Made by a program: the position numbers and the translations under genes. From NCBI GenBank assembly GCA_050696355.1, contig JBOGVD010000085.1, forward strand, positions 5,113 to 69,112: a DNA stretch of 64,000 nucleotides, written 5' to 3'. Shown here piece by piece: positions 1 through 64,000 of this stretch; positions within the stretch are counted from its first letter, which is position 1, and each line of letters begins with the position of its first letter. This DNA is from Actinomycetota bacterium. Its GTDB lineage: Bacteria; Actinomycetota; UBA4738; HRBIN12. The notes under the pieces were generated by a model that saw only the letters and a program-made list of their open reading frames with translations, ran no database searches and was not told the DNA's origin.

Positions 1-161
1 GGCGAGACACTGAACGACGCCGTCTTCTCCTGGTGGAATGGGCAGAGGCCGGACATCGAGTCGTGGCCCGTCTTCTTGAGGGTCAGATACTGGGAGACGA
101 GCGCGACGATGTCCGTCCGCTCCTTGACCGCATCGATGTCCTCCTGCCTGATCCTGCTCAT
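1..161 (-). CDS. dnaG: DNA primase, N-terminal part only (gene continues past the window edge)
   Basis: My minus-strand translation from ATG at 161 gives MSRIRQEDIDAVKERTDIVALVSQYLTLKKTGHDSMSGLCPFHQEKTASFSVS, the CHC2 zinc-finger N-terminus of DnaG. It lies downstream of dgt as in many Actinomycetota. Confidence 0.85.
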   Translation of the reverse strand, partial: MSRIRQEDIDAVKERTDIVALVSQYLTLKKTGHDSMSGLCPFHQEKTASFSVS

Positions 162-177
162 CTTCTCTGGGCCATCC

Positions 178-1197
178 CTACCCCTGGTCGTGCAGCCAGC
201 CCCGGGGAAGGAACAGTCGCTCGTACATGCGGAGCGCGTACCGGTCCGTCATGCCCGAGATGTAGTCGGCCACGCGGATCGGGAGGTCGCCCGGCGCCCG
301 ATGGTGCTCCTCGGGCATGTCGTCCGGATGGTCCAGGAAATGCTGGAACAGCTCGCGGAGCAGCCGCGTGGCGCGCTCGTGCTCCCCGTGGGTGTCCTCG
401 CGGAGGTACACCTGCTCGAACATGAAGTCGCGGAGACCGTCCAGGGCAGCGAACACGGGCTTCGTCAGCCGGATCTCGGGCTGGTCCTCGCTCGCGCCCA
501 CGAGGTCGGTCACGAGGGTGTTGATCCGCGCGGCGTGTGTCGCTCCGAGGACCCGCATCGGTCCGGCGGGGAGCTCGGCCTCGGTCAGGAGGCCCGCTCG
601 CAGCGCGTCGTCCACGTCGTGGTTCAGGTACGCGATCCGGTCCGCGAACCGGACGATCTGCGCCTCCAACGTCGAGGGCGGAGGCATGGACCAGGGATGG
701 TTCACGATCCCGTCGCGGACCTCCCACGTGAGGTTCAGGCCCTCTCCGCTGTTCTCGAGGTGGTCCACGACCCGCAGCGACTGCTCCGAATGGCGGAACG
801 GCCGGCCGAGGAACGGCGTCAGCGCCTGCTCCCCCAGGTGTCCGAACGGCGTGTGGCCGAGGTCGTGGCCGAGGGCGATCGCCTCCGCGAGGTCCTCGTT
901 CAGCCGGAGCGCGCGAGCCGCCGTCCGCGCGATCTGCGACACGTCGAGGGTGTGGGTCAGCCGGACTCGGTAGTGGTCGCCCTGCGGCGAGAGGAACACC
1001 TGCGTCTTGTGCTTGAGCCGCCGGAACGCCTTGGCGTGGACGATCCGATCCCGGTCGCGCTGGTAGACGGTCCTGAGGTCGTCCTGCGGGTCGTCCTGCT
1101 CGCGTCCTTTGCTGGCCGAGGCCAGCTGGGCTCGGTCCGAGAGGACCTGTCGTTCGATCTTTTCTGTTCGCTCACGAGGGGTCCTCATCGTGTCCAT
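178..1197 (-). CDS. dgt: dGTP triphosphohydrolase-like HD-domain protein
   Basis: HD-domain motifs HDLGHTPFGH and DRIAYLNHDVDD are present. I chose the start at internal ATG 1197 (MDTMRTPRE) because the longer ORF overlaps the upstream gene. Confidence 0.85.
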   Translation of the reverse strand: MDTMRTPRERTEKIERQVLSDRAQLASASKGREQDDPQDDLRTVYQRDRDRIVHAKAFRRLKHKTQVFLSPQGDHYRVRLTHTLDVSQIARTAARALRLNEDLAEAIALGHDLGHTPFGHLGEQALTPFLGRPFRHSEQSLRVVDHLENSGEGLNLTWEVRDGIVNHPWSMPPPSTLEAQIVRFADRIAYLNHDVDDALRAGLLTEAELPAGPMRVLGATHAARINTLVTDLVGASEDQPEIRLTKPVFAALDGLRDFMFEQVYLREDTHGEHERATRLLRELFQHFLDHPDDMPEEHHRAPGDLPIRVADYISGMTDRYALRMYERLFLPRGWLHDQG

Positions 1198-1241
1198 GGT
1201 AGCGGCGGCGGGAGACAGGCCGGTCTCGGGTTCTTCTGCAC

Positions 1242-1853
1242 CTACCCGCCGAACAGTCGGTAGTAGAGGTACGCGAACGTCTCGCGCACGTACCCCTCGA
1301 ACCGCGTCTCCTGTGAGGTCGCCGCCGACTGCCAGGTCGCGGATGCGTGTCCCTCGATCCCGAGGTCCCCGGCCATCCGCTCCACCCGGGCGTTGTGCCA
1401 CGGGTCGGACACGAGGAACGCCGAGCCGATCCCGGCCTCCCGCATCACGGGGGCGGCAGCCCGGAGCGAGCCGAACGTCGTGCGCCCCTCGGGGACCAGG
1501 ACGATCGCCTCCGAGGGCACGCCTCGCTCCACGAGGTACGCAGCGCCCGCCTCCGCCTCGGTGAACCGGTCGCCGGGCTGCCCTCCGCCCAAGACGAGGA
1601 CGCGCTCCGCCCTGCCCTGCTCGTACAGGAGCGCGGCGTGATCCAGGCGCCCGGCGAACACCGGGGACGGCGCGCCGTCGTACTGCGCCGCGCCCAGGAC
1701 CACGATCGCGTCTGCCCGGTCGAGCTGCGAGGCGTCGTCATGGTGGGCTGCCCGCCACACCACGATCGCGCAGCCGGCGAGGAAGCCGGCGGAGAGGAAC
1801 ACCACGAAGGCGATGGATGCCACGACCGGATGCCGACGGAGGAGTCGCACCAT
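1242..1853 (-). CDS. DUF218 / YdcF-ElyC-SanA family membrane-anchored protein
   Basis: N-terminal TM helix followed by IVVLGAAQYDG...VLVLGGG...LVSDPWH, the usual DUF218 pattern. Confidence 0.7.
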   Translation of the reverse strand: MVRLLRRHPVVASIAFVVFLSAGFLAGCAIVVWRAAHHDDASQLDRADAIVVLGAAQYDGAPSPVFAGRLDHAALLYEQGRAERVLVLGGGQPGDRFTEAEAGAAYLVERGVPSEAIVLVPEGRTTFGSLRAAAPVMREAGIGSAFLVSDPWHNARVERMAGDLGIEGHASATWQSAATSQETRFEGYVRETFAYLYYRLFGG

Positions 1854-1882
1854 CCAAGGCTAGCAACGCTTCTCCGGACGGT

Positions 1883-2305
1883 TCAGTCCGAGCAGACGAT
1901 CTTCACGTTCGCGACGAACGCCACCTCCTCGCCCGCGTCCACAACCCGTCCCTCGACCTCTCGGCGTGAGTCGCCCACGGCACCGATGAGGTATCCGTCG
2001 CCCGCGGCATCGGGCAGGCCCTCGAAGCACTCGGTCGGGGCAACCATCAACGCGGTTCCGAGCGGATCCAGCATCCGTTGGGTCAGGGCATCGAGGTCGC
2101 TCGGATCGGACGCCACGTCGATGACCGCGATCCACCGCTCCGGATACAGATACGGGGGGGCGGGGGCCGACGGTCGGGAGACGGTCGGCGTGGCGACCGA
2201 CGGTGTGGAGCCCTGCCCGGGTCCCGGATCGTCCGCGCAGGCGGCCAGCGTCAGCGCGAAACCGAACGCGACCAGCGGTCCGCGCATCTCGAACCCGCCC
2301 TTCAT
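1883..2305 (-). CDS. hypothetical lipoprotein
   Basis: Lipobox LTLAAC follows a signal peptide. Its ATG (2305) overlaps the upstream stop (2302-2304) as ATGA. Confidence 0.55.
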   Translation of the reverse strand: MKGGFEMRGPLVAFGFALTLAACADDPGPGQGSTPSVATPTVSRPSAPAPPYLYPERWIAVIDVASDPSDLDALTQRMLDPLGTALMVAPTECFEGLPDAAGDGYLIGAVGDSRREVEGRVVDAGEEVAFVANVKIVCSD

Positions 2306-3639
2306 GGCGTCACGATCCAACTGTTCGGAGTGTAGGCGGGGAGGGCGGTCCGGAAGTCGGCGATCGCGGCGCTCGGATCGGCGTCGTGAGGGAGATGGAG
2401 CAACGCCCCGAAGACACCCGGGCGGATCGCGAGCGGCGCCTCATCGTTACCGACGACGTCCACGACGGAGCCAGGGTAGGTTCGCCGGATCTCCACCGCC
2501 ACGGCCTCGGCTTCGACGGAAGTCTCGAAGTCACCGACGATCACCGCGACCTCGTCCGCGCTCGCACCCGTGCCCTCGCCCGCGTCCGGCTGATCCCCAC
2601 GGAGCGGCACGTACGAGCCGCCACCCCGCCGGTCCGGATCGGCCACGTCGATCGGGTCGACCAGGACGGCACCGCACCCGATCGTGTGCATGGTGCCCGC
2701 CCGCTCGACCTGGAGCAGATGTCTGCCGTTCGTCGGGTCCGGACGGCTCCAGAGGAGCCTCCCGCGAAGCGACCCCGCGAGGTAGCGCTCGCCGTCGAGC
2801 CGTCTCACGCGTACTGCCGCGCCGTCCTCGTAGCGCCAGAGCTCGAACCTGGGCGCCTCCGTCGACGAACCACGCCCGCTGACCCGCACGAGATCGATCC
2901 CGCCTGCGCGGGCTACCGGAGTACGGATCGTCACCCACATGTCGCTCTCTGCTCGGAAGTGGGTGAGCTGGCGCCACCGCGTCCCGCCGACGTCGGTGGC
3001 CCACAGGTCGCCCGACTGCTCCCCGTCGGGCACCCCCCCGTCGATAGGCGTTGACACCACCGCGGCGACGCGGCGATCCGATTGGAACACCGGTGCGAAG
3101 ACGCGCGCCCCATGAACGGGCGCCGGGAGCTCGTCGGTCTCGCCTGTGACGGGGTCTCGTACCACGATCGACGAGCCCGTCGACCAGGCGAGGCGGCCGC
3201 TCGCCGACCACGCGGGATGCAACGCCTCCGTCACTTGGGGCAGAACGTCCACACCCTCCGGCGTCACGGCGACCACGACGTCGGCGCCGACCCGATCGAT
3301 GACATAGGCGGTACCGACGCCCGGTCGGAGGGCGAGATGCCTGAGCGTGGCGCGCCCGAGCGACGTCGCCGGCCGGCGCACCCCCACCGACGAGAGTCCC
3401 TCGCCGGTCACCACCCGCCCTGCACCGATGGACACGAGCCGCCCGCCGGCCACCGCCCAGAGCCCCCGGCCCGAAACGAGGCCGGGCGCCCCTCGGGCGA
3501 ATGCCGGCAAGGCCGGACATCCTCGGGAGAGGTCCGCCAGCGCGGAGCCGGTTGTCGAGCCACCGGCCCCCGCTGTGAGCAGACCGGCGGCCGACGAGGC
3601 TACGACGACCGCCGCGATCATGAGTCTCCGCACCATCAT
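2302..3639 (-). CDS. secreted beta-propeller (TolB/PD40-like) protein
   Basis: Start taken at ATG 3639 (MMVRRLMIAAVVVASSAAG, a signal peptide) with GGAGG a few nt upstream. The body has repeated propeller-like strands. The ORF-track N-terminal extension looks non-coding. Confidence 0.6.
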   Translation of the reverse strand: MMVRRLMIAAVVVASSAAGLLTAGAGGSTTGSALADLSRGCPALPAFARGAPGLVSGRGLWAVAGGRLVSIGAGRVVTGEGLSSVGVRRPATSLGRATLRHLALRPGVGTAYVIDRVGADVVVAVTPEGVDVLPQVTEALHPAWSASGRLAWSTGSSIVVRDPVTGETDELPAPVHGARVFAPVFQSDRRVAAVVSTPIDGGVPDGEQSGDLWATDVGGTRWRQLTHFRAESDMWVTIRTPVARAGGIDLVRVSGRGSSTEAPRFELWRYEDGAAVRVRRLDGERYLAGSLRGRLLWSRPDPTNGRHLLQVERAGTMHTIGCGAVLVDPIDVADPDRRGGGSYVPLRGDQPDAGEGTGASADEVAVIVGDFETSVEAEAVAVEIRRTYPGSVVDVVGNDEAPLAIRPGVFGALLHLPHDADPSAAIADFRTALPAYTPNSWIVTP

Positions 3640-3656
3640 CTCGAACCTCCTCGGGA

Positions 3657-4274
3657 TCAGTAGTTCGTGACGTACTGGAAATGCATGGGATCCGGCGCCG
3701 AGTCCCAGCTGAGGCCCCAGAAGAAGCGATGGCCGGGGGATCCTCCACGCCACACGTCGGGGATGTACGTGCTGTGGTTCTTGCCGTCGATGCCTCGCCC
3801 GTTCCAGTACGTCTGGTACCGCGGGTTCCGCTGCCAGTTCGTGTCGATCGCGGCTCCCCAGGAGTGGACCGACCACGACGTCGACCCGTCGATGAGCCGG
3901 CAGTTGTAGCCGCCGATCCCCGGGTACAGGGCCCCGTTGCGATGCGCGGCGTTGATGTGGTTGCGGATGTTGAACCCGATGTTGCGGGCGAGGTACGTGT
4001 GGTAGAAGACGTACTTCCCGGCCCCGAACGGATCCGTGTCGGCGTTCGGCCACCACGACCGTGCGTTGTTGGCCTTGTCGCTACATCGTGTGCCGAAGAC
4101 GTTGTTGAGTCCGGCGAGACCGCTCGGTCGAGGCGGGACACCTGCGCCCGAATGGTCGTGCGTCCAGTCCGACAGATGGCCGGCGAGCGCCGACGACCCA
4201 GCGAACAGTGTGACCGAGAGCAGCCCGGTCAGGGCCAACGAGATCGCCCGAACACCGGTGGGCGAGCCTGCCAT
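3657..4274 (-). CDS. secreted peptidase M15 (D-Ala-D-Ala carboxypeptidase / VanY-hedgehog fold) cell-wall hydrolase
   Basis: Signal peptide plus zinc-ligand motifs HSWGAAID and DPMHFQY. A strong SD GGAGGGG lies 5 nt upstream of the ATG. Confidence 0.75.
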   Translation of the reverse strand: MAGSPTGVRAISLALTGLLSVTLFAGSSALAGHLSDWTHDHSGAGVPPRPSGLAGLNNVFGTRCSDKANNARSWWPNADTDPFGAGKYVFYHTYLARNIGFNIRNHINAAHRNGALYPGIGGYNCRLIDGSTSWSVHSWGAAIDTNWQRNPRYQTYWNGRGIDGKNHSTYIPDVWRGGSPGHRFFWGLSWDSAPDPMHFQYVTNY

Positions 4275-4429
4275 GACATCCCCTCCTTCGTGGGGGAGGA
4301 GGGAGGACGCCGAACGCTACCCCATGCTCACGCGCGTCACCGTGATGCATCTCACGACCGTTGACTCCCGAATCGGTTGCGGCACGTTGCCCTTCGACGT
4401 CCACCACGGGGCTCCCTCGAGGCGCTGCA
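4275..4429 (-). promoter_or_regulatory. structured 5' leader with anti-SD pyrimidine tract (candidate riboregulator, class unknown)
   Basis: On the mRNA strand, CCUCCCUCCUCCCCC (4292-4306) can pair with the SD GGAGGGG (4280-4286). It can alternatively pair with GAGGGAG at 4412-4418. Confidence 0.3.
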
Positions 4430-5008
4430 TCAGCCCCGTCGTGCCTCCAGCAGCTTGCGCGCCGTCTTCCAGGCGAGCCACACCGATCGGAACGCGAAAC
4501 GCTCCTCTTCGTCGACCCCGTCGTTCGACCATCGGAGGACGAGCAACGCCGGCTGCACCGACTCGAACGATTCGTGCGCCGGCTCAGGGACGTGAGCGCC
4601 GGCCGGGTCGACGACATCGGCGTCACGGATCGCCGTCCTCGGGATCCTGCCGAGTTCCTCGACGGTCTCCGTGTCCTGGTCCAGCAGGAACACGAGGTCG
4701 GACGGCAGCACGGCCGCGATCACGACGGCGACCGTTCGCCGGACGCGTGGCACGACGTTGAGCCGAGGCGCCTCGGGCGGCGGCTCGGGCTCCGGCACCA
4801 CCCCGCACGGGAACGAGTACTCCGCGCGATGCTGCTCCAGCCAGCGGCTCCGGGCGAGGCGTGCCTCGCCTTCCACATCGGGTCGGATGCCCAGTCGGAA
4901 CTGCTCCTCCGCGATCCGCGCGGTGGCGGCGTCTCCGGTGCCGCCGAACAACCACGTCCCCCCGGTGAGGTCCTGGAGGTCGAAGCCAGCCCAGTCGAAG
5001 ATGCTCAC
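4430..5008 (-). CDS. hypothetical protein translationally coupled to ppdK
   Basis: GTG at 5008-5006 overlaps the ppdK TGA (5007-5005). The protein-like sequence starts VSIFDWAGFDLQDLTGG. I recognised no family. Confidence 0.6.
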   Translation of the reverse strand: MSIFDWAGFDLQDLTGGTWLFGGTGDAATARIAEEQFRLGIRPDVEGEARLARSRWLEQHRAEYSFPCGVVPEPEPPPEAPRLNVVPRVRRTVAVVIAAVLPSDLVFLLDQDTETVEELGRIPRTAIRDADVVDPAGAHVPEPAHESFESVQPALLVLRWSNDGVDEEERFAFRSVWLAWKTARKLLEARRG

Positions 5009-7704
5009 GACGACTTCGAGGCGGACTCGGCGGCACCGACGGCCGCCTGCCCGGCCGCCAGCCGCGCCGTCTCCACGCGGAACGGCGAGCAGCTCACGTA
5101 GTCCAGCCCGAGCTCGTGACAGAACACGACGCTGGCCGGGTCTCCGCCGTGCTCGCCGCAGATGCCCACGTGCAGTGTGGGGTTCGCCGCGCGACCTTCG
5201 TCGGAGGCGATCCGCATCAGGCGGCCCACGCCGTCCACGTCGATCGTGACGAACGGGTTGGCCGGGACCAGCTTGCGCTCCTCGTACATCCCCACGAACT
5301 TGCCGATGTCGTCTCGCGAGAACCCGAACGCGGTCTGCGTCAGATCGTTGGTCCCGAACGAGAAGAACTCCGCCGTCTGCGCGATCTCGCCGGCCGTGAC
5401 CGCGGCCCGCGGGAGCTCGACCATCGTCCCCCACTCGAGGTGCGAGAGCTCCACGTTGCCGAGCGACTCCGCCGCGACCGGCTCGAGCTCCTCGCGCATC
5501 TGGCGCAGCTCCGGCGCGGTCGCGACCAGCGGGATCATGACCTCGACCTTCGGGTCACCGCCTTCGGACCGGACCAGTGCCGCCGCCTCGAAGATCGCGC
5601 GGACCTGCATCGCGTAGAGACCGGGTTTCACGATGCCCAGGCGCACCCCACGGAGGCCCAGCATCGGGTTGGTCTCGTGCAGCTCGTTCACCTTCCGCAG
5701 CATCGCTTTCTGGTCGCCGACGTCCTCGCCGCGCGATTCCCCCAGCGCCACCTCCACCGCGAGGTCCACCTGGTCCGGGAGGAACTCGTGCAGCGGCGGG
5801 TCGAGCAGCCGCACGGTCACCGGGAGCCCGTCCATCGCACGGAAGATGCCGACGAAGTCTTCGCGCTGCAGCGGCGCGAGCGTGTCGAGGGCCGTCCGCT
5901 CCTCGTCCGGCGTCTCGGCGAAGATCATCTGCCGCACCGCCTCCACCCGCTCCTCGCCGAGGAACATGTGCTCGGTCCGGCACAGGCCGATCCCCTCCGC
6001 GCCGCGTTCGCGGGCGTTCCGCGCCTGGTCGGGCGTGTCCGCGTTGGCGCGCACGCGAAGCCGCCGGACCTCGTCGGCGTGGGCCATCAGCCCCTCGACG
6101 GCCTTCCAGATCGGTGCGTCGCGCGCGGCATGGTCGCCCTTCCGAGCCTTCTCGAGGAGGGATTCCTCGAGCTCGAGTTCGCCGACGTACACCGTTCCAT
6201 CGAAGCCATCGATCGTGATCACGTCGCCCTCCTTCACGGAGGCCCCGTTCGCCGAGAACATCCGGTCGGCCGGCGAAAGCTTGATCGCGTCGGCACCGCA
6301 CACCGCTGGGATGCCCTCGCCGCGCGCCACCACGGCCGCGTGGGAGTTCGTCCCGCCGGCGCTCGTCAGGATGCCCTGCGCCGCGATCATGCCGTGGTAG
6401 TCGTCGGGCGTCGTCTCGCGCCGCACCAGGATCACCCGATCGCCTTGCGTGCCCATCCGCTGGGCATCGTCGGCCGTGAAGACAACCTTCCCCACCGCCG
6501 CGCCGGGCGAGGCGTTCAAGCCCTTCGCGATCGGCGTCTCCGTTTCCTTCGTGTGCTTCGCGATCACCGGCTTGAACAGCTCCTCGAGCCGGTTCGCGTC
6601 CACGCGCAGCAGCGCGGTGTCGGCGTCGACCAGATCCTCCGCCAGCATGTCGTGGGCCATCACCCATTCGGCGAACGCCGTTCGTTTGCCCACGCGCACC
6701 TGCAGGATCCAGAGCTTCGTCTTCTCGATCGTGAACTCGATGTCGCACATGTCCCGGTAGTGCCGCTCCAGCGTGTCCATGTGCTCACGGAGCCCCCGGT
6801 ACGACGTGGGGTCCAGCTCCTCGAGCCGCACGAGCGGCAAGGTGTTCCGGATCCCCGCCACGACGTCCTCACCTTGGGCGTTCGGGAGGTAGTCGCCGTA
6901 CGCGACCTTCTCCCCCGTCGACGGGTCGCGCGTGAACGCCACGCCGGTCCCCGAGTCCTCGCCACGGTTGCCGAACACCATCGCCTGGACGTTCACCGCC
7001 GTCCCGAGGTCGTCGGAGATCTTGTTCTGCCGCCGGTAGTCGATCGCCCGCTTGCCGTTCCACGACCGGAACACGGCCGCGATCGCCAGACGGAGCTGTT
7101 CGTTCGGATCCTGCGGGAATTCCTCCCCGGTGTGCTCGCGGAAGATCCCGCGGAACTCCTCGATCAGCGCCGTGAGCTCGTGGGCATCCAGGTCGGCGTC
7201 CTGCGTGCCGGGCCCCTTCCGCTCCTTGGCGCGGTCGAGGGCCTCCTCGAAGGCCTCCCCGGGCACGTCCATCACGATCTTGCCGAACATCTGGATGAAC
7301 CGACGGTAGGCGTCGCGCGCGAAGCGGACGTCCCCCTCGGACTGCTTCGCGAGGCCCTCGACCGACCGGTCGTTCAGCCCGAGGTTCAGGACCGTGTCCA
7401 TCATCCCCGGCATCGAGAACCTGGCGCCGCTCCGGACGCTGACGAGGAGCGGGTCGTCGGGGTCGCCGAGCTCCCGGCCCATCGCCTCCTGCAGCCGCCC
7501 GAGGTGCTCCCCCGCCTCCTGGAGCATCTCCGGGGCCGCGCCGCCCTGCGCGAGGAACACGAGGCAGGCCTCCGTGGTGATCGTGAACCCGGGAGGGACC
7601 GGCAGCCCCATCGTGGTCATCTCGGCGAGATTGGCGCCCTTCCCGCCGAGCAGGTCCTTCATGTCCTTGTTGCCCTCGGAGAAGCCGTACACGTACTTGG
7701 TCAT
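5005..7704 (-). CDS. ppdK: pyruvate, phosphate dikinase
   Basis: 899 aa with full-length PPDK hallmarks: MTKYVYGF...GGKGANLAEM, GGTNSHAAVVARG (phosphohistidine region) and a C-terminal PEP-utilizer TIM barrel with FFSFGTNDLTQ. Confidence 0.95.
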   Translation of the reverse strand: MTKYVYGFSEGNKDMKDLLGGKGANLAEMTTMGLPVPPGFTITTEACLVFLAQGGAAPEMLQEAGEHLGRLQEAMGRELGDPDDPLLVSVRSGARFSMPGMMDTVLNLGLNDRSVEGLAKQSEGDVRFARDAYRRFIQMFGKIVMDVPGEAFEEALDRAKERKGPGTQDADLDAHELTALIEEFRGIFREHTGEEFPQDPNEQLRLAIAAVFRSWNGKRAIDYRRQNKISDDLGTAVNVQAMVFGNRGEDSGTGVAFTRDPSTGEKVAYGDYLPNAQGEDVVAGIRNTLPLVRLEELDPTSYRGLREHMDTLERHYRDMCDIEFTIEKTKLWILQVRVGKRTAFAEWVMAHDMLAEDLVDADTALLRVDANRLEELFKPVIAKHTKETETPIAKGLNASPGAAVGKVVFTADDAQRMGTQGDRVILVRRETTPDDYHGMIAAQGILTSAGGTNSHAAVVARGEGIPAVCGADAIKLSPADRMFSANGASVKEGDVITIDGFDGTVYVGELELEESLLEKARKGDHAARDAPIWKAVEGLMAHADEVRRLRVRANADTPDQARNARERGAEGIGLCRTEHMFLGEERVEAVRQMIFAETPDEERTALDTLAPLQREDFVGIFRAMDGLPVTVRLLDPPLHEFLPDQVDLAVEVALGESRGEDVGDQKAMLRKVNELHETNPMLGLRGVRLGIVKPGLYAMQVRAIFEAAALVRSEGGDPKVEVMIPLVATAPELRQMREELEPVAAESLGNVELSHLEWGTMVELPRAAVTAGEIAQTAEFFSFGTNDLTQTAFGFSRDDIGKFVGMYEERKLVPANPFVTIDVDGVGRLMRIASDEGRAANPTLHVGICGEHGGDPASVVFCHELGLDYVSCSPFRVETARLAAGQAAVGAAESASKSS

Positions 7705-7788
7705 GCCCGAAGTCTACGGAATGGGCGCTTACGGAACGGGCGCCTGTCGGTGTACGCTCGCTTCCTCACGCGCGACGGAGGTTCGACG

Positions 7789-7932
7789 ATGGCACACGCC
7801 AAGGACAAGGGCGCGAAGAACGTCAAGAAGAAGGCCGCGAAGGGCATCAAAGAGAAGCGGGCCGAGAAGAAGTTGAAGCACGACGGCCGCCGTCAGACGG
7901 GCGCCGTCGAGACCATCGGCGAGCGGAACTAG
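7789..7932 (+). CDS. small lysine-rich basic protein (47 aa), hypothetical
   Basis: ATG at 7789 is preceded by GGAGG (7777-7781). The sequence is MAHAKDKGAKNVKKKAAKGIKEKRAEKKLKHDGRR. It is the tail of a long shadow ORF, so it is short and uncertain. Confidence 0.4.
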   Translation: MAHAKDKGAKNVKKKAAKGIKEKRAEKKLKHDGRRQTGAVETIGERN

Positions 7933-9095
7933 GCCTCTTCGATCCTGATCGAGTTCAGGATGTGAAGCAGCAACTGCGGCTGCTCCCGGAGGTACGACTT
8001 TGTGACCAGGACGTTCACGACGATCGGACGTCCCGCCTCCTCGAACTGGAACCAGAGCCTCCGGACCTCACCGCTGCAGGTCACGATGTCATCGAATCGA
8101 GCTGTGGACGGCCGGAGCGAGGGAGGACGGGGCCCGAGCTCCGGGTTCCCGAGCCAGCTCCCGGTCGCGTCGGAGACCGCCACGACCACGCCGAACCTCC
8201 CCAGGCTGGTGAACTCACCGAACGGTCCGCCCAGGCAGAAGCTGTAGCCCTCTTTGACCCCTGGGGTGGTCACCATGAGGATCGGCTGAGGCGCGTCGAT
8301 CACAGTGACGCCCCGGAAGCGGGTAACCTCCCAGCCCTCTGGATGGGTGGTGCTTGCGCGCAGCGACGGCGTCGAGGCGGCCGCCTCGATCCATTGGGGA
8401 GCGCCGCGGACCCCGAATGACCCGAGCATCTGATCGAGCGCTGCCACGTCGGCAGGGATCGCCTCAGGTCCCTCGAAGCGGCGGACAGTCCCGATCCAAT
8501 CCTTCTTGAGCCAAATGCTCTGGAATGACTCCGAGGGACCGCCTCGGATGCCGTTCGATCTGACGAGTAGATCAGGCGTGAGCGGGAGAGTCGTATCGGG
8601 GAGTTCGAACGGGAACCCTGGGATCGAGTCACCCACGATCGGCATGAAAGTGAACGCGACACCGCCCACTGGGAACCCTGCGAAGACGAGTCGATCACTA
8701 CAACCAGGCGGTCCGCCTCGAGGATCTCGGAACTCGAATTCGACGTTCGTCACCATCACGCCAATCCGCTTGGGGGCACCTCGGCACGCCGGCAGCTCGA
8801 GGACCTGCCACGATGGAGGCACCTGCACGGTCCAGCCATTCTGCTCGAGCGACGCGAACGTGTCCCAGTTGGCGATGTTCGCCGGGATCGTTCCGCGCCC
8901 CTCGTTCTGCAGGCCGGCCCACGAAACGGCCCCGACGAAGACACCGACGGCCGCCGCGATCGCCGTGAAGCGGATCGCGCGCATGCGACTCCCGCGCCGG
9001 AGCACCTCCGGCAACCGGTCGACGGGCGCCGATTCGATCCGGGTCGCCTCCCGGTCCAGCACCGCGCCGAGCGCCTCGTCGCGAACGTCGTTCAT
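7929..9095 (-). CDS. putative anti-sigma factor / membrane protein with extracytoplasmic domain
   Basis: ATGA overlap with the upstream ECF sigma gene. It has a cytoplasmic N-terminus, one TM (FTAIAAAVGVFVGAV) and a large C-terminal domain. Confidence 0.55.
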   Translation of the reverse strand: MNDVRDEALGAVLDREATRIESAPVDRLPEVLRRGSRMRAIRFTAIAAAVGVFVGAVSWAGLQNEGRGTIPANIANWDTFASLEQNGWTVQVPPSWQVLELPACRGAPKRIGVMVTNVEFEFRDPRGGPPGCSDRLVFAGFPVGGVAFTFMPIVGDSIPGFPFELPDTTLPLTPDLLVRSNGIRGGPSESFQSIWLKKDWIGTVRRFEGPEAIPADVAALDQMLGSFGVRGAPQWIEAAASTPSLRASTTHPEGWEVTRFRGVTVIDAPQPILMVTTPGVKEGYSFCLGGPFGEFTSLGRFGVVVAVSDATGSWLGNPELGPRPPSLRPSTARFDDIVTCSGEVRRLWFQFEEAGRPIVVNVLVTKSYLREQPQLLLHILNSIRIEEA

Positions 9096-9570
9096 CGTTC
9101 TCTCTCCTCCACCGTCAGCGCGTCCCGCATCGCAGCCCGGCCTCGCGCCAGATGCACCCGTATTGTGCTCTCCTTCGTGCCGAGCATCCTCGCGACCTCG
9201 CTCGTCTCGAACCCCGCCCAGTCGCGGAGCACCACCGACTGCCGCTGTCGGAGCGGGAGACGTCGGAGCGCGTCCACCACCGACACCCGTTCACCGGGAT
9301 CGGCGACCCGGCTCCGCTCCGGCACCGTTCCCACGACCTCCCTCGCCGCCCGGCGGCGCCGCTTCGCGCACAGCGCATCGCCGTCTTGAACACGTACCCG
9401 CCCGCGTGGTCCTCGCCGTGGATCTGGCCCCAGTGGGACCAGAGCCGGCCGAACGCCTCGGCCGCCACGTCCTCGGCGTCCCCGCGATCGAGCAGCACCA
9501 GGGCGCACGCACGGACCACCCGCGGCAGGTGCCCTAAATAGAAGGCTTCGAACCCGGCTCGATCCGGCAC
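9092..9570 (-). pseudogene. ECF-type RNA polymerase sigma factor with an apparent single frameshift
   Basis: Region 2 (AEDVAAEAFGRLWSHW...YVFKTAMR) is in the frame of ORF 9115..9570. Region 4 (LCAKRRRRAAR...LPLRQRQSVVLRDWAGFETSEVARMLGTKESTIRVHLARGR) is in the frame of ORF 9092..9508. The switch is at about 9368-9378. Confidence 0.75.
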
Positions 9571-9629
9571 GTACCCGTTCTATCCCGCAGCCGGCTCGAG
9601 CGCTTACTCGAGGGCTCGAGAGATCGCCC

Positions 9630-10028
9630 TCAGCCGACGAGGTGTGAGCCGAAGCGGACGAAGCCGGCCTGACGGTCGTGTACAGCGACGGTCGCGATGC
9701 CCAACAGGTCGGCCTTCCTTCGGAGCTGGTCCAGGACCTTCGCGCTCGGCGAGCCGTAGATATCGATGGTTCGGAGCACCACCAGGTCCGTGAACCTCGC
9801 GAACACGGGGCCGGCGATCTCCATGTGCCGTTCCATCGACGCCGAGTCGGGGTGGACCTGCAGCACCGTCATGAGGCGATCGTCGTCGCTGAAGAACACC
9901 TGATAGGAGATCGGGTCGGCCTCGTTCCTCTCGACGAACTCCGCGAGCTCGACCACGGCACGCCGGAGCTCCTCGAGCTTTCCCTCCAGGATCTCGGAGG
10001 AATCGACGAAGACGATCGGATCCGTCAT
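9630..10028 (-). CDS. hypothetical protein (possibly a dimeric alpha-beta barrel / ABM-like fold)
   Basis: Start chosen at ATG 10028 (MTDPIVFVD). The composition is coherent, but I saw no diagnostic motif. Confidence 0.5.
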   Translation of the reverse strand: MTDPIVFVDSSEILEGKLEELRRAVVELAEFVERNEADPISYQVFFSDDDRLMTVLQVHPDSASMERHMEIAGPVFARFTDLVVLRTIDIYGSPSAKVLDQLRRKADLLGIATVAVHDRQAGFVRFGSHLVG

Positions 10029-10086
10029 GCCTCGGACCTTAGATCGGGCATCCACGGCTCGCAAACGCGCCGCAGCGATCCGTCCG

Positions 10087-11379
10087 CTACAGCGACCTCA
10101 GGATCGACGAGACGGCATCCATCACACTCTCCGCCGAGCCGAAGCCCGCGTGCACCCGCGTGCCGTGGGCGTGGAGGACGATCGCGGACACCTCGGCGCG
10201 TGAGACCCAGCGCTCGAGCGCCCTGCTGAACTCCTGCGCGTCCTGCGGTGTGTCCCAGACGGTGCTGAGGATCACGGCCACGTCCTCGCCGTCGCTCCAG
10301 GCCCGGTAGATCCCCCCACCCCAGCCGGCCGCGGCGGCCGCCGCCGGCGCGTCGTCCAGCTCGAGGTCGAACAAGGCCTTCAGCCAGACCTCTCCGACCA
10401 CCATCACGTCGTGATCGCGCCATCCGGGACCGAACGTGGGGGCGAAGTCCGCGATGTCCACGGGCTCAGCCCCCTCGTCGGGGAACTTCGCCGGATGGAG
10501 GATCTGCTCGCTGGTGGTGGGAAACGTCCGCAGGGCGCGGTCGATCGCCGAGGGGCCGCCCTCGTCGGAGAGCGCATCGGCGAACCGCTGTCCCGCGGTG
10601 TACGGGTAGGCCTGGAGCTCGAGGATCAGCGGGGGGACCCCGGCCGTCGAGCCGCCCCCTGGCACCGAGCCGGTCTCACCGACCGGATACCGCAACAGCA
10701 CCTGCGTCGCGAAGTGGTTCGCGCTCCCCTCCACGACACCCAGGGACGCGAGGAACCGCTCGTCCTCGCAGCGCATCACCATGTCGTCCAGCCGGTCGAG
10801 GTCGAAGTGCTGGTCGTCGATCGCGTGCGTGAGCTCGTGCGCGAGCACGAAGTGCTCGATCCTGTCGAGCTCGGCGTCGCCCGTATAGACGAGCTCCTCG
10901 TTCTGCGAGTTGTAGAACCCCAGGACCTGGCCCTGCTGGTACGCGTCGAGCGCCTCGAGGATCCCCACGTGGGGCGGGATCGCCCCGATCGTCGCCCACA
11001 CGTCGCTCCGACGCGCGTAGAGCTCGGCCGGGTAGTACGCGTCGAGGTACGCGCGCAGCCGCCGATCCATCTCCTCGGGCGTGATGGGCTCGACGTTCAC
11101 CGGCCGCTCGAACACCAGGCCTCGCACGGACTCGACCTGCGCCGTCACCTCCGCGATCTTCGGCGGCGTCGGCACCTCGGTCACCGGGTCGGCCACGATG
11201 TCGGCCGATATGCACAGCCGGCGCATCGCCTGGCGCGCCGTCGTCGACCCGGTCCGCACCTCGACCGGCGCGCGGCCCGACGACGGGGTCTCGGGCGGCT
11301 CGCTAGGCCCCGAGGGTTCCTGCGTACAGGCCGCGACGAGGAACGGCAGGAGCACCCGGGCGGCCCGGGGTCGCCTCAC
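10087..11379 (-). CDS. putative zinc metalloprotease lipoprotein (HExxH)
   Basis: Lipobox LVAAC and HELTHAIDDQH (HExxH). The GTG start overlaps the upstream stop as GTGA. Confidence 0.65.
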   Translation of the reverse strand: MRRPRAARVLLPFLVAACTQEPSGPSEPPETPSSGRAPVEVRTGSTTARQAMRRLCISADIVADPVTEVPTPPKIAEVTAQVESVRGLVFERPVNVEPITPEEMDRRLRAYLDAYYPAELYARRSDVWATIGAIPPHVGILEALDAYQQGQVLGFYNSQNEELVYTGDAELDRIEHFVLAHELTHAIDDQHFDLDRLDDMVMRCEDERFLASLGVVEGSANHFATQVLLRYPVGETGSVPGGGSTAGVPPLILELQAYPYTAGQRFADALSDEGGPSAIDRALRTFPTTSEQILHPAKFPDEGAEPVDIADFAPTFGPGWRDHDVMVVGEVWLKALFDLELDDAPAAAAAAGWGGGIYRAWSDGEDVAVILSTVWDTPQDAQEFSRALERWVSRAEVSAIVLHAHGTRVHAGFGSAESVMDAVSSILRSL

Positions 11380-11546
11380 CGTCGCCTCGAGACGACCACC
11401 GCGCTCAGCCCGGCGACGATCGCGAGTCCCGAGAGGACCGCCGAGGCGATCAGCAGGCCGGTGGACTCGAGGAAGCCCGCCGCCGAGATCCCCAGCGTCA
11501 CGATCGCGGCCACCCAGAGCAGCACCGCCACCGCGTACGCGATCAC
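11376..11546 (-). CDS. small two-helix membrane protein (56 aa)
   Basis: Sequence is [56 protein letters not shown]. It has GTGA overlaps at both ends, with the glyQS stop and the metalloprotease start. Confidence 0.5.
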
Positions 11547-12859
11547 AGACGCTCCGACACGTAGGCGACGAGCCCGTCGATCGGCAGCCGGTCCTGGGCC
11601 ATCGAGTCTCGCTCCCGCACCGTCACCTGGGCGTCGTCGAGGGAGTCGAAGTCGACCGTGACGCAGAACGGCGTCCCGACCTCGTCCTGCCGCCGATAGC
11701 GCCGACCGATCGAGCCCGCGTCGTCGAAATCGCACGTCCACTCGCCCTTCACCAGGTCGAACACGCGCCGGGCCTCGGGCGTCAGCTTCTCGTTGCGGGA
11801 CAGCGGGAGCACGGCCACCTTCGTGGGCGCGAGTCGCCGGTCCAGCGCGAGGTACGTGCGCTTCTCGGTGTCTCCCTTGGCGCTCGGCGCCTCCTCCTCC
11901 CGATAGGCGTCCAGCAGGAACGCGAGCACGGCACGGTCCACGCCCGCCGCCGGCTCGATCACGTACGGGTGGTAGCGGTCGTTCTTCTCCTGGTCGAAGT
12001 AGGTGAGGTCCTCCCCCGAGGCTGCCTGGTGCGCCTTCAGGTCGAAGTCGGTCCGGTTCGCGATGCCCTCGAGCTCGCCCCAGTCCGTGAACGGGAACCG
12101 ATACTCGATGTCGACGGTGCGCTTGGAGTAGTGCGAGAGCTCGTCGGCATCGTGCTCCCGGACGCGGAGGTGGCCCTCCCGGAGCCCGAGGTCAGTCCAC
12201 CAGCGCATCCGCTCCGCGATCCAGGTGTCGTGCCACTCCTCGTCGGTGCCCGGCTCCACGAAGAACTCCATCTCCATCTGCTCGAACTCGCGCAGGCGGT
12301 AGATGAAGTTCCCCGGCGTGATCTCGTTGCGGAACGAGCGCCCGATCTGGGCGATCCCGAACGGGATCTTCTTCCGGCTCACCTGCTGGATCGTGACGAA
12401 GTCGACGAACATCCCCTGCGCGGTCTCCGGTCGCAGGTAGACCGCGTTCTCGGCGTCCTCGACCGGGCCCATGTTCGTCTTGAACATCAGGTGGAAGTTC
12501 CGCGGCTCGGTGAAGGCCGTCTGCCCGCAGTTCGGGCACGCGGGTGGCTCGGGCAGGTGGTCGGCGCGGAACCGCTGATGGCAGTTCAGGCACTCCACGA
12601 GCGGGTCGGTGAACACGTCGAGGTGGCCGGATGCCTCCCAGACCTTGGGCGACATGATCACGGCCGTCTCGAGCCCGACGACGTCGTCGCGCAACTGGAC
12701 CGTCGAACGCCACCACTGCTCGCGAACGTTGCGTTTGATCTCGGTGCCGAGCGGCCCGTAGTCCCACGACGAGCGGAGCCCGCCGTAGATCTCCGAGGAC
12801 TGGAACGCGATCCCACGCCGCTTGGCGAGGGACGTGACGGCCTCCATCAAGTCGGCCAT
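11543..12859 (-). CDS. glyQS: glycine--tRNA ligase (class II, dimeric type)
   Basis: Full-length GlyRS-like sequence ([13 protein letters not shown]..., [25 protein letters not shown]). Start at ATG 12859 with AAGGAG upstream. Confidence 0.95.
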
Positions 12860-12966
12860 GAGGTGTGGACTCCTTTCCCGGTCGCTGGCTGCGGCCGCCG
12901 GCGTGCCGCTCATGCTACCGGGGCGGGCCGATCAACCCGGCGTCGAGGTCTCCCGATACCTCCGAC

Positions 12967-13539
12967 ATGCCCATCGGACGCTCGTGCCGGTCCTGCGGCG
13001 CCGCCCTCCCACCGGACCTCCGCCGGTGCTCCGGCTGCTACGCGCCGGTGACCACCTTCACGGCTCGCGCGCCGCTCCACGAGCCGGGCGCCTTCGTGGG
13101 GTCCCTGACGCCGACGCCTTCCACCTCTCGGTGGCACGGCGGCGCGACGTCCTTCGGTCCGGTCGGGAGGATCCTCTGCACGCTCGCGCTCCAAGCCTTC
13201 TTCCCCTGGTGGGGGCTCGCCGGGTTCAACCCGTTCTTCCTCTGGTCGCTGATGGGCTGGCTGTTGGCCGCCGTCATCGTCCTCCGCAGCGTCTGGAAGC
13301 GGGAACCGCTCACGGGCCCGGCGCCGGCACCCCGGTGGGCGCGATATCGCGAGCGCCACCCGGTCCTGGGGATGGAGCTACGACTGGGCGGGAACGGGCG
13401 CACCTTGCTCGTGGTCCTCGCCTTCGGATGCGCCGCGGCGGCATGGCTGTCGTTCGATGACGGGATGCGCTACCTGTGGGCCGCGGTCGCGATCGTGGCG
13501 GGTGTCGGGATCTTCCTGGGGACCTGGAACGACCTCTAG
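12967..13539 (+). CDS. zinc-ribbon membrane protein, hypothetical
   Basis: MPIGRSCRSCGAAL...CSGC (CxxC-x12-CxxC) followed by several TM helices. Start taken at ATG 12967. Confidence 0.55.
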   Translation: MPIGRSCRSCGAALPPDLRRCSGCYAPVTTFTARAPLHEPGAFVGSLTPTPSTSRWHGGATSFGPVGRILCTLALQAFFPWWGLAGFNPFFLWSLMGWLLAAVIVLRSVWKREPLTGPAPAPRWARYRERHPVLGMELRLGGNGRTLLVVLAFGCAAAAWLSFDDGMRYLWAAVAIVAGVGIFLGTWNDL

Positions 13540-15074
13540 GCCCCCCGGGTCGAGGCCGGACCGCCGGCCGAGTCCCCGGACGGACCCTGCTGTCCCTGGA
13601 GCCGGTCGCCACCCGGCTTCTTGCGCGCGGCTGTCTTCGCCAGGGCCGCGCGAACCGCTCCCTGGTCGACGTCGCCGGTGCCCGCGTGCTCCCGGTCGCT
13701 CTCGGTGAGGCGGAGGAAGGTCTTGAGCGCCGCCTCGTGCGCCTTGGCGTCCTCGGCGTCCTGATCGACAGGCGTCGATGCGGGCTCAGCGGTGTCGACG
13801 GTGGACGCGTTCGCCGCGACGCGGCGCTCCGAAGTGGGAGCCGTGCTGGGTGCCGGGGCCTTCACAGGGGCCTCGACCGGGGTCGGGGATTCCCTCACGG
13901 GATCCGCGGGCGCGAGAGCCTCCTTCGCGGGCGTCGACGGAGCGAGCGCCGCGGGGCGTGGCGCCGCGGGCCGATCGATCTGCTCGACCTGAGCGGCGGC
14001 GGCGGGTCTCTGCGGTTCGTCCTTCGGCTCCTTCTGCGCCCGTTTGGCCCGTTCCTTCTTCCGCGCCGATCCGGGCGGAGGTCTCTGGTCGCGCGAGGCG
14101 CGGGCGAGGGGACCGGCGAGCGCCACGGCCCGAGCGTCGCGGACCTTCGGCTCGACGACGTCGGACTCGGGGACCTGGACGATCGAAGGCTCTCCCGCTG
14201 CCGGCGGCGACGTCGGGGGGGAAGCGTCGGTGCGGGTCGGGGTCGCCGCTGCCTTTGACAAGGTTCGCTGGATCTCCCCCTCGAGTCGGCGACGCCCCGC
14301 CTCCGACTCCTTGAGCTTCTGCTGCAACCTCCCTACGCGCTCCGAGGCCAGCCGATAGACCTCGTGCACCGCGTGAAGCCGGTCGTTGTCGATCAGCGAG
14401 TAGCCGGCCGGGACGGACGAGATGGCGAACGGGACACCGGCATTGATGCGTGCGATCGGATCGCGCAACGACAAGCCCGTCATCACCAGGAGAGCGAGGA
14501 CCATGACGCCGGCCAGCAGCTCGTACCGCAGCCATTCCGCTCGAGCGCCCGCCATCGTCCCCGCATCGGTCTGATCGATCTCGACGACGAACTCTTCTCC
14601 GAGCGAGACGTAGGTCCGGAGCAGGCTGCGCCCCGGGTCGTTCGAACCGGTCTCGTCCAGATTCGAGAGCGTGAGCGTGCCTTCCCGCGCGGCCAGCTGG
14701 AGCACCTCGTCGTTGAAGGCCGCCATCGAACCCTCGTCGTCCGAACGATCCGACGAGAACAGCAGGCTCCCGTCGGTCGAGGACCAGAGGCGAACGCGTG
14801 ACACGCGATCGTCGGTCAGGATCGAAACCACCGCCGTCTCGAGCGGATCCTGCTGATCCGCGGTCGGCGCAGCCAGGCCGGTGTCATCGAGGAGCGGGTC
14901 GATCACGTCCTCGACGTAGCCCACGGCGCGGCCCTGCGCTGCCGCTCGCCGGTCGTCCAGCACGTTGCCCGCGTGGACGATCGCGAACACCAACGCGCCC
15001 ATCGCGACCAGGGTCAAGGCCCCCCAGACGTACTTGCTCGCCTCGTCCCTGGTGAAGCGGTCGATCAAACCCAT
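13536..15074 (-). CDS. membrane protein with extracytoplasmic domain, coiled coil and a long Pro/Ala/Glu-rich disordered tail
   Basis: Start at ATG 15074 (MGLIDRFTRDEASKYVWGALTLVAMGALVFAIV) and a second TM around 14450. The tail is low complexity. Confidence 0.55.
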   Translation of the reverse strand: MGLIDRFTRDEASKYVWGALTLVAMGALVFAIVHAGNVLDDRRAAAQGRAVGYVEDVIDPLLDDTGLAAPTADQQDPLETAVVSILTDDRVSRVRLWSSTDGSLLFSSDRSDDEGSMAAFNDEVLQLAAREGTLTLSNLDETGSNDPGRSLLRTYVSLGEEFVVEIDQTDAGTMAGARAEWLRYELLAGVMVLALLVMTGLSLRDPIARINAGVPFAISSVPAGYSLIDNDRLHAVHEVYRLASERVGRLQQKLKESEAGRRRLEGEIQRTLSKAAATPTRTDASPPTSPPAAGEPSIVQVPESDVVEPKVRDARAVALAGPLARASRDQRPPPGSARKKERAKRAQKEPKDEPQRPAAAAQVEQIDRPAAPRPAALAPSTPAKEALAPADPVRESPTPVEAPVKAPAPSTAPTSERRVAANASTVDTAEPASTPVDQDAEDAKAHEAALKTFLRLTESDREHAGTGDVDQGAVRAALAKTAARKKPGGDRLQGQQGPSGDSAGGPASTRGA

Positions 15075-15226
15075 CGCTCTTCCCTCGCCCGTCCACGGAG
15101 CACGGCGTCCCAGCTCCCGCGCTCCGAGGCACGATACCCCGTCCGGCCTCGGATGCGACACGGCCGAACGACCACGGGTGGGCTAGGCCCTCTGCCGGTG
15201 GAAGGGCCGGAAGACCTAGAGGCTGG

Positions 15227-15970
15227 TCACGGCTCGTCGGCGAGGCCGCCGAAGCGCCTGGAGCGCTTCTGGAAGTCGCGGATCGCCTCGAACAGATGCT
15301 CCCGATCGAAGTCCGGCCAGAACACCGGTGTGAACCAGAGCTCCGAGTAGGCCACCTCCCACAGGAGGAAGTTCGAGATCCGCTGCTCCCCGCTCGTGCG
15401 GATCAGTAGATCGGGGGGCGGCATGTCGGGCGCGTACAGGCGCTCGGCGATCGAGGCCTCATCGATCCCCTCGGGCCGCAAGGTCCCGGCGCGAACCTCG
15501 CGCGCCAGCTCCTTCACCGCATCGACGATCTCCGCCCGTCCCCCGTAGTTGAACGCGATCGACAACGTGGTGCCCGTGTTCGCCTCCGTGAGATCCTCCG
15601 CGACCTGGATCTCCTTGAGGACGGAGCGGGGCACCCGCCAGTTGCGGCGGCCGATGAATCGGATCCGGACGTTCATCTCGTGCAGCTCGTCGCGACGGCG
15701 TCGGAGCAGGCGCCGGTTGAAGTCCATCAGGTAGCGGACCTCGCCGGGCGGGCGACGCCAGTTCTCGGTCGAGAACGCGAACACGGTGAGCCAGCGGACC
15801 CCCACGGCGACCGCGCCCTGCACGGTGTCCCACAGGGCGTCCTCCCCCGCGCCGTGTCCCTCGGTCCGGGGCAGGCCGCGCTGCTCCGCCCAGCGGCCGT
15901 TGCCGTCCATGACGATCGCGACGTGCGCCGGGATGCGCTCGAGGTCGAGGTCCTGCAGGTAGCTGCTCAT
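15227..15970 (-). CDS. uppS: isoprenyl transferase (undecaprenyl diphosphate synthase family)
   Basis: HVAIVMDGNGRWA, FAFSTENWRRP and RTSGEQRISNFLLWE motifs. The ATG at 15970 overlaps the recO stop (ATGA). Confidence 0.9.
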   Translation of the reverse strand: MSSYLQDLDLERIPAHVAIVMDGNGRWAEQRGLPRTEGHGAGEDALWDTVQGAVAVGVRWLTVFAFSTENWRRPPGEVRYLMDFNRRLLRRRRDELHEMNVRIRFIGRRNWRVPRSVLKEIQVAEDLTEANTGTTLSIAFNYGGRAEIVDAVKELAREVRAGTLRPEGIDEASIAERLYAPDMPPPDLLIRTSGEQRISNFLLWEVAYSELWFTPVFWPDFDREHLFEAIRDFQKRSRRFGGLADEP

Positions 15971-16707
15971 GTCGCCGTCCGTACGAGCATCGGGACCGAC
16001 TTCATCCGTCGTTCCAGGTGGTACTCGGCGAAGCCGAACAGGAGCGCGCGCGATTCCTTCCGCGTGCGCGGCTCGGGCGCCACCGTGTCGCCGGCGTCTG
16101 CGAGGTCCACCTGCGCGAGCCCGCCGAGGAACGAGAGCGCCGCGGCCGAGACGTGGCCCGCGCCCGGCTCGGCGTCGGCTGCGCAGATCGCCCCGCCGAG
16201 TCCCGCCGAGAACAGCTGCACGTCGGTGCTGCCGCAGGCGGCGCACGCCGCGAGGCTCGGGTGGAAGCCGGAGACCGACAGGAGCTTCAGCAGGAAGGAC
16301 TCGGCGACCGCCGCCGGATCGGCCGGCCTCGTCTCCAGCGCGCGGAGCCCCGACAGGAGCAGGAGCACGAGCCGGACGTTCCGCTCGTGCTCCTCGGCGA
16401 CGCGGTCCACGGCCTCGAGCATCGTCTCGCCGGCGGCGAACAACGCGAGGTCGTCGCGGATCGCGCGGTGCGGGGCGATGATCTCGGCCTGCGTGATCGT
16501 GTCGAGGGAGCCGCGGCCGCGGTACAGCATCAGGTTCACGTGGGTGAACGGCTCCAATCGGCCGCCGAAGCGGCTCATCGTCTTACGGATCCCCTTGGCA
16601 ACGCCGCGGACCTTGCCGGAGCCCTGGGTCATCACGGTGACGATCTTGTCGGCTTCGCCGAGCTTCGCCGACCGCAGGACGACGCCCTGCTCCTTGTAGG
16701 GGGGCAT
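15967..16707 (-). CDS. recO: DNA repair protein RecO
   Basis: N-terminal OB-fold pattern GVVLRSAKLGEADKIVTVMTQGSGKVRGVAKG and a C-terminal CAACG zinc motif. It has the conserved position next to uppS and era. Confidence 0.9.
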   Translation of the reverse strand: MPPYKEQGVVLRSAKLGEADKIVTVMTQGSGKVRGVAKGIRKTMSRFGGRLEPFTHVNLMLYRGRGSLDTITQAEIIAPHRAIRDDLALFAAGETMLEAVDRVAEEHERNVRLVLLLLSGLRALETRPADPAAVAESFLLKLLSVSGFHPSLAACAACGSTDVQLFSAGLGGAICAADAEPGAGHVSAAALSFLGGLAQVDLADAGDTVAPEPRTRKESRALLFGFAEYHLERRMKSVPMLVRTAT

Positions 16708-16783
16708 CCGCCGATGGTAGCCCCGGCCGAACCCACTTCACCCCAGGAGGGGTGTGGTGTTTCCGTTGCGAACGGGTCCTGCG

Positions 16784-17644
16784 CTAGGCACCGACCGGGT
16801 GCCAGACCGTCTTGAACTCGACGAAGGCCGTGATCTCGAAGGGACTCTGGGCCTCGTCGCTGAACGGGTCCGCGTCCGGCCCCCGATGGACCCGCTTCAC
16901 GTTCTCGGCCGAGAGCACCTCGGCTTCGGTGCGGCCCTCCGCCGGGATCCCCGTGGCGTCGAGCGCGTTCACGTCCATGTGCCCGGCGAGCCACGGCACC
17001 AACTCATCGGTGAGGCCGCTCAGGATGTTAACGACACCGCCGGGCACGTCGGAGGTCGCGAGGACCTCCCCGAGCGAGACCGCCGGCAGCGGCGACCGCT
17101 CGCTCGCGAGCACGACCGCGGTGTTGCCGCTCACGACCGCCGGCGCCACGCGAGACACCAGCCCGAGCAAGGACTGGTCCTGGGGAGCGACGATGCCCAC
17201 CACGCCGGTCGGCTCGGGGATCGTGAAGTTGAAGTACGGTCCCGCCACCGGGTTCGACGAGCCCTGGATCTGGTGGACCTTGTCGGCCCACCCCGCGTAC
17301 CAGACCCACCGGTCGATCGCGGCGCTCACGCCTCGCGACGGATCCTCGGCGCCGGCGTCCTTCAGCTCCGATTCGAACTGGACCCTACGGCCCTCCATCA
17401 GCTCCGCCACGCGGTACAGGATCTGGCCTCGGTTCGAGGCGGTCTTCGCGGCCCAGCCGGGCTGGGCGGCGCGCGCCGCTCGCACGGCGTCGCGGAGGTC
17501 CTTGCGCGAGGCGCGGGATGCCCACGCGAGCAGCTCGCCGTCAGCGCCCAGGACCTCGTAGGACCGTCCGGACTCGCTCCGGGGGAACTCGCCGCCGATG
17601 AAGAGCTTCGCCGTCCGACGGACGGGCAGGCGCTCGTCGGTCAC
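16784..17644 (-). CDS. aldehyde dehydrogenase-like protein, short form without a recognisable catalytic Cys/Glu region
   Basis: LFIGGEF..., NFTIPEPTGVVGIVAP and SGNTAVVLAS match the ALDH N-terminal/NAD(P) part. The ORF ends before the ELGG and GQxC regions. The GTG start overlaps the upstream ALDH stop (GTGA). Confidence 0.65.
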   Translation of the reverse strand: MTDERLPVRRTAKLFIGGEFPRSESGRSYEVLGADGELLAWASRASRKDLRDAVRAARAAQPGWAAKTASNRGQILYRVAELMEGRRVQFESELKDAGAEDPSRGVSAAIDRWVWYAGWADKVHQIQGSSNPVAGPYFNFTIPEPTGVVGIVAPQDQSLLGLVSRVAPAVVSGNTAVVLASERSPLPAVSLGEVLATSDVPGGVVNILSGLTDELVPWLAGHMDVNALDATGIPAEGRTEAEVLSAENVKRVHRGPDADPFSDEAQSPFEITAFVEFKTVWHPVGA

Positions 17645-19131
17645 GCCGCGCCATCCCTGGCCGTGAGATCCACGTACGGCGCGAGCCCGTGGAGGCCGCC
17701 CTCCCGGCCGAACCCCGACTCCTTGTAGCCCCCGAACGGCGAGGAGGGGTCGAACCGGTTGAACGTGTTCGCCCACACGACGCCCGCTCGCATCCGCTCG
17801 GCCATCCACAGGATCCGCGACCCCTTCTCGGTCCACACGCCGGCGGACAAACCGTAGGGCGTGTTGTTCGCCTTCTCGACCGCCTCCTCGGGCGTCCGGA
17901 ACGTGAGGATCGAAAGGACGGGACCGAAGATCTCCTCGCGGGCGATGCGATGCGACTGGCTCACGCCCGTGAACAGGGTGGGACGGAACCAGAAGCCGCG
18001 CTCGGGAAGGTCGCAGGCGGGCTGGAACATCTCGGCGCCGTCCTCGACGCCGGACGCCACGAGCTCCTCGATCCTCGTCAGCTGGGCGCGAGAGTTGATC
18101 GCCCCGACGTCCGTGTTCTTGTCGAGGGGGTCACCCACGCGGAGCGTCTGCAGCCGCGCCTTCAACTTCTCGAGGAGGGGCTCGAAGATCGGCTCCTGGA
18201 CGAGGAGACGCGAGCCCGCGCAGCACACGTGGCCCTGGTTGAAGAAGATACCGTTCACGACGCCCTCGACCGCCTGGTCGATCGGCGCGTCCTCGAACAC
18301 GATGTTCGCCGCCTTGCCCCCGAGCTCGAGCGTGAGCCGCTTGTCCGAACCGGCGATCGTCCGGCGGATCTGCTTGCCGACCTCCGTCGAGCCGGTGAAC
18401 GCCACCTTGTCGACGTCGGCGGCGACGAGCGCGGCGCCGGTCTCCCCCGCACCGGTGATCACGTTCACCGCGCCGGGCGGCAGCTCCGCCGCCTGGATCA
18501 CCTCGGCGAGCAGCAGGGCGGTGAGCGGCGTCGTCTCGGCCGGCTTGAGCACGGCCGTGTTCCCGGTGGCGAGCGCCGGCGCGAGCTTCCACGCCGCCAT
18601 CAGCATCGGGAAGTTCCACGGGATCACCTGTCCGGCCACGCCGATCGGCTTCGCGTCGCGACCGGGGAACGCGTAGTCGAGCTTGTCGGCCCATCCCGCG
18701 TAGTAGAAGAAGTGGGCCGCCGCGAGCGGCAGATCGATGTCACGCGATTCCTTGATCGGCTTGCCGCCGTTCATCGACTCGAGGACGGCGAACTCCCTCG
18801 CGCGCTCCTGCAACGCTCTCGCGATCCGGTACAGGTACTTGGCGCGCTCCCGGCCCGGCAGGTCCCGCCAGCGCGAGTCGAAGGCGTCGCGAGCCGCCGT
18901 CACCGCGAGGTCGACGTCCTCGGAACCGGCCTCGGGCACCTCGGCGAGCACCTCTTCGGAGGACGGGTCGATCGTCGCCAGATAGCGGCCGCTCTTCGGC
19001 TCGACGAACTCGCCGCCGATGAACAAGCCGTACCGGTCCTGGAGCCGGACGACGTCCTTCGACTCCGGCGCCTCCGCGTACTCCCACGACGGTGCGGGGG
19101 TCTGCTCCGGGGTCGTGTCCAGCTCGGTCAT
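17641..19131 (-). CDS. aldehyde dehydrogenase (NAD(P)+), full length
   Basis: LFIGGEF, IPWNFPMLMAAWKLAPALATGNTAVLKPAE, LELGGKA and FFNQGHVCCAGSR (catalytic Cys). Start chosen at ATG 19131. Confidence 0.9.
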   Translation of the reverse strand: MTELDTTPEQTPAPSWEYAEAPESKDVVRLQDRYGLFIGGEFVEPKSGRYLATIDPSSEEVLAEVPEAGSEDVDLAVTAARDAFDSRWRDLPGRERAKYLYRIARALQERAREFAVLESMNGGKPIKESRDIDLPLAAAHFFYYAGWADKLDYAFPGRDAKPIGVAGQVIPWNFPMLMAAWKLAPALATGNTAVLKPAETTPLTALLLAEVIQAAELPPGAVNVITGAGETGAALVAADVDKVAFTGSTEVGKQIRRTIAGSDKRLTLELGGKAANIVFEDAPIDQAVEGVVNGIFFNQGHVCCAGSRLLVQEPIFEPLLEKLKARLQTLRVGDPLDKNTDVGAINSRAQLTRIEELVASGVEDGAEMFQPACDLPERGFWFRPTLFTGVSQSHRIAREEIFGPVLSILTFRTPEEAVEKANNTPYGLSAGVWTEKGSRILWMAERMRAGVVWANTFNRFDPSSPFGGYKESGFGREGGLHGLAPYVDLTARDGAA

Positions 19132-19166
19132 CCCACCGGAACGGTAGTCGACTTCCGCCCGGATGA

Positions 19167-20087
19167 TCAGACGTCGAGGCGCTCCCGGCGGGTCGTCAGG
19201 GAGGCGCCGACGACGACCAGACCCACCCCGGCGACCGCGAACGGGCCGACGTCGTCGTTCCGGAGGAACACGCCGAGCAGCAACGCCACGACCGGGATCA
19301 GGTACGCGACGATCGAGGCCCTCGTCGGTCCGACCCTCCCCACCAGCCTGCCCATCAGCACGAACGCGATGCCGGTGCCGAGCACGCCCACCGCCGCGGT
19401 CGCCAGGAGCGAGGACCAGGCGAACCGCGAGCCGGGCACCGACCAAAGCCCGAGCGGGGCGGTCAGCAGGGTGCCGATCGTGAGGATCCGGGCCATCACG
19501 GGCAACGAGCCGTACTGCTGCTGCAGCGGCGTGGCGATGTTGAACGCGATCCCGTAGCAGATCGTGGCGACGAGGATCAGCACGACGCCGACGACCTGGC
19601 TCCGGCCCTCACCGGCCGCCGAGAGCGCGATCGCGGCGACACCCAGGAACCCCAGCGGGATCCCGATCAGCTGGCGTGACCCAGGCGCTCGCCGGAGCAG
19701 GATCGTCGCGATCACGACGGTGAAGATCGGAGCGGCGCCGTTCAGCATCCCGGCGATCGCCGAGTTCACCGATCCCTGGGCGAGCGGGAAGAGCGTGAAC
19801 GGGATCGCCACCCACGAGATCGAGAGAGCGAGCAGCCGAACCCGGTCCTCCCGTCCGACGGGCGCCCGGGCACCGGGGACGATCCAGAGCGCCGCAGCAC
19901 CGAACAGGATCCGGAGCCACGTGACGAGGCCCGGACGGAACGATCCGAGCCCGATCGCCATGAACAGGAAGGACGACCCCCAGATCGTGCCCACGACCGA
20001 GAACAGCAGCCAGTCCACGGCCGCGAAGGCGCCGCGGTGCGTCCCGTGCGTGGTGGACAGCACCCGAGTTCCCATCGTCTCGAACAA
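19167..20087 (-). CDS. DMT superfamily (EamA-like) transporter
   Basis: About 10 TM helices and a duplicated EamA-like pattern (IWGSSFLFMAIGL). Confidence 0.8.
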   Translation of the reverse strand: MFETMGTRVLSTTHGTHRGAFAAVDWLLFSVVGTIWGSSFLFMAIGLGSFRPGLVTWLRILFGAAALWIVPGARAPVGREDRVRLLALSISWVAIPFTLFPLAQGSVNSAIAGMLNGAAPIFTVVIATILLRRAPGSRQLIGIPLGFLGVAAIALSAAGEGRSQVVGVVLILVATICYGIAFNIATPLQQQYGSLPVMARILTIGTLLTAPLGLWSVPGSRFAWSSLLATAAVGVLGTGIAFVLMGRLVGRVGPTRASIVAYLIPVVALLLGVFLRNDDVGPFAVAGVGLVVVGASLTTRRERLDV

Positions 20088-20096
20088 CGACCAACG

Positions 20097-21107
20097 TCAG
20101 TCGATCGTGAAATAGTCCGGGCCGGCGTAGCGGCCGGTGCGCTCCTTCTCGATCTGCATCAGCACGTCGTTCAGGAGCGACGACGCGCCGATCCGGAAGC
20201 GATCGGGCGACATCCAGTCCGGACCGAGCGTCTCCTGCACCAGGATCAGGTGCTGGATCGCCTGCTTCGCGGTTCGGACGCCGCCGGCGACCTTGATCCC
20301 GACCGGCCGTCCCGTGTCGCGATGGAAGTCGCGGGCCGCCTCGAGCATGCAGAGCGCCACCGGCAGGGTGGCGTTCGTGCCGATCTTGCCCGTCGACGTC
20401 TTGATGAAATCAGCGCCCGCCGCCATCGCGAGGACGCTCGCCTGCCGGACCCGGTCGTAGGACCCGAGCTCACCGGTCTCCAGGATCACCTTCAGGAGCG
20501 CCGGGCCCGCGGCCTCCCGGGCGGCCACCAGCTCCTCGAAGGCCTGCCCGTACCGCCCGCCGAGGAACAGCGAGCGGTTCAGCACGATATCGATCTCGTG
20601 GGCGCCGACCCCCGCCACGCCCCGGATCTCCTGGAGCCGGGCCTCGAGGGGTCCCAGGCCGCTCGGGAAGCCGCCCGCCACACTCGCGACCTTCACACCG
20701 GTGCCGTCGAGCTGCTCGAGGGCCACCGGCACGAGCTGGGGGTAGAGGCAGACCGCCGCCACCGACGGGATCGAGGCGTCGAGCGGGTCCGGCCGGATCG
20801 CCTTGGAGCAGATCGCGACGATCTTGCCGACCGTGTCGCTCCCCTCCAGGGTGGTGAGGTCCATCGACCGGATCGCGAGATCCAGCGCCCAGAGCTTCGC
20901 GTCACGCTTGATCGAGCGCTTCGCGAGGGATGCGGCCCGCTCCTCGAGGCCGACCGCGTCGACCGCGGTCGTGCGGATCGCCATCCGGACCGCCTCGCCC
21001 GCCGCGACCGGGAGCGGCCGGATCGGCTCGATCTGCGCTGCATGGGCCATGTATCGATGGTAGCCGACCGGCCGCGGACGCACGCCGCCGATAGGCTGGG
21101 TGGTCAT
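20097..21107 (-). CDS. deoC: deoxyribose-phosphate aldolase (long actinobacterial form)
   Basis: Motifs DLTTLEG, FIKTSTGK (Schiff-base Lys) and VKVAGGVRT. The start is uncertain: ATG 21107 or ATG 21050. Confidence 0.85.
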   Translation of the reverse strand: MTTQPIGGVRPRPVGYHRYMAHAAQIEPIRPLPVAAGEAVRMAIRTTAVDAVGLEERAASLAKRSIKRDAKLWALDLAIRSMDLTTLEGSDTVGKIVAICSKAIRPDPLDASIPSVAAVCLYPQLVPVALEQLDGTGVKVASVAGGFPSGLGPLEARLQEIRGVAGVGAHEIDIVLNRSLFLGGRYGQAFEELVAAREAAGPALLKVILETGELGSYDRVRQASVLAMAAGADFIKTSTGKIGTNATLPVALCMLEAARDFHRDTGRPVGIKVAGGVRTAKQAIQHLILVQETLGPDWMSPDRFRIGASSLLNDVLMQIEKERTGRYAGPDYFTID

Positions 21108-21456
21108 GGGGATCCCTCGTTCGGCCGCGCTCGCCGTGCTGCTGTGCCTCCCGGCCTGCGGCGGCGACGACGGTGGGACGCCGGAGCCATGCACCGATCC
21201 GGTGCCCGCGACGAGGGTGGAGCTGGCGGACTTCGCGTTCCGCCCCGACTGCCTGTCGGCCGACGCCGGCGCGACGATCACCCTCGACAACACGGGGGAG
21301 GCTCCGCACACGTTCACGGTGGCGGATACGGACATCGACTTCAACCTGGACGCCGGCACGACGGTCGAGGCGAGCCTGTCCGGCCTGGAACCCGGGAGCT
21401 ACGCGGTGACGTGCACCTTCCACCCGCAGATGGAAGCCACCCTCACGATCGGGTGA
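21100..21456 (+). CDS. cupredoxin-like (type 1 blue copper) lipoprotein
   Basis: Lipobox LPAC. Putative Cu ligands are His in APHTF and C-x2-H-x2-M in VTCTFHPQM. Confidence 0.7.
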   Translation: MVMGIPRSAALAVLLCLPACGGDDGGTPEPCTDPVPATRVELADFAFRPDCLSADAGATITLDNTGEAPHTFTVADTDIDFNLDAGTTVEASLSGLEPGSYAVTCTFHPQMEATLTIG

Positions 21457-21459
21457 GGC

Positions 21460-22353
21460 TCAGAACCCGAGACGCTCGAGCGCCTTCGGATCCCGCTGCC
21501 ACTCCTTGACCACCTTCACCCGCAGATCGAGGAAGACCTTGGTCCCGAGGACCAGCTCCATCTCCTCGCGCGCGCGCGAGCCGATCGTGCGGAGGGTCTG
21601 CCCACCCTTGCCGATCACGATGCCCTTCTGCGAATCCCGCTCCACGATCAGCGACGCGTGGACCTTCACCAGCGACTCCCCCACGTCGAGCTCCTCGATC
21701 GTGACGGTGATCGAGTGGGGCAGCTCCTGCCGGGTGACATGGAGCGCCTTCTCCCGGACCATCTCGGCGAGCCGGGTCTCGAGCGGCTGATCCGAGATCG
21801 TGTCCGCGGGATACAGCGGGGGGCCCTCGGGGACGAGGGAGAGGACCAGGTCGCGGAGCAGCCCGACCCCCTTCTCGGCCCTCGCGGACACGGGCACGAT
21901 CTCGTCGTAGGCACCGATCTCGGCCGTCGCCTCGAGCTGGGGCACGACGCCGTGCCCGCTGATCGCGTCGATCTTGTTCACGACGGCGATCTTCGGGCAC
22001 CGGTGGGGACGGACGCGGTGCTCGTAGACGAACCGGTCCCCGGCGCCCACGCCCGCCGCCGCGTCGACCACGTGCAGGATCACGTCCACGCCCTCGACGG
22101 CGTCACCCACGACGTCGTTGAGCCGGGCGCCGAGCTCGGTCCGCGGCCTGTGGAAGCCGGGGGTGTCGGTGAACACGACCTGCGCGTCCTCCGTCGTCAG
22201 CACGGCGTGCAGGCCGCGACGGGTCGTCTGGGGCTTGTCCGAGACGATCGACACCTTGTGGCCGACGAGGGCGTTCACGAGCGTGGACTTCCCCACGTTG
22301 GGGCGCCCCACGACCGCCACGAGCCCAGACCGGGAGATGCCATCGGCGATCAC
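21460..22353 (-). CDS. era: GTPase Era
   Basis: GRPNVGKSTL (G1), DTPG (G3), NKID (G4) and a C-terminal KH domain. GTG 22353 overlaps the cdd stop (GTGA). Confidence 0.92.
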   Translation of the reverse strand: MIADGISRSGLVAVVGRPNVGKSTLVNALVGHKVSIVSDKPQTTRRGLHAVLTTEDAQVVFTDTPGFHRPRTELGARLNDVVGDAVEGVDVILHVVDAAAGVGAGDRFVYEHRVRPHRCPKIAVVNKIDAISGHGVVPQLEATAEIGAYDEIVPVSARAEKGVGLLRDLVLSLVPEGPPLYPADTISDQPLETRLAEMVREKALHVTRQELPHSITVTIEELDVGESLVKVHASLIVERDSQKGIVIGKGGQTLRTIGSRAREEMELVLGTKVFLDLRVKVVKEWQRDPKALERLGF

Positions 22354-22775
22354 CGGAGGTCGTCCGGCCCGAAGGCGTGCGGCAACAGGTCCCCGAGCCG
22401 CCATCGGGCGCGAACACCTCTCGCCGCCTCGGCCATCACGGGGGTATCCGCATCCGCGAACTCCCACAGGACCTGCCGGCAGCCCCCGCATGGCGGGGTC
22501 GGGGTGTCCGCGTCGGTCGTCACCGCCACCGCGAGGACCCGGTGCTGTCCGGACAGGACCAGCGCGGCGACCGCGTTGCGCTCGGCGCAAACCGACAGCG
22601 GATAGCTCGCGTTCTCGATGTTCGCGCCGGGCCAGATCTCGCCGTCCTCGGCGAGCACGGCCGCGCCCACGCGGAACCGGCTGTAGGGGACGTAGGCGCG
22701 GGCCATCGTATCGCGTGCACGCTCCAGCATCCGATCCAGAGCTGCCTCGGCGTCCACCGGAGCCACCTCACTCAT
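22350..22775 (-). CDS. cdd: cytidine deaminase
   Basis: Zinc motifs CAERNA and PCGGCRQ. Confidence 0.9.
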   Translation of the reverse strand: MSEVAPVDAEAALDRMLERARDTMARAYVPYSRFRVGAAVLAEDGEIWPGANIENASYPLSVCAERNAVAALVLSGQHRVLAVAVTTDADTPTPPCGGCRQVLWEFADADTPVMAEAARGVRARWRLGDLLPHAFGPDDLR

Positions 22776-24036
22776 CGGTGGTCTCCGGACCCTCGCCGTT
22801 CCGATCCGGCGCTCGGGTGATGAGCACGCTCGCGATCCGGCGACCCTGGACCTTGTCGGCTTTCAGGTGCAGCCCGCGGAACGCGACCGCCTCGCCGGCT
22901 TCCGGCATGCGGCCGAACAGGTCGAGCATCAGCCCGGCCACGGTGTCCCACTCCTCGTCCGGCAGCTCCGCGCGCAGCAGCTCGTTCACGTCGTCGATCG
23001 AGGCCTTCCCGGAGACCCGATAGGTCCCGTCGCCGAGCTCCAGCACCTCCGGCTCCTCCAGGTCGTACTCGTCGGCGATCTCGCCGACGAGCTCCTCCAG
23101 CAGATCCTCGAGCGCGACGATGCCGGTGACGGAGCCGTGCTCGTCGTAGACGAGCGCCTGGTGGAACTTCTCCCGCTGCATCTCCTTCAAGAGCTCGGCC
23201 ACGCGCTTGGTTTCCGGCACGAAGCGCGCCTGCCGCGCGATCTCGGACAACGGAGTGTCGCGCTTGCCCTGATGCAGCGCCTTCAGGACATCCTTCGCGA
23301 ACACCACACCCTTCACCTCGTCGAGCGACTCGTGGAAGACGGGGACCCGCGAGAACCCGTGCGACAGGACCAGCGCCTGGACGTCGCGGAGCGTCTTGTC
23401 GTCCTCGACCGCGACGATGTCCGGGCGCGGCACCATGACCTCGCGCACGATCGTGTCGCCGAACTCGAAGATCGAGTGGATCAGCTCCTTCTCGCCCTCG
23501 TCGATCGACCCCTCCTCGGAGCCGACCTCGGCCATCGACCGGATCTCCTCCTCCGAGACGAACGGGCCCTGTTTCAACCCCTTGCCGGGCAGGAGGACGT
23601 TCGCCAGGCCGATCAGGATCCGGGTCGGCGCGGCGAGCAGCCGGCCGAGGAACCAGACGATCGGCGACAGCGTGAGCGCCACGCGGTCCGTGTGCAGGAC
23701 CGCGAACGTCTTCGCCATCGCCTCGACGACGACGAAGTACAGGAGCGTGAAGACGAACGACACGACCGCCACCCACGTGTCCCGGAAGCGTTGCTCGGCC
23801 AGGATCGCGACGAGGATCGCCGACCCGTTCTGCACGAACATCACGGTGAGGTACACGGCGTTCAGGTAGCGAGGTGGATCCGACTCGATCTGGACGAGCG
23901 TCTCCGCGTTGCGTCGCCCCTCCTCCTGGAGCGCGAGCGCGCGGACGCGAGACATCCGCGTGAGGGACGCCTCCGCCGCGGCGAGCACGGAACCGAAGAC
24001 CACGAGCGCGAGCGCCACGAACCAGAGCCAGTTCAT
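22768..24036 (-). CDS. CNNM/hemolysin-family transporter (DUF21-CBS pair-CorC_HlyC)
   Basis: N-terminal DUF21 TM region, CBS pair, and a C-terminal CorC domain (YRVSGKASIDDVNELL). ATG 24036 overlaps the ybeY stop (ATGA). Confidence 0.85.
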   Translation of the reverse strand: MNWLWFVALALVVFGSVLAAAEASLTRMSRVRALALQEEGRRNAETLVQIESDPPRYLNAVYLTVMFVQNGSAILVAILAEQRFRDTWVAVVSFVFTLLYFVVVEAMAKTFAVLHTDRVALTLSPIVWFLGRLLAAPTRILIGLANVLLPGKGLKQGPFVSEEEIRSMAEVGSEEGSIDEGEKELIHSIFEFGDTIVREVMVPRPDIVAVEDDKTLRDVQALVLSHGFSRVPVFHESLDEVKGVVFAKDVLKALHQGKRDTPLSEIARQARFVPETKRVAELLKEMQREKFHQALVYDEHGSVTGIVALEDLLEELVGEIADEYDLEEPEVLELGDGTYRVSGKASIDDVNELLRAELPDEEWDTVAGLMLDLFGRMPEAGEAVAFRGLHLKADKVQGRRIASVLITRAPDRNGEGPETTDE

Positions 24037-24488
24037 GGCGTTCGCACCCCGCTGTAGCGCTCCTGCCGCTCCCACATCCGCGCGCGGTCGCCGTCCTCCT
24101 CGTGGTCGTAGCCCAGGAGGTGCAGGATCCCGTGGACGAGCAGGAGCCGGAGCTCCGCTGCCGGGTCCGCCGGGTTGTTGCGCTCGGCCTCCGCGGGCGC
24201 CACGACCACATCGCCGAGGAGGCGCACCCCTTCTCGTCCCTCGTCGACATCCTCCAGCGGGAACGACAACACGTCGGTGGGACCGGGCTCGTCCATGAAC
24301 CGTTCGTGCAGGTCCGCGATCTCCGCCGCTCGCACGAACGACACCGAGAGCTCCGCGCGATCGACGCCTTCAGCCTGAAGCGTCTCCTCCGCGAGCGCGC
24401 GCAGGCCGTCCAGGTCCAACGGGCCGTCCTGGCGGTCGGAGATCAGGACGCGGGGCCGGGAACCGGCCGGATGTCCGTCCTCCATCAT
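24033..24488 (-). CDS. ybeY: rRNA maturation endoribonuclease YbeY
   Basis: HGILHLLGYDH zinc motif. ATG 24488 overlaps the phoH stop (ATGA). Confidence 0.9.
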   Translation of the reverse strand: MMEDGHPAGSRPRVLISDRQDGPLDLDGLRALAEETLQAEGVDRAELSVSFVRAAEIADLHERFMDEPGPTDVLSFPLEDVDEGREGVRLLGDVVVAPAEAERNNPADPAAELRLLLVHGILHLLGYDHEEDGDRARMWERQERYSGVRTP

Positions 24489-26569
24489 CCGTCCATCCCG
24501 AGGCGCTGCTGACCGTAGCGGTCGTAGGCCGCGACGATCTCCTGGACGATCTTGTGCCGCACGACGTCGCGCCCGCCGAGCCGGCAGAACGAGATCCCGG
24601 TGATCCCGGACAGGATCTCCTCGATCACGAGGAGTCCGGAGCGCTGCCCCGTGGCGAGGTCGACCTGCGTGTCGTCGCCGTTCACGACCGCCTTGGACCC
24701 GAACCCGATCCTCGTGAGGAACATCTTCATCTGCTCGGGGGTCGTGTTCTGGGCCTCGTCGAGGATGATGAACGCATCGTTCAACGTGTTGTGCGTCACG
24801 AGGAAGTCGTCCGTCACATAGAGGGAGTCCTGAGCCCCTACCTGGATGCACACGGTGTCTGCCTCACCCGCGGGCTCGATGCGATCGACGAAACGCATCG
24901 GCCGGCCGCCGCCGCCGAACGCAACGTACGTTGCCGACTTGCGGGTGAGCCGGAACGGTGCGACGTGCGCCGGAAGCCGGATGTCGAGCACGAACGCGTC
25001 GTTGCGGAAATGGACCGGACGGCCACCGGCTCGCCCGGGGTGTCGCCCAGCGGCTTCCCGAGTGCGCACGTACGCGATGCCTCCGAGCGATCGCACGAGG
25101 AACAACACGTCGTCGCGAAGCTGCGGCGACGTCGTGCAGTATTGGATGCGGGAAGTGCGACCTGCCTGGGTGACGGGACCGCCATCGGAATCGAGCAGTC
25201 CTTGGAGCACGGCCAGCCGGATCTCCGGCGAATTGTGCAGGTAGATCCATGGAACGAACTTCGTGCTCGAGATCGCGTCGGCGAGCCCGAGGCCGCGGAG
25301 CGCCGCCGTGACCGGGTTCGTCACGATCACGCCGCCCCGTCCGCCGTGCCGCAGCACGAAGTCGTAGCGCCCCCGCTGCACGAGTTCGATGCCGGGGAGC
25401 GCCATCTCGAGCGCCAGCGCCAGCTCGGGATCAGCGGTCGTGAACGACGGTGTCGTCGAGGTCGTGATGCATCCGTCGCCGAGCAGCAGGCCGAGGGCGT
25501 ACGCGTCGAGCGGTACCTCGCGGGGAACGAACTCCACCGGCTTCGAGAGGAGAGGGAGCTCGAACCGTCGTGCGTGAGCCGCACGCAGCCGGCCGAGCAT
25601 CTGTCGCGTCTCGAGAACCCGCGGGCGGCGCCCCACTCGTTTGTCGGCGGCGGTTGACACGGCCCAGAGGTGCTCGCCGCAGCACAGCGTCGTCGCCCCG
25701 TCTTGCGCGACCAGACGGTAGACCGCTCGACGGCTTTGCGGGAAGACGCCCAAGACCGGCGTCGGCAACCCATCCGACCCGATCACGAGATCGCCCACGT
25801 CCAGTTCGCCGATCGGGCGGAACCCGTCGGGCGTGAGCACGTTCCGATCGAGCGGCTGCGCTCGGCCGCGCATGAAGGCGAGTGGGGCGACCTCCACGGT
25901 GCCTCGTTCCATCAGCCGGGAGAGGCTGTCACCTCCGGTCATCTCGAACAGCGCGTCGTAGAGCGGGCGCATGTACGGGTCGATCTTCTCGTAGAGGGTG
26001 CCGGGCAAGAACCCGAGCCGCTCCCCCGCCTCGACGGCAGGGCGCGTGAGGATCAGCCGCGAGACCTGGCGATCCTGCAGCGCGCGCACCGCCGTGGCGA
26101 CCGCGAGGTAGGTCTTGCCGGTGCCGGCCGGTCCGATCGCGAACGTGACGGTCGAGCCGCGCATCGCATCGACGAACCGCTTCTGCCCGACGGTCTTGGG
26201 AGCCACAGAGGTGCCTCGCGCCGTGAGGAGTGTGTCGCCGAGCACGTCGCTCGGGCGCATCCTGGCGGTCGAGTCGCCGCCCGCCTCGTCCTCGAAGCCG
26301 CCCTTGATCAGCTCGATCGTCTGCCCCACCGATGAGTCGGAGAGCTGGTGGCCCTTCTCGAGGAGCGCCAGGAGCTCTTCGAACAACCGAGCGAGCTGCC
26401 CGGCCTCGTGGTCGGGGCCCGTGATCGTGATCTCGTTGCCGCGAACGAGGATGTCGGAGTCAAACGCCGCTTCGATCAGCTTCAGGAAGGCGTCCTGCTG
26501 GCCCAGCAGGGCCACCATCGGCTGGTGGCCGGGAACGAGGATCTTCACTTGCGTGGTGGCGGCTGCCAC
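24485..26569 (-). CDS. phoH: PhoH-like ATPase precursor containing an intein
   Basis: Walker A is GPAGTGKT. The ...LAFMRGR / TLNDAFIILDEAQNTT Walker-B context is split by 358 extra residues. The two exteins total 336 aa, a normal PhoH length. The exact start is uncertain (GTG 26569). Confidence 0.9.
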   Translation of the reverse strand: MAAATTQVKILVPGHQPMVALLGQQDAFLKLIEAAFDSDILVRGNEITITGPDHEAGQLARLFEELLALLEKGHQLSDSSVGQTIELIKGGFEDEAGGDSTARMRPSDVLGDTLLTARGTSVAPKTVGQKRFVDAMRGSTVTFAIGPAGTGKTYLAVATAVRALQDRQVSRLILTRPAVEAGERLGFLPGTLYEKIDPYMRPLYDALFEMTGGDSLSRLMERGTVEVAPLAFMRGRAQPLDRNVLTPDGFRPIGELDVGDLVIGSDGLPTPVLGVFPQSRRAVYRLVAQDGATTLCCGEHLWAVSTAADKRVGRRPRVLETRQMLGRLRAAHARRFELPLLSKPVEFVPREVPLDAYALGLLLGDGCITTSTTPSFTTADPELALALEMALPGIELVQRGRYDFVLRHGGRGGVIVTNPVTAALRGLGLADAISSTKFVPWIYLHNSPEIRLAVLQGLLDSDGGPVTQAGRTSRIQYCTTSPQLRDDVLFLVRSLGGIAYVRTREAAGRHPGRAGGRPVHFRNDAFVLDIRLPAHVAPFRLTRKSATYVAFGGGGRPMRFVDRIEPAGEADTVCIQVGAQDSLYVTDDFLVTHNTLNDAFIILDEAQNTTPEQMKMFLTRIGFGSKAVVNGDDTQVDLATGQRSGLLVIEEILSGITGISFCRLGGRDVVRHKIVQEIVAAYDRYGQQRLGMDG
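24788..25861 (-). mobile_element. intein (358 aa) with a LAGLIDADG homing-endonuclease domain; Ala1, class-3-like WCT signature
   Basis: It begins AQPLDRNVLTPDG directly after RGR and ends LVTHN directly before TLND. The dodecapeptide motifs are LGLLLGDGC and LQGLLDSDGG. Block B is CCGEHLW, block F is DTVCIQV and block G is FLVTHN/T. Confidence 0.85.
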
Positions 26570-26613
26570 GTGTCGCGCTCTCGGGGGTGACCCCGTTCCT
26601 CCTGTTGTCGAGA

Positions 26614-26635
26614 ACGGGACCCCTCTGGGTCCCGT
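26614..26635 (-). terminator. 9-bp GC-rich hairpin between the HIT gene and phoH
   Basis: acgggaccc-ctct-gggtcccgt, read directly. There is no clear U tract, so its function is uncertain. Confidence 0.3.
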
Positions 26636-26652
26636 GTGCGCATCCTACCGCG

Positions 26653-27021
26653 TTACCCCGGCGGCCAGTGCATCTCCCGGCCGCCCAGCAGATGGAAGTG
26701 GAGGTGGAACACGCTCTGTCCGGCGTTCGCGCCGACGTTGGTCACGAGGCGCCAGCCGGACCCGGCGATCCCCTCTGCCTCCGCGAGCTGCGTCGCGGCC
26801 TGCGCCACGTCGCTCAGCAGGTCACCGTGCCGATCCTCGATCTCGGCGATCGACCGCACGTGCTCCTTGGGGATCAGCAGGATGTGCGTCGGCGCCTGTG
26901 GGTTCCGGTCGCGGAAGGCGACGAGCCGGTCCGACTCGCGCACGATGTCGGCGGGGATCTCGCGCGCGGCGATCTTGCAGAACAGGCACGAGGTGTCTTC
27001 GGTCACGGTGACGTCGGTCAC
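26653..27021 (-). CDS. HIT (histidine triad) family protein
   Basis: HLHFHLLGG histidine triad and an N-terminal CLFCKI. Confidence 0.9.
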   Translation of the reverse strand: MTDVTVTEDTSCLFCKIAAREIPADIVRESDRLVAFRDRNPQAPTHILLIPKEHVRSIAEIEDRHGDLLSDVAQAATQLAEAEGIAGSGWRLVTNVGANAGQSVFHLHFHLLGGREMHWPPG

Positions 27022-27047
27022 AGGCCCCTGAGCCTACCGTCGCAGGG

Positions 27048-28151
27048 TCAGGGACGGTATTCGGGCCGGCGCAGCTCCCGCGGCGAGCCGCCGTTGTTCG
27101 AGGAGGCGTCGCCCCGGAGCTGGGCGAGCCGCTCGAGCAGCGACCGCTCCTCCTTCGACAGGTCCCGCGGCGTGACGAGATGCAGTGTCACGAAGAGGTC
27201 GCCGCGTCCCCGGCGCTGCAGGTGCGGCACCCCCTTGCCCTTGAGGCGGAGGACGGTGCCGGACTCGGTCCCCGGATCGATCCGCAGACGCTCGGGCCCG
27301 TCGAGGGTCTCGATCTCGATCTCGTCGCCGAGGGTCGCCTGCGTGATCGAGACGTCCAGGACACCGTAGAGATCGTGACCCTGCCGCTCGAACGCCTCCG
27401 ACGGCGTCACCTCCACGCCGACGATCAGATCGCCCGGCGGACCATCGGCCACCCCGGCGTTCCCCTGCCCTCCCACGCGGAGATCCATCCCCTCGAGCAC
27501 GCCGGCGGGGACGTCGAAGGCGACCGTCCCCGGCGCGCGCACGCGACCCTCGCCGAGGCACTCGGCACAGCGATCGGGGATCTCCTCGCCCGTGCCGCCG
27601 CACGCCACGCACGGCGCCGCGGTCATCACGGTGCCGAAGATGCTCCGCCGCACGTTCTGCACCTCGCCCGCGCCGCCGCACGCCCGACAGGCGATCGGCG
27701 ACGTGCCGGGCTCGGCGCCGATCCCGTCGCAGCGGGCGCACGCGGCGAGCCGCTCGAGCTCGAGCTCTTGCTCGACGCCGAACACCGACTCGCGGAAGGA
27801 GAGGCGCACCCGGGTGCGGAGGTCCTCCCCGCGTCGCACACGGGACCGGGGGCCGCGCGAGCGGCCGCCGAACCCGGCGCCGAAGAAGACGTCGAACAGG
27901 TCCTGGATGTCGGTGAAGGGCGCGCCCTGCGGTCCGGCGGAGCCGAACTCGTCGTAGCGTCGACGCTTCGCCGGATCGGAAAGGATCTCGTAGGCGCCGG
28001 TGATCTCCTTGAACCGCTCCTGATCGGCGGCATCCGCGTTCACGTCCGGGTGCAGGGTGCGGGCCAGCTTGCGGTAGGCGGCCTTGATCTGGGTAGGCGA
28101 CGCGTCGCGCGACACCCCGAGGATCTCGTACAGGTCCTGGACGGCTGCCAT
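27048..28151 (-). CDS. dnaJ: molecular chaperone DnaJ
   Basis: J domain (DLYEILGV...HPD) and four CxxCxGxG zinc-finger repeats. Confidence 0.95.
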   Translation of the reverse strand: MAAVQDLYEILGVSRDASPTQIKAAYRKLARTLHPDVNADAADQERFKEITGAYEILSDPAKRRRYDEFGSAGPQGAPFTDIQDLFDVFFGAGFGGRSRGPRSRVRRGEDLRTRVRLSFRESVFGVEQELELERLAACARCDGIGAEPGTSPIACRACGGAGEVQNVRRSIFGTVMTAAPCVACGGTGEEIPDRCAECLGEGRVRAPGTVAFDVPAGVLEGMDLRVGGQGNAGVADGPPGDLIVGVEVTPSEAFERQGHDLYGVLDVSITQATLGDEIEIETLDGPERLRIDPGTESGTVLRLKGKGVPHLQRRGRGDLFVTLHLVTPRDLSKEERSLLERLAQLRGDASSNNGGSPRELRRPEYRP

Positions 28152-28154
28152 CGC

Positions 28155-29204
28155 CTAGGCCTCGTCGGTGGCGATCTCCGTGAGCCGCTTCGCCACGGCT
28201 CGGACCGACGCCATCGCCGACAGGTAGTCCATCCGGGTCGGGCCCACCACGCCGATCGTCCCGACGGTCTCGTCCCCGGCCTTGAAGGGGGCGGTCACGA
28301 TCGAAGCCTCCCATTCGCCGGTGGTGGGATGCTCGGCGCCGATCGTGACCCACACGTCCTGGTGGTCCGCGGTGACGTCCTGGAGGACCTGGAGCATCTC
28401 CTGCTCGCGCTCGAGCGTCTCGAACAGACGCCGGAGGGTCTGGCGACGCCACGTCTGCGCCTCGTCGGTCAGGTTCGACACGCCACCGATCACCACGTGC
28501 GCCGCGCCCTCGCCCTGCGTGGCCGTCCGCAGCGTCTCGGCGACGTGCAGGAGCAGGTCGTGGTCCGCGGAGGAGGGCGACGCCTCGGCGGCGAGCTTCA
28601 GCAGCTGGGCCTGCGCGTCGACGTACGTCAGCCCCCGCAACGGCTGCAGGCGCTCCTCGACGGACCGGAGCACGCGGACGTCCACGGCCTCGGGCCGATC
28701 GATCACCCGCTTGTCCACGCGACCGTGCTGCCCGACGGCGAGGATCATCACCGTCGGGCCCATGTCGATCAGCTCCAGCCGCACGATCGGCTCCTCGGCG
28801 GCCCCGGGGGGGACCGCGAGCCCCGCGTATTGGGTCAGCCGGCTGAGCAGCTGCACCGAGCCTTTGAGGACCTCCTCGAGGTCGAGGATCGCCTCGGCGA
28901 AGTACCCGGAGATCGCCCGGCGATGGGCGTCGCGGAGCCGGAACCCGTGGGGCTGCGTGTCGACGTAGTGGCGATATCCCAGGTCCGTAGGGATGCGCCC
29001 CGCGCTCGTGTGGGGATGGCTCAGGAACCCCAGCTCCTCGAGCGCGGCCATCTCGTTCCGGATCGTCGCGCTCGACACGCCGAGGCCCGAGCTGTCGGCG
29101 ATCGTCTCGGAGCCCACGGGCTCGCCCGAGCGGACGTACTCCTCGACCACCGCGTTCAGGACCGCCGCCTTCCGGAGCCCGAGCTCGTGACGCTGCTCCA
29201 CCAT
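28155..29204 (-). CDS. hrcA: heat-inducible transcription repressor HrcA
   Basis: N-terminal wHTH (RKAAVLNAVVEEYVRSGEPVGSETIA), conserved hrcA-dnaJ order, and a CIRCE element directly upstream. Confidence 0.92.
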   Translation of the reverse strand: MVEQRHELGLRKAAVLNAVVEEYVRSGEPVGSETIADSSGLGVSSATIRNEMAALEELGFLSHPHTSAGRIPTDLGYRHYVDTQPHGFRLRDAHRRAISGYFAEAILDLEEVLKGSVQLLSRLTQYAGLAVPPGAAEEPIVRLELIDMGPTVMILAVGQHGRVDKRVIDRPEAVDVRVLRSVEERLQPLRGLTYVDAQAQLLKLAAEASPSSADHDLLLHVAETLRTATQGEGAAHVVIGGVSNLTDEAQTWRRQTLRRLFETLEREQEMLQVLQDVTADHQDVWVTIGAEHPTTGEWEASIVTAPFKAGDETVGTIGVVGPTRMDYLSAMASVRAVAKRLTEIATDEA

Positions 29205-29217
29205 GGAGCCAATGCTA

Positions 29218-29244
29218 CTGGCACTCTCCGCCCTCGAGTGCTAG
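29218..29244 (-). promoter_or_regulatory. CIRCE operator (HrcA binding site)
   Basis: CTGGCACTC-N9-GAGTGCTAG compared with the consensus TTAGCACTC-N9-GAGTGCTAA. It lies 14 nt upstream of the hrcA ATG. Confidence 0.75.
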
Positions 29245-29254
29245 GCCGCGCCGC

Positions 29255-29857
29255 TCAGCACCAATCGATCGCCGCGAGGCCGTCCAGCAGCTGGTTGGTG
29301 GCGGCCTCGGTGTCTCCCCCGCCCTCGGCCACCTCCTGATAGGTCCGGACCGCCTCCACGAGCTCATCGACCGCGGTGGCGCGCTCGTCCTCGCCGGCGC
29401 TCCGCAGGGCGTCGGCGTCGGCCGTGAGCGCGTCGACGGCGCGCCCCAGCGCATCGACCCGGAGCAGCTGGACGTCGACGAGGTCCCGGCACACCTTGTT
29501 GGCGGCACCCGCGACCGGTGACGGGGACGACGGCGAGGGCGACGGACTCGGGGCCGCGTCCTCGCCGCCGAGCGACCGCACGAGGAGGAACGTCGCCGCG
29601 ACGATGGCCAAGACCACGCCGATCAGGATCGGCATCGGGATCCCCGCCGAGGAGATCCCGCGACGGTTCCGCCCGTGGGGGGTCCCGCAGTTCGGGCACG
29701 TCCACGCCCGAACGCCGGGGCGCGTATGGTAGCGCTCGCCGCACACCGTGCAGCGCACGAAGCTCCACGTGCCGGCACAGACGATGCAGCGGTAGCCGTC
29801 CGCGTCGGCGTCGACCTCCTGGCGCGTCTGGCACTGAGGACAGGTGACCTCGGCCAT
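29255..29857 (-). CDS. zinc-ribbon membrane protein, hypothetical
   Basis: Cys pairs CPQC, CIVC, CTVC and CPNC, then one TM, a Pro/Ser linker and a helical C-terminal domain. Confidence 0.55.
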   Translation of the reverse strand: MAEVTCPQCQTRQEVDADADGYRCIVCAGTWSFVRCTVCGERYHTRPGVRAWTCPNCGTPHGRNRRGISSAGIPMPILIGVVLAIVAATFLLVRSLGGEDAAPSPSPSPSSPSPVAGAANKVCRDLVDVQLLRVDALGRAVDALTADADALRSAGEDERATAVDELVEAVRTYQEVAEGGGDTEAATNQLLDGLAAIDWC

Positions 29858-29871
29858 GGGATCGGCTCATG

Positions 29872-31386
29872 CTACCGTCGGGGCCGAGCCGGCCGCCGCA
29901 AGATCATCCGGGCTGCGACGGCCGACCCGAGCACACCCACGATCGCGAGGACCGTTGCGACGATGCCCATCTGCCGACGGAAGCCTGGCGGCGGCGGATC
30001 ACAGAGCCGGTCAAGCACGCCTCCAAGCCTTGCCCGCAGACCGGGCGCCGTGGCCGCGAGGTTCCGCAGCTGGAACGGATCCTCGGCCAGGTCGTAGAGC
30101 TCCTGCTCGCCGGTGTCGTAGGACGCGAACAGATACCGGGCGGTCCGGACCGCGCAATAGGTGGGGATCGGGTTCGTCCCACGGAGATGCTCGACCAGGA
30201 TCGCGTGGCGCCACCGCTCGGCGCTCCCGTCCACCAACGGGAGCAGGCTCCGGCCGTCGGCACCCGGCAGCGCGACACCGGCCGTCTCCGCGATCGTCGG
30301 CGCGAGGTCGATGTTGGCGACGAGGTGGGGATCGATCCGCGCCCCCCCGCGCGCGATCGCATCCGCCCGGATCACGAGCGGGACCCGGATCGCCTCGTCG
30401 TATGGAACCTCCTTCTTCACCCATCGATGCTCGCCCCAGAGCAGGCCGTTGTCGGTCGTGTAGATCACCAACGCGTCGTCGAGCCGTCCCGTGTCCTCGA
30501 GCGCGTCCAGGAGGCGGCCGACCGCACGATCCACGGCCTGGAGCGAGCGGTACTGGTCTTTCCGGAGCGCATCGAGGCTGTTCGTGCGGTCGGGCCCGAG
30601 CGGCACCATCGCGCGGACGTGCTCCGGCTTGTCCGACGCATCGGGTTCGTTGAAGGAAGGCGGCCGCCACGGCGGGAGGTCCGCGAAGCCACCCTCGTCA
30701 CCCGGGGAGGGTGTCGCCGGCGCGTGCGGCGCCGCGGGCGCGAAGACCGCGAGGACCGGCCCGCCGCTCCCGCGGATGAACGCCTCGGTCTCCGCGGCGA
30801 GGACATCGGTCGAGTAGTCCGCCGGTCCGAAGCCGTAGCGATGGATGGCGCCGTCGATCGTGAGGCCGTAGTCGAAGTACTCCGCGTGGACGAACGACAC
30901 CCACCGATCCCAGCCGGGCGGCACGTAGCCCGCGAGCGCGTCGGACTGGTACGAGTCGAGGTACTTCCCGAAGAAGCCCGTGCGATACCCGGCACCGCGC
31001 AGCACCGTGGCGATCGTGGTCGTTTCGTCGAAGGACCGGGAGCCGCCGTGCGGGAGCGCCTGCCGGTAGACCCCGGTCGTGTGCGGGTACGCCCCGGTGA
31101 GGAGCGACGCCCGGCTCGGGCAGCAGAGCGAGCTCGTGGTGAAGGACGCCGAGAACGTGACTCCCCGCTCCACGAGGAACCGCTGGAGCACCGGCATCGC
31201 CCACAGCGTGTCCCATCGCTGGTCGTCCGTGACGATCAGCAGCACCGAGGGCCGCTCACCGGGCTCGTCCTGAGCCGACGCGGACGAGATCGGGCCGATG
31301 CTCGCGAGGACGACCGCCGCTGAGGCGAGGGCGAGTCGAGACGCTTTCCTCCGGAGCGGGAACCAGGAGGATCGTGCGCCGGCCAT
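29872..31386 (-). CDS. sulfatase family protein (formylglycine type) with a C-terminal TM anchor
   Basis: Signal peptide from ATG 31386, LLIVTDDQRWDT and the active-site motif CCPSRASLLTG (CxPxR). The upstream 264 codons of the ORF-track call look non-coding. Confidence 0.85.
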   Translation of the reverse strand: MAGARSSWFPLRRKASRLALASAAVVLASIGPISSASAQDEPGERPSVLLIVTDDQRWDTLWAMPVLQRFLVERGVTFSASFTTSSLCCPSRASLLTGAYPHTTGVYRQALPHGGSRSFDETTTIATVLRGAGYRTGFFGKYLDSYQSDALAGYVPPGWDRWVSFVHAEYFDYGLTIDGAIHRYGFGPADYSTDVLAAETEAFIRGSGGPVLAVFAPAAPHAPATPSPGDEGGFADLPPWRPPSFNEPDASDKPEHVRAMVPLGPDRTNSLDALRKDQYRSLQAVDRAVGRLLDALEDTGRLDDALVIYTTDNGLLWGEHRWVKKEVPYDEAIRVPLVIRADAIARGGARIDPHLVANIDLAPTIAETAGVALPGADGRSLLPLVDGSAERWRHAILVEHLRGTNPIPTYCAVRTARYLFASYDTGEQELYDLAEDPFQLRNLAATAPGLRARLGGVLDRLCDPPPPGFRRQMGIVATVLAIVGVLGSAVAARMILRRPARPRR

Positions 31387-31521
31387 CGCGGCCGAGCGTA
31401 CCCCGACCGTGGTGCGCCTTGAGAAAACGGGGAACCCGTGACAACCGTTCCTGGCTCCCAGGCGTCCTACGATCGGTGAAGCCGAACATCCCAGGAAGGG
31501 AAGCGCGACCTGGACGAAAGC

Positions 31522-32019
31522 GTGATCCGCGGGTTCCTGGCGCGCGACTACCCGCGCGTGGTGAACGCCGTGGCCCTTGCGTCCGGGAGCTACCCCGCGG
31601 CGGAGGACGCCGTGCAGGAGGCACTGGTTCGAGCATGGATCCGATCCGAGCGAGGCCAGCAGGTGGAATCGCTCCCGGCATGGGTGGCGGCCGTGGCCCT
31701 CAATCAGACCCGGAGCGGCTGGAGGCGCGCCATGGCCGAACGACGAGCGCGGTCTCGATTGGTCGAGCGAGCCGGAGCAGCCGCCGCCCCGAGCGAGGAT
31801 CACGTCGAGGTGGCGAGGGCACTCGCCTCGCTCCCCCGTCGCCAGCGCGAGGTGGCCGTGCTCCGGTACGTGCTCGAGATGAGCACCGCCGAGGTCGCGG
31901 CTGCGCTCGGGATCACAGAAGGAACCGTGAAGAGCTCGCTCGCGCGGGCAAGGACGCATCTGGCCGCGGTCCTCGCCGTGCATGACGAAGAGGTGGCGAA
32001 CGATGTCGAAGGTCGATGA
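31522..32019 (+). CDS. ECF-type RNA polymerase sigma factor
   Basis: Region 2 (AEDAVQEALVRAW) and region 4 (LPRRQREVAVLRYVLEMSTAEVAAALGITEGTVKSSLARAR). GTG start. Confidence 0.85.
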   Translation: MIRGFLARDYPRVVNAVALASGSYPAAEDAVQEALVRAWIRSERGQQVESLPAWVAAVALNQTRSGWRRAMAERRARSRLVERAGAAAAPSEDHVEVARALASLPRRQREVAVLRYVLEMSTAEVAAALGITEGTVKSSLARARTHLAAVLAVHDEEVANDVEGR

Positions 32020-33835
32020 GGAGCTGACCCGCCGGCTCCGCCGGGCCGAGCGCCCGGTGGAGGCTGAAGGCGTCTTCGAGGAGCTCGATCGGCGGCATGG
32101 GCACCGCGACCGCCTCCGTCGCGTCCAGGCCGGGTTGGTGGCGTTCGCCGTACTCGCCGCCACCACCGGTGGCTTCATCGCGCTCCGTGAGGCCTTCGGT
32201 GGGAGCGGGCGCGACGTCGGCGATGCGATCCTCGCGTCGAACGGAGAGATCCTGTTCGCGCGGGAGGATGCTGACGGGCACTCGCATCTGTACGCTGACC
32301 AGCCTCAAGGCTCGGCTCTCCGGCAGCTCACGGAGGGCGACTCGAACAACGCCGACCCAGCCGTCTCGCCCGACGGCACGACGGTGGCGTTCGCACATCA
32401 GGTGGACGGCTCGCTCGGGGCGATCGCGACGATTCCGATCGAAGGTGAGCCGGTCTCGTGGCAGACCACGCGGCACCAAGACGCGGTCGATCCGGCGTGG
32501 TCCCCGGACGGATCCCGGATCGCGTTCGTCGGCTACACCATCGACACGGCGGACCTGTACGTGACCGAAGTAGGCACCGACGTGGATCGGCGGATCCCGC
32601 TGTCCGCCGAGGAGAACAACGTGATGCCGACCGGCGCGGCCAACTTCCCGGCCCATCCGACGTGGTCACCCGACGGGACGAGCATCGCGGTCGCAGTGGC
32701 CACGTCGACGGGCAGCTTCGCGACCTCGTGGGATCTGGCCGTGATCCGCCCGGACGGTGGCGGACTCGAGTGGATCGTCGCGACGGACGACATCGACGAG
32801 GAAGCGCCCGCGTGGTCGCCGGACGGAACGCGGATCGCGTTCACCCGGCCGGGTGAGGAAGGCGACGAGGTCTGGACGATCGATCCCGACGGCGGTTCCG
32901 AGACGCTCCTCGCGACGGCTGTCGAAGCGTCGCTCGAGCCGGACCTCGCGTGGGCACCCGACGGCTCAGCCCTACTCGTCTCGGACGGCGACTGGATCTA
33001 CCGGGTGGACGCCACGCCCGAGGGCGACCCTCGGGACAACTTCGTTCAGCTCGTGGAGGGGCACTCCCCCGCGTGGCAACCGTTGCCTGCCGGCTCGGAG
33101 CCGTCGGCCACGGCGATCCCACAGCCGAGCCCGTCGCCCAGCCCAGAACCCGAGGGCCGCGACATCGGGCTCGGGTTCAGCGTCTGCCACGTGCAGCGAC
33201 TGGGCGGGATCGACTTCCTCGGTGACGGGACGAGCGGGACTGCGTGGACCGGGACGAAGGTGACGCGAGAGGGAACCTGTCCCGACGGGTCCGATGACCG
33301 CTACGGCGTGGCCGCCGACGTCACCGGGGACGGCGTCGCGGACAGCTGGTCAGGCGAGACGATCGAGCACTGCACGATGTGCGGACCGTTCCTGGCGACG
33401 GATCTGAACGGAGACGGGGCCGAGGAGGTGATCGTGACGCTGCAGGGCGGCGCGATCATCCAGTACGGCATCTACACCGTCCTATCCGTTGATGGTGAGA
33501 TGCAGCTCGTTCCGTTCCGCACAAGCGAACCCGGTCACCCGCAGCACGCCCTCCACGCCGGTGAGCCGTTCACCTTCTGGGTCGGTGGGGACGCCGGTTC
33601 CTCCGACCACTTCTACTGCGCCCGACTCCCCGAGCTCCGGCTCACCGGAACGGAGTCGCCGATCGACGGCGGAGCCGACGCCATCACCACCGTGCACGAG
33701 ACGCATGTCTCGCTCGGGACCGGCGGCGTCGCACACATCCTCGATGCGGAGACCTACACCGTCACCGGCGAGGTGGACCTCCGATACGCGACCACGGAGC
33801 CGGACTGCGGCCTCGGCGTCGACATCTGGCGATAG
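32003..33835 (+). CDS. putative anti-sigma/membrane protein with PD40 (TolB-like) beta-propeller and FG-GAP-like C-terminal domain
   Basis: It overlaps the sigma gene by 17 nt and has one TM (LVAFAVLAATTGGFIAL). It carries repeated PD40 motifs (PAVSPDGTTVAF, PAWSPDGSRIAF, PTWSPDGTSIAV, PAWSPDGTRIAF) and DGDG loops (DVTGDGVADSW, TDLNGDGAEEV). Confidence 0.65.
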   Translation: MSKVDEELTRRLRRAERPVEAEGVFEELDRRHGHRDRLRRVQAGLVAFAVLAATTGGFIALREAFGGSGRDVGDAILASNGEILFAREDADGHSHLYADQPQGSALRQLTEGDSNNADPAVSPDGTTVAFAHQVDGSLGAIATIPIEGEPVSWQTTRHQDAVDPAWSPDGSRIAFVGYTIDTADLYVTEVGTDVDRRIPLSAEENNVMPTGAANFPAHPTWSPDGTSIAVAVATSTGSFATSWDLAVIRPDGGGLEWIVATDDIDEEAPAWSPDGTRIAFTRPGEEGDEVWTIDPDGGSETLLATAVEASLEPDLAWAPDGSALLVSDGDWIYRVDATPEGDPRDNFVQLVEGHSPAWQPLPAGSEPSATAIPQPSPSPSPEPEGRDIGLGFSVCHVQRLGGIDFLGDGTSGTAWTGTKVTREGTCPDGSDDRYGVAADVTGDGVADSWSGETIEHCTMCGPFLATDLNGDGAEEVIVTLQGGAIIQYGIYTVLSVDGEMQLVPFRTSEPGHPQHALHAGEPFTFWVGGDAGSSDHFYCARLPELRLTGTESPIDGGADAITTVHETHVSLGTGGVAHILDAETYTVTGEVDLRYATTEPDCGLGVDIWR

Positions 33836-33841
33836 CCAGAC

Positions 33842-34959
33842 TCATCGCCCGTCGGTGAGACCGAGGACGAGCTCGTTCAGGAGCAGCATCCCGCGCTCGG
33901 TCGGGACCAGGTGGCCGTCGTCGCGCAGGAGCAGACCGCTCTCGACGTACGGCTGCTCGCGACCGTCCTCGACCCAGCTGGCCGGGATACCCTGGAGGAT
34001 CCGGAGCCGGAGGAACACCTCCTCCAGGTAGGCGTCGGCGGGTTCCAGCACCTCCGAACCGCCCACGGGAAGCTCCCCGCGCTCGACCGTCGCCAGGTAC
34101 TCCTCCGGCGGACGGAGGTTCCACGAGCGGTGGCCGTCGCGATATCCGTGCGCGCCCGCGCCGAGCCCCACGTACGGCCGGCGCTCCCAGTAGCCGAGGT
34201 TGTGCCGGCACTCGTAGCCGGGCCGCGCCCAGTTCGAGACCTCGTAGTGGCCGTAGCCGGCATCGCCGAGCAGGCGGCACGCCGCCTCGAACATGTCGGC
34301 CTGGAGGTCCGGATCGGGCGCCGGCATGTCGCCGCGCGCCACCTGGCGACCCAGCGCGGTCGCCGGCTCGATCGTGAGCGCGTAGGCACTGACGTGCGCC
34401 GGCGACAGCGCGACCGCCTCCTCGAGCGTCCGCCCCCACGACTCGAGCGTCTCCCCCGTCGCGCCGTAGATCAGATCCAGGTTCACGTTGTCGTAGCCCG
34501 CGGACCGGGCGGCCCGGAACGCCTTCACCACCGACTCGGGCTGGTGCACGCGCTCCAGCGCGGCCAACACGGAGCGGTCGAACGACTGCGCGCCCATCGA
34601 CAGCCGTCCATAGCCCGCCTCCAAGAGCCCCGCCAGCTTCGGCTCGTCCACGGTGTCCGGGTTCGCCTCGATCGTCACCTCTGCGCCAGGCATCACGGAG
34701 AACACGGATCGCACGCGTGCGAGCAGCGCCTTCAGGTCGGCCACCTCCAGCGTCGTCGGCGTGCCGCCGCCGAGGAACACGCTCACCACCTCCACGCCTT
34801 CCCACGCCGGCGCCGCGAGCTCGGCCTCCCGGAGCAGCGCCGCGACGTACCGCGACGCCAGGTGATCCAGTCCCGCGTATGCGTTGAAGTCGCAGTAGCC
34901 GCAGCGCGTCAGGCAGAACGGGACGTGGACGTAGATGCCGGCGGCTTCCGAGCGCCCGT

Positions 34960-34963
<4 letters not shown>
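33842..34963 (-). CDS. hemW: radical SAM heme chaperone HemW (HemN-like)
   Basis: [16 protein letters not shown] (CxxxCxxC). The GTG start overlaps the lepA stop (GTGA), and the lepA-hemW order is conserved. Confidence 0.9.
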
Positions 34964-36768
<1,805 letters not shown>

Positions 36769-36850
36769 CGTACGGCGAGGCCTGCCCATGCCACGGACGT
36801 CCACGCGTGGGCCGGGTAGATGCGAACCCGCTGGTAGACTGCCCGCTCTC

Positions 36851-37120
36851 ATGGCGAACCTCAAGTCTCAGATCAAGCGCAACCGCCAGAACGTGAAGCG
36901 CGGCGAGCGCAACAAGGCCGTCCGAACGGCGCTCAAGACGTCCACGAAGAAGCTCCGGACGGCCGTCGACGCCGGCGACGCCGAGGAGGCCACGGCCCGG
37001 CAGCGGGAGATCGCCCGGGCGCTCGACAAGGCGGTCGCCAAGGGCATCGTGCACGAGCGCACGGCGGCTCGCCGCAAGAGCCGGCTCGCGAAGGCGGCCA
37101 GCTCGGTCGCGTCCGAGTAA
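36851..37120 (+). CDS. rpsT: 30S ribosomal protein S20
   Basis: [30 protein letters not shown]... Confidence 0.95.
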
Positions 37121-37142
37121 CCGCACTCCCTCCACCGTCTCG

Positions 37143-37906
37143 ATGGCGAGGCATCCGCTCGATCGCTCGATGGGGCCGTACTACGAGCGACGGGCGGCCG
37201 AGTACGACGATCGGTACCTCGGGGCGGGGCTCTTCGCGAGCCGCGACCGCCCGGGCTGGGACGAGGAGCTCCGCGCCCTCCAGGGAGCGCTCGCCTCGCT
37301 CCGGCCGGTCCGGACCCTCGACGTCGCATGCGGCACCGGCTTCCTCACGCGGCTCCTGCCCGGGGCCGTCGTGGGGAGCGACGCGAGCCACGGGATGCTT
37401 GCCGAGTCACGCGCCCGGCACGGGCATCCGCTCGTCCGCGCCGACGCCTTCGCCCTTCCCTTCCGAGACAGCTCGTTCGACCAGGTGTTCACCGGGCACT
37501 TCTTCGGGCGTCTGTACCCCGATCAGCGGGCAGGTTCCTCGCCGAGGCCCGGCGGGTCGCGCCGGAGCTCGTGGTGCTGGACGCGGCGCTCCGCGACGAC
37601 GTGGTGCCCGAGCAGATCCAGGACCGGGTCCTGAACGACGGGTCGACGCATCGGGTGTTCAAGCGGTTCTTCGCGGCGTCGCAGCTCGCCGGCGAGCTCG
37701 GGGGCGGGCGCCCGCTCTTCGAGGGACGACGGTTCGTGATGGTGGAGGCCCGCGCGCTCGGCGTTCAGCCGGCGATCGAGGTGACGACCGAGGGCATCAC
37801 GACGTCGCCGGTCGCCCCCGACTTCAACGCGCGATCGGCCTCGGTCACGCGGTCGTGCAGCTCGACGAGCTGCGCCATCGAGAAGTTGCTCGCCTGCTGC
37901 TGGTAG
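37143..37906 (+). pseudogene. class I SAM-dependent methyltransferase with an apparent frameshift
   Basis: Motif I (LDVACGTGFLT) and FDQVFTGHFFGRLYPDQR are in the frame of ORF 37143..37634. The continuation RFLAEARRVAPELVVLDAA...FVMVEA is in the frame of ORF 37328..37906. The switch is at about 37527-37534 (cgggcagg). Confidence 0.65.
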
Positions 37907-38697
37907 CGGCGCGCCTGCCAATCGAACCGGAGGCCGGCCTCCCTCGCGACCTGGGCGAGGGGCATCCGGTCCGGGAGCGACCGCACCTTCAGGAGGTCGC
38001 GGAGCCTGGCGGCGATCCCGCCGAGGACCATGAGCGCCTCGTCGCCTGCTTCCTCGATCGCCCGTAGGGAGCGGATCGCGCCGGGGAGGTCCTTCGCGAA
38101 CGCCCGGTCGCACAGGTCCCACGTCTTCTGCTCCCCCAGGCCGCGGAACTGGCTCGAGACCTCGCGCGGTCCGATCCGCTCGCCGGTGAAGGCGTCCTGG
38201 AGCTGGTCGAGCGCGGACACGAGCTGTCCCGGCTCGGGCCCGAGCGCCTCCACGAGCGCGCGGGCGCCCGGGATCGCGAGGTCGAGCCCTCGCTCCTTCG
38301 CACGGCTCACGAGCCACGGCTCGAGCTCCTTGCGCGCGATGTCCACCTTGCGGACCTGCCCGACCGGCTCGACGAGCTTCTGGAGGGCGGCCGGCACCTT
38401 CCCGCGATCGGCGACGACGCACGACAGCACCAATTTGGCGTCGGGGTCGGGGGTGGCGAGGTACCGCGCGATCTCGTCCAGGGTCTCCTTGCGGAGCGAC
38501 TTCGCGTCGTTGACCAGCAGCGCGCGGGGCTCGCCGAACAGCGACGGCGTGGAGAGGCCCTGGAGCTCGCCGCCTTCCCAGTCGGCGGCGTCGACCTCGG
38601 CGGCCTTCACCTCACCCAGCAAGTCGAGCGCGGCCTCGCGCAGGAGGTAGGCGTCCTCGCCCCAGAGCAGCGTCACAGGAGGAGGAGCCTCGGTCAT
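37765..38697 (-). CDS. holA: DNA polymerase III subunit delta
   Basis: 310 aa from ATG 38697, which overlaps the comEC stop (ATGA). It has HolA-like LLWGEDAYLL...PSLFGEPRALLV and the conserved comEC-holA order. Confidence 0.85.
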   Translation of the reverse strand: MTEAPPPVTLLWGEDAYLLREAALDLLGEVKAAEVDAADWEGGELQGLSTPSLFGEPRALLVNDAKSLRKETLDEIARYLATPDPDAKLVLSCVVADRGKVPAALQKLVEPVGQVRKVDIARKELEPWLVSRAKERGLDLAIPGARALVEALGPEPGQLVSALDQLQDAFTGERIGPREVSSQFRGLGEQKTWDLCDRAFAKDLPGAIRSLRAIEEAGDEALMVLGGIAARLRDLLKVRSLPDRMPLAQVAREAGLRFDWQARRYQQQASNFSMAQLVELHDRVTEADRALKSGATGDVVMPSVVTSIAG

Positions 38698-41084
38698 CGC
38701 TCGGACTCTACCGTCGGCCGGTGACCGTCGAAGGTCACGGAGATCGTGCCGTCGAGGTCCGTGCGCCACACCTCGGCGCCGGAGGCGACGAGCGCGTGGA
38801 GGATCTCGGCGTTCGGATGCCCGTAGTCGTTGCCGACGCCGACGCTCACGAGCGCGACCTCGGCACGGACCGCTTCGAAGAGCTCCGGCACCGACGTGCC
38901 CCCGCCGTGATGCGGCACCTTGAGGACGTCGACGTCGGGGAGGGTCCTGCGCTCGAGCAACCACTCTTGCGCGGGGATCTCGGCATCGCCCGTGAGCAGG
39001 ACGGTGTCCTCCCGCAGGGAGAGGAGGATCACGAGCGAGTCGTTGTTCGCGTCGGACTCTGTCCCGGTCCAGCAGCTCTCCGGCGACAGGACGTCCAGGC
39101 GGAGGTCGCCGACGCGGAACACCTGCCCGGCGCGCGGGTTCACCTCCTCGATGCCCTCCTCCTCGACCGCGCGATCGAGGTCCGTCTGCGCGGGCGACTC
39201 GTCCGAACAGCCCGGCTGCATCAAGACGCCCACCGGGACGCGTGACAGGACCGTTGGCAGGCCCACCACGTGGTCGGCGTGCGGGTGGGTCGCGATCACG
39301 GCGTCGAGCCGCCTCACGCCGAGGGCGGCCAGCTGCGTCGCGACCGCGCGCTCGTCCGGACCACCGTCGACGAGGATCGTCGCTCCACCCGGGCTCGTGA
39401 CGAGGATCGCGTCTCCTTGACCGACATCCAGAGCCCGGACCGTGAGGCCGGCCGGCGGACCGGATCCGAGCGCCGAGGCCCAGACCAGGACGGGGAGACA
39501 GCCGACGGCGAGCACCGTCGCCGGCCGGGGCGGCGTCCAGCCTGTCCTGATCCACACCACGACCGCGCACACGAGACCGATCCCGACCACCAGCACGACG
39601 GGGCCCCCTTCCGCGGTGAGGTATCCGACGGGAGCCTTGCCGAGGTGATCCGCGACGAGCTCGAGCCACCGCATCGGCAAGAGCGCCACGGCGGCGAGGA
39701 CCTTGCCGAGCGGGAGCCAGACGAGGCCGCCGCCGGCGGCCGTCGCGCCGAGGAGGAGCGAGGGCGCCACGAGCGGGAACGCCGCGAGGTTCGCCGGCAG
39801 CGTCACGAGCGGGACCTCCTGGAAATAGAAGAGCAGGATGGGGGTGACTCCCAGCTGCGCGGACACCGTCGCGCCGGCCGCCGTCGCCATCGCCTTCGGG
39901 ACGAACCGGCCGAAGCGGTCTGCGAGCGGGCCGGCGAGCGCGACCATCCCGGCGGTCGCCGTCACGCTGAGCTGGAAGCCCACCGACCACGCGAGCCAAG
40001 GGTCCAGGACGAGGAGTCCGAGCACCGCCGCCGACAGGATCGACGCGGTGGTGCGGGGCCGGCCCATCAGGATGCCGACCAACGCGAGACACGCCATCAC
40101 GCCGGCGCGGAGGACCGACGGCTCGGCGCCCGTGAGGATCGTGAAGAACGCCACGATGCCGAACCCGACCGCGAACGTCGGCCACCTGGCCATGCGGAAG
40201 AGCGTCGTGGCCGCGAGCACCGGCGCGAGCACCATCGCGACGTTCCCGCCCGAGACCACGAGCAGGTGGCTGAGACCGGACGCGCGGAAATCTCGCTCGA
40301 GCCCGACGTCGAGCTTCGAGTCGTCTCCGAGGAGCAGCCCGAGGAGCAGCCCGGCCTCCTTCGGGGGGAAGACCCGCTCGATCGAGCGCCCGACGATCCG
40401 CCTGGCCGACTGCGTCGTTCGGACGAACAGGCTCGAGGACGGCCCCAGCCGCCGCAACGACGAGAGCCCGAGCTGTGCCGGGATGCCCTTGGACACAAGG
40501 ATCGCGGCGAACCCGGGGTCGTCGGGAACCCTGAGCGAACCCTCGAGCAAGACACGGTCGCCGCGACGGGCTGCGGGCAGCGGTTCGTCCCCGCTGACCC
40601 AGACGAGGGAACGCAGCGTGGCCGCTCCGTCCGGCCACTGTATGCGACGAACCTGCGCGACCGTCGACCAGCCGAACGTCGCCTTCGCCGGATCCGTCCG
40701 AAGGACCGCTTCGACCGTCACGCGCTCGGGCGCCAGACGAGCGAGGAAGGACGACGCGAGCGCGCGGTGGTGGAACCCGCCCCATGCTGCCCCAAGGGCG
40801 AGGACGCCCACCAGCGAGATCACGGCCGCAGCGACCGGCCGTGCCGAGAGAACGCGCCCGCCGGCGACGGCCTCGACGCTCGCGTGCTCGGCCGGGAGCA
40901 GGCCCGCGCGCGCGAGCGCTCCGGGACCTCGCCGCTCCCGCCCGGCGGCCAGCCATCCGATACCGAGCGCGAGGAGCCCGGAAGCGAGCACGATCCCCGG
41001 GTCGAGCCATGGCGGCGGCGTCGCCCAGCCGATCAGGCCCGCGGCGAAGGCGACGGCCGCGGACGGCAGCATCCACGAGCCCAC
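38694..41084 (-). CDS. comEC: DNA internalization competence protein ComEC/Rec2 (with metallo-beta-lactamase domain)
   Basis: Multi-TM competence domain plus a C-terminal MBL fold (LDVGQGDAILV, THPHADH). Confidence 0.9.
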   Translation of the reverse strand: MGSWMLPSAAVAFAAGLIGWATPPPWLDPGIVLASGLLALGIGWLAAGRERRGPGALARAGLLPAEHASVEAVAGGRVLSARPVAAAVISLVGVLALGAAWGGFHHRALASSFLARLAPERVTVEAVLRTDPAKATFGWSTVAQVRRIQWPDGAATLRSLVWVSGDEPLPAARRGDRVLLEGSLRVPDDPGFAAILVSKGIPAQLGLSSLRRLGPSSSLFVRTTQSARRIVGRSIERVFPPKEAGLLLGLLLGDDSKLDVGLERDFRASGLSHLLVVSGGNVAMVLAPVLAATTLFRMARWPTFAVGFGIVAFFTILTGAEPSVLRAGVMACLALVGILMGRPRTTASILSAAVLGLLVLDPWLAWSVGFQLSVTATAGMVALAGPLADRFGRFVPKAMATAAGATVSAQLGVTPILLFYFQEVPLVTLPANLAAFPLVAPSLLLGATAAGGGLVWLPLGKVLAAVALLPMRWLELVADHLGKAPVGYLTAEGGPVVLVVGIGLVCAVVVWIRTGWTPPRPATVLAVGCLPVLVWASALGSGPPAGLTVRALDVGQGDAILVTSPGGATILVDGGPDERAVATQLAALGVRRLDAVIATHPHADHVVGLPTVLSRVPVGVLMQPGCSDESPAQTDLDRAVEEEGIEEVNPRAGQVFRVGDLRLDVLSPESCWTGTESDANNDSLVILLSLREDTVLLTGDAEIPAQEWLLERRTLPDVDVLKVPHHGGGTSVPELFEAVRAEVALVSVGVGNDYGHPNAEILHALVASGAEVWRTDLDGTISVTFDGHRPTVESER

Positions 41085-41094
41085 CGGCCGATCC

Positions 41095-41703
41095 TCAGAT
41101 GGTGACCTGGTCGCGGATCTCGTCGAGGGTCGCCGGGCCGATCCCGCTCACGTCCATCAGGTCCTCGACCGAGGCGAACGGTCCGTTCTGCGTCCGGTAC
41201 TCGACGATCGTGGCGCCGAGCACCTCGCCGATGCCGGAGAGGGCCTCCAGCTCGATCGCCGACGCGCTGTTGATGTTGATGAGCCCCGTCGACGAGCCCG
41301 GTGGCGCGCTCCCCGGCACGACCGCACCGGGTGGGCCGGCCTTGGGCACGAGGATCTGGGTGCCATCGGTCAGTGGCGCCGCGAGGTTCAGCAGGCTCAG
41401 GTCGGCCGTCGGCTTGGGACCCCCAGCATGCTCGATCGCGTCGATCACACGGTCGCCCTCGATGAACTCGTACACCCCGGGGTCCTGCACCTCGCCCGCG
41501 ACATCGACGATCAAGGTCACCGCCGGGCTCGGGGAGGCCGACGCCTGTTGAGCGGCGCCAGGCGCCTCTTGGGCGATCGTCACCGGCTTTGGCAGCGAAC
41601 GCGCGTACCACAGCCCGGCGCCACCCAATACCGCCACCATCACGACGATCAGCCCGGCGATCTCCCCACGCGACAACGTGTCCAGACGTTCCCGGAACGA
41701 CAT
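41095..41703 (-). CDS. comEA: ComEA family DNA-binding protein (helix-hairpin-helix)
   Basis: N-terminal TM, SLBB-like middle region, and a C-terminal HhH pair (ININSASAIELEALSGIGEVLGATIVEYR...GIGPATL). Confidence 0.85.
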   Translation of the reverse strand: MSFRERLDTLSRGEIAGLIVVMVAVLGGAGLWYARSLPKPVTIAQEAPGAAQQASASPSPAVTLIVDVAGEVQDPGVYEFIEGDRVIDAIEHAGGPKPTADLSLLNLAAPLTDGTQILVPKAGPPGAVVPGSAPPGSSTGLININSASAIELEALSGIGEVLGATIVEYRTQNGPFASVEDLMDVSGIGPATLDEIRDQVTI

Positions 41704-41766
41704 ACGGTGGATGCTAGGTGTGGCGGGTCCTCCTCGCAGTGAAGGCCGTCACGTTCGTCCGCCGGA

Positions 41767-44217
41767 TCAGCGGGTGACGAAATTGACGAGCTTGGGGGCG
41801 CGGACGATCTCCTTCACGACGTCGCGGTCACCGATCGCCCGCCGGGCGTTCTCCGAGGCGTGACCCAGCTCGAGGACGCGTGCGTCGTCCGCGTCGGCCG
41901 GCACCTCGACCGTGTCGCGCACCTTCCCGTCGACCTGCACGACCAGCGTGACGGCGTCCTGCGCGGCCAACGCCTCGTCATGCGCCGGCCACCGGGAGAC
42001 GTGGACCGACTCCCCGTGCCCGAGGACCTGACGCCACAGCTCCTCGGCGGCGAACGGAGCGAACGGCGCCAGCATCTGTACGAGCGCCTCAGCCGCTGCC
42101 CCCGCGCCCCCTCCAGCGTCCAACGTTGCACGCATCTCGTTCGACAGCACCATCAGCTTCGAGATCGCGACGTTGAACCGGAAGCGCTCGAGGTCGTCGG
42201 TGACGCCCTTGATCGTCCGGTGCATGAGCCGCTCCAGAGACTCCTTCGGCTCCATGAAGGCCGCCGCGACAGAATCACCCACCGCGGCGAAAACGCGACC
42301 CAGCCACTGGTGCGTCCCCGGGCGTCGGTCGGGATCGCCCGCGATCAGCTTCCAGTCGATGTCGTCCTCGAACGGGCTCGCGAACAGCATCGTGAGCCGG
42401 ATGCTGTCGGCTCCCCATCGCTCGACGAGCGGCATGGGCCCGGCGACGTTGCCCTTCGACTTCGACATCGAGGCGCCGCCGTAGATCACCTGCCCTTGGT
42501 TCATCAGCCGTGGGAACGGCTCGACGAACGGGACCATCCCGTCGTCGTGCAGGGCCTTCGTGAAGAACCGCGCGTAGAGCAGGTGCAGGATCGCATGCTC
42601 GACGCCGCCCGTGTACTGGTTGATGGGCCAGCGTTCCACGTCGGCCGGCCGGAACGGACCGTCCTCGTAGCCCGGCGAGCAGTAACGGAAGAAGTACCAG
42701 CTCGAATCGACGAACGTGTCCATCGTGTCCGTGTCGCGCCGGGCGTCGCGACCGCAGATCGGACAGGTGGTCTTGACGAACCGGTCGTGGCGCGCGAGCG
42801 GCGACTCGCCGCCCGGCCGGAAGTCGACGTCGTCGGGGAGCCGCACCGGCAGCTCCTCGAGCGGCACGGGCACCTCGCCGTGCTCGTCGCAGTGCACGAT
42901 CGGGATCGGCGCGCCCCAGTAGCGCTGCCGTGAGATCAGCCAGTCGCGGAGCCGATAGGTGACGGCGGGGCCGCCCAGCCCCTGCTCCTCCAGCCAGGCC
43001 GCGACCGTGGCGATCGAGGCCGGCGAGGTCTCGCCGTCGAACGGACCGGAGTGCACCATCACCCCCTCGTGGTCGTGCGCCTCGGTCATCGTCGCGGCGT
43101 CTCGCTCCTCGCCCGGCGGCTGGATCACCACGCGGATGTCCAGGCCGTGCTCGCGCGCGAACTCGAAGTCGCGCTGGTCGTGCGCGGGCACGCCCATCAC
43201 CGCTCCCGTGCCGTACTCCATCAGCACGTAGGGCGCGACGAACACCGGCACGCGCTCCCCGTTCACCGGATTCACGACGTGGATGCCGAGCGGCACCCCT
43301 TCGCGGCTCTCGGCCTGCTCGCGGTTCGTGAGCGGCGTCGCCTGCAAGCGGTTCAGCAGCGCACGAGTGGCGTCGGACGAATCTCCCGCCTCCGCCAGCT
43401 TCGTCACGAGCTGGTGCTCGGGAGCGAACACGAAGAACGTGACGCCCCAGAGCGTGTCCGGCCGGGTCGTGAAGACGTCGACCTCGTCCCCCGTCTCCTC
43501 GATCCGGAAACGCACCGTGGCGCCCTCGGAACGCCCGATCCAGTTCCGCTGCATCGTGATCACGCGCTCCGGCCACTCCTCGAGCGTGTCCATGTCGTCG
43601 AGGAGCCTCTGCGCGTAGTCCGTGATCTTGAAGAACCACTGCGTGAGGTCCTTGCGGACCACCGCCGCGCCGCACCGCTCGCAGCAACCGTTGATCACCT
43701 GCTCGTTCGCCAGCACGGTCTGGTCGTTCGGGCACCAGTTCGCGGGCGCGTTCTTCCGGTAGGCGAGCCCCATCCCGAAGAGCTTCAGGAACAACCACTG
43801 GGTCCAGCGGTAGTACTCGGGATCGCTGCTGTGGAGCCGCCGGCTCCAGTCGAACGAGAAGCCCATCCGCTTGAACGACGCGGCCTGCTGCTCGATGTTC
43901 TCGTACGTCCATTCCTTCGGATGGATCCCGCGCTTGATCGCCGCATTCTCCGCGGGCAGGCCGAACGAGTCCCAGCCGATCGGGTGCAGGACGTTGTAGC
44001 CCTGCAGCCACCGGAACCGGGCGATCACGTCGCCGCCGCTGAAGGCCTCCGCGTGCCCGAGGTGGAGGTCGCCCGACGGGTACGGGAACATGTCGAGCGC
44101 GTAGAACCGGGGCCGCGCGTCGTCGGGATCCTCCGAAGCCCGGTAGAGCCCCTCCTCTTCCCACACGCGCTGCCATCGCGGCTCGATCTCTGCGGGGTCG
44201 TAGCGGTGCATCGCCAC
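41767..44217 (-). CDS. leuS: leucine--tRNA ligase
   Basis: The HIGH-type motif is PYPSGDLHLGHA and the KMSKS-type motif is SMSKSKGN. Full length at 816 aa. Confidence 0.97.
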   Translation of the reverse strand: MAMHRYDPAEIEPRWQRVWEEEGLYRASEDPDDARPRFYALDMFPYPSGDLHLGHAEAFSGGDVIARFRWLQGYNVLHPIGWDSFGLPAENAAIKRGIHPKEWTYENIEQQAASFKRMGFSFDWSRRLHSSDPEYYRWTQWLFLKLFGMGLAYRKNAPANWCPNDQTVLANEQVINGCCERCGAAVVRKDLTQWFFKITDYAQRLLDDMDTLEEWPERVITMQRNWIGRSEGATVRFRIEETGDEVDVFTTRPDTLWGVTFFVFAPEHQLVTKLAEAGDSSDATRALLNRLQATPLTNREQAESREGVPLGIHVVNPVNGERVPVFVAPYVLMEYGTGAVMGVPAHDQRDFEFAREHGLDIRVVIQPPGEERDAATMTEAHDHEGVMVHSGPFDGETSPASIATVAAWLEEQGLGGPAVTYRLRDWLISRQRYWGAPIPIVHCDEHGEVPVPLEELPVRLPDDVDFRPGGESPLARHDRFVKTTCPICGRDARRDTDTMDTFVDSSWYFFRYCSPGYEDGPFRPADVERWPINQYTGGVEHAILHLLYARFFTKALHDDGMVPFVEPFPRLMNQGQVIYGGASMSKSKGNVAGPMPLVERWGADSIRLTMLFASPFEDDIDWKLIAGDPDRRPGTHQWLGRVFAAVGDSVAAAFMEPKESLERLMHRTIKGVTDDLERFRFNVAISKLMVLSNEMRATLDAGGGAGAAAEALVQMLAPFAPFAAEELWRQVLGHGESVHVSRWPAHDEALAAQDAVTLVVQVDGKVRDTVEVPADADDARVLELGHASENARRAIGDRDVVKEIVRAPKLVNFVTR

Positions 44218-44255
44218 ATCGTAGCGGCCATCACCTTCGGAGCTCTGGCGTCCCC

Positions 44256-44774
44256 GTGGGACCTCCGCGTACCGGGCATCCGTACACTGGCCGCACGAGC
44301 GGGAGCATCGACACGAGCCGGCGTCCCAGACCGACCAGGTCGCTCGACCGACGCGTGCTTCGGATGTGGTGGACGATCTGGGGTGCGATCGTCGTCGTCG
44401 TGGGCCTCGCGTCGTCTCCGATCGCCGCGGAGTCGACCCTGGCCGGCATCGGTTACGCCGTCGGCCTCGTGGTTGCCGCCGCCGCGGCCATCGCGGTCCC
44501 CGCCCTGCGGTATCGGCGTTGGCGCTACGAGATCCGGGAGCGGGATCTGTTCCTTGCCCGAGGCTCGCTGTTCTTCGTCCTCACGCTGATCCCCTTCGAT
44601 CGGATCCAGTACGTCGAGACGCACCAGGGGCCGCTGGACCTCGCCTTCGGACTGATGCAGCTCGTCGTCTATACGGCTGCCGGCAGGGCCGCCCGCATCC
44701 CTGGGCTCGATCGGACGGCGGCGGCGTCGCTGCGGGAGGAGCTCGCCAAGGTTGCAGGAACCAAGAGCGTCTGA
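44256..44774 (+). CDS. bacterial PH-domain (bPH_2) membrane protein, YdbS-like
   Basis: Two TM helices followed by YEIRERDLFLARGSLFFVLTLIPFDRIQYVETHQGPL. The start codon is uncertain. Confidence 0.7.
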   Translation: MGPPRTGHPYTGRTSGSIDTSRRPRPTRSLDRRVLRMWWTIWGAIVVVVGLASSPIAAESTLAGIGYAVGLVVAAAAAIAVPALRYRRWRYEIRERDLFLARGSLFFVLTLIPFDRIQYVETHQGPLDLAFGLMQLVVYTAAGRAARIPGLDRTAAASLREELAKVAGTKSV

Positions 44775-46218
44775 CGTGATCCCGCCTCGGCCCGACCGGG
44801 TGCACGCGGGTATCCCAAACCCGGGCACGGTCGCTTGGCGCCGCCTCCACCCCGCCGCCATCGCCGTATGGCTTTCGGGCATCGTGGGCGGTCTCGCGAT
44901 CCCCCTCGTATTACTCGTGATCATCGGCGGCGAGGGCGAACCCCTGACGCTCACGATCGTGGTCGCCTCGCTCGCCGTGATCGGTTCGGTCATCCGATGG
45001 GCGCGTTTCTGGTACCGCTTCGACGGGCAGACGCTCCTCCTTCGCGGCGGTCTCCTCCAACGCTGGGAGCGAACCGTATCGCCCGCCCGCATCCAAAGTG
45101 TCGACGTGGTGCAGCAGCTCACGCATCGCGTCTTCGGCGTGGTGGAGCTACGGATCGAGGTCGCCGGCGGGGAGAGCACGGAGGCGCCGCTCGTCGCGCT
45201 CCTGCCGCGGGAGGCGAAGGAGCTCCGGGCGCTCCTCATGGCCGATCACGCCGACGAGCTGGAGGAAACCGAACCGGAGCCGCCTCTCGTCTGGATGCGT
45301 CCCCGTGACCTGCTGCTCGCCGGCGTGACCGGTGGCCGCGTCGCGGTTGTCGCCGCGATCGCCGGTTGGGCGTTGCAGATCCTGCCGGAGGAGGCGCTGG
45401 TCGTGAACCTCGACCGACTCGCCGGGACCGACCGGTCTGGGCTCGAGACCGTCTTGCTGATCGCCGGGACGCTGCTTCTCGCTTCGGTCCTCATCTCCCT
45501 CGCCACCACGATCGTCGTGTACTGGGACTTCAGGGCGGTTCGGCGAGGCGACCGCCTGGTCGTGACCCGCGGGCTGCTGCAGACACGCCGCTCCGTCGTC
45601 CCGGTTGCCCGCATCCAGGCGATCCGCATCGAAGAGAACCTGATCCGGCGGGCGTTCGGCCTGGCGAGCCTCCGGGTCCTCACGGCTGGGTACGGCAAGG
45701 GCTCGGGCGACGAGCAGCAGTCGAGCATGCTCGTCCCGGTAGCCCCTCGCGAGCGATGCCTCGCGATCGCGGGCGTCGTGATTGGGTCGGACGGCCTCCG
45801 CGATGCCGAGCTCCGTCCGACGCCTCCGCGGGCCCTCGTTCGGCGCCTCGCCTTCGCTTCGATCGTCGGGATCGGTGCGCTGGGATCCGGCCTGATCCTC
45901 CCGGAAGGAGCGCTCGTGGCCGCGATCCCCGTCCTCCCGGTGGCTCTCGGGATCGGGTTCCTGTCGTGGCGCGCCCTCGGGCACGCTGTCGTCGGGCGCC
46001 ACCTCGTGGCGCGATCGGGAGCGCTGCTCCGGCGCACCACGGTGGCCGACCGAGCGAACGTCCAGCATGTGATCCTGCGCCGGTCACCGACCCAGCGTGC
46101 CTTGGAGCTCGCGAGCGTTACCCTCGCGATCCCGAAGGCGACCGCCTCCGTGATCGACGTGGATCGCGAGGTGGCCGAGGAGCGTTTCGCCGAGCTGGCG
46201 ACGCGGCTCTCGGACTAG
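44752..46218 (+). CDS. triple bPH_2-domain membrane protein, YdbT-like
   Basis: Three repeats of a TM pair plus a PH-like segment (e.g. RIQSVDVVQQLTHRVFGVVELRIE, RIQAIRIEENLIRRAFGLASLRV, VQHVILRRSPTQRALELASVTL). An alternative start is GTG 44776. Confidence 0.75.
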   Translation: MQEPRASDVIPPRPDRVHAGIPNPGTVAWRRLHPAAIAVWLSGIVGGLAIPLVLLVIIGGEGEPLTLTIVVASLAVIGSVIRWARFWYRFDGQTLLLRGGLLQRWERTVSPARIQSVDVVQQLTHRVFGVVELRIEVAGGESTEAPLVALLPREAKELRALLMADHADELEETEPEPPLVWMRPRDLLLAGVTGGRVAVVAAIAGWALQILPEEALVVNLDRLAGTDRSGLETVLLIAGTLLLASVLISLATTIVVYWDFRAVRRGDRLVVTRGLLQTRRSVVPVARIQAIRIEENLIRRAFGLASLRVLTAGYGKGSGDEQQSSMLVPVAPRERCLAIAGVVIGSDGLRDAELRPTPPRALVRRLAFASIVGIGALGSGLILPEGALVAAIPVLPVALGIGFLSWRALGHAVVGRHLVARSGALLRRTTVADRANVQHVILRRSPTQRALELASVTLAIPKATASVIDVDREVAEERFAELATRLSD

Positions 46219-46233
46219 CCTCAGGCCAGGGCG

Positions 46234-47640
46234 TCACGCGGCGGGGATGCCCGTCCGGCGCATCGCGCCCCACTCCCCCTTCTTCTTCCGACCCTGGAAG
46301 GTCGAACGGAACCGCTCGAGGGCGATCAGCTGATGGAATCCGAGGAACTCCACGAACGACGCGGCGAACAGGACGAGCCGATCGGAGAAGGAGGAGTACC
46401 GACGGAGGAGCATCGCCTCGACACCCGCCGCGACCTGGGACAGCACCATCCCGTGGAGGATCGCGAGGACGAGGAAGAGCCACAGGACGCTCGTGTCGAG
46501 CAAGCCGAGCACGGCGGCCACCGCGAAGGAGGCGAAGCCCAGGACCTCGATGACCGGGCCGAGCCCCTCGAACAGCCAGAAGTACGGGACGGCGAACATG
46601 CCGAGCCTGCCGTACCGGGGGTTGAACAGCATGTCCTTGTGCCGCCAGAGGTTCGTCCACAACCCCCGGTGCCATCGGTTCCGCTGCCCCCGGAGCGACG
46701 CGAGGTCCGAGGGGACCTCCGTCCAGCAGATCGGATCGGGCGTGAACACGATCCGGTGGGGCAGGCCCGCCCGCGCGTACTCCTTGTGGAGGCGCATCAC
46801 CAGCTCCATGTCCTCGCCGAGGGTCTGCGTCCAGAAGCCGCCCACCTTGAGCACGGCGTCGCGACGGAACAGGCCGAACGCACCCGAGATGATCAGCAGT
46901 GCCCCGAGCCGCGTCCAGCCCGCCCTGCCCAGGAAGAACGCCCGCGCGTACTCGACGACCTGGATACGTTCGACCCACCGTGAGGGCATCCGGAGCCCGG
47001 CGGGCAGGCCGTCACGGATCGTGACGCCGTTCAGCGGCCGGACCGTGCCGCCGACGGCGATCACGGAGTCGTCCTTCACGAAGTTCCGGGAGGCGCGCAG
47101 GATGGCCTGGGCGTCCAGCAGGCAGTCGGAATCGACGGGAGCGATCAGCGGGTACCTCGCCAGGTTGATGCCGGCGTTCACGGCGTCGGACTTCCCGCCG
47201 TTCTCCTTCTCGGCCACCACGAGCTCCGGGTGGCGGAGCGATCGCATCACCCGGGTGACGGGCTTCGTCGGCAGCGTCCGCGCCCAGACGCGCGGCTCCT
47301 CCACGAGCGCGAACGCTTCGATCATGCGATCCATCGTGCCGTCGGTTGATCCGTCGGCGACCACGATCACTTCGAACTTCGGATAGTGGAGCCGGACGAA
47401 GGACTGGATCGCCGCGACGATGCTCGTCTCCTCGTTGAAGGCGGGAACGATGATGGACACCGGCTTGAAGACGTCGCGTTCGAGGAGATCCCGCAGCTCC
47501 GTGTCCGAGGTCAGGCGCGATTCGAGGATCACGGTCTGCAACCCGATGAACGCGAATGCCGCGTAGAGCAGGCTGAGGATCGCGAAGTAGACGATCGTGA
47601 CGACGCCGAAGATCGCCAGGAACGACTCGACGACGTTCAT
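46234..47640 (-). CDS. processive family-2 glycosyltransferase (PgaC/IcaA/cellulose-synthase-like polysaccharide synthase)
   Basis: Motifs ADGSTDGT, VDSDC (DxD), GEDMEL and QRNRWHRG (QxxRW), with TM helices at both ends. ATG 47640 overlaps the upstream stop (ATGA). Confidence 0.85.
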   Translation of the reverse strand: MNVVESFLAIFGVVTIVYFAILSLLYAAFAFIGLQTVILESRLTSDTELRDLLERDVFKPVSIIVPAFNEETSIVAAIQSFVRLHYPKFEVIVVADGSTDGTMDRMIEAFALVEEPRVWARTLPTKPVTRVMRSLRHPELVVAEKENGGKSDAVNAGINLARYPLIAPVDSDCLLDAQAILRASRNFVKDDSVIAVGGTVRPLNGVTIRDGLPAGLRMPSRWVERIQVVEYARAFFLGRAGWTRLGALLIISGAFGLFRRDAVLKVGGFWTQTLGEDMELVMRLHKEYARAGLPHRIVFTPDPICWTEVPSDLASLRGQRNRWHRGLWTNLWRHKDMLFNPRYGRLGMFAVPYFWLFEGLGPVIEVLGFASFAVAAVLGLLDTSVLWLFLVLAILHGMVLSQVAAGVEAMLLRRYSSFSDRLVLFAASFVEFLGFHQLIALERFRSTFQGRKKKGEWGAMRRTGIPAA

Positions 47641-48845
47641 CCGACCACCGCCTGCACGAGCTCCGGCACGTGGTCGCGCAGCGCCTGCTCGGCGATGTCC
47701 CTCGCGAACCGATCTGGGTGCTCCCGCACGGCCCGTCCGAGCTGCGCGAGACCCGCGGGCCCGAGATCGACGAGGGCGTCGGCGGCCGCCCGGCGCACCC
47801 ACCACGAGCGGTCGCCGAGCCGCTCGCTGAGGAACGCGAGCGCTTGCGGCCGCGGCAGCAGTCGCGCCGCCCCCGTGGCGTGGATCCGGATGAAGTCGAG
47901 GTCGTCACCGAGCGCGGCGATCACGATCCCCTGCGAGGAAGGCGGCAGGAACCCGAGGCGACCCACCGCTCGGAGGGCGGCCGCGCGGACCTCGTCGTCC
48001 GGGTGGCTCAAGAAGTGAACGACCTCCTCCGCGAAGACCAGCAGCTGCAGGCGGCCGACGCCGTCGATCGCGGCACGGACGGTGGCCGCCCGAGGCCTGA
48101 CCTGCAGCAGGAGGACCTGGATGAGGGAGATCGCGGCATCCTCAGACAGGACCACGACCTCCTCGACGATGCCGTACGGGAGCTCCGCGGCGTCGATCGC
48201 CCGCGCGAGCGAGGCGGCGGCGCGATCCCGGTCGAAGAGGTCCTCGACGCGCGCGAGCGTCCTGGCCGCCGCCCGGGCGGACGCCACGCTGATCGTCCGG
48301 TTGGGGTCGCCGACGCCGGTCACGAGCGTGGGGAGCGAAGCGGGGATCCGAGCGTTCGACAGGGCCACGATCGCGTCGAGCCGACGGCCGGCCCGGCCGT
48401 GACTCGCGATCCGCTCGAGTCTCACCACGGCGCCGTACCGCTCCAGGAGGGCGGCGACTCGCGTCGAGTCCGAGCCTCGGAGGGTCTCTCGGAGCGCCAG
48501 GAGGGCGTCGAGGGCTTCGGGTCGGAGCGTCCCCGAGGGCGCCCGTTCGGAGCCGTCCAGCACCCGCAGCCATCGCGCCACCCACGCCCGGCGTCGCTCC
48601 TCCCGCACCCGCTCGTGCCGGGTGCTCACGTGTTGGTAGGCGAGCACGTAGGTCGTGAGCAGGACGAGAGCCGCCGCGGTCGAACCGACCACGCCCAGCA
48701 GGATGGTGCCGAACCTCATGCCATCGGACGTGCCGACGAGTCGAGAGGCGAGCGTCCAGGTCAGGTAGCCGAGCGGGATGACTTCGAGGGAGATCACGAC
48801 CGCGAAGACGGCGGCGAAGGTGACGTCACCGTATCGGCGCCACAC
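47637..48845 (-). CDS. membrane-anchored HEAT-repeat protein
   Basis: Two N-terminal TM helices, then HEAT/PBS-lyase-like repeats (DDEVRAAALRAVGRLG, DRSWWVRRAAADALVDLG). Confidence 0.7.
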   Translation of the reverse strand: MWRRYGDVTFAAVFAVVISLEVIPLGYLTWTLASRLVGTSDGMRFGTILLGVVGSTAAALVLLTTYVLAYQHVSTRHERVREERRRAWVARWLRVLDGSERAPSGTLRPEALDALLALRETLRGSDSTRVAALLERYGAVVRLERIASHGRAGRRLDAIVALSNARIPASLPTLVTGVGDPNRTISVASARAAARTLARVEDLFDRDRAAASLARAIDAAELPYGIVEEVVVLSEDAAISLIQVLLLQVRPRAATVRAAIDGVGRLQLLVFAEEVVHFLSHPDDEVRAAALRAVGRLGFLPPSSQGIVIAALGDDLDFIRIHATGAARLLPRPQALAFLSERLGDRSWWVRRAAADALVDLGPAGLAQLGRAVREHPDRFARDIAEQALRDHVPELVQAVVG

Positions 48846-48848
48846 GGC

Positions 48849-49223
48849 CTACCTCCCCAGGCAGCGGCTGACGCGCGCGAGGAGCTCGGGCGGGCTGAAC
48901 GGTTTCGTGACGTAGTCGTCGGCGCCGAGCTCCAGCCCTCGGACGACGGCATCCTCCTGGCGCATCCCGGTGAGCACCAGGACGGGGACCGAGGCGCCGA
49001 GCTCGCGCCGGATGTCTCGGAGGAGGTCGAGACCGTTGCCGTCGGGCAGGTTGAGATCGAGCAGGACGAGGTCGTAGGTGCCGTCCGTGAAGAGCTTCCG
49101 TCCGTCCGACAGGCCCGCGACGACGTCCACGTCGTGACCCGCCGACGCGAGCGTGTGCTCCAGGACCGTTCGCACGGTCCAGTCGTCCTCGATCGCCAGG
49201 ATCGCGGCCACCCGTTCCCCCAT
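48849..49223 (-). CDS. stand-alone response-regulator receiver domain (CheY-like)
   Basis: 124 aa with IEDD acidic pocket, LVLLDLNLPD phospho-acceptor Asp, LTG and VTKPF. There is no output domain. Confidence 0.85.
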   Translation of the reverse strand: MGERVAAILAIEDDWTVRTVLEHTLASAGHDVDVVAGLSDGRKLFTDGTYDLVLLDLNLPDGNGLDLLRDIRRELGASVPVLVLTGMRQEDAVVRGLELGADDYVTKPFSPPELLARVSRCLGR

Positions 49224-49294
49224 GCACGCAGAGCGACCCCCGTGGCCGCTGCATATGGCATCGACCGAGGGGCGGGGTGCCTGTAGCAGAGGAC

Positions 49295-50512
49295 CTACGT
49301 CTCGACCGAGCGCTCCTCGAGGCCCCAAGGGGACCCGTGCTCGTGCAGGAGATCGAGGAACGGACGCGGCGCCATGGCCTCGGGACCCAGGACGCCGGCA
49401 CCGAACCAGGCGCCGGAGGCGAGCAGCTCGAGCGCGATCGCGGGATTGATCGCGGTCTGCCACACCACCGCCTGCGCCCCGTCGCGGCCCCAGGTCTCCT
49501 CGTTGTCGACCACGTGGGACAGGTACACCTGACGCGGAGCCCCGTCCGCGCCCTTCCCCCTGACCCACGTGCCGGCGCACGTCTTGCCGGTCATCCGGTC
49601 GCCGAGGGTCATCGGATCGGGCAGCGCGGCGGCCACCACGTCGCGGGGCGCGACCTCGACACCGCCCACCCGCACCGACTCGGTCCGATCGAGGCCGAGC
49701 TTGTGCAGGGTCTTCAGGACCTCGATGAACTCGTCGCCCAGCCCGTACTTGAACGTGACGCGGCGGCAGTCGATCCATCGAGGGACGAGGAGGACCTCCT
49801 CGTGCTCGACGTTGACGCACTCGATCGGCCCGATGCCCTCGGGGAACGTGAAGACCTCCGGCTCGCTGAAGGGCTCGGTGGTGAACCAGCCCCGATCCTT
49901 CTCCCAGATCACCGGCGGGTTGAGGCACTCCTCGATCGTCGTCCAGATCGAGAAGCTCGGGGCGAAGTCGTATCCCTCGACGACGAGGTTCGCGCCGTCG
50001 CGCACACCGATCTCGTCGATCTCCCCGAAGAGCTCGTCGGCCGCGTAGCGGGCGAACACGTCCGACATGCCCGGCTCGATCCCCATCCCCACCAGCGCGA
50101 GGAGTCCCCGTTCCTCCCACGCGCCGGCGCGAGCGAACTGCTCGTCGCCGAGCTTCACGCCCGGCTCCTCGTGCGGACGCTCGGGATGTGGCTCCGACAG
50201 GGACATCGCCATGTCGAGGTAGGTCGCGCCGGCGGCGAAGGCGCCGTCGAAGACAGGCATCACGAAGCGGGGGTCGACGGCGTTGAGGATCGCGTCGCAG
50301 CGGTTCGTTCGAGCGAGCTCGGCGACGGCATCGGCGTCACTCGCATCGACCTGCGCGGCCGAGAACCGGCCGTTCCCGTACCGGTCGACGACGCGCCGAG
50401 CCCGATCCTCGCGGGAGTCGGCGAAGACGATGTGCTCGTAGAAGTCGCGGCGCGCGACGATGGGCGCGAACGCCGACCCCACGCCGCCGCTGCCCACGAC
50501 CAGGATCCTCAT
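49295..50512 (-). CDS. saccharopine dehydrogenase family NAD(P)-binding protein
   Basis: MRILVVGSGGVGS Rossmann start, about 400 aa with the family's usual layout. Confidence 0.85.
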   Translation of the reverse strand: MRILVVGSGGVGSAFAPIVARRDFYEHIVFADSREDRARRVVDRYGNGRFSAAQVDASDADAVAELARTNRCDAILNAVDPRFVMPVFDGAFAAGATYLDMAMSLSEPHPERPHEEPGVKLGDEQFARAGAWEERGLLALVGMGIEPGMSDVFARYAADELFGEIDEIGVRDGANLVVEGYDFAPSFSIWTTIEECLNPPVIWEKDRGWFTTEPFSEPEVFTFPEGIGPIECVNVEHEEVLLVPRWIDCRRVTFKYGLGDEFIEVLKTLHKLGLDRTESVRVGGVEVAPRDVVAAALPDPMTLGDRMTGKTCAGTWVRGKGADGAPRQVYLSHVVDNEETWGRDGAQAVVWQTAINPAIALELLASGAWFGAGVLGPEAMAPRPFLDLLHEHGSPWGLEERSVET

Positions 50513-50593
50513 CGGCGCGGAGTGTAGCCGCGACGGTCGGCCCTGCCGGTTCGGGGTGTCGGAGACCCGAACCCGGTGGTGAGTGATCCCGGC

Positions 50594-51260
50594 TCAGCGA
50601 AGTGACGCCGCGAGCCGTGCGAGCAGATCCGGATCGCGCTCGTCGTCCAGGACGAAGATCGCGGTGTCGGCGCCGGCAGCCTCGTACCGTTCGGCCGCGT
50701 CGCGCACGCCTCGGAGTCCGACCTCGCGGAGCCAGATCTGGACCTGTCGCTCGATCGTGCGCCCGCCGGCGAGCTCGTCCACCGTTCGGCCAGCTCCGCG
50801 AACCGTTCGGCCTCGATCGACGACGCGTTCCAGGCATCGGCGTGCGCGGCGGCCACGGCGAGCCCCCGATCACCGGTGCCTCCGACCACCATCGGCGGCG
50901 ACTCGATCCCCAGGGGACCGAGGGAGGCGCCCCAGGGGACCGAGGGAGGCGCCGTCCAGGCCGAGGATCTCGTCGGAGACGGCCTCGCCCCGCCACAGGG
51001 CCGGCAAGGCCCGGCAACAGGCCTCGAGGCGGCGCACCCGTTCGGCGAACGACGGGAACGGGATGCCGGCCACCCGATGGTCATGTCGTGCGAGGTGCCA
51101 CGAACCCGTTCCGAGACCGATCTCGAGGCGGCCGCCGCTCGATGCCCGGGCGACGGCCAACTGCCCGGCGAGCAGGAGCGGGGGCCGCAGCGATGCGTTC
51201 AGCACGTGCACACCGAGGCGGATCCGTGAGTGTTCCCAGCCATCGATGGGTATGGGCCCC
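50594..51260 (-). pseudogene. LLM-class (luciferase-like, probably F420-dependent) oxidoreductase, decayed
   Basis: LLM-like segments lie in three frames: SRIRLGVHVLN...GGRLEIGLGTG...IPFPSFAERVRRLEACCRALPALWRGE; then PPMVVGGTGDRGLAVAAAHADAWN; then VDELAGGRTIERQVQIW...AGADTAIFVL. The N-terminal 60-70 aa are missing. Confidence 0.75.
50909..50952. repeat. perfect 22-bp tandem duplication (2 copies) inside the LLM pseudogene
   Basis: cccaggggaccgagggaggcgc occurs at 50909-50930 and again at 50931-50952. It encodes GASLGPLG twice in two different frames. Confidence 0.95.
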
Positions 51261-51292
51261 GGGACGTAGCCGACCGACTTAGGGAGTAGGAC

Positions 51293-51448
51293 ATGAAGAA
51301 GCTCCTCACGTTCGCGCCGCTCGCCGTGCTGCTCTCGGCGTGCGAGGACGCCGGGAACGCAGGTGACGACAACCTCCTGACCGGGGGATCGCTCGTCCTG
51401 ATCGTCATCATCGTGGTGGTGGTCATCCTCGTTCGAAGGCGGGGATAG
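51293..51448 (+). CDS. small lipoprotein-like protein with C-terminal TM helix (51 aa), hypothetical
   Basis: Not in the ORF track because it is under 60 aa. My translation is MKKLLTFAPLAVLLSACEDAGNAGDDNLLTGGSLVLIVIIVVVVILVRRRG. GGGAG lies about 8 nt upstream. Confidence 0.4.
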   Translation: MKKLLTFAPLAVLLSACEDAGNAGDDNLLTGGSLVLIVIIVVVVILVRRRG

Positions 51449-51511
51449 AAGGCTCGCCCCCGTCGGATCTCGGGACTGAAGGCGAAGGGGTCTCCGTGCC
51501 GATAGAGACAC

Positions 51512-51967
51512 ATGCTGAGATCCGAGGAGGAGCTCGTCGAGACCGCCCTGCTGAGGTACGCCCAGCAGGCGGCGACCAAGTGGGGCGCGAAGCGGTTCGC
51601 CGCCGAGTTTGAACGGCGCAACCAGGAGGAACGGTGGCTGGACGTCGAGGCGTCAGGCATCCGCCGTGCCCCGACGGTGAGGCACGCCGAGGATGTCGCG
51701 GTGGCCAGCCACCCGGCCCCTGTCGATGACTCCGTCCAGGACCGAGTGATCGGCCCCGAGCGAGAGACGTTCGTCCTGCGGCGCCCGAGGTACGAACGAC
51801 ACCCCTCCGTCCCACGGCCTCCAACCGAGGAGCCGCAGGCAGGTCGTCGCCGGGGACGTGGGAGACGACGTGACCGGGGCGCCACCAACGGCGCATGGAT
51901 GATCACGCCGGCAGAGGCGGCCAGGATGTCACCGGCCAGCCGCCGGCTGCACGGCTTGGCCGACTGA
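51512..51967 (+). CDS. hypothetical protein
   Basis: This frame has consistently G/C-ending codons in its first 100 or so codons. I recognised no family. Confidence 0.4.
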   Translation: MLRSEEELVETALLRYAQQAATKWGAKRFAAEFERRNQEERWLDVEASGIRRAPTVRHAEDVAVASHPAPVDDSVQDRVIGPERETFVLRRPRYERHPSVPRPPTEEPQAGRRRGRGRRRDRGATNGAWMITPAEAARMSPASRRLHGLAD

Positions 51968-52027
51968 GCGAACCCTGTTCCGAACGTAACCTCGACACAC
52001 GCGGGTCCACCGAGGCTCGGCCTGCAG

Positions 52028-52294
52028 TCAGTCTGATGAGGTCGGCCGTTCCGCGGGATCGGGTCGTCGGGGCTCGGGTGGAGGTGGTGGTGGGAGCGGC
52101 GGTCCCGTTGTTCTGGGGAGAAAAGCGCCTCGGAGCTTCAGGCCGATCACGAGCAGCACGACGCCAAGGATGTCGATCGGAGCGAAAGAGAAGAGCATCC
52201 CACCGGTGTCCAAGCGGACCTGCACGAGAAGCCAGCGCGCCAGTGCAAGCGATCCGAGGACGATCAACACCAGAGCCCAGTGTCGTCTGCTCAC
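52028..52294 (-). CDS. small membrane protein with a proline-rich tail, hypothetical
   Basis: Two predicted TM helices (WALVLIVLGSLALARWLL, IDILGVVLLVIGL). Confidence 0.45.
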   Translation of the reverse strand: MSRRHWALVLIVLGSLALARWLLVQVRLDTGGMLFSFAPIDILGVVLLVIGLKLRGAFLPRTTGPPLPPPPPPEPRRPDPAERPTSSD

Positions 52295-52511
52295 GCGAGC
52301 ACCATAAGACCTCGACGACTCGACGGCGCCGGAGGATCTTCGCGATCGACTTCTTCCGTGTCAAGGAAGGCCCGAGCAAGGCTCTGACCAGCTCCTTTGC
52401 TGGTCAGGCTCCCTTCCGACAACCTCAGGAGTTGGGTCAAGTACCGCCTGCTACGGTCGGCCCAGTGACTTGGCGTTGACCACACACCGCAACAATGAAA
52501 GGACGCTCGGG

Positions 52512-52664
52512 ATGCCGCCCGTCATCGTCGAAGACCCCGTCTGCGGGATGCGCCTCGACCCCGAGGACGCGGCCGCCACAGCCGACCACGAGGGTGCGAC
52601 GTACTACTTCTGCTCCCAGACGTGCCATGACGCGTTCGTCGCCGACCCGACCGCGTACGTCTGA
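52512..52664 (+). CDS. YHS/TRASH-domain metal-binding protein (50 aa)
   Basis: DPVCGMRL...YYFCSQTCHDAF. Start taken at ATG 52512. Confidence 0.7.
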   Translation: MPPVIVEDPVCGMRLDPEDAAATADHEGATYYFCSQTCHDAFVADPTAYV

Positions 52665-52674
52665 CCGGATCCGC

Positions 52675-53904
52675 ATGACGACGCCGGCCGACACGTTGAC
52701 CGAAGACGAGGTCGCGCAGCGAACCGGGACCAGTGTCGAGCGCGTCCGCCGACTGATGGAGCTCGGACTGCTGACGGCTCGGGATGGGCCGTTGCATCGC
52801 CGGGACGTGCTTCGTGTCCGGGTGATCGACGAGCTGGCGGGCACTGGGATCGACGCGGAAGCCCTCGCGGAAGCGCACGCTGCCGGCGAGCTGACGTTCG
52901 GGCATCTCGAGAGCGCCGGACGGCGCCACCCGCGTTCGGATACCACCTTCGCACAGCTTGGGAAGGAGTTGGGGGTCGAGTTCGAGACGGTCGAGGCGAT
53001 CTTCATCTCGTTCGGCCTTCCCCAGCCTCGGCCCGATGAGCAGATCCGCCTGGAAGACCTTGAGGCGCTCAAGACGCTCCCGGTCCTCCTCGGCGCAGGC
53101 GTGAGCGAGGGGCAGATCCTCCAGATGGCACGGGTCTGGGGCGACAGCGCGCGCCGGGTCGCCCAGTACCAGTCCCACTACATGCATGCCGTGATCGAGG
53201 AGCCCTTCCGCCAGCGGGGCCTCTCTGACAACGAAGCGTGGGAGGCCGCGTTCCGTGAGGTCGGGGTCCGCGCCGGTCGGTCCGGAGAGGATCTCCTCGG
53301 CTGGCTCTATCGGCGTCATTCCGAGACCTTCACCGTGGAGCATCAGTTCTCCCACGTCGAGACCGCTCTCGAGCGTGCGGGCGTTCGGGCACGAGCCACG
53401 GCGGAAGTGGAGGCCTCAGCCTTCGCCGACCTCACGGGTTACACGTCGCTCGCGGAGGAAGCAGGGGACGCGGCGGCGACGGAAGTGGCGCTCGCCCTGA
53501 GCCAGCTCGTCAAGGAGGTCGCGGCTCGGCATCGTGGAGAGGTCGTCAAGATGCTGGGTGACGGCGTCCACTTCCACTTCCGGGATCCCCACGACGCCGT
53601 GCGTGGTTCCCTCGACGTCGTCCGGCAGGTTCGTCCTCGGGGCCTGCCGCCCGCCCACGTGGGCATCAACGCCGGGCCGATGATCTACGACGAGGGCGAC
53701 TACTTTGGCCGAACCGTCAACGTCGCTGCCAGGATCGCTGCCCAGGCCGGCGCGGGCCAGGTGTTCGTGGGGGAGGAGCTCGTGCGGGTCGTCGAGCCCA
53801 AGGACTTCGCGCTACGCGAGGTTGGCTCGTTCGAGCTCAAGGGCGTTTCTCGACCGATCACGATCTTCGAGGCTACGGCCCACGTCGGCGAACACAACGA
53901 CTGA
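52675..53904 (+). CDS. class III adenylate/guanylate cyclase with an N-terminal MerR-like HTH region
   Basis: The C-terminal cyclase domain has AFADLTGYT, VKMLGDGVHFHF, VGINAGPMIYDEGDYFGRTVNVAARI and FELKGVSRPI. The N-terminus has LTEDEVAQRTGTSVERVRRLMELGLL. Confidence 0.85.
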   Translation: MTTPADTLTEDEVAQRTGTSVERVRRLMELGLLTARDGPLHRRDVLRVRVIDELAGTGIDAEALAEAHAAGELTFGHLESAGRRHPRSDTTFAQLGKELGVEFETVEAIFISFGLPQPRPDEQIRLEDLEALKTLPVLLGAGVSEGQILQMARVWGDSARRVAQYQSHYMHAVIEEPFRQRGLSDNEAWEAAFREVGVRAGRSGEDLLGWLYRRHSETFTVEHQFSHVETALERAGVRARATAEVEASAFADLTGYTSLAEEAGDAAATEVALALSQLVKEVAARHRGEVVKMLGDGVHFHFRDPHDAVRGSLDVVRQVRPRGLPPAHVGINAGPMIYDEGDYFGRTVNVAARIAAQAGAGQVFVGEELVRVVEPKDFALREVGSFELKGVSRPITIFEATAHVGEHND

Positions 53905-54059
53905 TCCTGTAGGTCAGCAGCGGTCGCAGCTCGACGAAGGCCCTCGTCCGACCGGACCCTGCCGGCTCCGTTGCCTGCCATATCACTCACGAGACGCGCG
54001 AGGGGCTCATCGTGTGACGAGTCTCGCGGACATCGGCACCTCCCCACCGCCCGCGTGTC

Positions 54060-54434
54060 TCACCCCGACTCGACGGCGAACAGGGCGCGAGGCGTGTCAA
54101 GGCCACGGAGCACATGCTCCCCGCGGTCAACGAATCGCGCGCCGGGCCCGCTCGCGAGGCTCTTCGTGGCGTCGGTGACGAGCACTTCTCCGGGTTGCGC
54201 GATCCCCAGCACCCGGACCGCCTCGTGGATCGCGATCCCCTGGAGATCGTTCCCCACTGGCTCCACCTCCCCCGTGTCCACAGCAGCCCGGATCTCGACG
54301 CCGTCCTCTGGGGCGACCGCGACCATCCGGGCCGCGCACCGGATCGCGCGTCCCGCGCCGCCCAGTACGGCGAGGACCCCGTCCCCGGTCGTCTTCACCT
54401 CGCGACCCCGGAACTGGGCGAGCACTTCACGCAT
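54060..54434 (-). pseudogene. 5'-truncated class III cyclase catalytic-domain fragment
   Basis: EVKTTGDGVLAV...AVDTGEVEPVGNDLQGIAIHEAVRV...PGEVLVTDAT...RGEHVLRGL. The first metal-binding strand is absent, and an in-frame stop lies just upstream at about 54467. Confidence 0.7.
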
Positions 54435-54447
54435 CCGCGCGTAGTGA

Positions 54448-54756
54448 CGGGCGAGGAGGTCGTTTCATCGACTGCCGCCGAGTTGGTTCGACGCCAAGCC
54501 GAAAGCGGTGCCCGTCGGCGTGTCGATCCCTGTGCACTGCCGCGTTCGCGCGGATCGCATCGATGCCGGCGGCGGGGTCACCCTCCGGCACGATTCCCGC
54601 CTGCACCACATCAAGGTGGGGCGTCGGCACGCCCGGATGCGGGTGCTGATGCTCGTGTCCGGACTCGACGTGCGGATCGTGTCCGAGGACGGGGAGCTGG
54701 TGCGTGAGCTCGTGCTCGATCCGAGCCGTGACTATCAGCCGATGGGATCGAGGTGA
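54448..54756 (+). mobile_element. IS481-family transposase, C-terminal remnant only
   Basis: ...AKPKAVPVG...HCRVRADRIDAGGGVTLRHDSRLHHIKVGRRHARMRVLMLVSGLDVRIVSEDGELVRELVLDPSRDYQP is the usual IS481 transposase tail. The DDE core is absent. The likely IS end sequence runs to about 54815. Confidence 0.7.
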
Positions 54757-55132
54757 ACGTGGAAGGATGTCCCGGGACACGTGTGAACGATGTCCCGAGA
54801 CATCACAGGAGTGGACCTGAAGGGACACTATTCAAACTCCCTTGAGGATCTGCAAGCGCTCCTCCACCTGCCATGACTCGGAGGCTAGCAACCTCTTGTG
54901 CACCCTGCGCGGGAAGGGGCGCGGCGCCTCTTGCTCACTTGGTCTCGAGCGGCGGTCAATGCGCCCAACAAGCGATGCGATATTCGAGGGAACCTTGTCT
55001 CCATCTAGCTGCCTTAGTTCCGACTGATGCGTTACATGATCGCTTCGCTTAACAGGTGGACCCTCTCGAGCCAGGACACCGCGCGGGCAACGGTCTTATC
55101 GTGTCGTTCGCCGCGGAGCTTGGGACGATTCG

Positions 55133-55510
55133 CTAAGGGATGCTGTCCAACTGCCCATCCAGACAGAAGGTGCTGTCATGCCATAGGTTTCTTCGAACAT
55201 ACTGTGACAAGGCACGGCATGATTCAGACCATGCCTTCCCGCCGCCCCCGCTGTCCACGTAGACAAGTCCATCCCGCGTCTCGAAGATCAGCAGGGACGA
55301 GGAGAGAGTTCCGATCCGATAGTAGCGCCCCGCGGGAGGCTCGGGAGCCTTCATTTGACTTCGGTATTGCCGAAGCAAGCGGCGTGGGAGTTCTCTTGCC
55401 TCGATCTGGCCAACGACACGGAGCTCACCCTCGGTGACCGAGGGAGATTGTGCGGAACAGCTCATGAGAACCATAGCTGCCAGGCATGCGCGCATCGGAG
55501 ATTTCCTCAC
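55133..55510 (-). CDS. hypothetical lipoprotein
   Basis: Lipobox LMSCSA. It lies in a lower-G+C region, so the choice of strand and frame is less secure. A competing plus-strand ORF exists. Confidence 0.5.
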   Translation of the reverse strand: MRKSPMRACLAAMVLMSCSAQSPSVTEGELRVVGQIEARELPRRLLRQYRSQMKAPEPPAGRYYRIGTLSSSLLIFETRDGLVYVDSGGGGKAWSESCRALSQYVRRNLWHDSTFCLDGQLDSIP

Positions 55511-55739
55511 ACCACCCCTATCGGCGCGGCGGCAAAGATACCTAAGGGGAGGAGCTGCCTGGTATCGACCAGAGAGAGCCAGCCTGCGTCATGAACCCGC
55601 CGCACTCGCTCCTTCGCACCGACGCGACCCGTGTTATCGTCGCAAGCGGTACGCCTTGGCACGCTGAGCAGGCGGGGGTGATCGGCTGGGATTCGGTCGG
55701 CGACACCGATACCGTACGAACGAGCACTGGGGAGGAACA

Positions 55740-56204
55740 ATGAGGGGATTCCGCTCGGCGTTGACAGCATCTGTGGCTCTGACGCTAACCTTGACCTTGA
55801 TGACCGCTTCTGCTGTGGCGGCGGAGGATTACGGACCTTGGCAGGCCTGGTCGGCAGGAGAGGGAACTACGGCCTCGTTCCGCGCCAGAATCGTCACTAA
55901 CGGAACGACTGCCACCGCCCATGGTTACGCCAAGAAGACAGGCGGATGCACGGGCACGCTCTGCGACCTAATCTATTTCGCTATCTCAGTGTCAGTCCAG
56001 AAGAATGGCACCGGCACAGTCGCTTCCGCTGTCTGCGAGCGAACCACTGCCTACAACTCGGAGCAAGAAGGGCACTGCCAAAAGGCGTACACGAAGACTG
56101 GGAGTACATACCGATCCAGAAATTTTGTGTGTTCGGATTCGAATCTCGGCTTCAGATGTAGTTCTGACGCAGGCCTCTTCTCCTATTCCAGCTACGTCGC
56201 CTAG
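55740..56204 (+). CDS. secreted cysteine-rich protein (6 Cys in the mature part), hypothetical
   Basis: GGGGAGG lies 5 nt upstream of the ATG. The signal peptide ends AVAAED. A strong hairpin follows the gene. Confidence 0.6.
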   Translation: MRGFRSALTASVALTLTLTLMTASAVAAEDYGPWQAWSAGEGTTASFRARIVTNGTTATAHGYAKKTGGCTGTLCDLIYFAISVSVQKNGTGTVASAVCERTTAYNSEQEGHCQKAYTKTGSTYRSRNFVCSDSNLGFRCSSDAGLFSYSSYVA

Positions 56205-56212
56205 AGTTGACG

Positions 56213-56248
56213 GGCAGGGTCTCGGCCGTCGGCCGAGACCCTTCTGCC
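56213..56248 (+). terminator. stem-loop downstream of the Cys-rich protein gene
   Basis: gggtctcggcc-gtc-ggccgagaccc is an 11-bp perfect stem, extended by ggcag/ctgcc. The T tract is weak. Confidence 0.5.
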
Positions 56249-56272
56249 ACGTCGCCACTTGTGTCGGCCCCG

Positions 56273-57418
56273 ATGCTGCGATTCAGGATACTTGCCTCCG
56301 TCTTCCTTGGCCTTGCCTCCGTCCAGGCTTGCTCGGGTGATTCAGCAACCGATGAGTGGGTTGCAAAGCGACCCCTTCCAGGATCACCGCATGCCGCTCC
56401 TGTGCTCGTAGACATCGAACGTATCGGTCAGGAATGGATCGCCAGTGGCTCGCAGCCACTGGGAGGAATCAGTCAACCGCTCATTCTTCGGTCGCGTGGC
56501 GCGGATTGGGAGGTCATGCCAATCGAAGGCTCGGGCCGAGGTGGAATCGTGAGATCGGTGGCGCCCTTCACCAGCGGCGGGTTGGCGGCGGGTAGCGTCG
56601 GCACCCGGAAGATGGTTGCCACGCTCTGGGAAAGCCGTGGGAGTGACTGGGCGCTTCTCGCCCAAGACAAGCGGGGAACCCAAGCAACTTTCCGGTCAAT
56701 CGCGGCTGTGCGAGAGCGAGCGATTGCTGTTGGAAGCCTGAAGGTAGGAGGCACGTTCGACGGCCTGGTGTGGCTCTACGATGCCGGCGTCTGGTGGCGT
56801 CCAATCACGGATCAGGCGTACTCGAGTGGGGTAAGCAACGAGATCATTTTGGATGTGACCACGGTCGGAGACCGGGTAGTTGCGGTTGGGATCGAATGGA
56901 CAGGGGCCGGCGCACATGCCGCGGCTTGGTACTCGCCGAATGGAGTCCGTTGGGTTCGTGCGGACATTGAACCCTTAGGCCGGCGTGCCCTGGTTCAGGG
57001 GATGAATTCCGTCGTCGCGACGCCTACCGGAGCTCTTGCTGTTGGCTATGAGGACCGCGATGCCATGGTATGGACTTCGGCAGACGGGATCTCCTGGGAG
57101 CCATCGGCGGCTCTCCCCCCGCCACCCCGTTCGTCCGGAGAGGAGCACTCACTTGTCGCCAACTTCGTAGGTCACGTGGGCTCAGTCGTCTTCGTTGGCG
57201 GTTCGCAGGTGTCAGCTCACAAGCGAACCCCAGTCTGGTGGCGCTCCGGTGGCCCTCGGAAAGCTTGGACGGCGTACCACCTGGGGGTCTCGTCCGACTT
57301 GTCCGAACTGTCGTCGGTCGCAGCCTCTTGGTCCGCCGTTTTGCTTCTAGGCCAGTCCTCAAGCGGATCCTATGTATTGCGGGCGCCAATTGAAAAGGTG
57401 TCCCAGGTCGGCCAATGA
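56273..57418 (+). CDS. beta-propeller-like lipoprotein, hypothetical
   Basis: Lipobox LASVQAC. It has repeated W-containing blades (AAWYSPNGVRWVRAD, MVWTSADGISWEPS, PVWWRSGG). Confidence 0.6.
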   Translation: MLRFRILASVFLGLASVQACSGDSATDEWVAKRPLPGSPHAAPVLVDIERIGQEWIASGSQPLGGISQPLILRSRGADWEVMPIEGSGRGGIVRSVAPFTSGGLAAGSVGTRKMVATLWESRGSDWALLAQDKRGTQATFRSIAAVRERAIAVGSLKVGGTFDGLVWLYDAGVWWRPITDQAYSSGVSNEIILDVTTVGDRVVAVGIEWTGAGAHAAAWYSPNGVRWVRADIEPLGRRALVQGMNSVVATPTGALAVGYEDRDAMVWTSADGISWEPSAALPPPPRSSGEEHSLVANFVGHVGSVVFVGGSQVSAHKRTPVWWRSGGPRKAWTAYHLGVSSDLSELSSVAASWSAVLLLGQSSSGSYVLRAPIEKVSQVGQ

Positions 57419-58461
57419 AGAGCAGCGAAGGGACTTCGGGAGGAGGCCCCCGACAGCACCCAGCCCAGCGAGGACCTCTGGCAGGAGCCATCGTGATTGG
57501 AATTCTTGCGCCAGCGGTTCAGGTAGTCTCCCAATTCCAGGGCGCGAGACAGGCTTCTGACGCGGTCGTCCAAGGCTCGTTCCAACAGAGTTTGGCGTTT
57601 GGCATCCTTCCGTACCTTGCCGTCACTGTTGCAGGGGTTGCTATTGCCGTCACACGGGGCCGGCTGCTGGTAGCACTCCCTGCTCTTGTCTTCCTCATCG
57701 TTGGCTATGTCTCTGGGGATCTTTCCGCGACCGGTGGCGCCTTGAGTAATTGGCCATCCGACGACCCCCTCCGCTATGCTTGGGGTTTCTCACTCGCACT
57801 CATACCCGCTCTAGTCGCCTCATTGTTCGCGTCTCGACCTACTGAGTGGGAAGTCAGCCCGCCTGTCACATCAGCGGCGGCCGCTGGCACCGCAGCATTG
57901 GTCGGTATGGCAATCGCTGTAGTTCTGGTAGTGAGGGGTGCCTTGTTCGGCTGGGCTATCCTTGATGGCGTCGATCGATTTGCCATCGTGGTGGTGACAG
58001 CCGCAATCATAAGCTCTTTGCGCTGGTGGATCTTCCTCTGGATGGTTCCTATCGTGATTCTCTTGGCGCCTGAGCTCTGGCCGTTCCTGGTCCCTGGCTC
58101 GTCTAGCTTGCGCTCATCTCTCGATGCACCGTTTCTGCTGGCTTCTGCGGGCATCGCGTTCGGCTGGAGGACGTACAGCCGACCCCTCGATTCCTTCCAT
58201 CGCTCACCTCGTCAGCTCTTGTTCGCTGTTGTTGCGCTGAATACTCTCGACGCCGTGTTGACCGAACTCGTCGTGGCGACCGGGCGGGGTGAGGAGCTCA
58301 ATCCGCTCGTAACCATCATCGGCCTGCCCATCAAGCTGGTGGTCGTACCCATAGTTGCCTGGCTCATTTACCGAGTGAGGCCTGGGGCACTTTTTATCCC
58401 TGCCTTGGCGCTTGGCGGTGTTCTATGCTGGCATCTTGGCGGGGTCCTGATCAATATCTAG
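57415..58461 (+). CDS. polytopic membrane protein with a DUF5658-like C-terminus, hypothetical
   Basis: ATGA overlap with the upstream gene and about 9-10 TM helices. The C-terminal LNTLDAVLTELVVATGRGEELNPLV pattern resembles DUF5658. Confidence 0.6.
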   Translation: MKSSEGTSGGGPRQHPAQRGPLAGAIVIGILAPAVQVVSQFQGARQASDAVVQGSFQQSLAFGILPYLAVTVAGVAIAVTRGRLLVALPALVFLIVGYVSGDLSATGGALSNWPSDDPLRYAWGFSLALIPALVASLFASRPTEWEVSPPVTSAAAAGTAALVGMAIAVVLVVRGALFGWAILDGVDRFAIVVVTAAIISSLRWWIFLWMVPIVILLAPELWPFLVPGSSSLRSSLDAPFLLASAGIAFGWRTYSRPLDSFHRSPRQLLFAVVALNTLDAVLTELVVATGRGEELNPLVTIIGLPIKLVVVPIVAWLIYRVRPGALFIPALALGGVLCWHLGGVLINI

Positions 58462-58544
58462 TACGGACGATGGGGAAAACGGGAGCTGCAGTGGCCAACA
58501 CGAAGCGCTGGATCTAGGGCTCAGCGATATCGTGGCTTGGCATA

Positions 58545-59106
58545 TTGAGGCAGTTGGCCCGGTGATGTCGGTGAGCCACAGCTCGTTCCGACCCGAGGCC
58601 GTGAAGGTGCGCCGGACCAGGTCGTCGTGCACCGCCGGGCCGGGACGCCTGGCACTCCGCTTCCTGCGATGCAGCACCGAGGCGATGCCGTTTGTGGAAG
58701 GCCTGGGGTGTGAACCGGAGCACCCGGCAGGTCACCGTCACGGGGATCCCCGAGGCGGCAAGGTCACGGACCGGCGGGTAGATATTTTGCGTTCACGCCT
58801 TGCCCGAGGTAGATCGCTGCACGCCGCAGCACCTCGTTCTCCTGCTCGAGCAGCCGGTTGCGCTTCTTGAGCTCTCGGATCTCGGCCTCTTCAGCCATCG
58901 TCAGGGCCTCGCGCTGGCCGTCTTCGATCTCCGCACGGCGGCCCAGCGAAACAAGCACGACTGCGAGATCCCGAAGTCCCTCGCTACCTGGCTCAGGGAT
59001 GCGCCACGTCGACGGGCGACCGCGACGACGTCACGACGGAACTCCTTCGGGAACGCTTTGGGCATGGGTTCCTTCCCTTCCAGTGCCGTGATTCGATCAC
59101 AAGTCA
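58545..59106 (-). mobile_element. IS3-family insertion sequence remnant (frameshifted orfA, internally deleted and 3'-truncated orfB)
   Basis: My translation gives MPKAFPKEFRRDVVAVARRRGASLSQVARDFGISQSCL, then in another frame LGRRAEIEDGQREALTMAEEAEIRELKKRNRLLEQENEVLRRAAIYL. The orfB pieces are IYPPVRDLAASGIPVTVTCRVLRFTPQAFHK and PAVHDDLVRRTFTASGRNELWLTDIT. No DDE domain remains. Confidence 0.75.
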
Positions 59107-59685
59107 GGAGTCAACTGAAGCTGGGGCAGACCCCCCTATCCCATTCTCATGAGGCGGCGGCGATGAAAGCTAGACTGATTCGTCCCGGGAAGACGGTTTC
59201 GGCAGCCTTTCTCATTGCCGTCGTCGTTGGAGAGGCCGCCGGTATCGCGCTTGGGGTGGATGACACACGTCCAAGAATCGGAGGCTGGCCCGAGGACCGA
59301 CTCCCCCATTTCTCCCCACCAAGGGAGAGGGCCCGATCAGCCCGCTCGTTAGGCGATCGGGCCTTGCGCCGGGATCGCGCTTGACGTCGCAGACGTCGAT
59401 CCGCGGCGAGCTCCCTTAGAAATCCCGGCCTTGATTTTGACAGCCTTCGCGACCTGGCGCGTCTTTGTGTCGGTCGACAGCCTGCTCCACGCTCCGCTTG
59501 CCCGGACCTGGACGCGCCTCGCCAACCGGACCCGCGCGGTTGCAGGCTTCGCCCGCCGCGTCCGGTACACGGGGAGGAGCGCTCAGGATCGCCCGGACGG
59601 GCCGTGACCTTCGCCTTCGAAATCTCCTCAACTTCTCCCCGGCAACTGGCGACACGGTGCGCCGCGCATCCCCGCCTTTGTATGC

Positions 59686-60009
59686 ATGGAGATGATCACA
59701 CCCAAGACCTGCTCGCCGGTGAAACTCCGCCGCCAGGCGGCGGACGCCCAACCGCCGTCGCCGGATGACACCCAGCGTGCTGTGGAGAATCCTGAGCGCT
59801 CCGGGCCAGGCACTTTCGGGATCGACCAAGCCCTGACGTCGATCGCGCGGCCGAAGGCTCGCTTCGACGCTCTGAAGACGAGGAGGCGCGGCTACCCGGC
59901 CGCCGGGCCTCTGGCCGGTCCGCTCGCCAAGCCGGCCGCCGCATCATCATCCGGCGCGTCCTCCCCCACCATTCGGACTGCTCATGCGTCGTGCGAGGTG
60001 GCCGGATGA
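59686..60009 (+). CDS. hypothetical protein, coupled to the Replic_Relax gene
   Basis: Mostly G/C-ending codons. Its TGA (60007-60009) overlaps ATG 60006 of the next gene (ATGA). Confidence 0.4.
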   Translation: MEMITPKTCSPVKLRRQAADAQPPSPDDTQRAVENPERSGPGTFGIDQALTSIARPKARFDALKTRRRGYPAAGPLAGPLAKPAAASSSGASSPTIRTAHASCEVAG

Positions 60010-60854
60010 GTGCCCGGGATCACGTTCCACTTCGTTCACGTTCTTCTTCTCGATCTGCTTCTTTGATCACGAGCTACTCGCACCGATTGACCAGAGGGGA
60101 CTTCGAGATCCTGATCGAGCTTTACGAGCACAGAGTCCTTACCACTCCGCAGATCTACGAGCTTCACTTCGACACCCACACCCGTGCTTCCAAGCGGATG
60201 CTCCAGCTCTACCGCCTCGGACTGGCGGAACGCTTCCGTCCCCACACCCCGACAGGATCGGCGCCCTGGCACTACACGCTCGATGAGCCGGGAGCCCGCC
60301 TGGTCGCCGCTCGCCAGGAGATCGACTTCAAGGACTTCACCTTCAAGAAGGCCCGGATCTTCGATGTCGCCGGGAGCCCGAGGCTCCGGCACCGCGTCGA
60401 GTGCAACGGCTTCTTCGCCCGGCTCACCCTTACCTGCCGACGGCGCGGCTGGGACATCGAGTGGATCGGCGAGCGGCGGGCGACGGCTTCGTGGGACTCA
60501 AGGATCACCCCGGACGGGATCGGGCGCATCCAGGCGGGAGATCGGAAGATCTCGTTCTTCCTGGAGTACGACCGCGGGACAGAATCGCACGAACAGCTCG
60601 CGATCAAGACCTACCGCTACCGCCTGATCGGCCGCACCGTTCGCTCGGAGGACGCGCTGCTGTTCGTGTTCCCTAGCGCCGCCCGGGAGCGCCATGCGCG
60701 GAGCGCGCTCATCGGCTCCTCCGTTCCAGTCGCAACGGGAGTACGGGCCGAGGTGATGCGCCACCCGCTCGAAGCGGTGTGGCTGCCGCTTGGCGATGAC
60801 CGCCGCCGGATGATCCTGGACCTGCCCAGAACGCCCCGTGACCAGCCCGGGTGA
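60006..60854 (+). CDS. replication-relaxation (Replic_Relax, PF13814-like) family protein
   Basis: LTRGDFEILIELYEHRVLTTPQIYELHFDTHTRASKRMLQLYRLGLAERFRP...PWHYTLDEPGARLVA is the usual N-terminal wHTH of this family. An alternative start is GTG 59991. Confidence 0.8.
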   Translation: MSARDHVPLRSRSSSRSASLITSYSHRLTRGDFEILIELYEHRVLTTPQIYELHFDTHTRASKRMLQLYRLGLAERFRPHTPTGSAPWHYTLDEPGARLVAARQEIDFKDFTFKKARIFDVAGSPRLRHRVECNGFFARLTLTCRRRGWDIEWIGERRATASWDSRITPDGIGRIQAGDRKISFFLEYDRGTESHEQLAIKTYRYRLIGRTVRSEDALLFVFPSAARERHARSALIGSSVPVATGVRAEVMRHPLEAVWLPLGDDRRRMILDLPRTPRDQPG

Positions 60855-61051
60855 GTGCGGGCGGGAAGGCCGTCCCCGCGGGAGGTGAGGCTCTGGGCGC
60901 GACAGCGGTCCGGGGTAGGCTCGCGCGTTCGAACGCAGGCTGGCTGGAGCCACCGGAGCCGGGCGCCTTGCGTCCTTTAGCTCGGGCGCTGGTCGACCTC
61001 GCGCTGACGCTCGAGGAAGCGGAAGAGGAGAGCAAGCCATGGACGCGGTGA
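60851..61051 (+). CDS. small hypothetical protein
   Basis: GTG 60851 overlaps the preceding TGA (GTGA), and the ORF ends 13 nt inside the recombinase gene. Support is weak. Confidence 0.3.
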   Translation: MSAGGKAVPAGGEALGATAVRGRLARSNAGWLEPPEPGALRPLARALVDLALTLEEAEEESKPWTR

Positions 61052-62607
61052 TCTACCTCCGGGTCTCCACGAAGGAGCAGGCCGCCAAGGACGAGTCAGG
61101 CGAGGGCTACTCGATCCCCGCGCAGCGGGAGGCGTGCCTTCGCCTCGTCGCCGATCGAGGGTGGAACCTTGCCGGCGAGTTCACCGACGCCGGCGAGTCC
61201 GCGCGCACCGCCGACCGCCCGATGCTGAAGGCGCTGCTTCGCCGGGTGGCCGAGGGAGGCATCGGTGCGGTCGTCGTCCACAAGATCGATCGCCTCGCCC
61301 GCTCGATGGAGGACCACGTGGCGATCAGGGCCGCGCTCCGCCGGGCCGGGGTCCAGCTGGTCTCGGTGACGGAGAACATCGAAGAGACGGCCTCGGGGAG
61401 GCTCGTAGAGGGCATCCACGCCCTCATGGCCGAGTTCTACTCGGCGAACCTCGCGGGTGAGATCCGAAAGGGCATGACCCAGAAGGCCAAGATGGGCGGC
61501 TGGCCGACCAAGGCACCGATCGGCTACCTGAACGTCCGGGAGAAGACGGCCGGCAAGGAGATCGCCAAGGTGGTCCTCGACCCCGAGCGGGCCCTGCTCG
61601 TTCGCGAGACCTTCCGCCTCTACGCCACCGGTGAGTATTCCCTCGCCGAGCTCCAAGCCACGATGCACGCGAAAGGGCTGACCTCGCCGTACGCAAGGAG
61701 GCCCGGCGCGCCGGCCTCGGTCTCCAAGCTCGCCGAGCTGCTGGCGAACCCGTTCTACGTCGGCGTCGTGCAGTGGGGAGGGGTCCGTTACCCCGGCCAG
61801 CACAAGGCGCTCGTGCCGCAGAGCCTGTTCGACCGGGTCCAGGAGACGCTTCGGTCCCACAATGTCGCGAGGACCCGTCATCGCCGCCACGAGCAGTACC
61901 TGAAAGGTTTGCTGCATTGCGGGGAGTGCGGTCGGCGACTGTCCCTCACGCTCGCCAAGGGCGCCTACCTGTACTTCTACTGCCTAGGCCAGCGAGGGAC
62001 CGCGCGGACGGGGTGTCGCCAGCCATACATCCAGGTGGGCGACGCCGAGGCGCTCGTCGAGGACCTCTACCGGCAAGTCCAGCTGCCCCCGGCATGGGTG
62101 GAGCGGCTCACCGAAGAGTTGGAGGTCGAGATCGTGGAGCGCCAAGCCGAAGCCTCTGAGCGCCGAGTTCTGCTCACGAAGACGGTCGTCAGGCTCGCCG
62201 AAGAGCGAGGCAAGCTTCTGCAGGCCTTCTACGCGAACGCGATCCCCCTCGATCTCCTGAAGGCCGAGCAGGACCGCATCGGCGTCGCCGAACAGGCGGC
62301 CAAGGCCGAGCTTCATGCGGCGGAGGGCGACCTCGAAGGCTGGCAACAGGTCCTCCAGACGGCAATCAGGCTGGCCGGGAACTGCCACACGGCATATCTC
62401 AAGGCGCGACCGTCCGTGCGACGACGCTTCAACGACGCCGTACTTCAGGCCATCTATATCCGCGATCGCAAGATTGGTCGAGCGGAGTTCTCGGAGGTGT
62501 TCGCGGCTCTCTTCTCTCGCCCGAGTTCGAATAAGAGGCTGAAAGTGGACCCAAGGGGATTCGAACCCCTGACCTCTTGGCTGCCAGCCAAGCGCTCTAC
62601 CAGCTGA
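61039..62607 (+). CDS. large serine recombinase (resolvase N-terminal domain + recombinase domain + zinc ribbon + coiled coil)
   Basis: AVIYLRVSTKEQ (catalytic Ser), VVVHKIDRLARS, GGWPTKAPIGY and CGECGRRLS...FYC. The last 62 nt of the ORF are antisense to tRNA-Ala. Confidence 0.9.
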   Translation: MDAVIYLRVSTKEQAAKDESGEGYSIPAQREACLRLVADRGWNLAGEFTDAGESARTADRPMLKALLRRVAEGGIGAVVVHKIDRLARSMEDHVAIRAALRRAGVQLVSVTENIEETASGRLVEGIHALMAEFYSANLAGEIRKGMTQKAKMGGWPTKAPIGYLNVREKTAGKEIAKVVLDPERALLVRETFRLYATGEYSLAELQATMHAKGLTSPYARRPGAPASVSKLAELLANPFYVGVVQWGGVRYPGQHKALVPQSLFDRVQETLRSHNVARTRHRRHEQYLKGLLHCGECGRRLSLTLAKGAYLYFYCLGQRGTARTGCRQPYIQVGDAEALVEDLYRQVQLPPAWVERLTEELEVEIVERQAEASERRVLLTKTVVRLAEERGKLLQAFYANAIPLDLLKAEQDRIGVAEQAAKAELHAAEGDLEGWQQVLQTAIRLAGNCHTAYLKARPSVRRRFNDAVLQAIYIRDRKIGRAEFSEVFAALFSRPSSNKRLKVDPRGFEPLTSWLPAKRSTS

Positions 62608-62618
62608 GCTATGGGCCC
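62546..62618 (-). tRNA. tRNA-Ala (anticodon GGC)
   Basis: My manual fold of GGGCCCATAGCTCAGCTGGTAGAGCGCTTGGCTGGCAGCCAAGAGGTCAGGGGTTCGAATCCCCTTGGGTCCA gives a 7-bp acceptor stem with G3:U70. The anticodon loop is CTGGCAG and the T loop is TTCGAAT. CCA is not encoded. Confidence 0.95.
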
Positions 62619-62632
62619 TGGAGAGGCCGAGT

Positions 62633-63043
62633 CTAGCGGGCGGAGGAAACGGCGTCGGGCTCTTCCCAGTCGAGACGCGGCGCATCGCGCCACAGGCGCT
62701 CCAGGTCGTAGTAGGCACGCTCTTCGGGGCCGAAGACGTGCACCACGACGTCGATGTAGTCGAGGAGCCACCAGCCGGCGTCGCCCTCTCCCTCCCGCCT
62801 CGCGGGTCGGACGTCGAGCTGCTCGCGGAGCACGCGCTCGACCTCGTCCGCCACGGACTTCACCTGACGCGTGGAGGTCGCGGTGCAGATCACGAAATGG
62901 TCCGTGATCACGATCAGCTCGCTCACGTTCAGGACGACCACGTCCTGGGCCTGCTTCGACGAGGCGGCGCGGGCGGCGGCGGCGGCCGTGTCGCAGCTCG
63001 GCGGGATGGTCCCGCCTCCCCGCTCCTGGTCCCTGCTCGTCAC
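62633..63043 (-). CDS. rsfS: ribosome silencing factor RsfS (iojap-like)
   Basis: DVVVLNVSELIVITDHFVICTATSTRQVKSVADEV...GWWLLDYIDVVVHVF. The GTG start overlaps the upstream stop (GTGA). Confidence 0.9.
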   Translation of the reverse strand: MTSRDQERGGGTIPPSCDTAAAAARAASSKQAQDVVVLNVSELIVITDHFVICTATSTRQVKSVADEVERVLREQLDVRPARREGEGDAGWWLLDYIDVVVHVFGPEERAYYDLERLWRDAPRLDWEEPDAVSSAR

Positions 63044-64000
63044 CCGGTGAAGTCCTCCCCCACGATGATCGTGATGTCCCCGATCCCCGATGGTACCTGG
63101 GACACGCCCACGCGCCCGACCCCGAGAGCCTTGCGGATCTTGCGGGCGTCGGGGACGGCCGCGTCGCCGTTGGCGACCACGCGGGTCCGCTCGTAGCCGA
63201 ACAGGTCGGCGTTCTGCGAGATCACCACCCGGAAACCCAGCGGAACGAGCAGGGCGGCGACGTCCTGTCCGAGGCCGGGCGCCCCGACACCGTTCTGGAC
63301 GATCACCGGCACCGGGCGCCGGGCGCCGAACACCCGCGCGACGGCGCGATCCAGCTCCGGCTGCAGCGGGACGGTGACGCTCCCGGCCACCGACGTCGTG
63401 GGGAAGGTCGCGATGGCTGCGCCCCGAGCTCCGCCGAGCACGCGGCGAACACCGTCCACGCCGTCCGACTCGACGACGTCATCCCCGTCGAGACGGAGGC
63501 GCTGCTGCAGGAGCCCCTGCACCACGGAGGCCCAGCGAACCCCTCCGCCCTCGTCCTCTACCTCGAGCAGCGCGACGACCTGCTCCCCCGTGAGCCGTGC
63601 CGGCCCGGGACCGAGATTCCCGGCGTCCGTGACGTAGAAGCCCGGGACCCGGACGCGAAGACCGTTCCCTCGGTCCACCAAGCGCGCGAGCCCATCCATG
63701 TCGAGCACGGCCACGTGGTCCGCCCAGACGCCGAACGTGTTCGAGACGGCGACCCGGACCGTCTCCGCGTCCAGACCGGCGATCTGGCCCGCGACCACTT
63801 CGCCCTGGCCCGGCACCGTGAGCGTCAAGTCGAATGGAACGCTGAAGAACGCCGGCCGGCGCTGACCCGCACGCGAGCCGATGAGGGCGAGCAGCGGGTC
63901 GTCGCTGCCCACGACCTGCAGCAGCAGGAGCTCGGACGGCTTCGCCGACCGCTGCCCGGTGTCCGACGGGCCGGGACCGCCACCGCCCGCGGGGTCGCCG
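63040..64000 (-). CDS. LCP (LytR-CpsA-Psr) family protein with a LytR_C domain, 3' part (gene continues past the window edge)
   Basis: The C-terminal LytR_C pattern is PVIVQNGVGAPGLGQDVAALLVPLGFRVV...ITIIVGEDF. The frame stays open to position 64000 (…ELLLLQVVGSDD). Confidence 0.7.
   Translation of the reverse strand, partial: GDPAGGGGPGPSDTGQRSAKPSELLLLQVVGSDDPLLALIGSRAGQRRPAFFSVPFDLTLTVPGQGEVVAGQIAGLDAETVRVAVSNTFGVWADHVAVLDMDGLARLVDRGNGLRVRVPGFYVTDAGNLGPGPARLTGEQVVALLEVEDEGGGVRWASVVQGLLQQRLRLDGDDVVESDGVDGVRRVLGGARGAAIATFPTTSVAGSVTVPLQPELDRAVARVFGARRPVPVIVQNGVGAPGLGQDVAALLVPLGFRVVISQNADLFGYERTRVVANGDAAVPDARKIRKALGVGRVGVSQVPSGIGDITIIVGEDFTG

Follow-up and report, generated by a model that had tools for sequence, protein, structure and literature searches.

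The window, a stretch of 64,000 nucleotides from an Actinomycetota bacterium, contains a phoH gene whose product is 694 aa long. An earlier note, made from the DNA letters, had given the same length and had set it against about 330 aa for ordinary PhoH, a figure that fits the 120 closest intein-free homologues, most of which are 328–340 aa long. The locus raises the question of what the additional residues are, how they would be removed from the protein and how they came to lie in this gene. The gene and its surroundings are laid out as follows.

24485..26569, minus strand: phoH precursor ORF, a PhoH/YbeZ-type P-loop ATPase with one intein; 694 aa, GTG start
25862..26569, minus strand: N-extein, residues 1–236, ending in ...APLAFMRGR
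26111–26134, minus strand: Walker A, GPAGTGKT, precursor residues 146–153, inside the N-extein
24788..25861, minus strand: intein, 358 aa, with a predicted class 3 splicing domain and a nested LAGLIDADG homing endonuclease
24485..24787, minus strand: C-extein, 100 aa plus stop, beginning TLNDAFIILDEAQNTT, its first residue being Thr+1
24746–24766, minus strand: Walker B, ILDEAQN, precursor residues 602–608, inside the C-extein
24033..24488, minus strand: ybeY, the next gene downstream of phoH; operon context, outside the intein

The precursor frame runs through 694 codons without interruption. The phoH stop codon overlaps the ATG of ybeY (ATGA), and the gene lies within an intact hrcA-dnaJ-HIT-phoH-ybeY-corC operon. 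The genes of this operon belong to heat shock and ribosome quality.

The translated insert reads AQPLDRNVLTPDG...FLVTHN and, as the earlier note had it, consists of 358 residues placed exactly between R236 and T595 of the precursor. In mature numbering the insertion point falls between Arg236 and Thr237, immediately C-terminal of the conserved MRGR motif, and the Walker B Asp is located 8 residues downstream of it. The claim that PhoH is split in its Walker B/ATPase active-site region was accurate as to the R236/T595 boundary, but the element adjoins Walker B and does not lie inside it. Because the insertion follows MRGR and precedes the Walker B Asp by 8 residues, the precursor is expected to lack ATPase activity before splicing. 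The insertion is in frame, and its removal restores a colinear, gap-free PhoH, as is characteristic of inteins: in the comparison with intein-free PhoH that the note had proposed, the joined exteins (336 aa) aligned with C. glutamicum PhoH (3B85) without gaps across the R/T junction (E = 1.7e-86). In Pfam searches, the PhoH domain was found in two stretches that flank a LAGLIDADG_3 match. The junction is also seamless at the DNA level, where the empty-site DNA of a relative (L081) matches the flanks in the window. A foreign origin of the whole phoH gene was rejected, as both the exteins and the gene order match those of intein-free relatives (89–94% identity). No second intein was found in the window, where all six frames were searched with a family HMM and only the phoH ORF was matched.

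The insert contains the splicing blocks of an intein, whose positions were fixed by alignment to the solved inteins 6BS8, 6RIX and 6RIZ (residue roles in these structures are given in PMC6195587 and PMC7664689).

25823..25861, minus strand: block A, AQPLDRNVLTPDG, with Ala, a non-nucleophile, at position 1
25658..25699, minus strand: block B, GATTLCCGEHLWAV, with Cys61 (B:7), His64 (B:10) and Trp66 (B:12)
25664–25666, minus strand: Trp66 codon
24812..24859, minus strand: block F, DTVCIQVGAQDSLYVT, with Cys338 at F:4, the predicted branch-point nucleophile
24848–24850, minus strand: Cys338 codon
24785..24808, minus strand: block G plus the +1 residue, DFLVTHN/T, with Thr356 (G:5), His357, Asn358 and Thr+1
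24794–24796, minus strand: Thr356 codon

In the alignment, His64 and Trp66 correspond to His65 and Trp67 in the class 3 DnaB inteins of M. smegmatis and M. chimaera (6BS8, 6RIX), and the counterparts of Cys338 and Thr356-His-Asn in gp41-1_WCT (6RIZ) are its engineered Cys and its THN. Blocks A, B, F and G are thus all present, together with His64, His357-Asn358 and Thr+1, and the C-terminal junction reads THN/T. Class 3 inteins, which are a rarer type, are defined (definition and mechanism in PMC2807308 and PMC5222942) by the lack of Cys, Ser or Thr at position 1, by the WCT triplet and by Ser or Thr, rarely Cys, at +1. Their biochemical hallmark is an indispensable block F Cys, on which a thiol-labile branched intermediate arises ahead of the block G branch. 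The insert has Ala1, Trp66 at B:12, Cys338 at F:4, Thr356 at G:5 and Thr+1; Ala1 and Thr+1 are consistent with the definition in PMC2807308, and in this founding survey 3 of 37 WCT inteins also started with Ser or Cys. These residues had been picked out in the earlier note: Ala1, the FLVTHN end and Thr+1 recur in the translation, the motifs CCGEHLW and DTVCIQV were located at intein residues 60–66 and 335–341, and the assignment of Trp, Cys and Thr to B:12, F:4 and G:5 holds against 6BS8, 6RIX and 6RIZ. A class 1 assignment was rejected because of Ala at position 1, where Cys, Ser or Thr is required, and a class 2 (KlbA-type) assignment, which requires that there be no WCT triplet, was rejected because of its presence. 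The class 1 gp41-1 intein did not become a splicing-competent class 3 intein when WCT was grafted onto it (PMC7664689), so the triplet is a marker of class 3 and not proof of the mechanism.

Between blocks B and F lies an endonuclease domain.

24902..25549, minus strand: homing endonuclease domain, roughly intein residues 105–320
25469–25495, minus strand: LAGLIDADG motif 1, LGLLLGDGC, intein residues 123–131, with Asp129
25178–25207, minus strand: LAGLIDADG motif 2, LQGLLDSDGG, intein residues 219–228, with Asp226

Both motifs, which the earlier note had also reported, keep their acidic residue; Asp129 is conserved in 179/183 and Asp226 in 175/183 alleles of the intein. The domain aligns to PI-SceI in sequence. 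The HMM searches that the note had suggested gave a divided result, with LAGLIDADG_3 over the Pfam cut-off (E = 4.9e-11) and the Hint models weakly positive but below theirs (Hint_2 at 17.5 bits versus 28.4; Hom_end_hint at 13.9 bits). Pfam Hint matches alone would not have decided that the insert is an intein. In the AlphaFold model of the intein (pLDDT of 90.9), the predicted fold is that of a HINT protein, matching PI-SceI as well as class 3 and class 1 inteins. PI-SceI was the best PDB fold match (TM of 0.71), and the modelled splicing domain superimposes on class 3 DnaB inteins with an rmsd of 1.3–2.9 Å in the better-superposed chains. Judged by its blocks and motifs, the phoH insert is very probably a class 3 intein with a nested two-motif LAGLIDADG endonuclease.

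Among 8000 scored database candidates, more than 1400 proteins match the insert at E ≤ 1e-3, and no entry identical to the window protein was present in the searched protein collection. The search for an allelic intein in other PhoH genes, also proposed earlier, yielded 183 PhoH inteins that could be extracted from the listed matches and genome loci, and the insertion site is identical in all of them, including Mycobacterium sp. PhoH and named Actinomycetota genomes. They occur in genomes of Amycolatopsis, Saccharothrix, Actinomycetospora, Kutzneria, Nonomuraea, Streptomyces boetiae and Microbacterium, and in MAGs labelled Limnocylindria, Binatia and Polyangiaceae. Site, blocks and endonuclease are the same as in the window's intein and the length is mostly 357–360 aa; some alleles lack part of the endonuclease domain (300–331 aa). 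All 183 alleles have the W, the C and the T, the His of block B and the His-Asn at the end, and the +1 residue is Thr or Ser at every genome locus where it is listed. Position 1 is Ala in 156/183 and Ser in 27/183, and these Ser1 alleles suggest that the PhoH intein family may tolerate, or partly use, a class 1-like first step. The Cys at B:7, which had seemed odd in the earlier note, is the norm in the sequences of this allele (176/183, with Cys at B:6 in 145/183) and also occurs in 80/153 aligned related inteins, mostly from other hosts. In this second set (the window's intein and 152 relatives, mostly of other host proteins), WCT is present in 152 of the 153. Across 70 genome loci, the alleles are 58–80% identical to the window's intein, the closest being that of locus L001 (80%), with a mean of 68% over the 62 full-length ones; the intein is as conserved as the ATPase core, which is 71% identical. 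Relatives at 30–40% identity are located in phage terminases and helicases. Many public PhoH entries are annotated from the Met of MRGR, so that the N-extein is lost from the annotation.

A PhoH intein at this site is already known and widespread in public genomes, and PhoH inteins have been described in mycobacteria. A 2015 survey placed PhoH within the top 15 bacterial intein hosts, PMC4760082 catalogues PhoH inteins, and Fig. 6a of Kelley et al. 2018 (PMC6195587) presents PhoHi of M. fortuitum and of M. xenopi as class 3. These two and the M. smegmatis PhoH intein (PMC7360933) share the host protein with the one in the window and are likewise described as class 3 with WCT. In a Mycobacterium sp. 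PhoH (P0353), the intein occupies the identical MRGR/...THN/TLND site, and the protein is 63% identical to the window protein over the aligned region (intein plus C-extein), but it has Ala-Ser at B:6–B:7 versus Cys-Cys in the window. We infer that M. fortuitum OBK00716 and M. xenopi EID13626 use the same site. The founding class 3 intein, that of mycobacteriophage Bethlehem DnaB (Tori et al. 2010, PMC2807308), is by its published description also full-length (341 aa), with no position-1 nucleophile, with WCT, Thr+1 and His-Asn, and with an ATPase host. It differs in Pro1, in Ser at B:7 and in its location, a helicase gene as opposed to the site after MRGR, beside the Walker B of PhoH, in the window. 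M. smegmatis DnaBi1 and M. chimaera DnaB1 (6BS8, 6RIX, 6RIY) have an aligned block B His and Trp, but these mini-inteins lack an endonuclease, carry Asp at B:7 and occupy the DnaB P-loop site. A DnaB P-loop intein of the same AQP...THN/T type (P0154) is 47% identical to the window's intein. PI-SceI (the yeast VMA1 intein) resembles it in combining a HINT domain with a two-motif LAGLIDADG endonuclease, and for the N-terminal splicing half the strongest PDB hit by sequence is gp41-1 (E = 1e-12 to 4e-14), which also has the THN ending. Both, however, belong to class 1, start with Cys1 and have Asp or some other non-Cys residue at F:4, and gp41-1, unlike the window's intein, is split.

The intein is absent from 120/120 of the closest extein homologues (89–94% identical). 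In the relative L081 (P0369), the gene order sulfatase-hrcA-dnaJ-HIT-phoH-ybeY-corC is that of the window, and the phoH site is intact and empty, reading TTCATGCGCGGGCGA/ACGCTGAACGACGCG. GC3 is 0.83 in the intein versus 0.915 ± 0.036 in host genes, a gap of only ∼2.4 standard deviations from a host baseline computed with crude ORF boundaries. Together, the intein-free homologues, the empty site of L081 and the lower GC3 suggest a recent invasion of phoH by the intein in this lineage. At several loci, including Binatia, Polyangiaceae and Limnocylindria MAGs, the intein is closer to that of the window than the extein is. The endonuclease domain of the freed intein is predicted to cut intein-less phoH site-specifically at ...TTCATGCGCGGGCGA/ACGCTGAACGAC..., and repair of the cut allele would copy the intein in; such homing would explain the patchy, apparently recent presence of the intein in this lineage.

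Splicing and the endonuclease activity are proposed here from homology, and the order of the chemical steps is taken from the class 3 pathway as published; a 2026 paper describes splicing of the PhoH intein as unstudied in M. smegmatis. Cys338 at F:4, aided by His64 and Trp66 of block B, would attack the Arg236-Ala1 peptide bond, which would place the N-extein on a branched thioester. Transfer of the N-extein to the Thr+1 hydroxyl would then produce the usual branched ester of block G, and cyclisation of Asn358, assisted by His357, would free the intein. An O-to-N acyl shift would finally create the native Arg-Thr bond of a 336-aa PhoH.

In a KlbA-like, class 2 route, Thr+1 would instead attack the N-terminal junction directly, and Cys338 would have only a structural or activating role. 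Ala1 is compatible with this route as well, Thr+1 is in place, and in the model of Tori et al. 2010 the +1 hydroxyl and the F:4 sulfur lie at about equal distances from the scissile carbonyl (PMC2807308). However, class 2 is defined by the absence of WCT, which is present here and invariant, and all class 3 inteins tested needed the F:4 Cys, for which the +1 residue was no substitute (PMC2807308, PMC5222942), which makes a class 2 route highly improbable. We likewise rejected, as having very little chance of being correct, the idea of a decaying element that has lost splicing and left this phoH copy effectively a pseudogene. Partial loss of the endonuclease in alleles elsewhere agrees with decay, but in the window the 694-codon frame is open, all catalytic and signature residues are intact, the intein is as conserved relative to its alleles as the ATPase core, the exteins are 89–94% identical to intein-free PhoH, and the operon is intact down to the phoH/ybeY overlap.

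The class 3 intein could also have been retained as a conditional, redox- or zinc-gated control of PhoH, a reading proposed by analogy that we regard as unlikely. In its specific form, to which we give a similarly low probability, a disulfide or zinc site formed by Cys60-Cys61 (B:6–B:7) and Cys338 would keep PhoH inactive under oxidative or metal stress. The near-invariance of the Cys residues, above all at B:7, and the position of phoH among heat-shock and ribosome-quality genes are in line with such a switch, and splicing of the class 3 intein Msm DnaBi1 is reversibly blocked by zinc and by a disulfide that links its F:4 Cys to another Cys (PMC6195587, PMC7360933). On the other side, Ala-Ser at B:6–B:7 of P0353 indicates that the Cys pair is not essential to a PhoH intein allele, the B:7 Cys is common in related inteins of other hosts too, and the lack of the intein in the closest relatives speaks for a selfish element rather than a regulator that the cell needs. 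If the switch were real, stress would hold back PhoH activation in an hrcA-dnaJ-phoH-ybeY stress and ribosome-maturation operon, in a manner resembling M. smegmatis DnaBi1 but with a different, conserved Cys partner within the splicing block.

In summary, a class 3 intein in phoH is of low value as a discovery, since PhoH is a documented intein host and the class 3 nature of its mycobacterial inteins has been presented before. The public annotation of phoH has a problem, flagged here, in the entries that lack the N-extein. The locus itself provides a clean example from nature of a full-length class 3 intein whose endonuclease appears intact. As very close intein-free relatives exist, it offers matched alleles with which homing and splicing of the PhoH intein could be tested.

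The phoH gene of the window encodes a precursor that is interrupted by an intein, at the following positions:

24485..26569, minus strand: phoH precursor ORF, 694 aa
24788-25861, minus strand: intein, 358 residues by translation, AQPLDRNVLTPDG...FLVTHN, between R236 and T595 of the precursor

The translated insert is identical to the sequence reported in the earlier note, and the motifs CCGEHLW, LGLLLGDGC, LQGLLDSDGG, DTVCIQV, and THN|T were each found where that note had placed them. In a Pfam search, PhoH was recognized in two stretches (E = 1.3e-84), of which the first runs to residue 237; a LAGLIDADG_3 domain separates them. Removal of the 358 residues leaves joined exteins (the PhoH parts that flank the intein) of 336 aa, which align without gaps across ...APLAFMRGR|TLNDAFIILDEAQNTT... 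with the solved structure of C. glutamicum PhoH (3B85, E = 1.7e-86). All 120 top-ranking database hits for the joined exteins (89–94% identity, mostly 328–340 aa) lack the insert, and the proposed junction is seamless against these homologues as well as 3B85. The intein-free protein P0369 (genome locus L081) has the same neighbors as in the window (sulfatase, hrcA, dnaJ, HIT, phoH, ybeY, CNNM/CorC, and era). The L081 DNA runs uninterrupted (TTCATGCGCGGGCGA|ACGCTGAACGAC) where the window has 1074 additional bases, which makes the insertion exact and in frame. The insertion point lies immediately 3′ of the MRGR motif, with the Walker B Asp 8 residues further on, so the 'Walker-B region' of the earlier note was fair wording, but the Walker B motif itself is left whole. 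The window carries an intact operon hrcA-dnaJ-HIT-phoH-ybeY-CNNM/CorC-era in the gene order of L081, and the ybeY start codon overlaps the phoH stop codon (ATGA, 24485-24488).

Solved structures matched by the N-terminal splicing half of the intein are gp41-1 and 6RIZ, a gp41-1 variant engineered to carry WCT (E ~1e-12 to 4e-14 for these two), as well as class 3 DnaB inteins from M. chimaera (6RIX, 6RIY) and M. smegmatis (6BS8); the middle part matches the yeast VMA1 intein PI-SceI. In alignments to solved inteins, His64 and Trp66 (intein numbering) correspond to His65 and Trp67 of the class 3 structures, Cys61 to their Asp62, and Cys338 and Thr356-His357-Asn358 to the Cys and THN of 6RIZ; the roles of the residues in those structures have been described (PMC6195587, PMC7664689). 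These correspondences settle Trp as B:12, Cys as F:4, and Thr as G:5 (the WCT signature), in agreement with the earlier assignment. An AlphaFold model of the intein, calculated with 41 homologues as input, has a mean pLDDT of 90.9. In the PDB, the model comes closest to PI-SceI structures (TM 0.68–0.72), and the predicted splicing domain superimposes on 6BS8, 6RIY, and 6RIZ with an rmsd of 1.3–2.7 Å. The acidic residues Asp129 and Asp226 are kept in both LAGLIDADG motifs. As judged from sequence comparison, the first observation and its class 3 interpretation, block assignments included, are correct.

When 8000 candidates were scored in an intein-only search, 1430 proteins matched at E ≤ 1e-3; the best 120 of these are all PhoH, with 66–76% identity across nearly the whole intein. 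A scan of species-representative genomes gave 80 loci, from cultured taxa (Amycolatopsis, Saccharothrix, Actinomycetospora, Actinosynnema, Actinomadura, Nocardiopsis, Microbacterium, and Streptomyces boetiae) and from MAGs labelled Limnocylindria, Binatia, and Polyangiaceae. Named entries from a second search belong to Kutzneria, Acrocarpospora, Kibdelosporangium, Nonomuraea, Spirillospora, Actinomadura, and Jatrophihabitans. The set of alleles (inteins at the same PhoH site) comprised 183 sequences, namely 74 loci, 108 proteins, and the window; the site, MRGR|[A/S]QP...THN|[T/S]LN, is common to all 183. The Mycobacterium sp. PhoH P0353, likewise from the second search, has the identical insertion site and is 63% identical to the window protein over intein and C-extein.

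Residue conservation among the 183 PhoH alleles
Block B His, Trp B:12, Cys F:4, Thr G:5, terminal His, terminal Asn: 183 each
Position 1: Ala 156, Ser 27
B:7: Cys 176, Ser 6, Thr 1
B:6: Cys 145
Endonuclease Asp129, Asp226: 179, 175

The 27 Ser1 alleles (L015, L018, L038, L060, and others) retain WCT, a combination that raises the question of whether they may use a class 1-like first step. Shortened alleles of 300–331 aa occupy the same site in L066-L071, L073, and L079 (hosts Actinokineospora, Actinosynnema, Amycolatopsis jejuensis, Nocardiopsis algeriensis, and several MAGs) and appear to have lost part of the endonuclease domain.

Searched exhaustively, 1.84 billion cluster representatives yielded 17,643 matches at E ≤ 1e-3. 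From the top 150 of these proteins, 152 full-length related inteins were recovered, mostly in non-PhoH hosts and usually directly behind the Walker A Lys (...G-K|AQPLD...THN|T); an SNF2 helicase and a DnaB are among the hosts sampled. WCT is present in 152 of the 153 aligned inteins (these relatives and the window). Relatives with 30–40% identity occur in phage genomes, among others in mycobacteriophage terminase and helicase genes, which fits the phage link proposed for class 3 inteins (PMC5050341). In some PhoH-family proteins, such as P0124 (921 aa) and P0128 (992 aa), there is a pair of class 3 inteins, one after the Walker A Lys (PAGTGK|AQPLD...THN|T) and one at the MRGR site of the window (MRGC in P0128).

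The class 3 pathway was defined in PMC2807308 and confirmed with three further inteins (PMC5222942). By homology, it is the most likely route for the window intein: Cys338 would attack the Arg236-Ala1 peptide bond to form the block F branched thioester, the N-extein would be transferred to Thr+1, the first C-extein residue, Asn358 would cyclize, and an O-to-N shift would yield mature PhoH. Two cautions apply, namely that gp41-1 grafted with WCT did not become a functional class 3 intein (PMC7664689) and that 15% of the alleles have Ser1. A class 2-like route with direct attack by Thr+1 is unlikely, given the presence of WCT and the fact that every class 3 intein tested needed its F:4 Cys. It is also unlikely that the intein is dead or decaying, since its frame and residues are intact and it is as conserved as the ATPase core (mean 68% versus 71%). 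By analogy with DnaBi1, the Cys60-Cys61 pair could possibly serve as a retained redox or zinc switch, but P0353 has Ala-Ser at these positions and the close relatives are intein-free.

The endonuclease domain is apparently intact, and empty phoH sites would be its targets for homing. Recent horizontal acquisition fits several results: the best 120 extein relatives lack the intein, and the most similar intein-bearing loci have an extein identity of only 84–87%. An intein GC3 of 0.83 (host genes 0.915 ± 0.036) is also consistent with it, as is the finding that in several loci, some of them in MAGs labelled Binatia, Polyangiaceae, and Limnocylindria, the intein is closer to that of the window than the extein is. 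The intein GC3 dips to 0.73–0.80 in the second half of the endonuclease domain, versus 0.90–0.95 in the exteins and 0.91–0.95 in most neighboring genes (lower in era, 0.87, and sulfatase, 0.85).

Many public intein-bearing phoH entries begin precisely at the Met of MRGR and are about 455–477 aa long (P0353, P0278, P0287, and 17 others), some of them from large genome contigs (Mycobacterium sp., Acrocarpospora corrugata, Nonomuraea sp.). An N-extein of at least 200 residues is kept in only 5 of 166 entries. Gene callers appear to truncate or split phoH at the intein, and PhoH is therefore probably mis-annotated in those genomes. In the window itself, ARAGORN predicted an unusually long tRNA-Thr(CGT) (94 nt, 40552-40645, plus strand) where long ORFs run on both strands; the call may be spurious, or the tRNA may contain an intron or be unusual in some other way.

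PhoH has been listed as one of the 15 most frequent intein hosts in bacteria, its 21 inteins coming from Actinobacteria and Deinococcus-Thermus (PMC4760082), and one intein is reported in M. smegmatis PhoH (PMC7360933). In an alignment with DnaB inteins by Kelley et al. (2018), the PhoH inteins of M. fortuitum and M. xenopi are shown as class 3, with WCT marked (PMC6195587); as far as checked, their insertion site would be the same, as suggested by the Mycobacterium sp. protein P0353. The kind of element, its host, and, to that extent, its site were therefore already known, and a 2026 paper describes PhoH intein splicing as unstudied (PMC13347336). The window intein is an ordinary copy of a described and very widespread element, and only local points are mildly new: an invasion that looks recent and for which a matched empty-site relative exists, and the almost invariant B:7 Cys of the PhoH allele.
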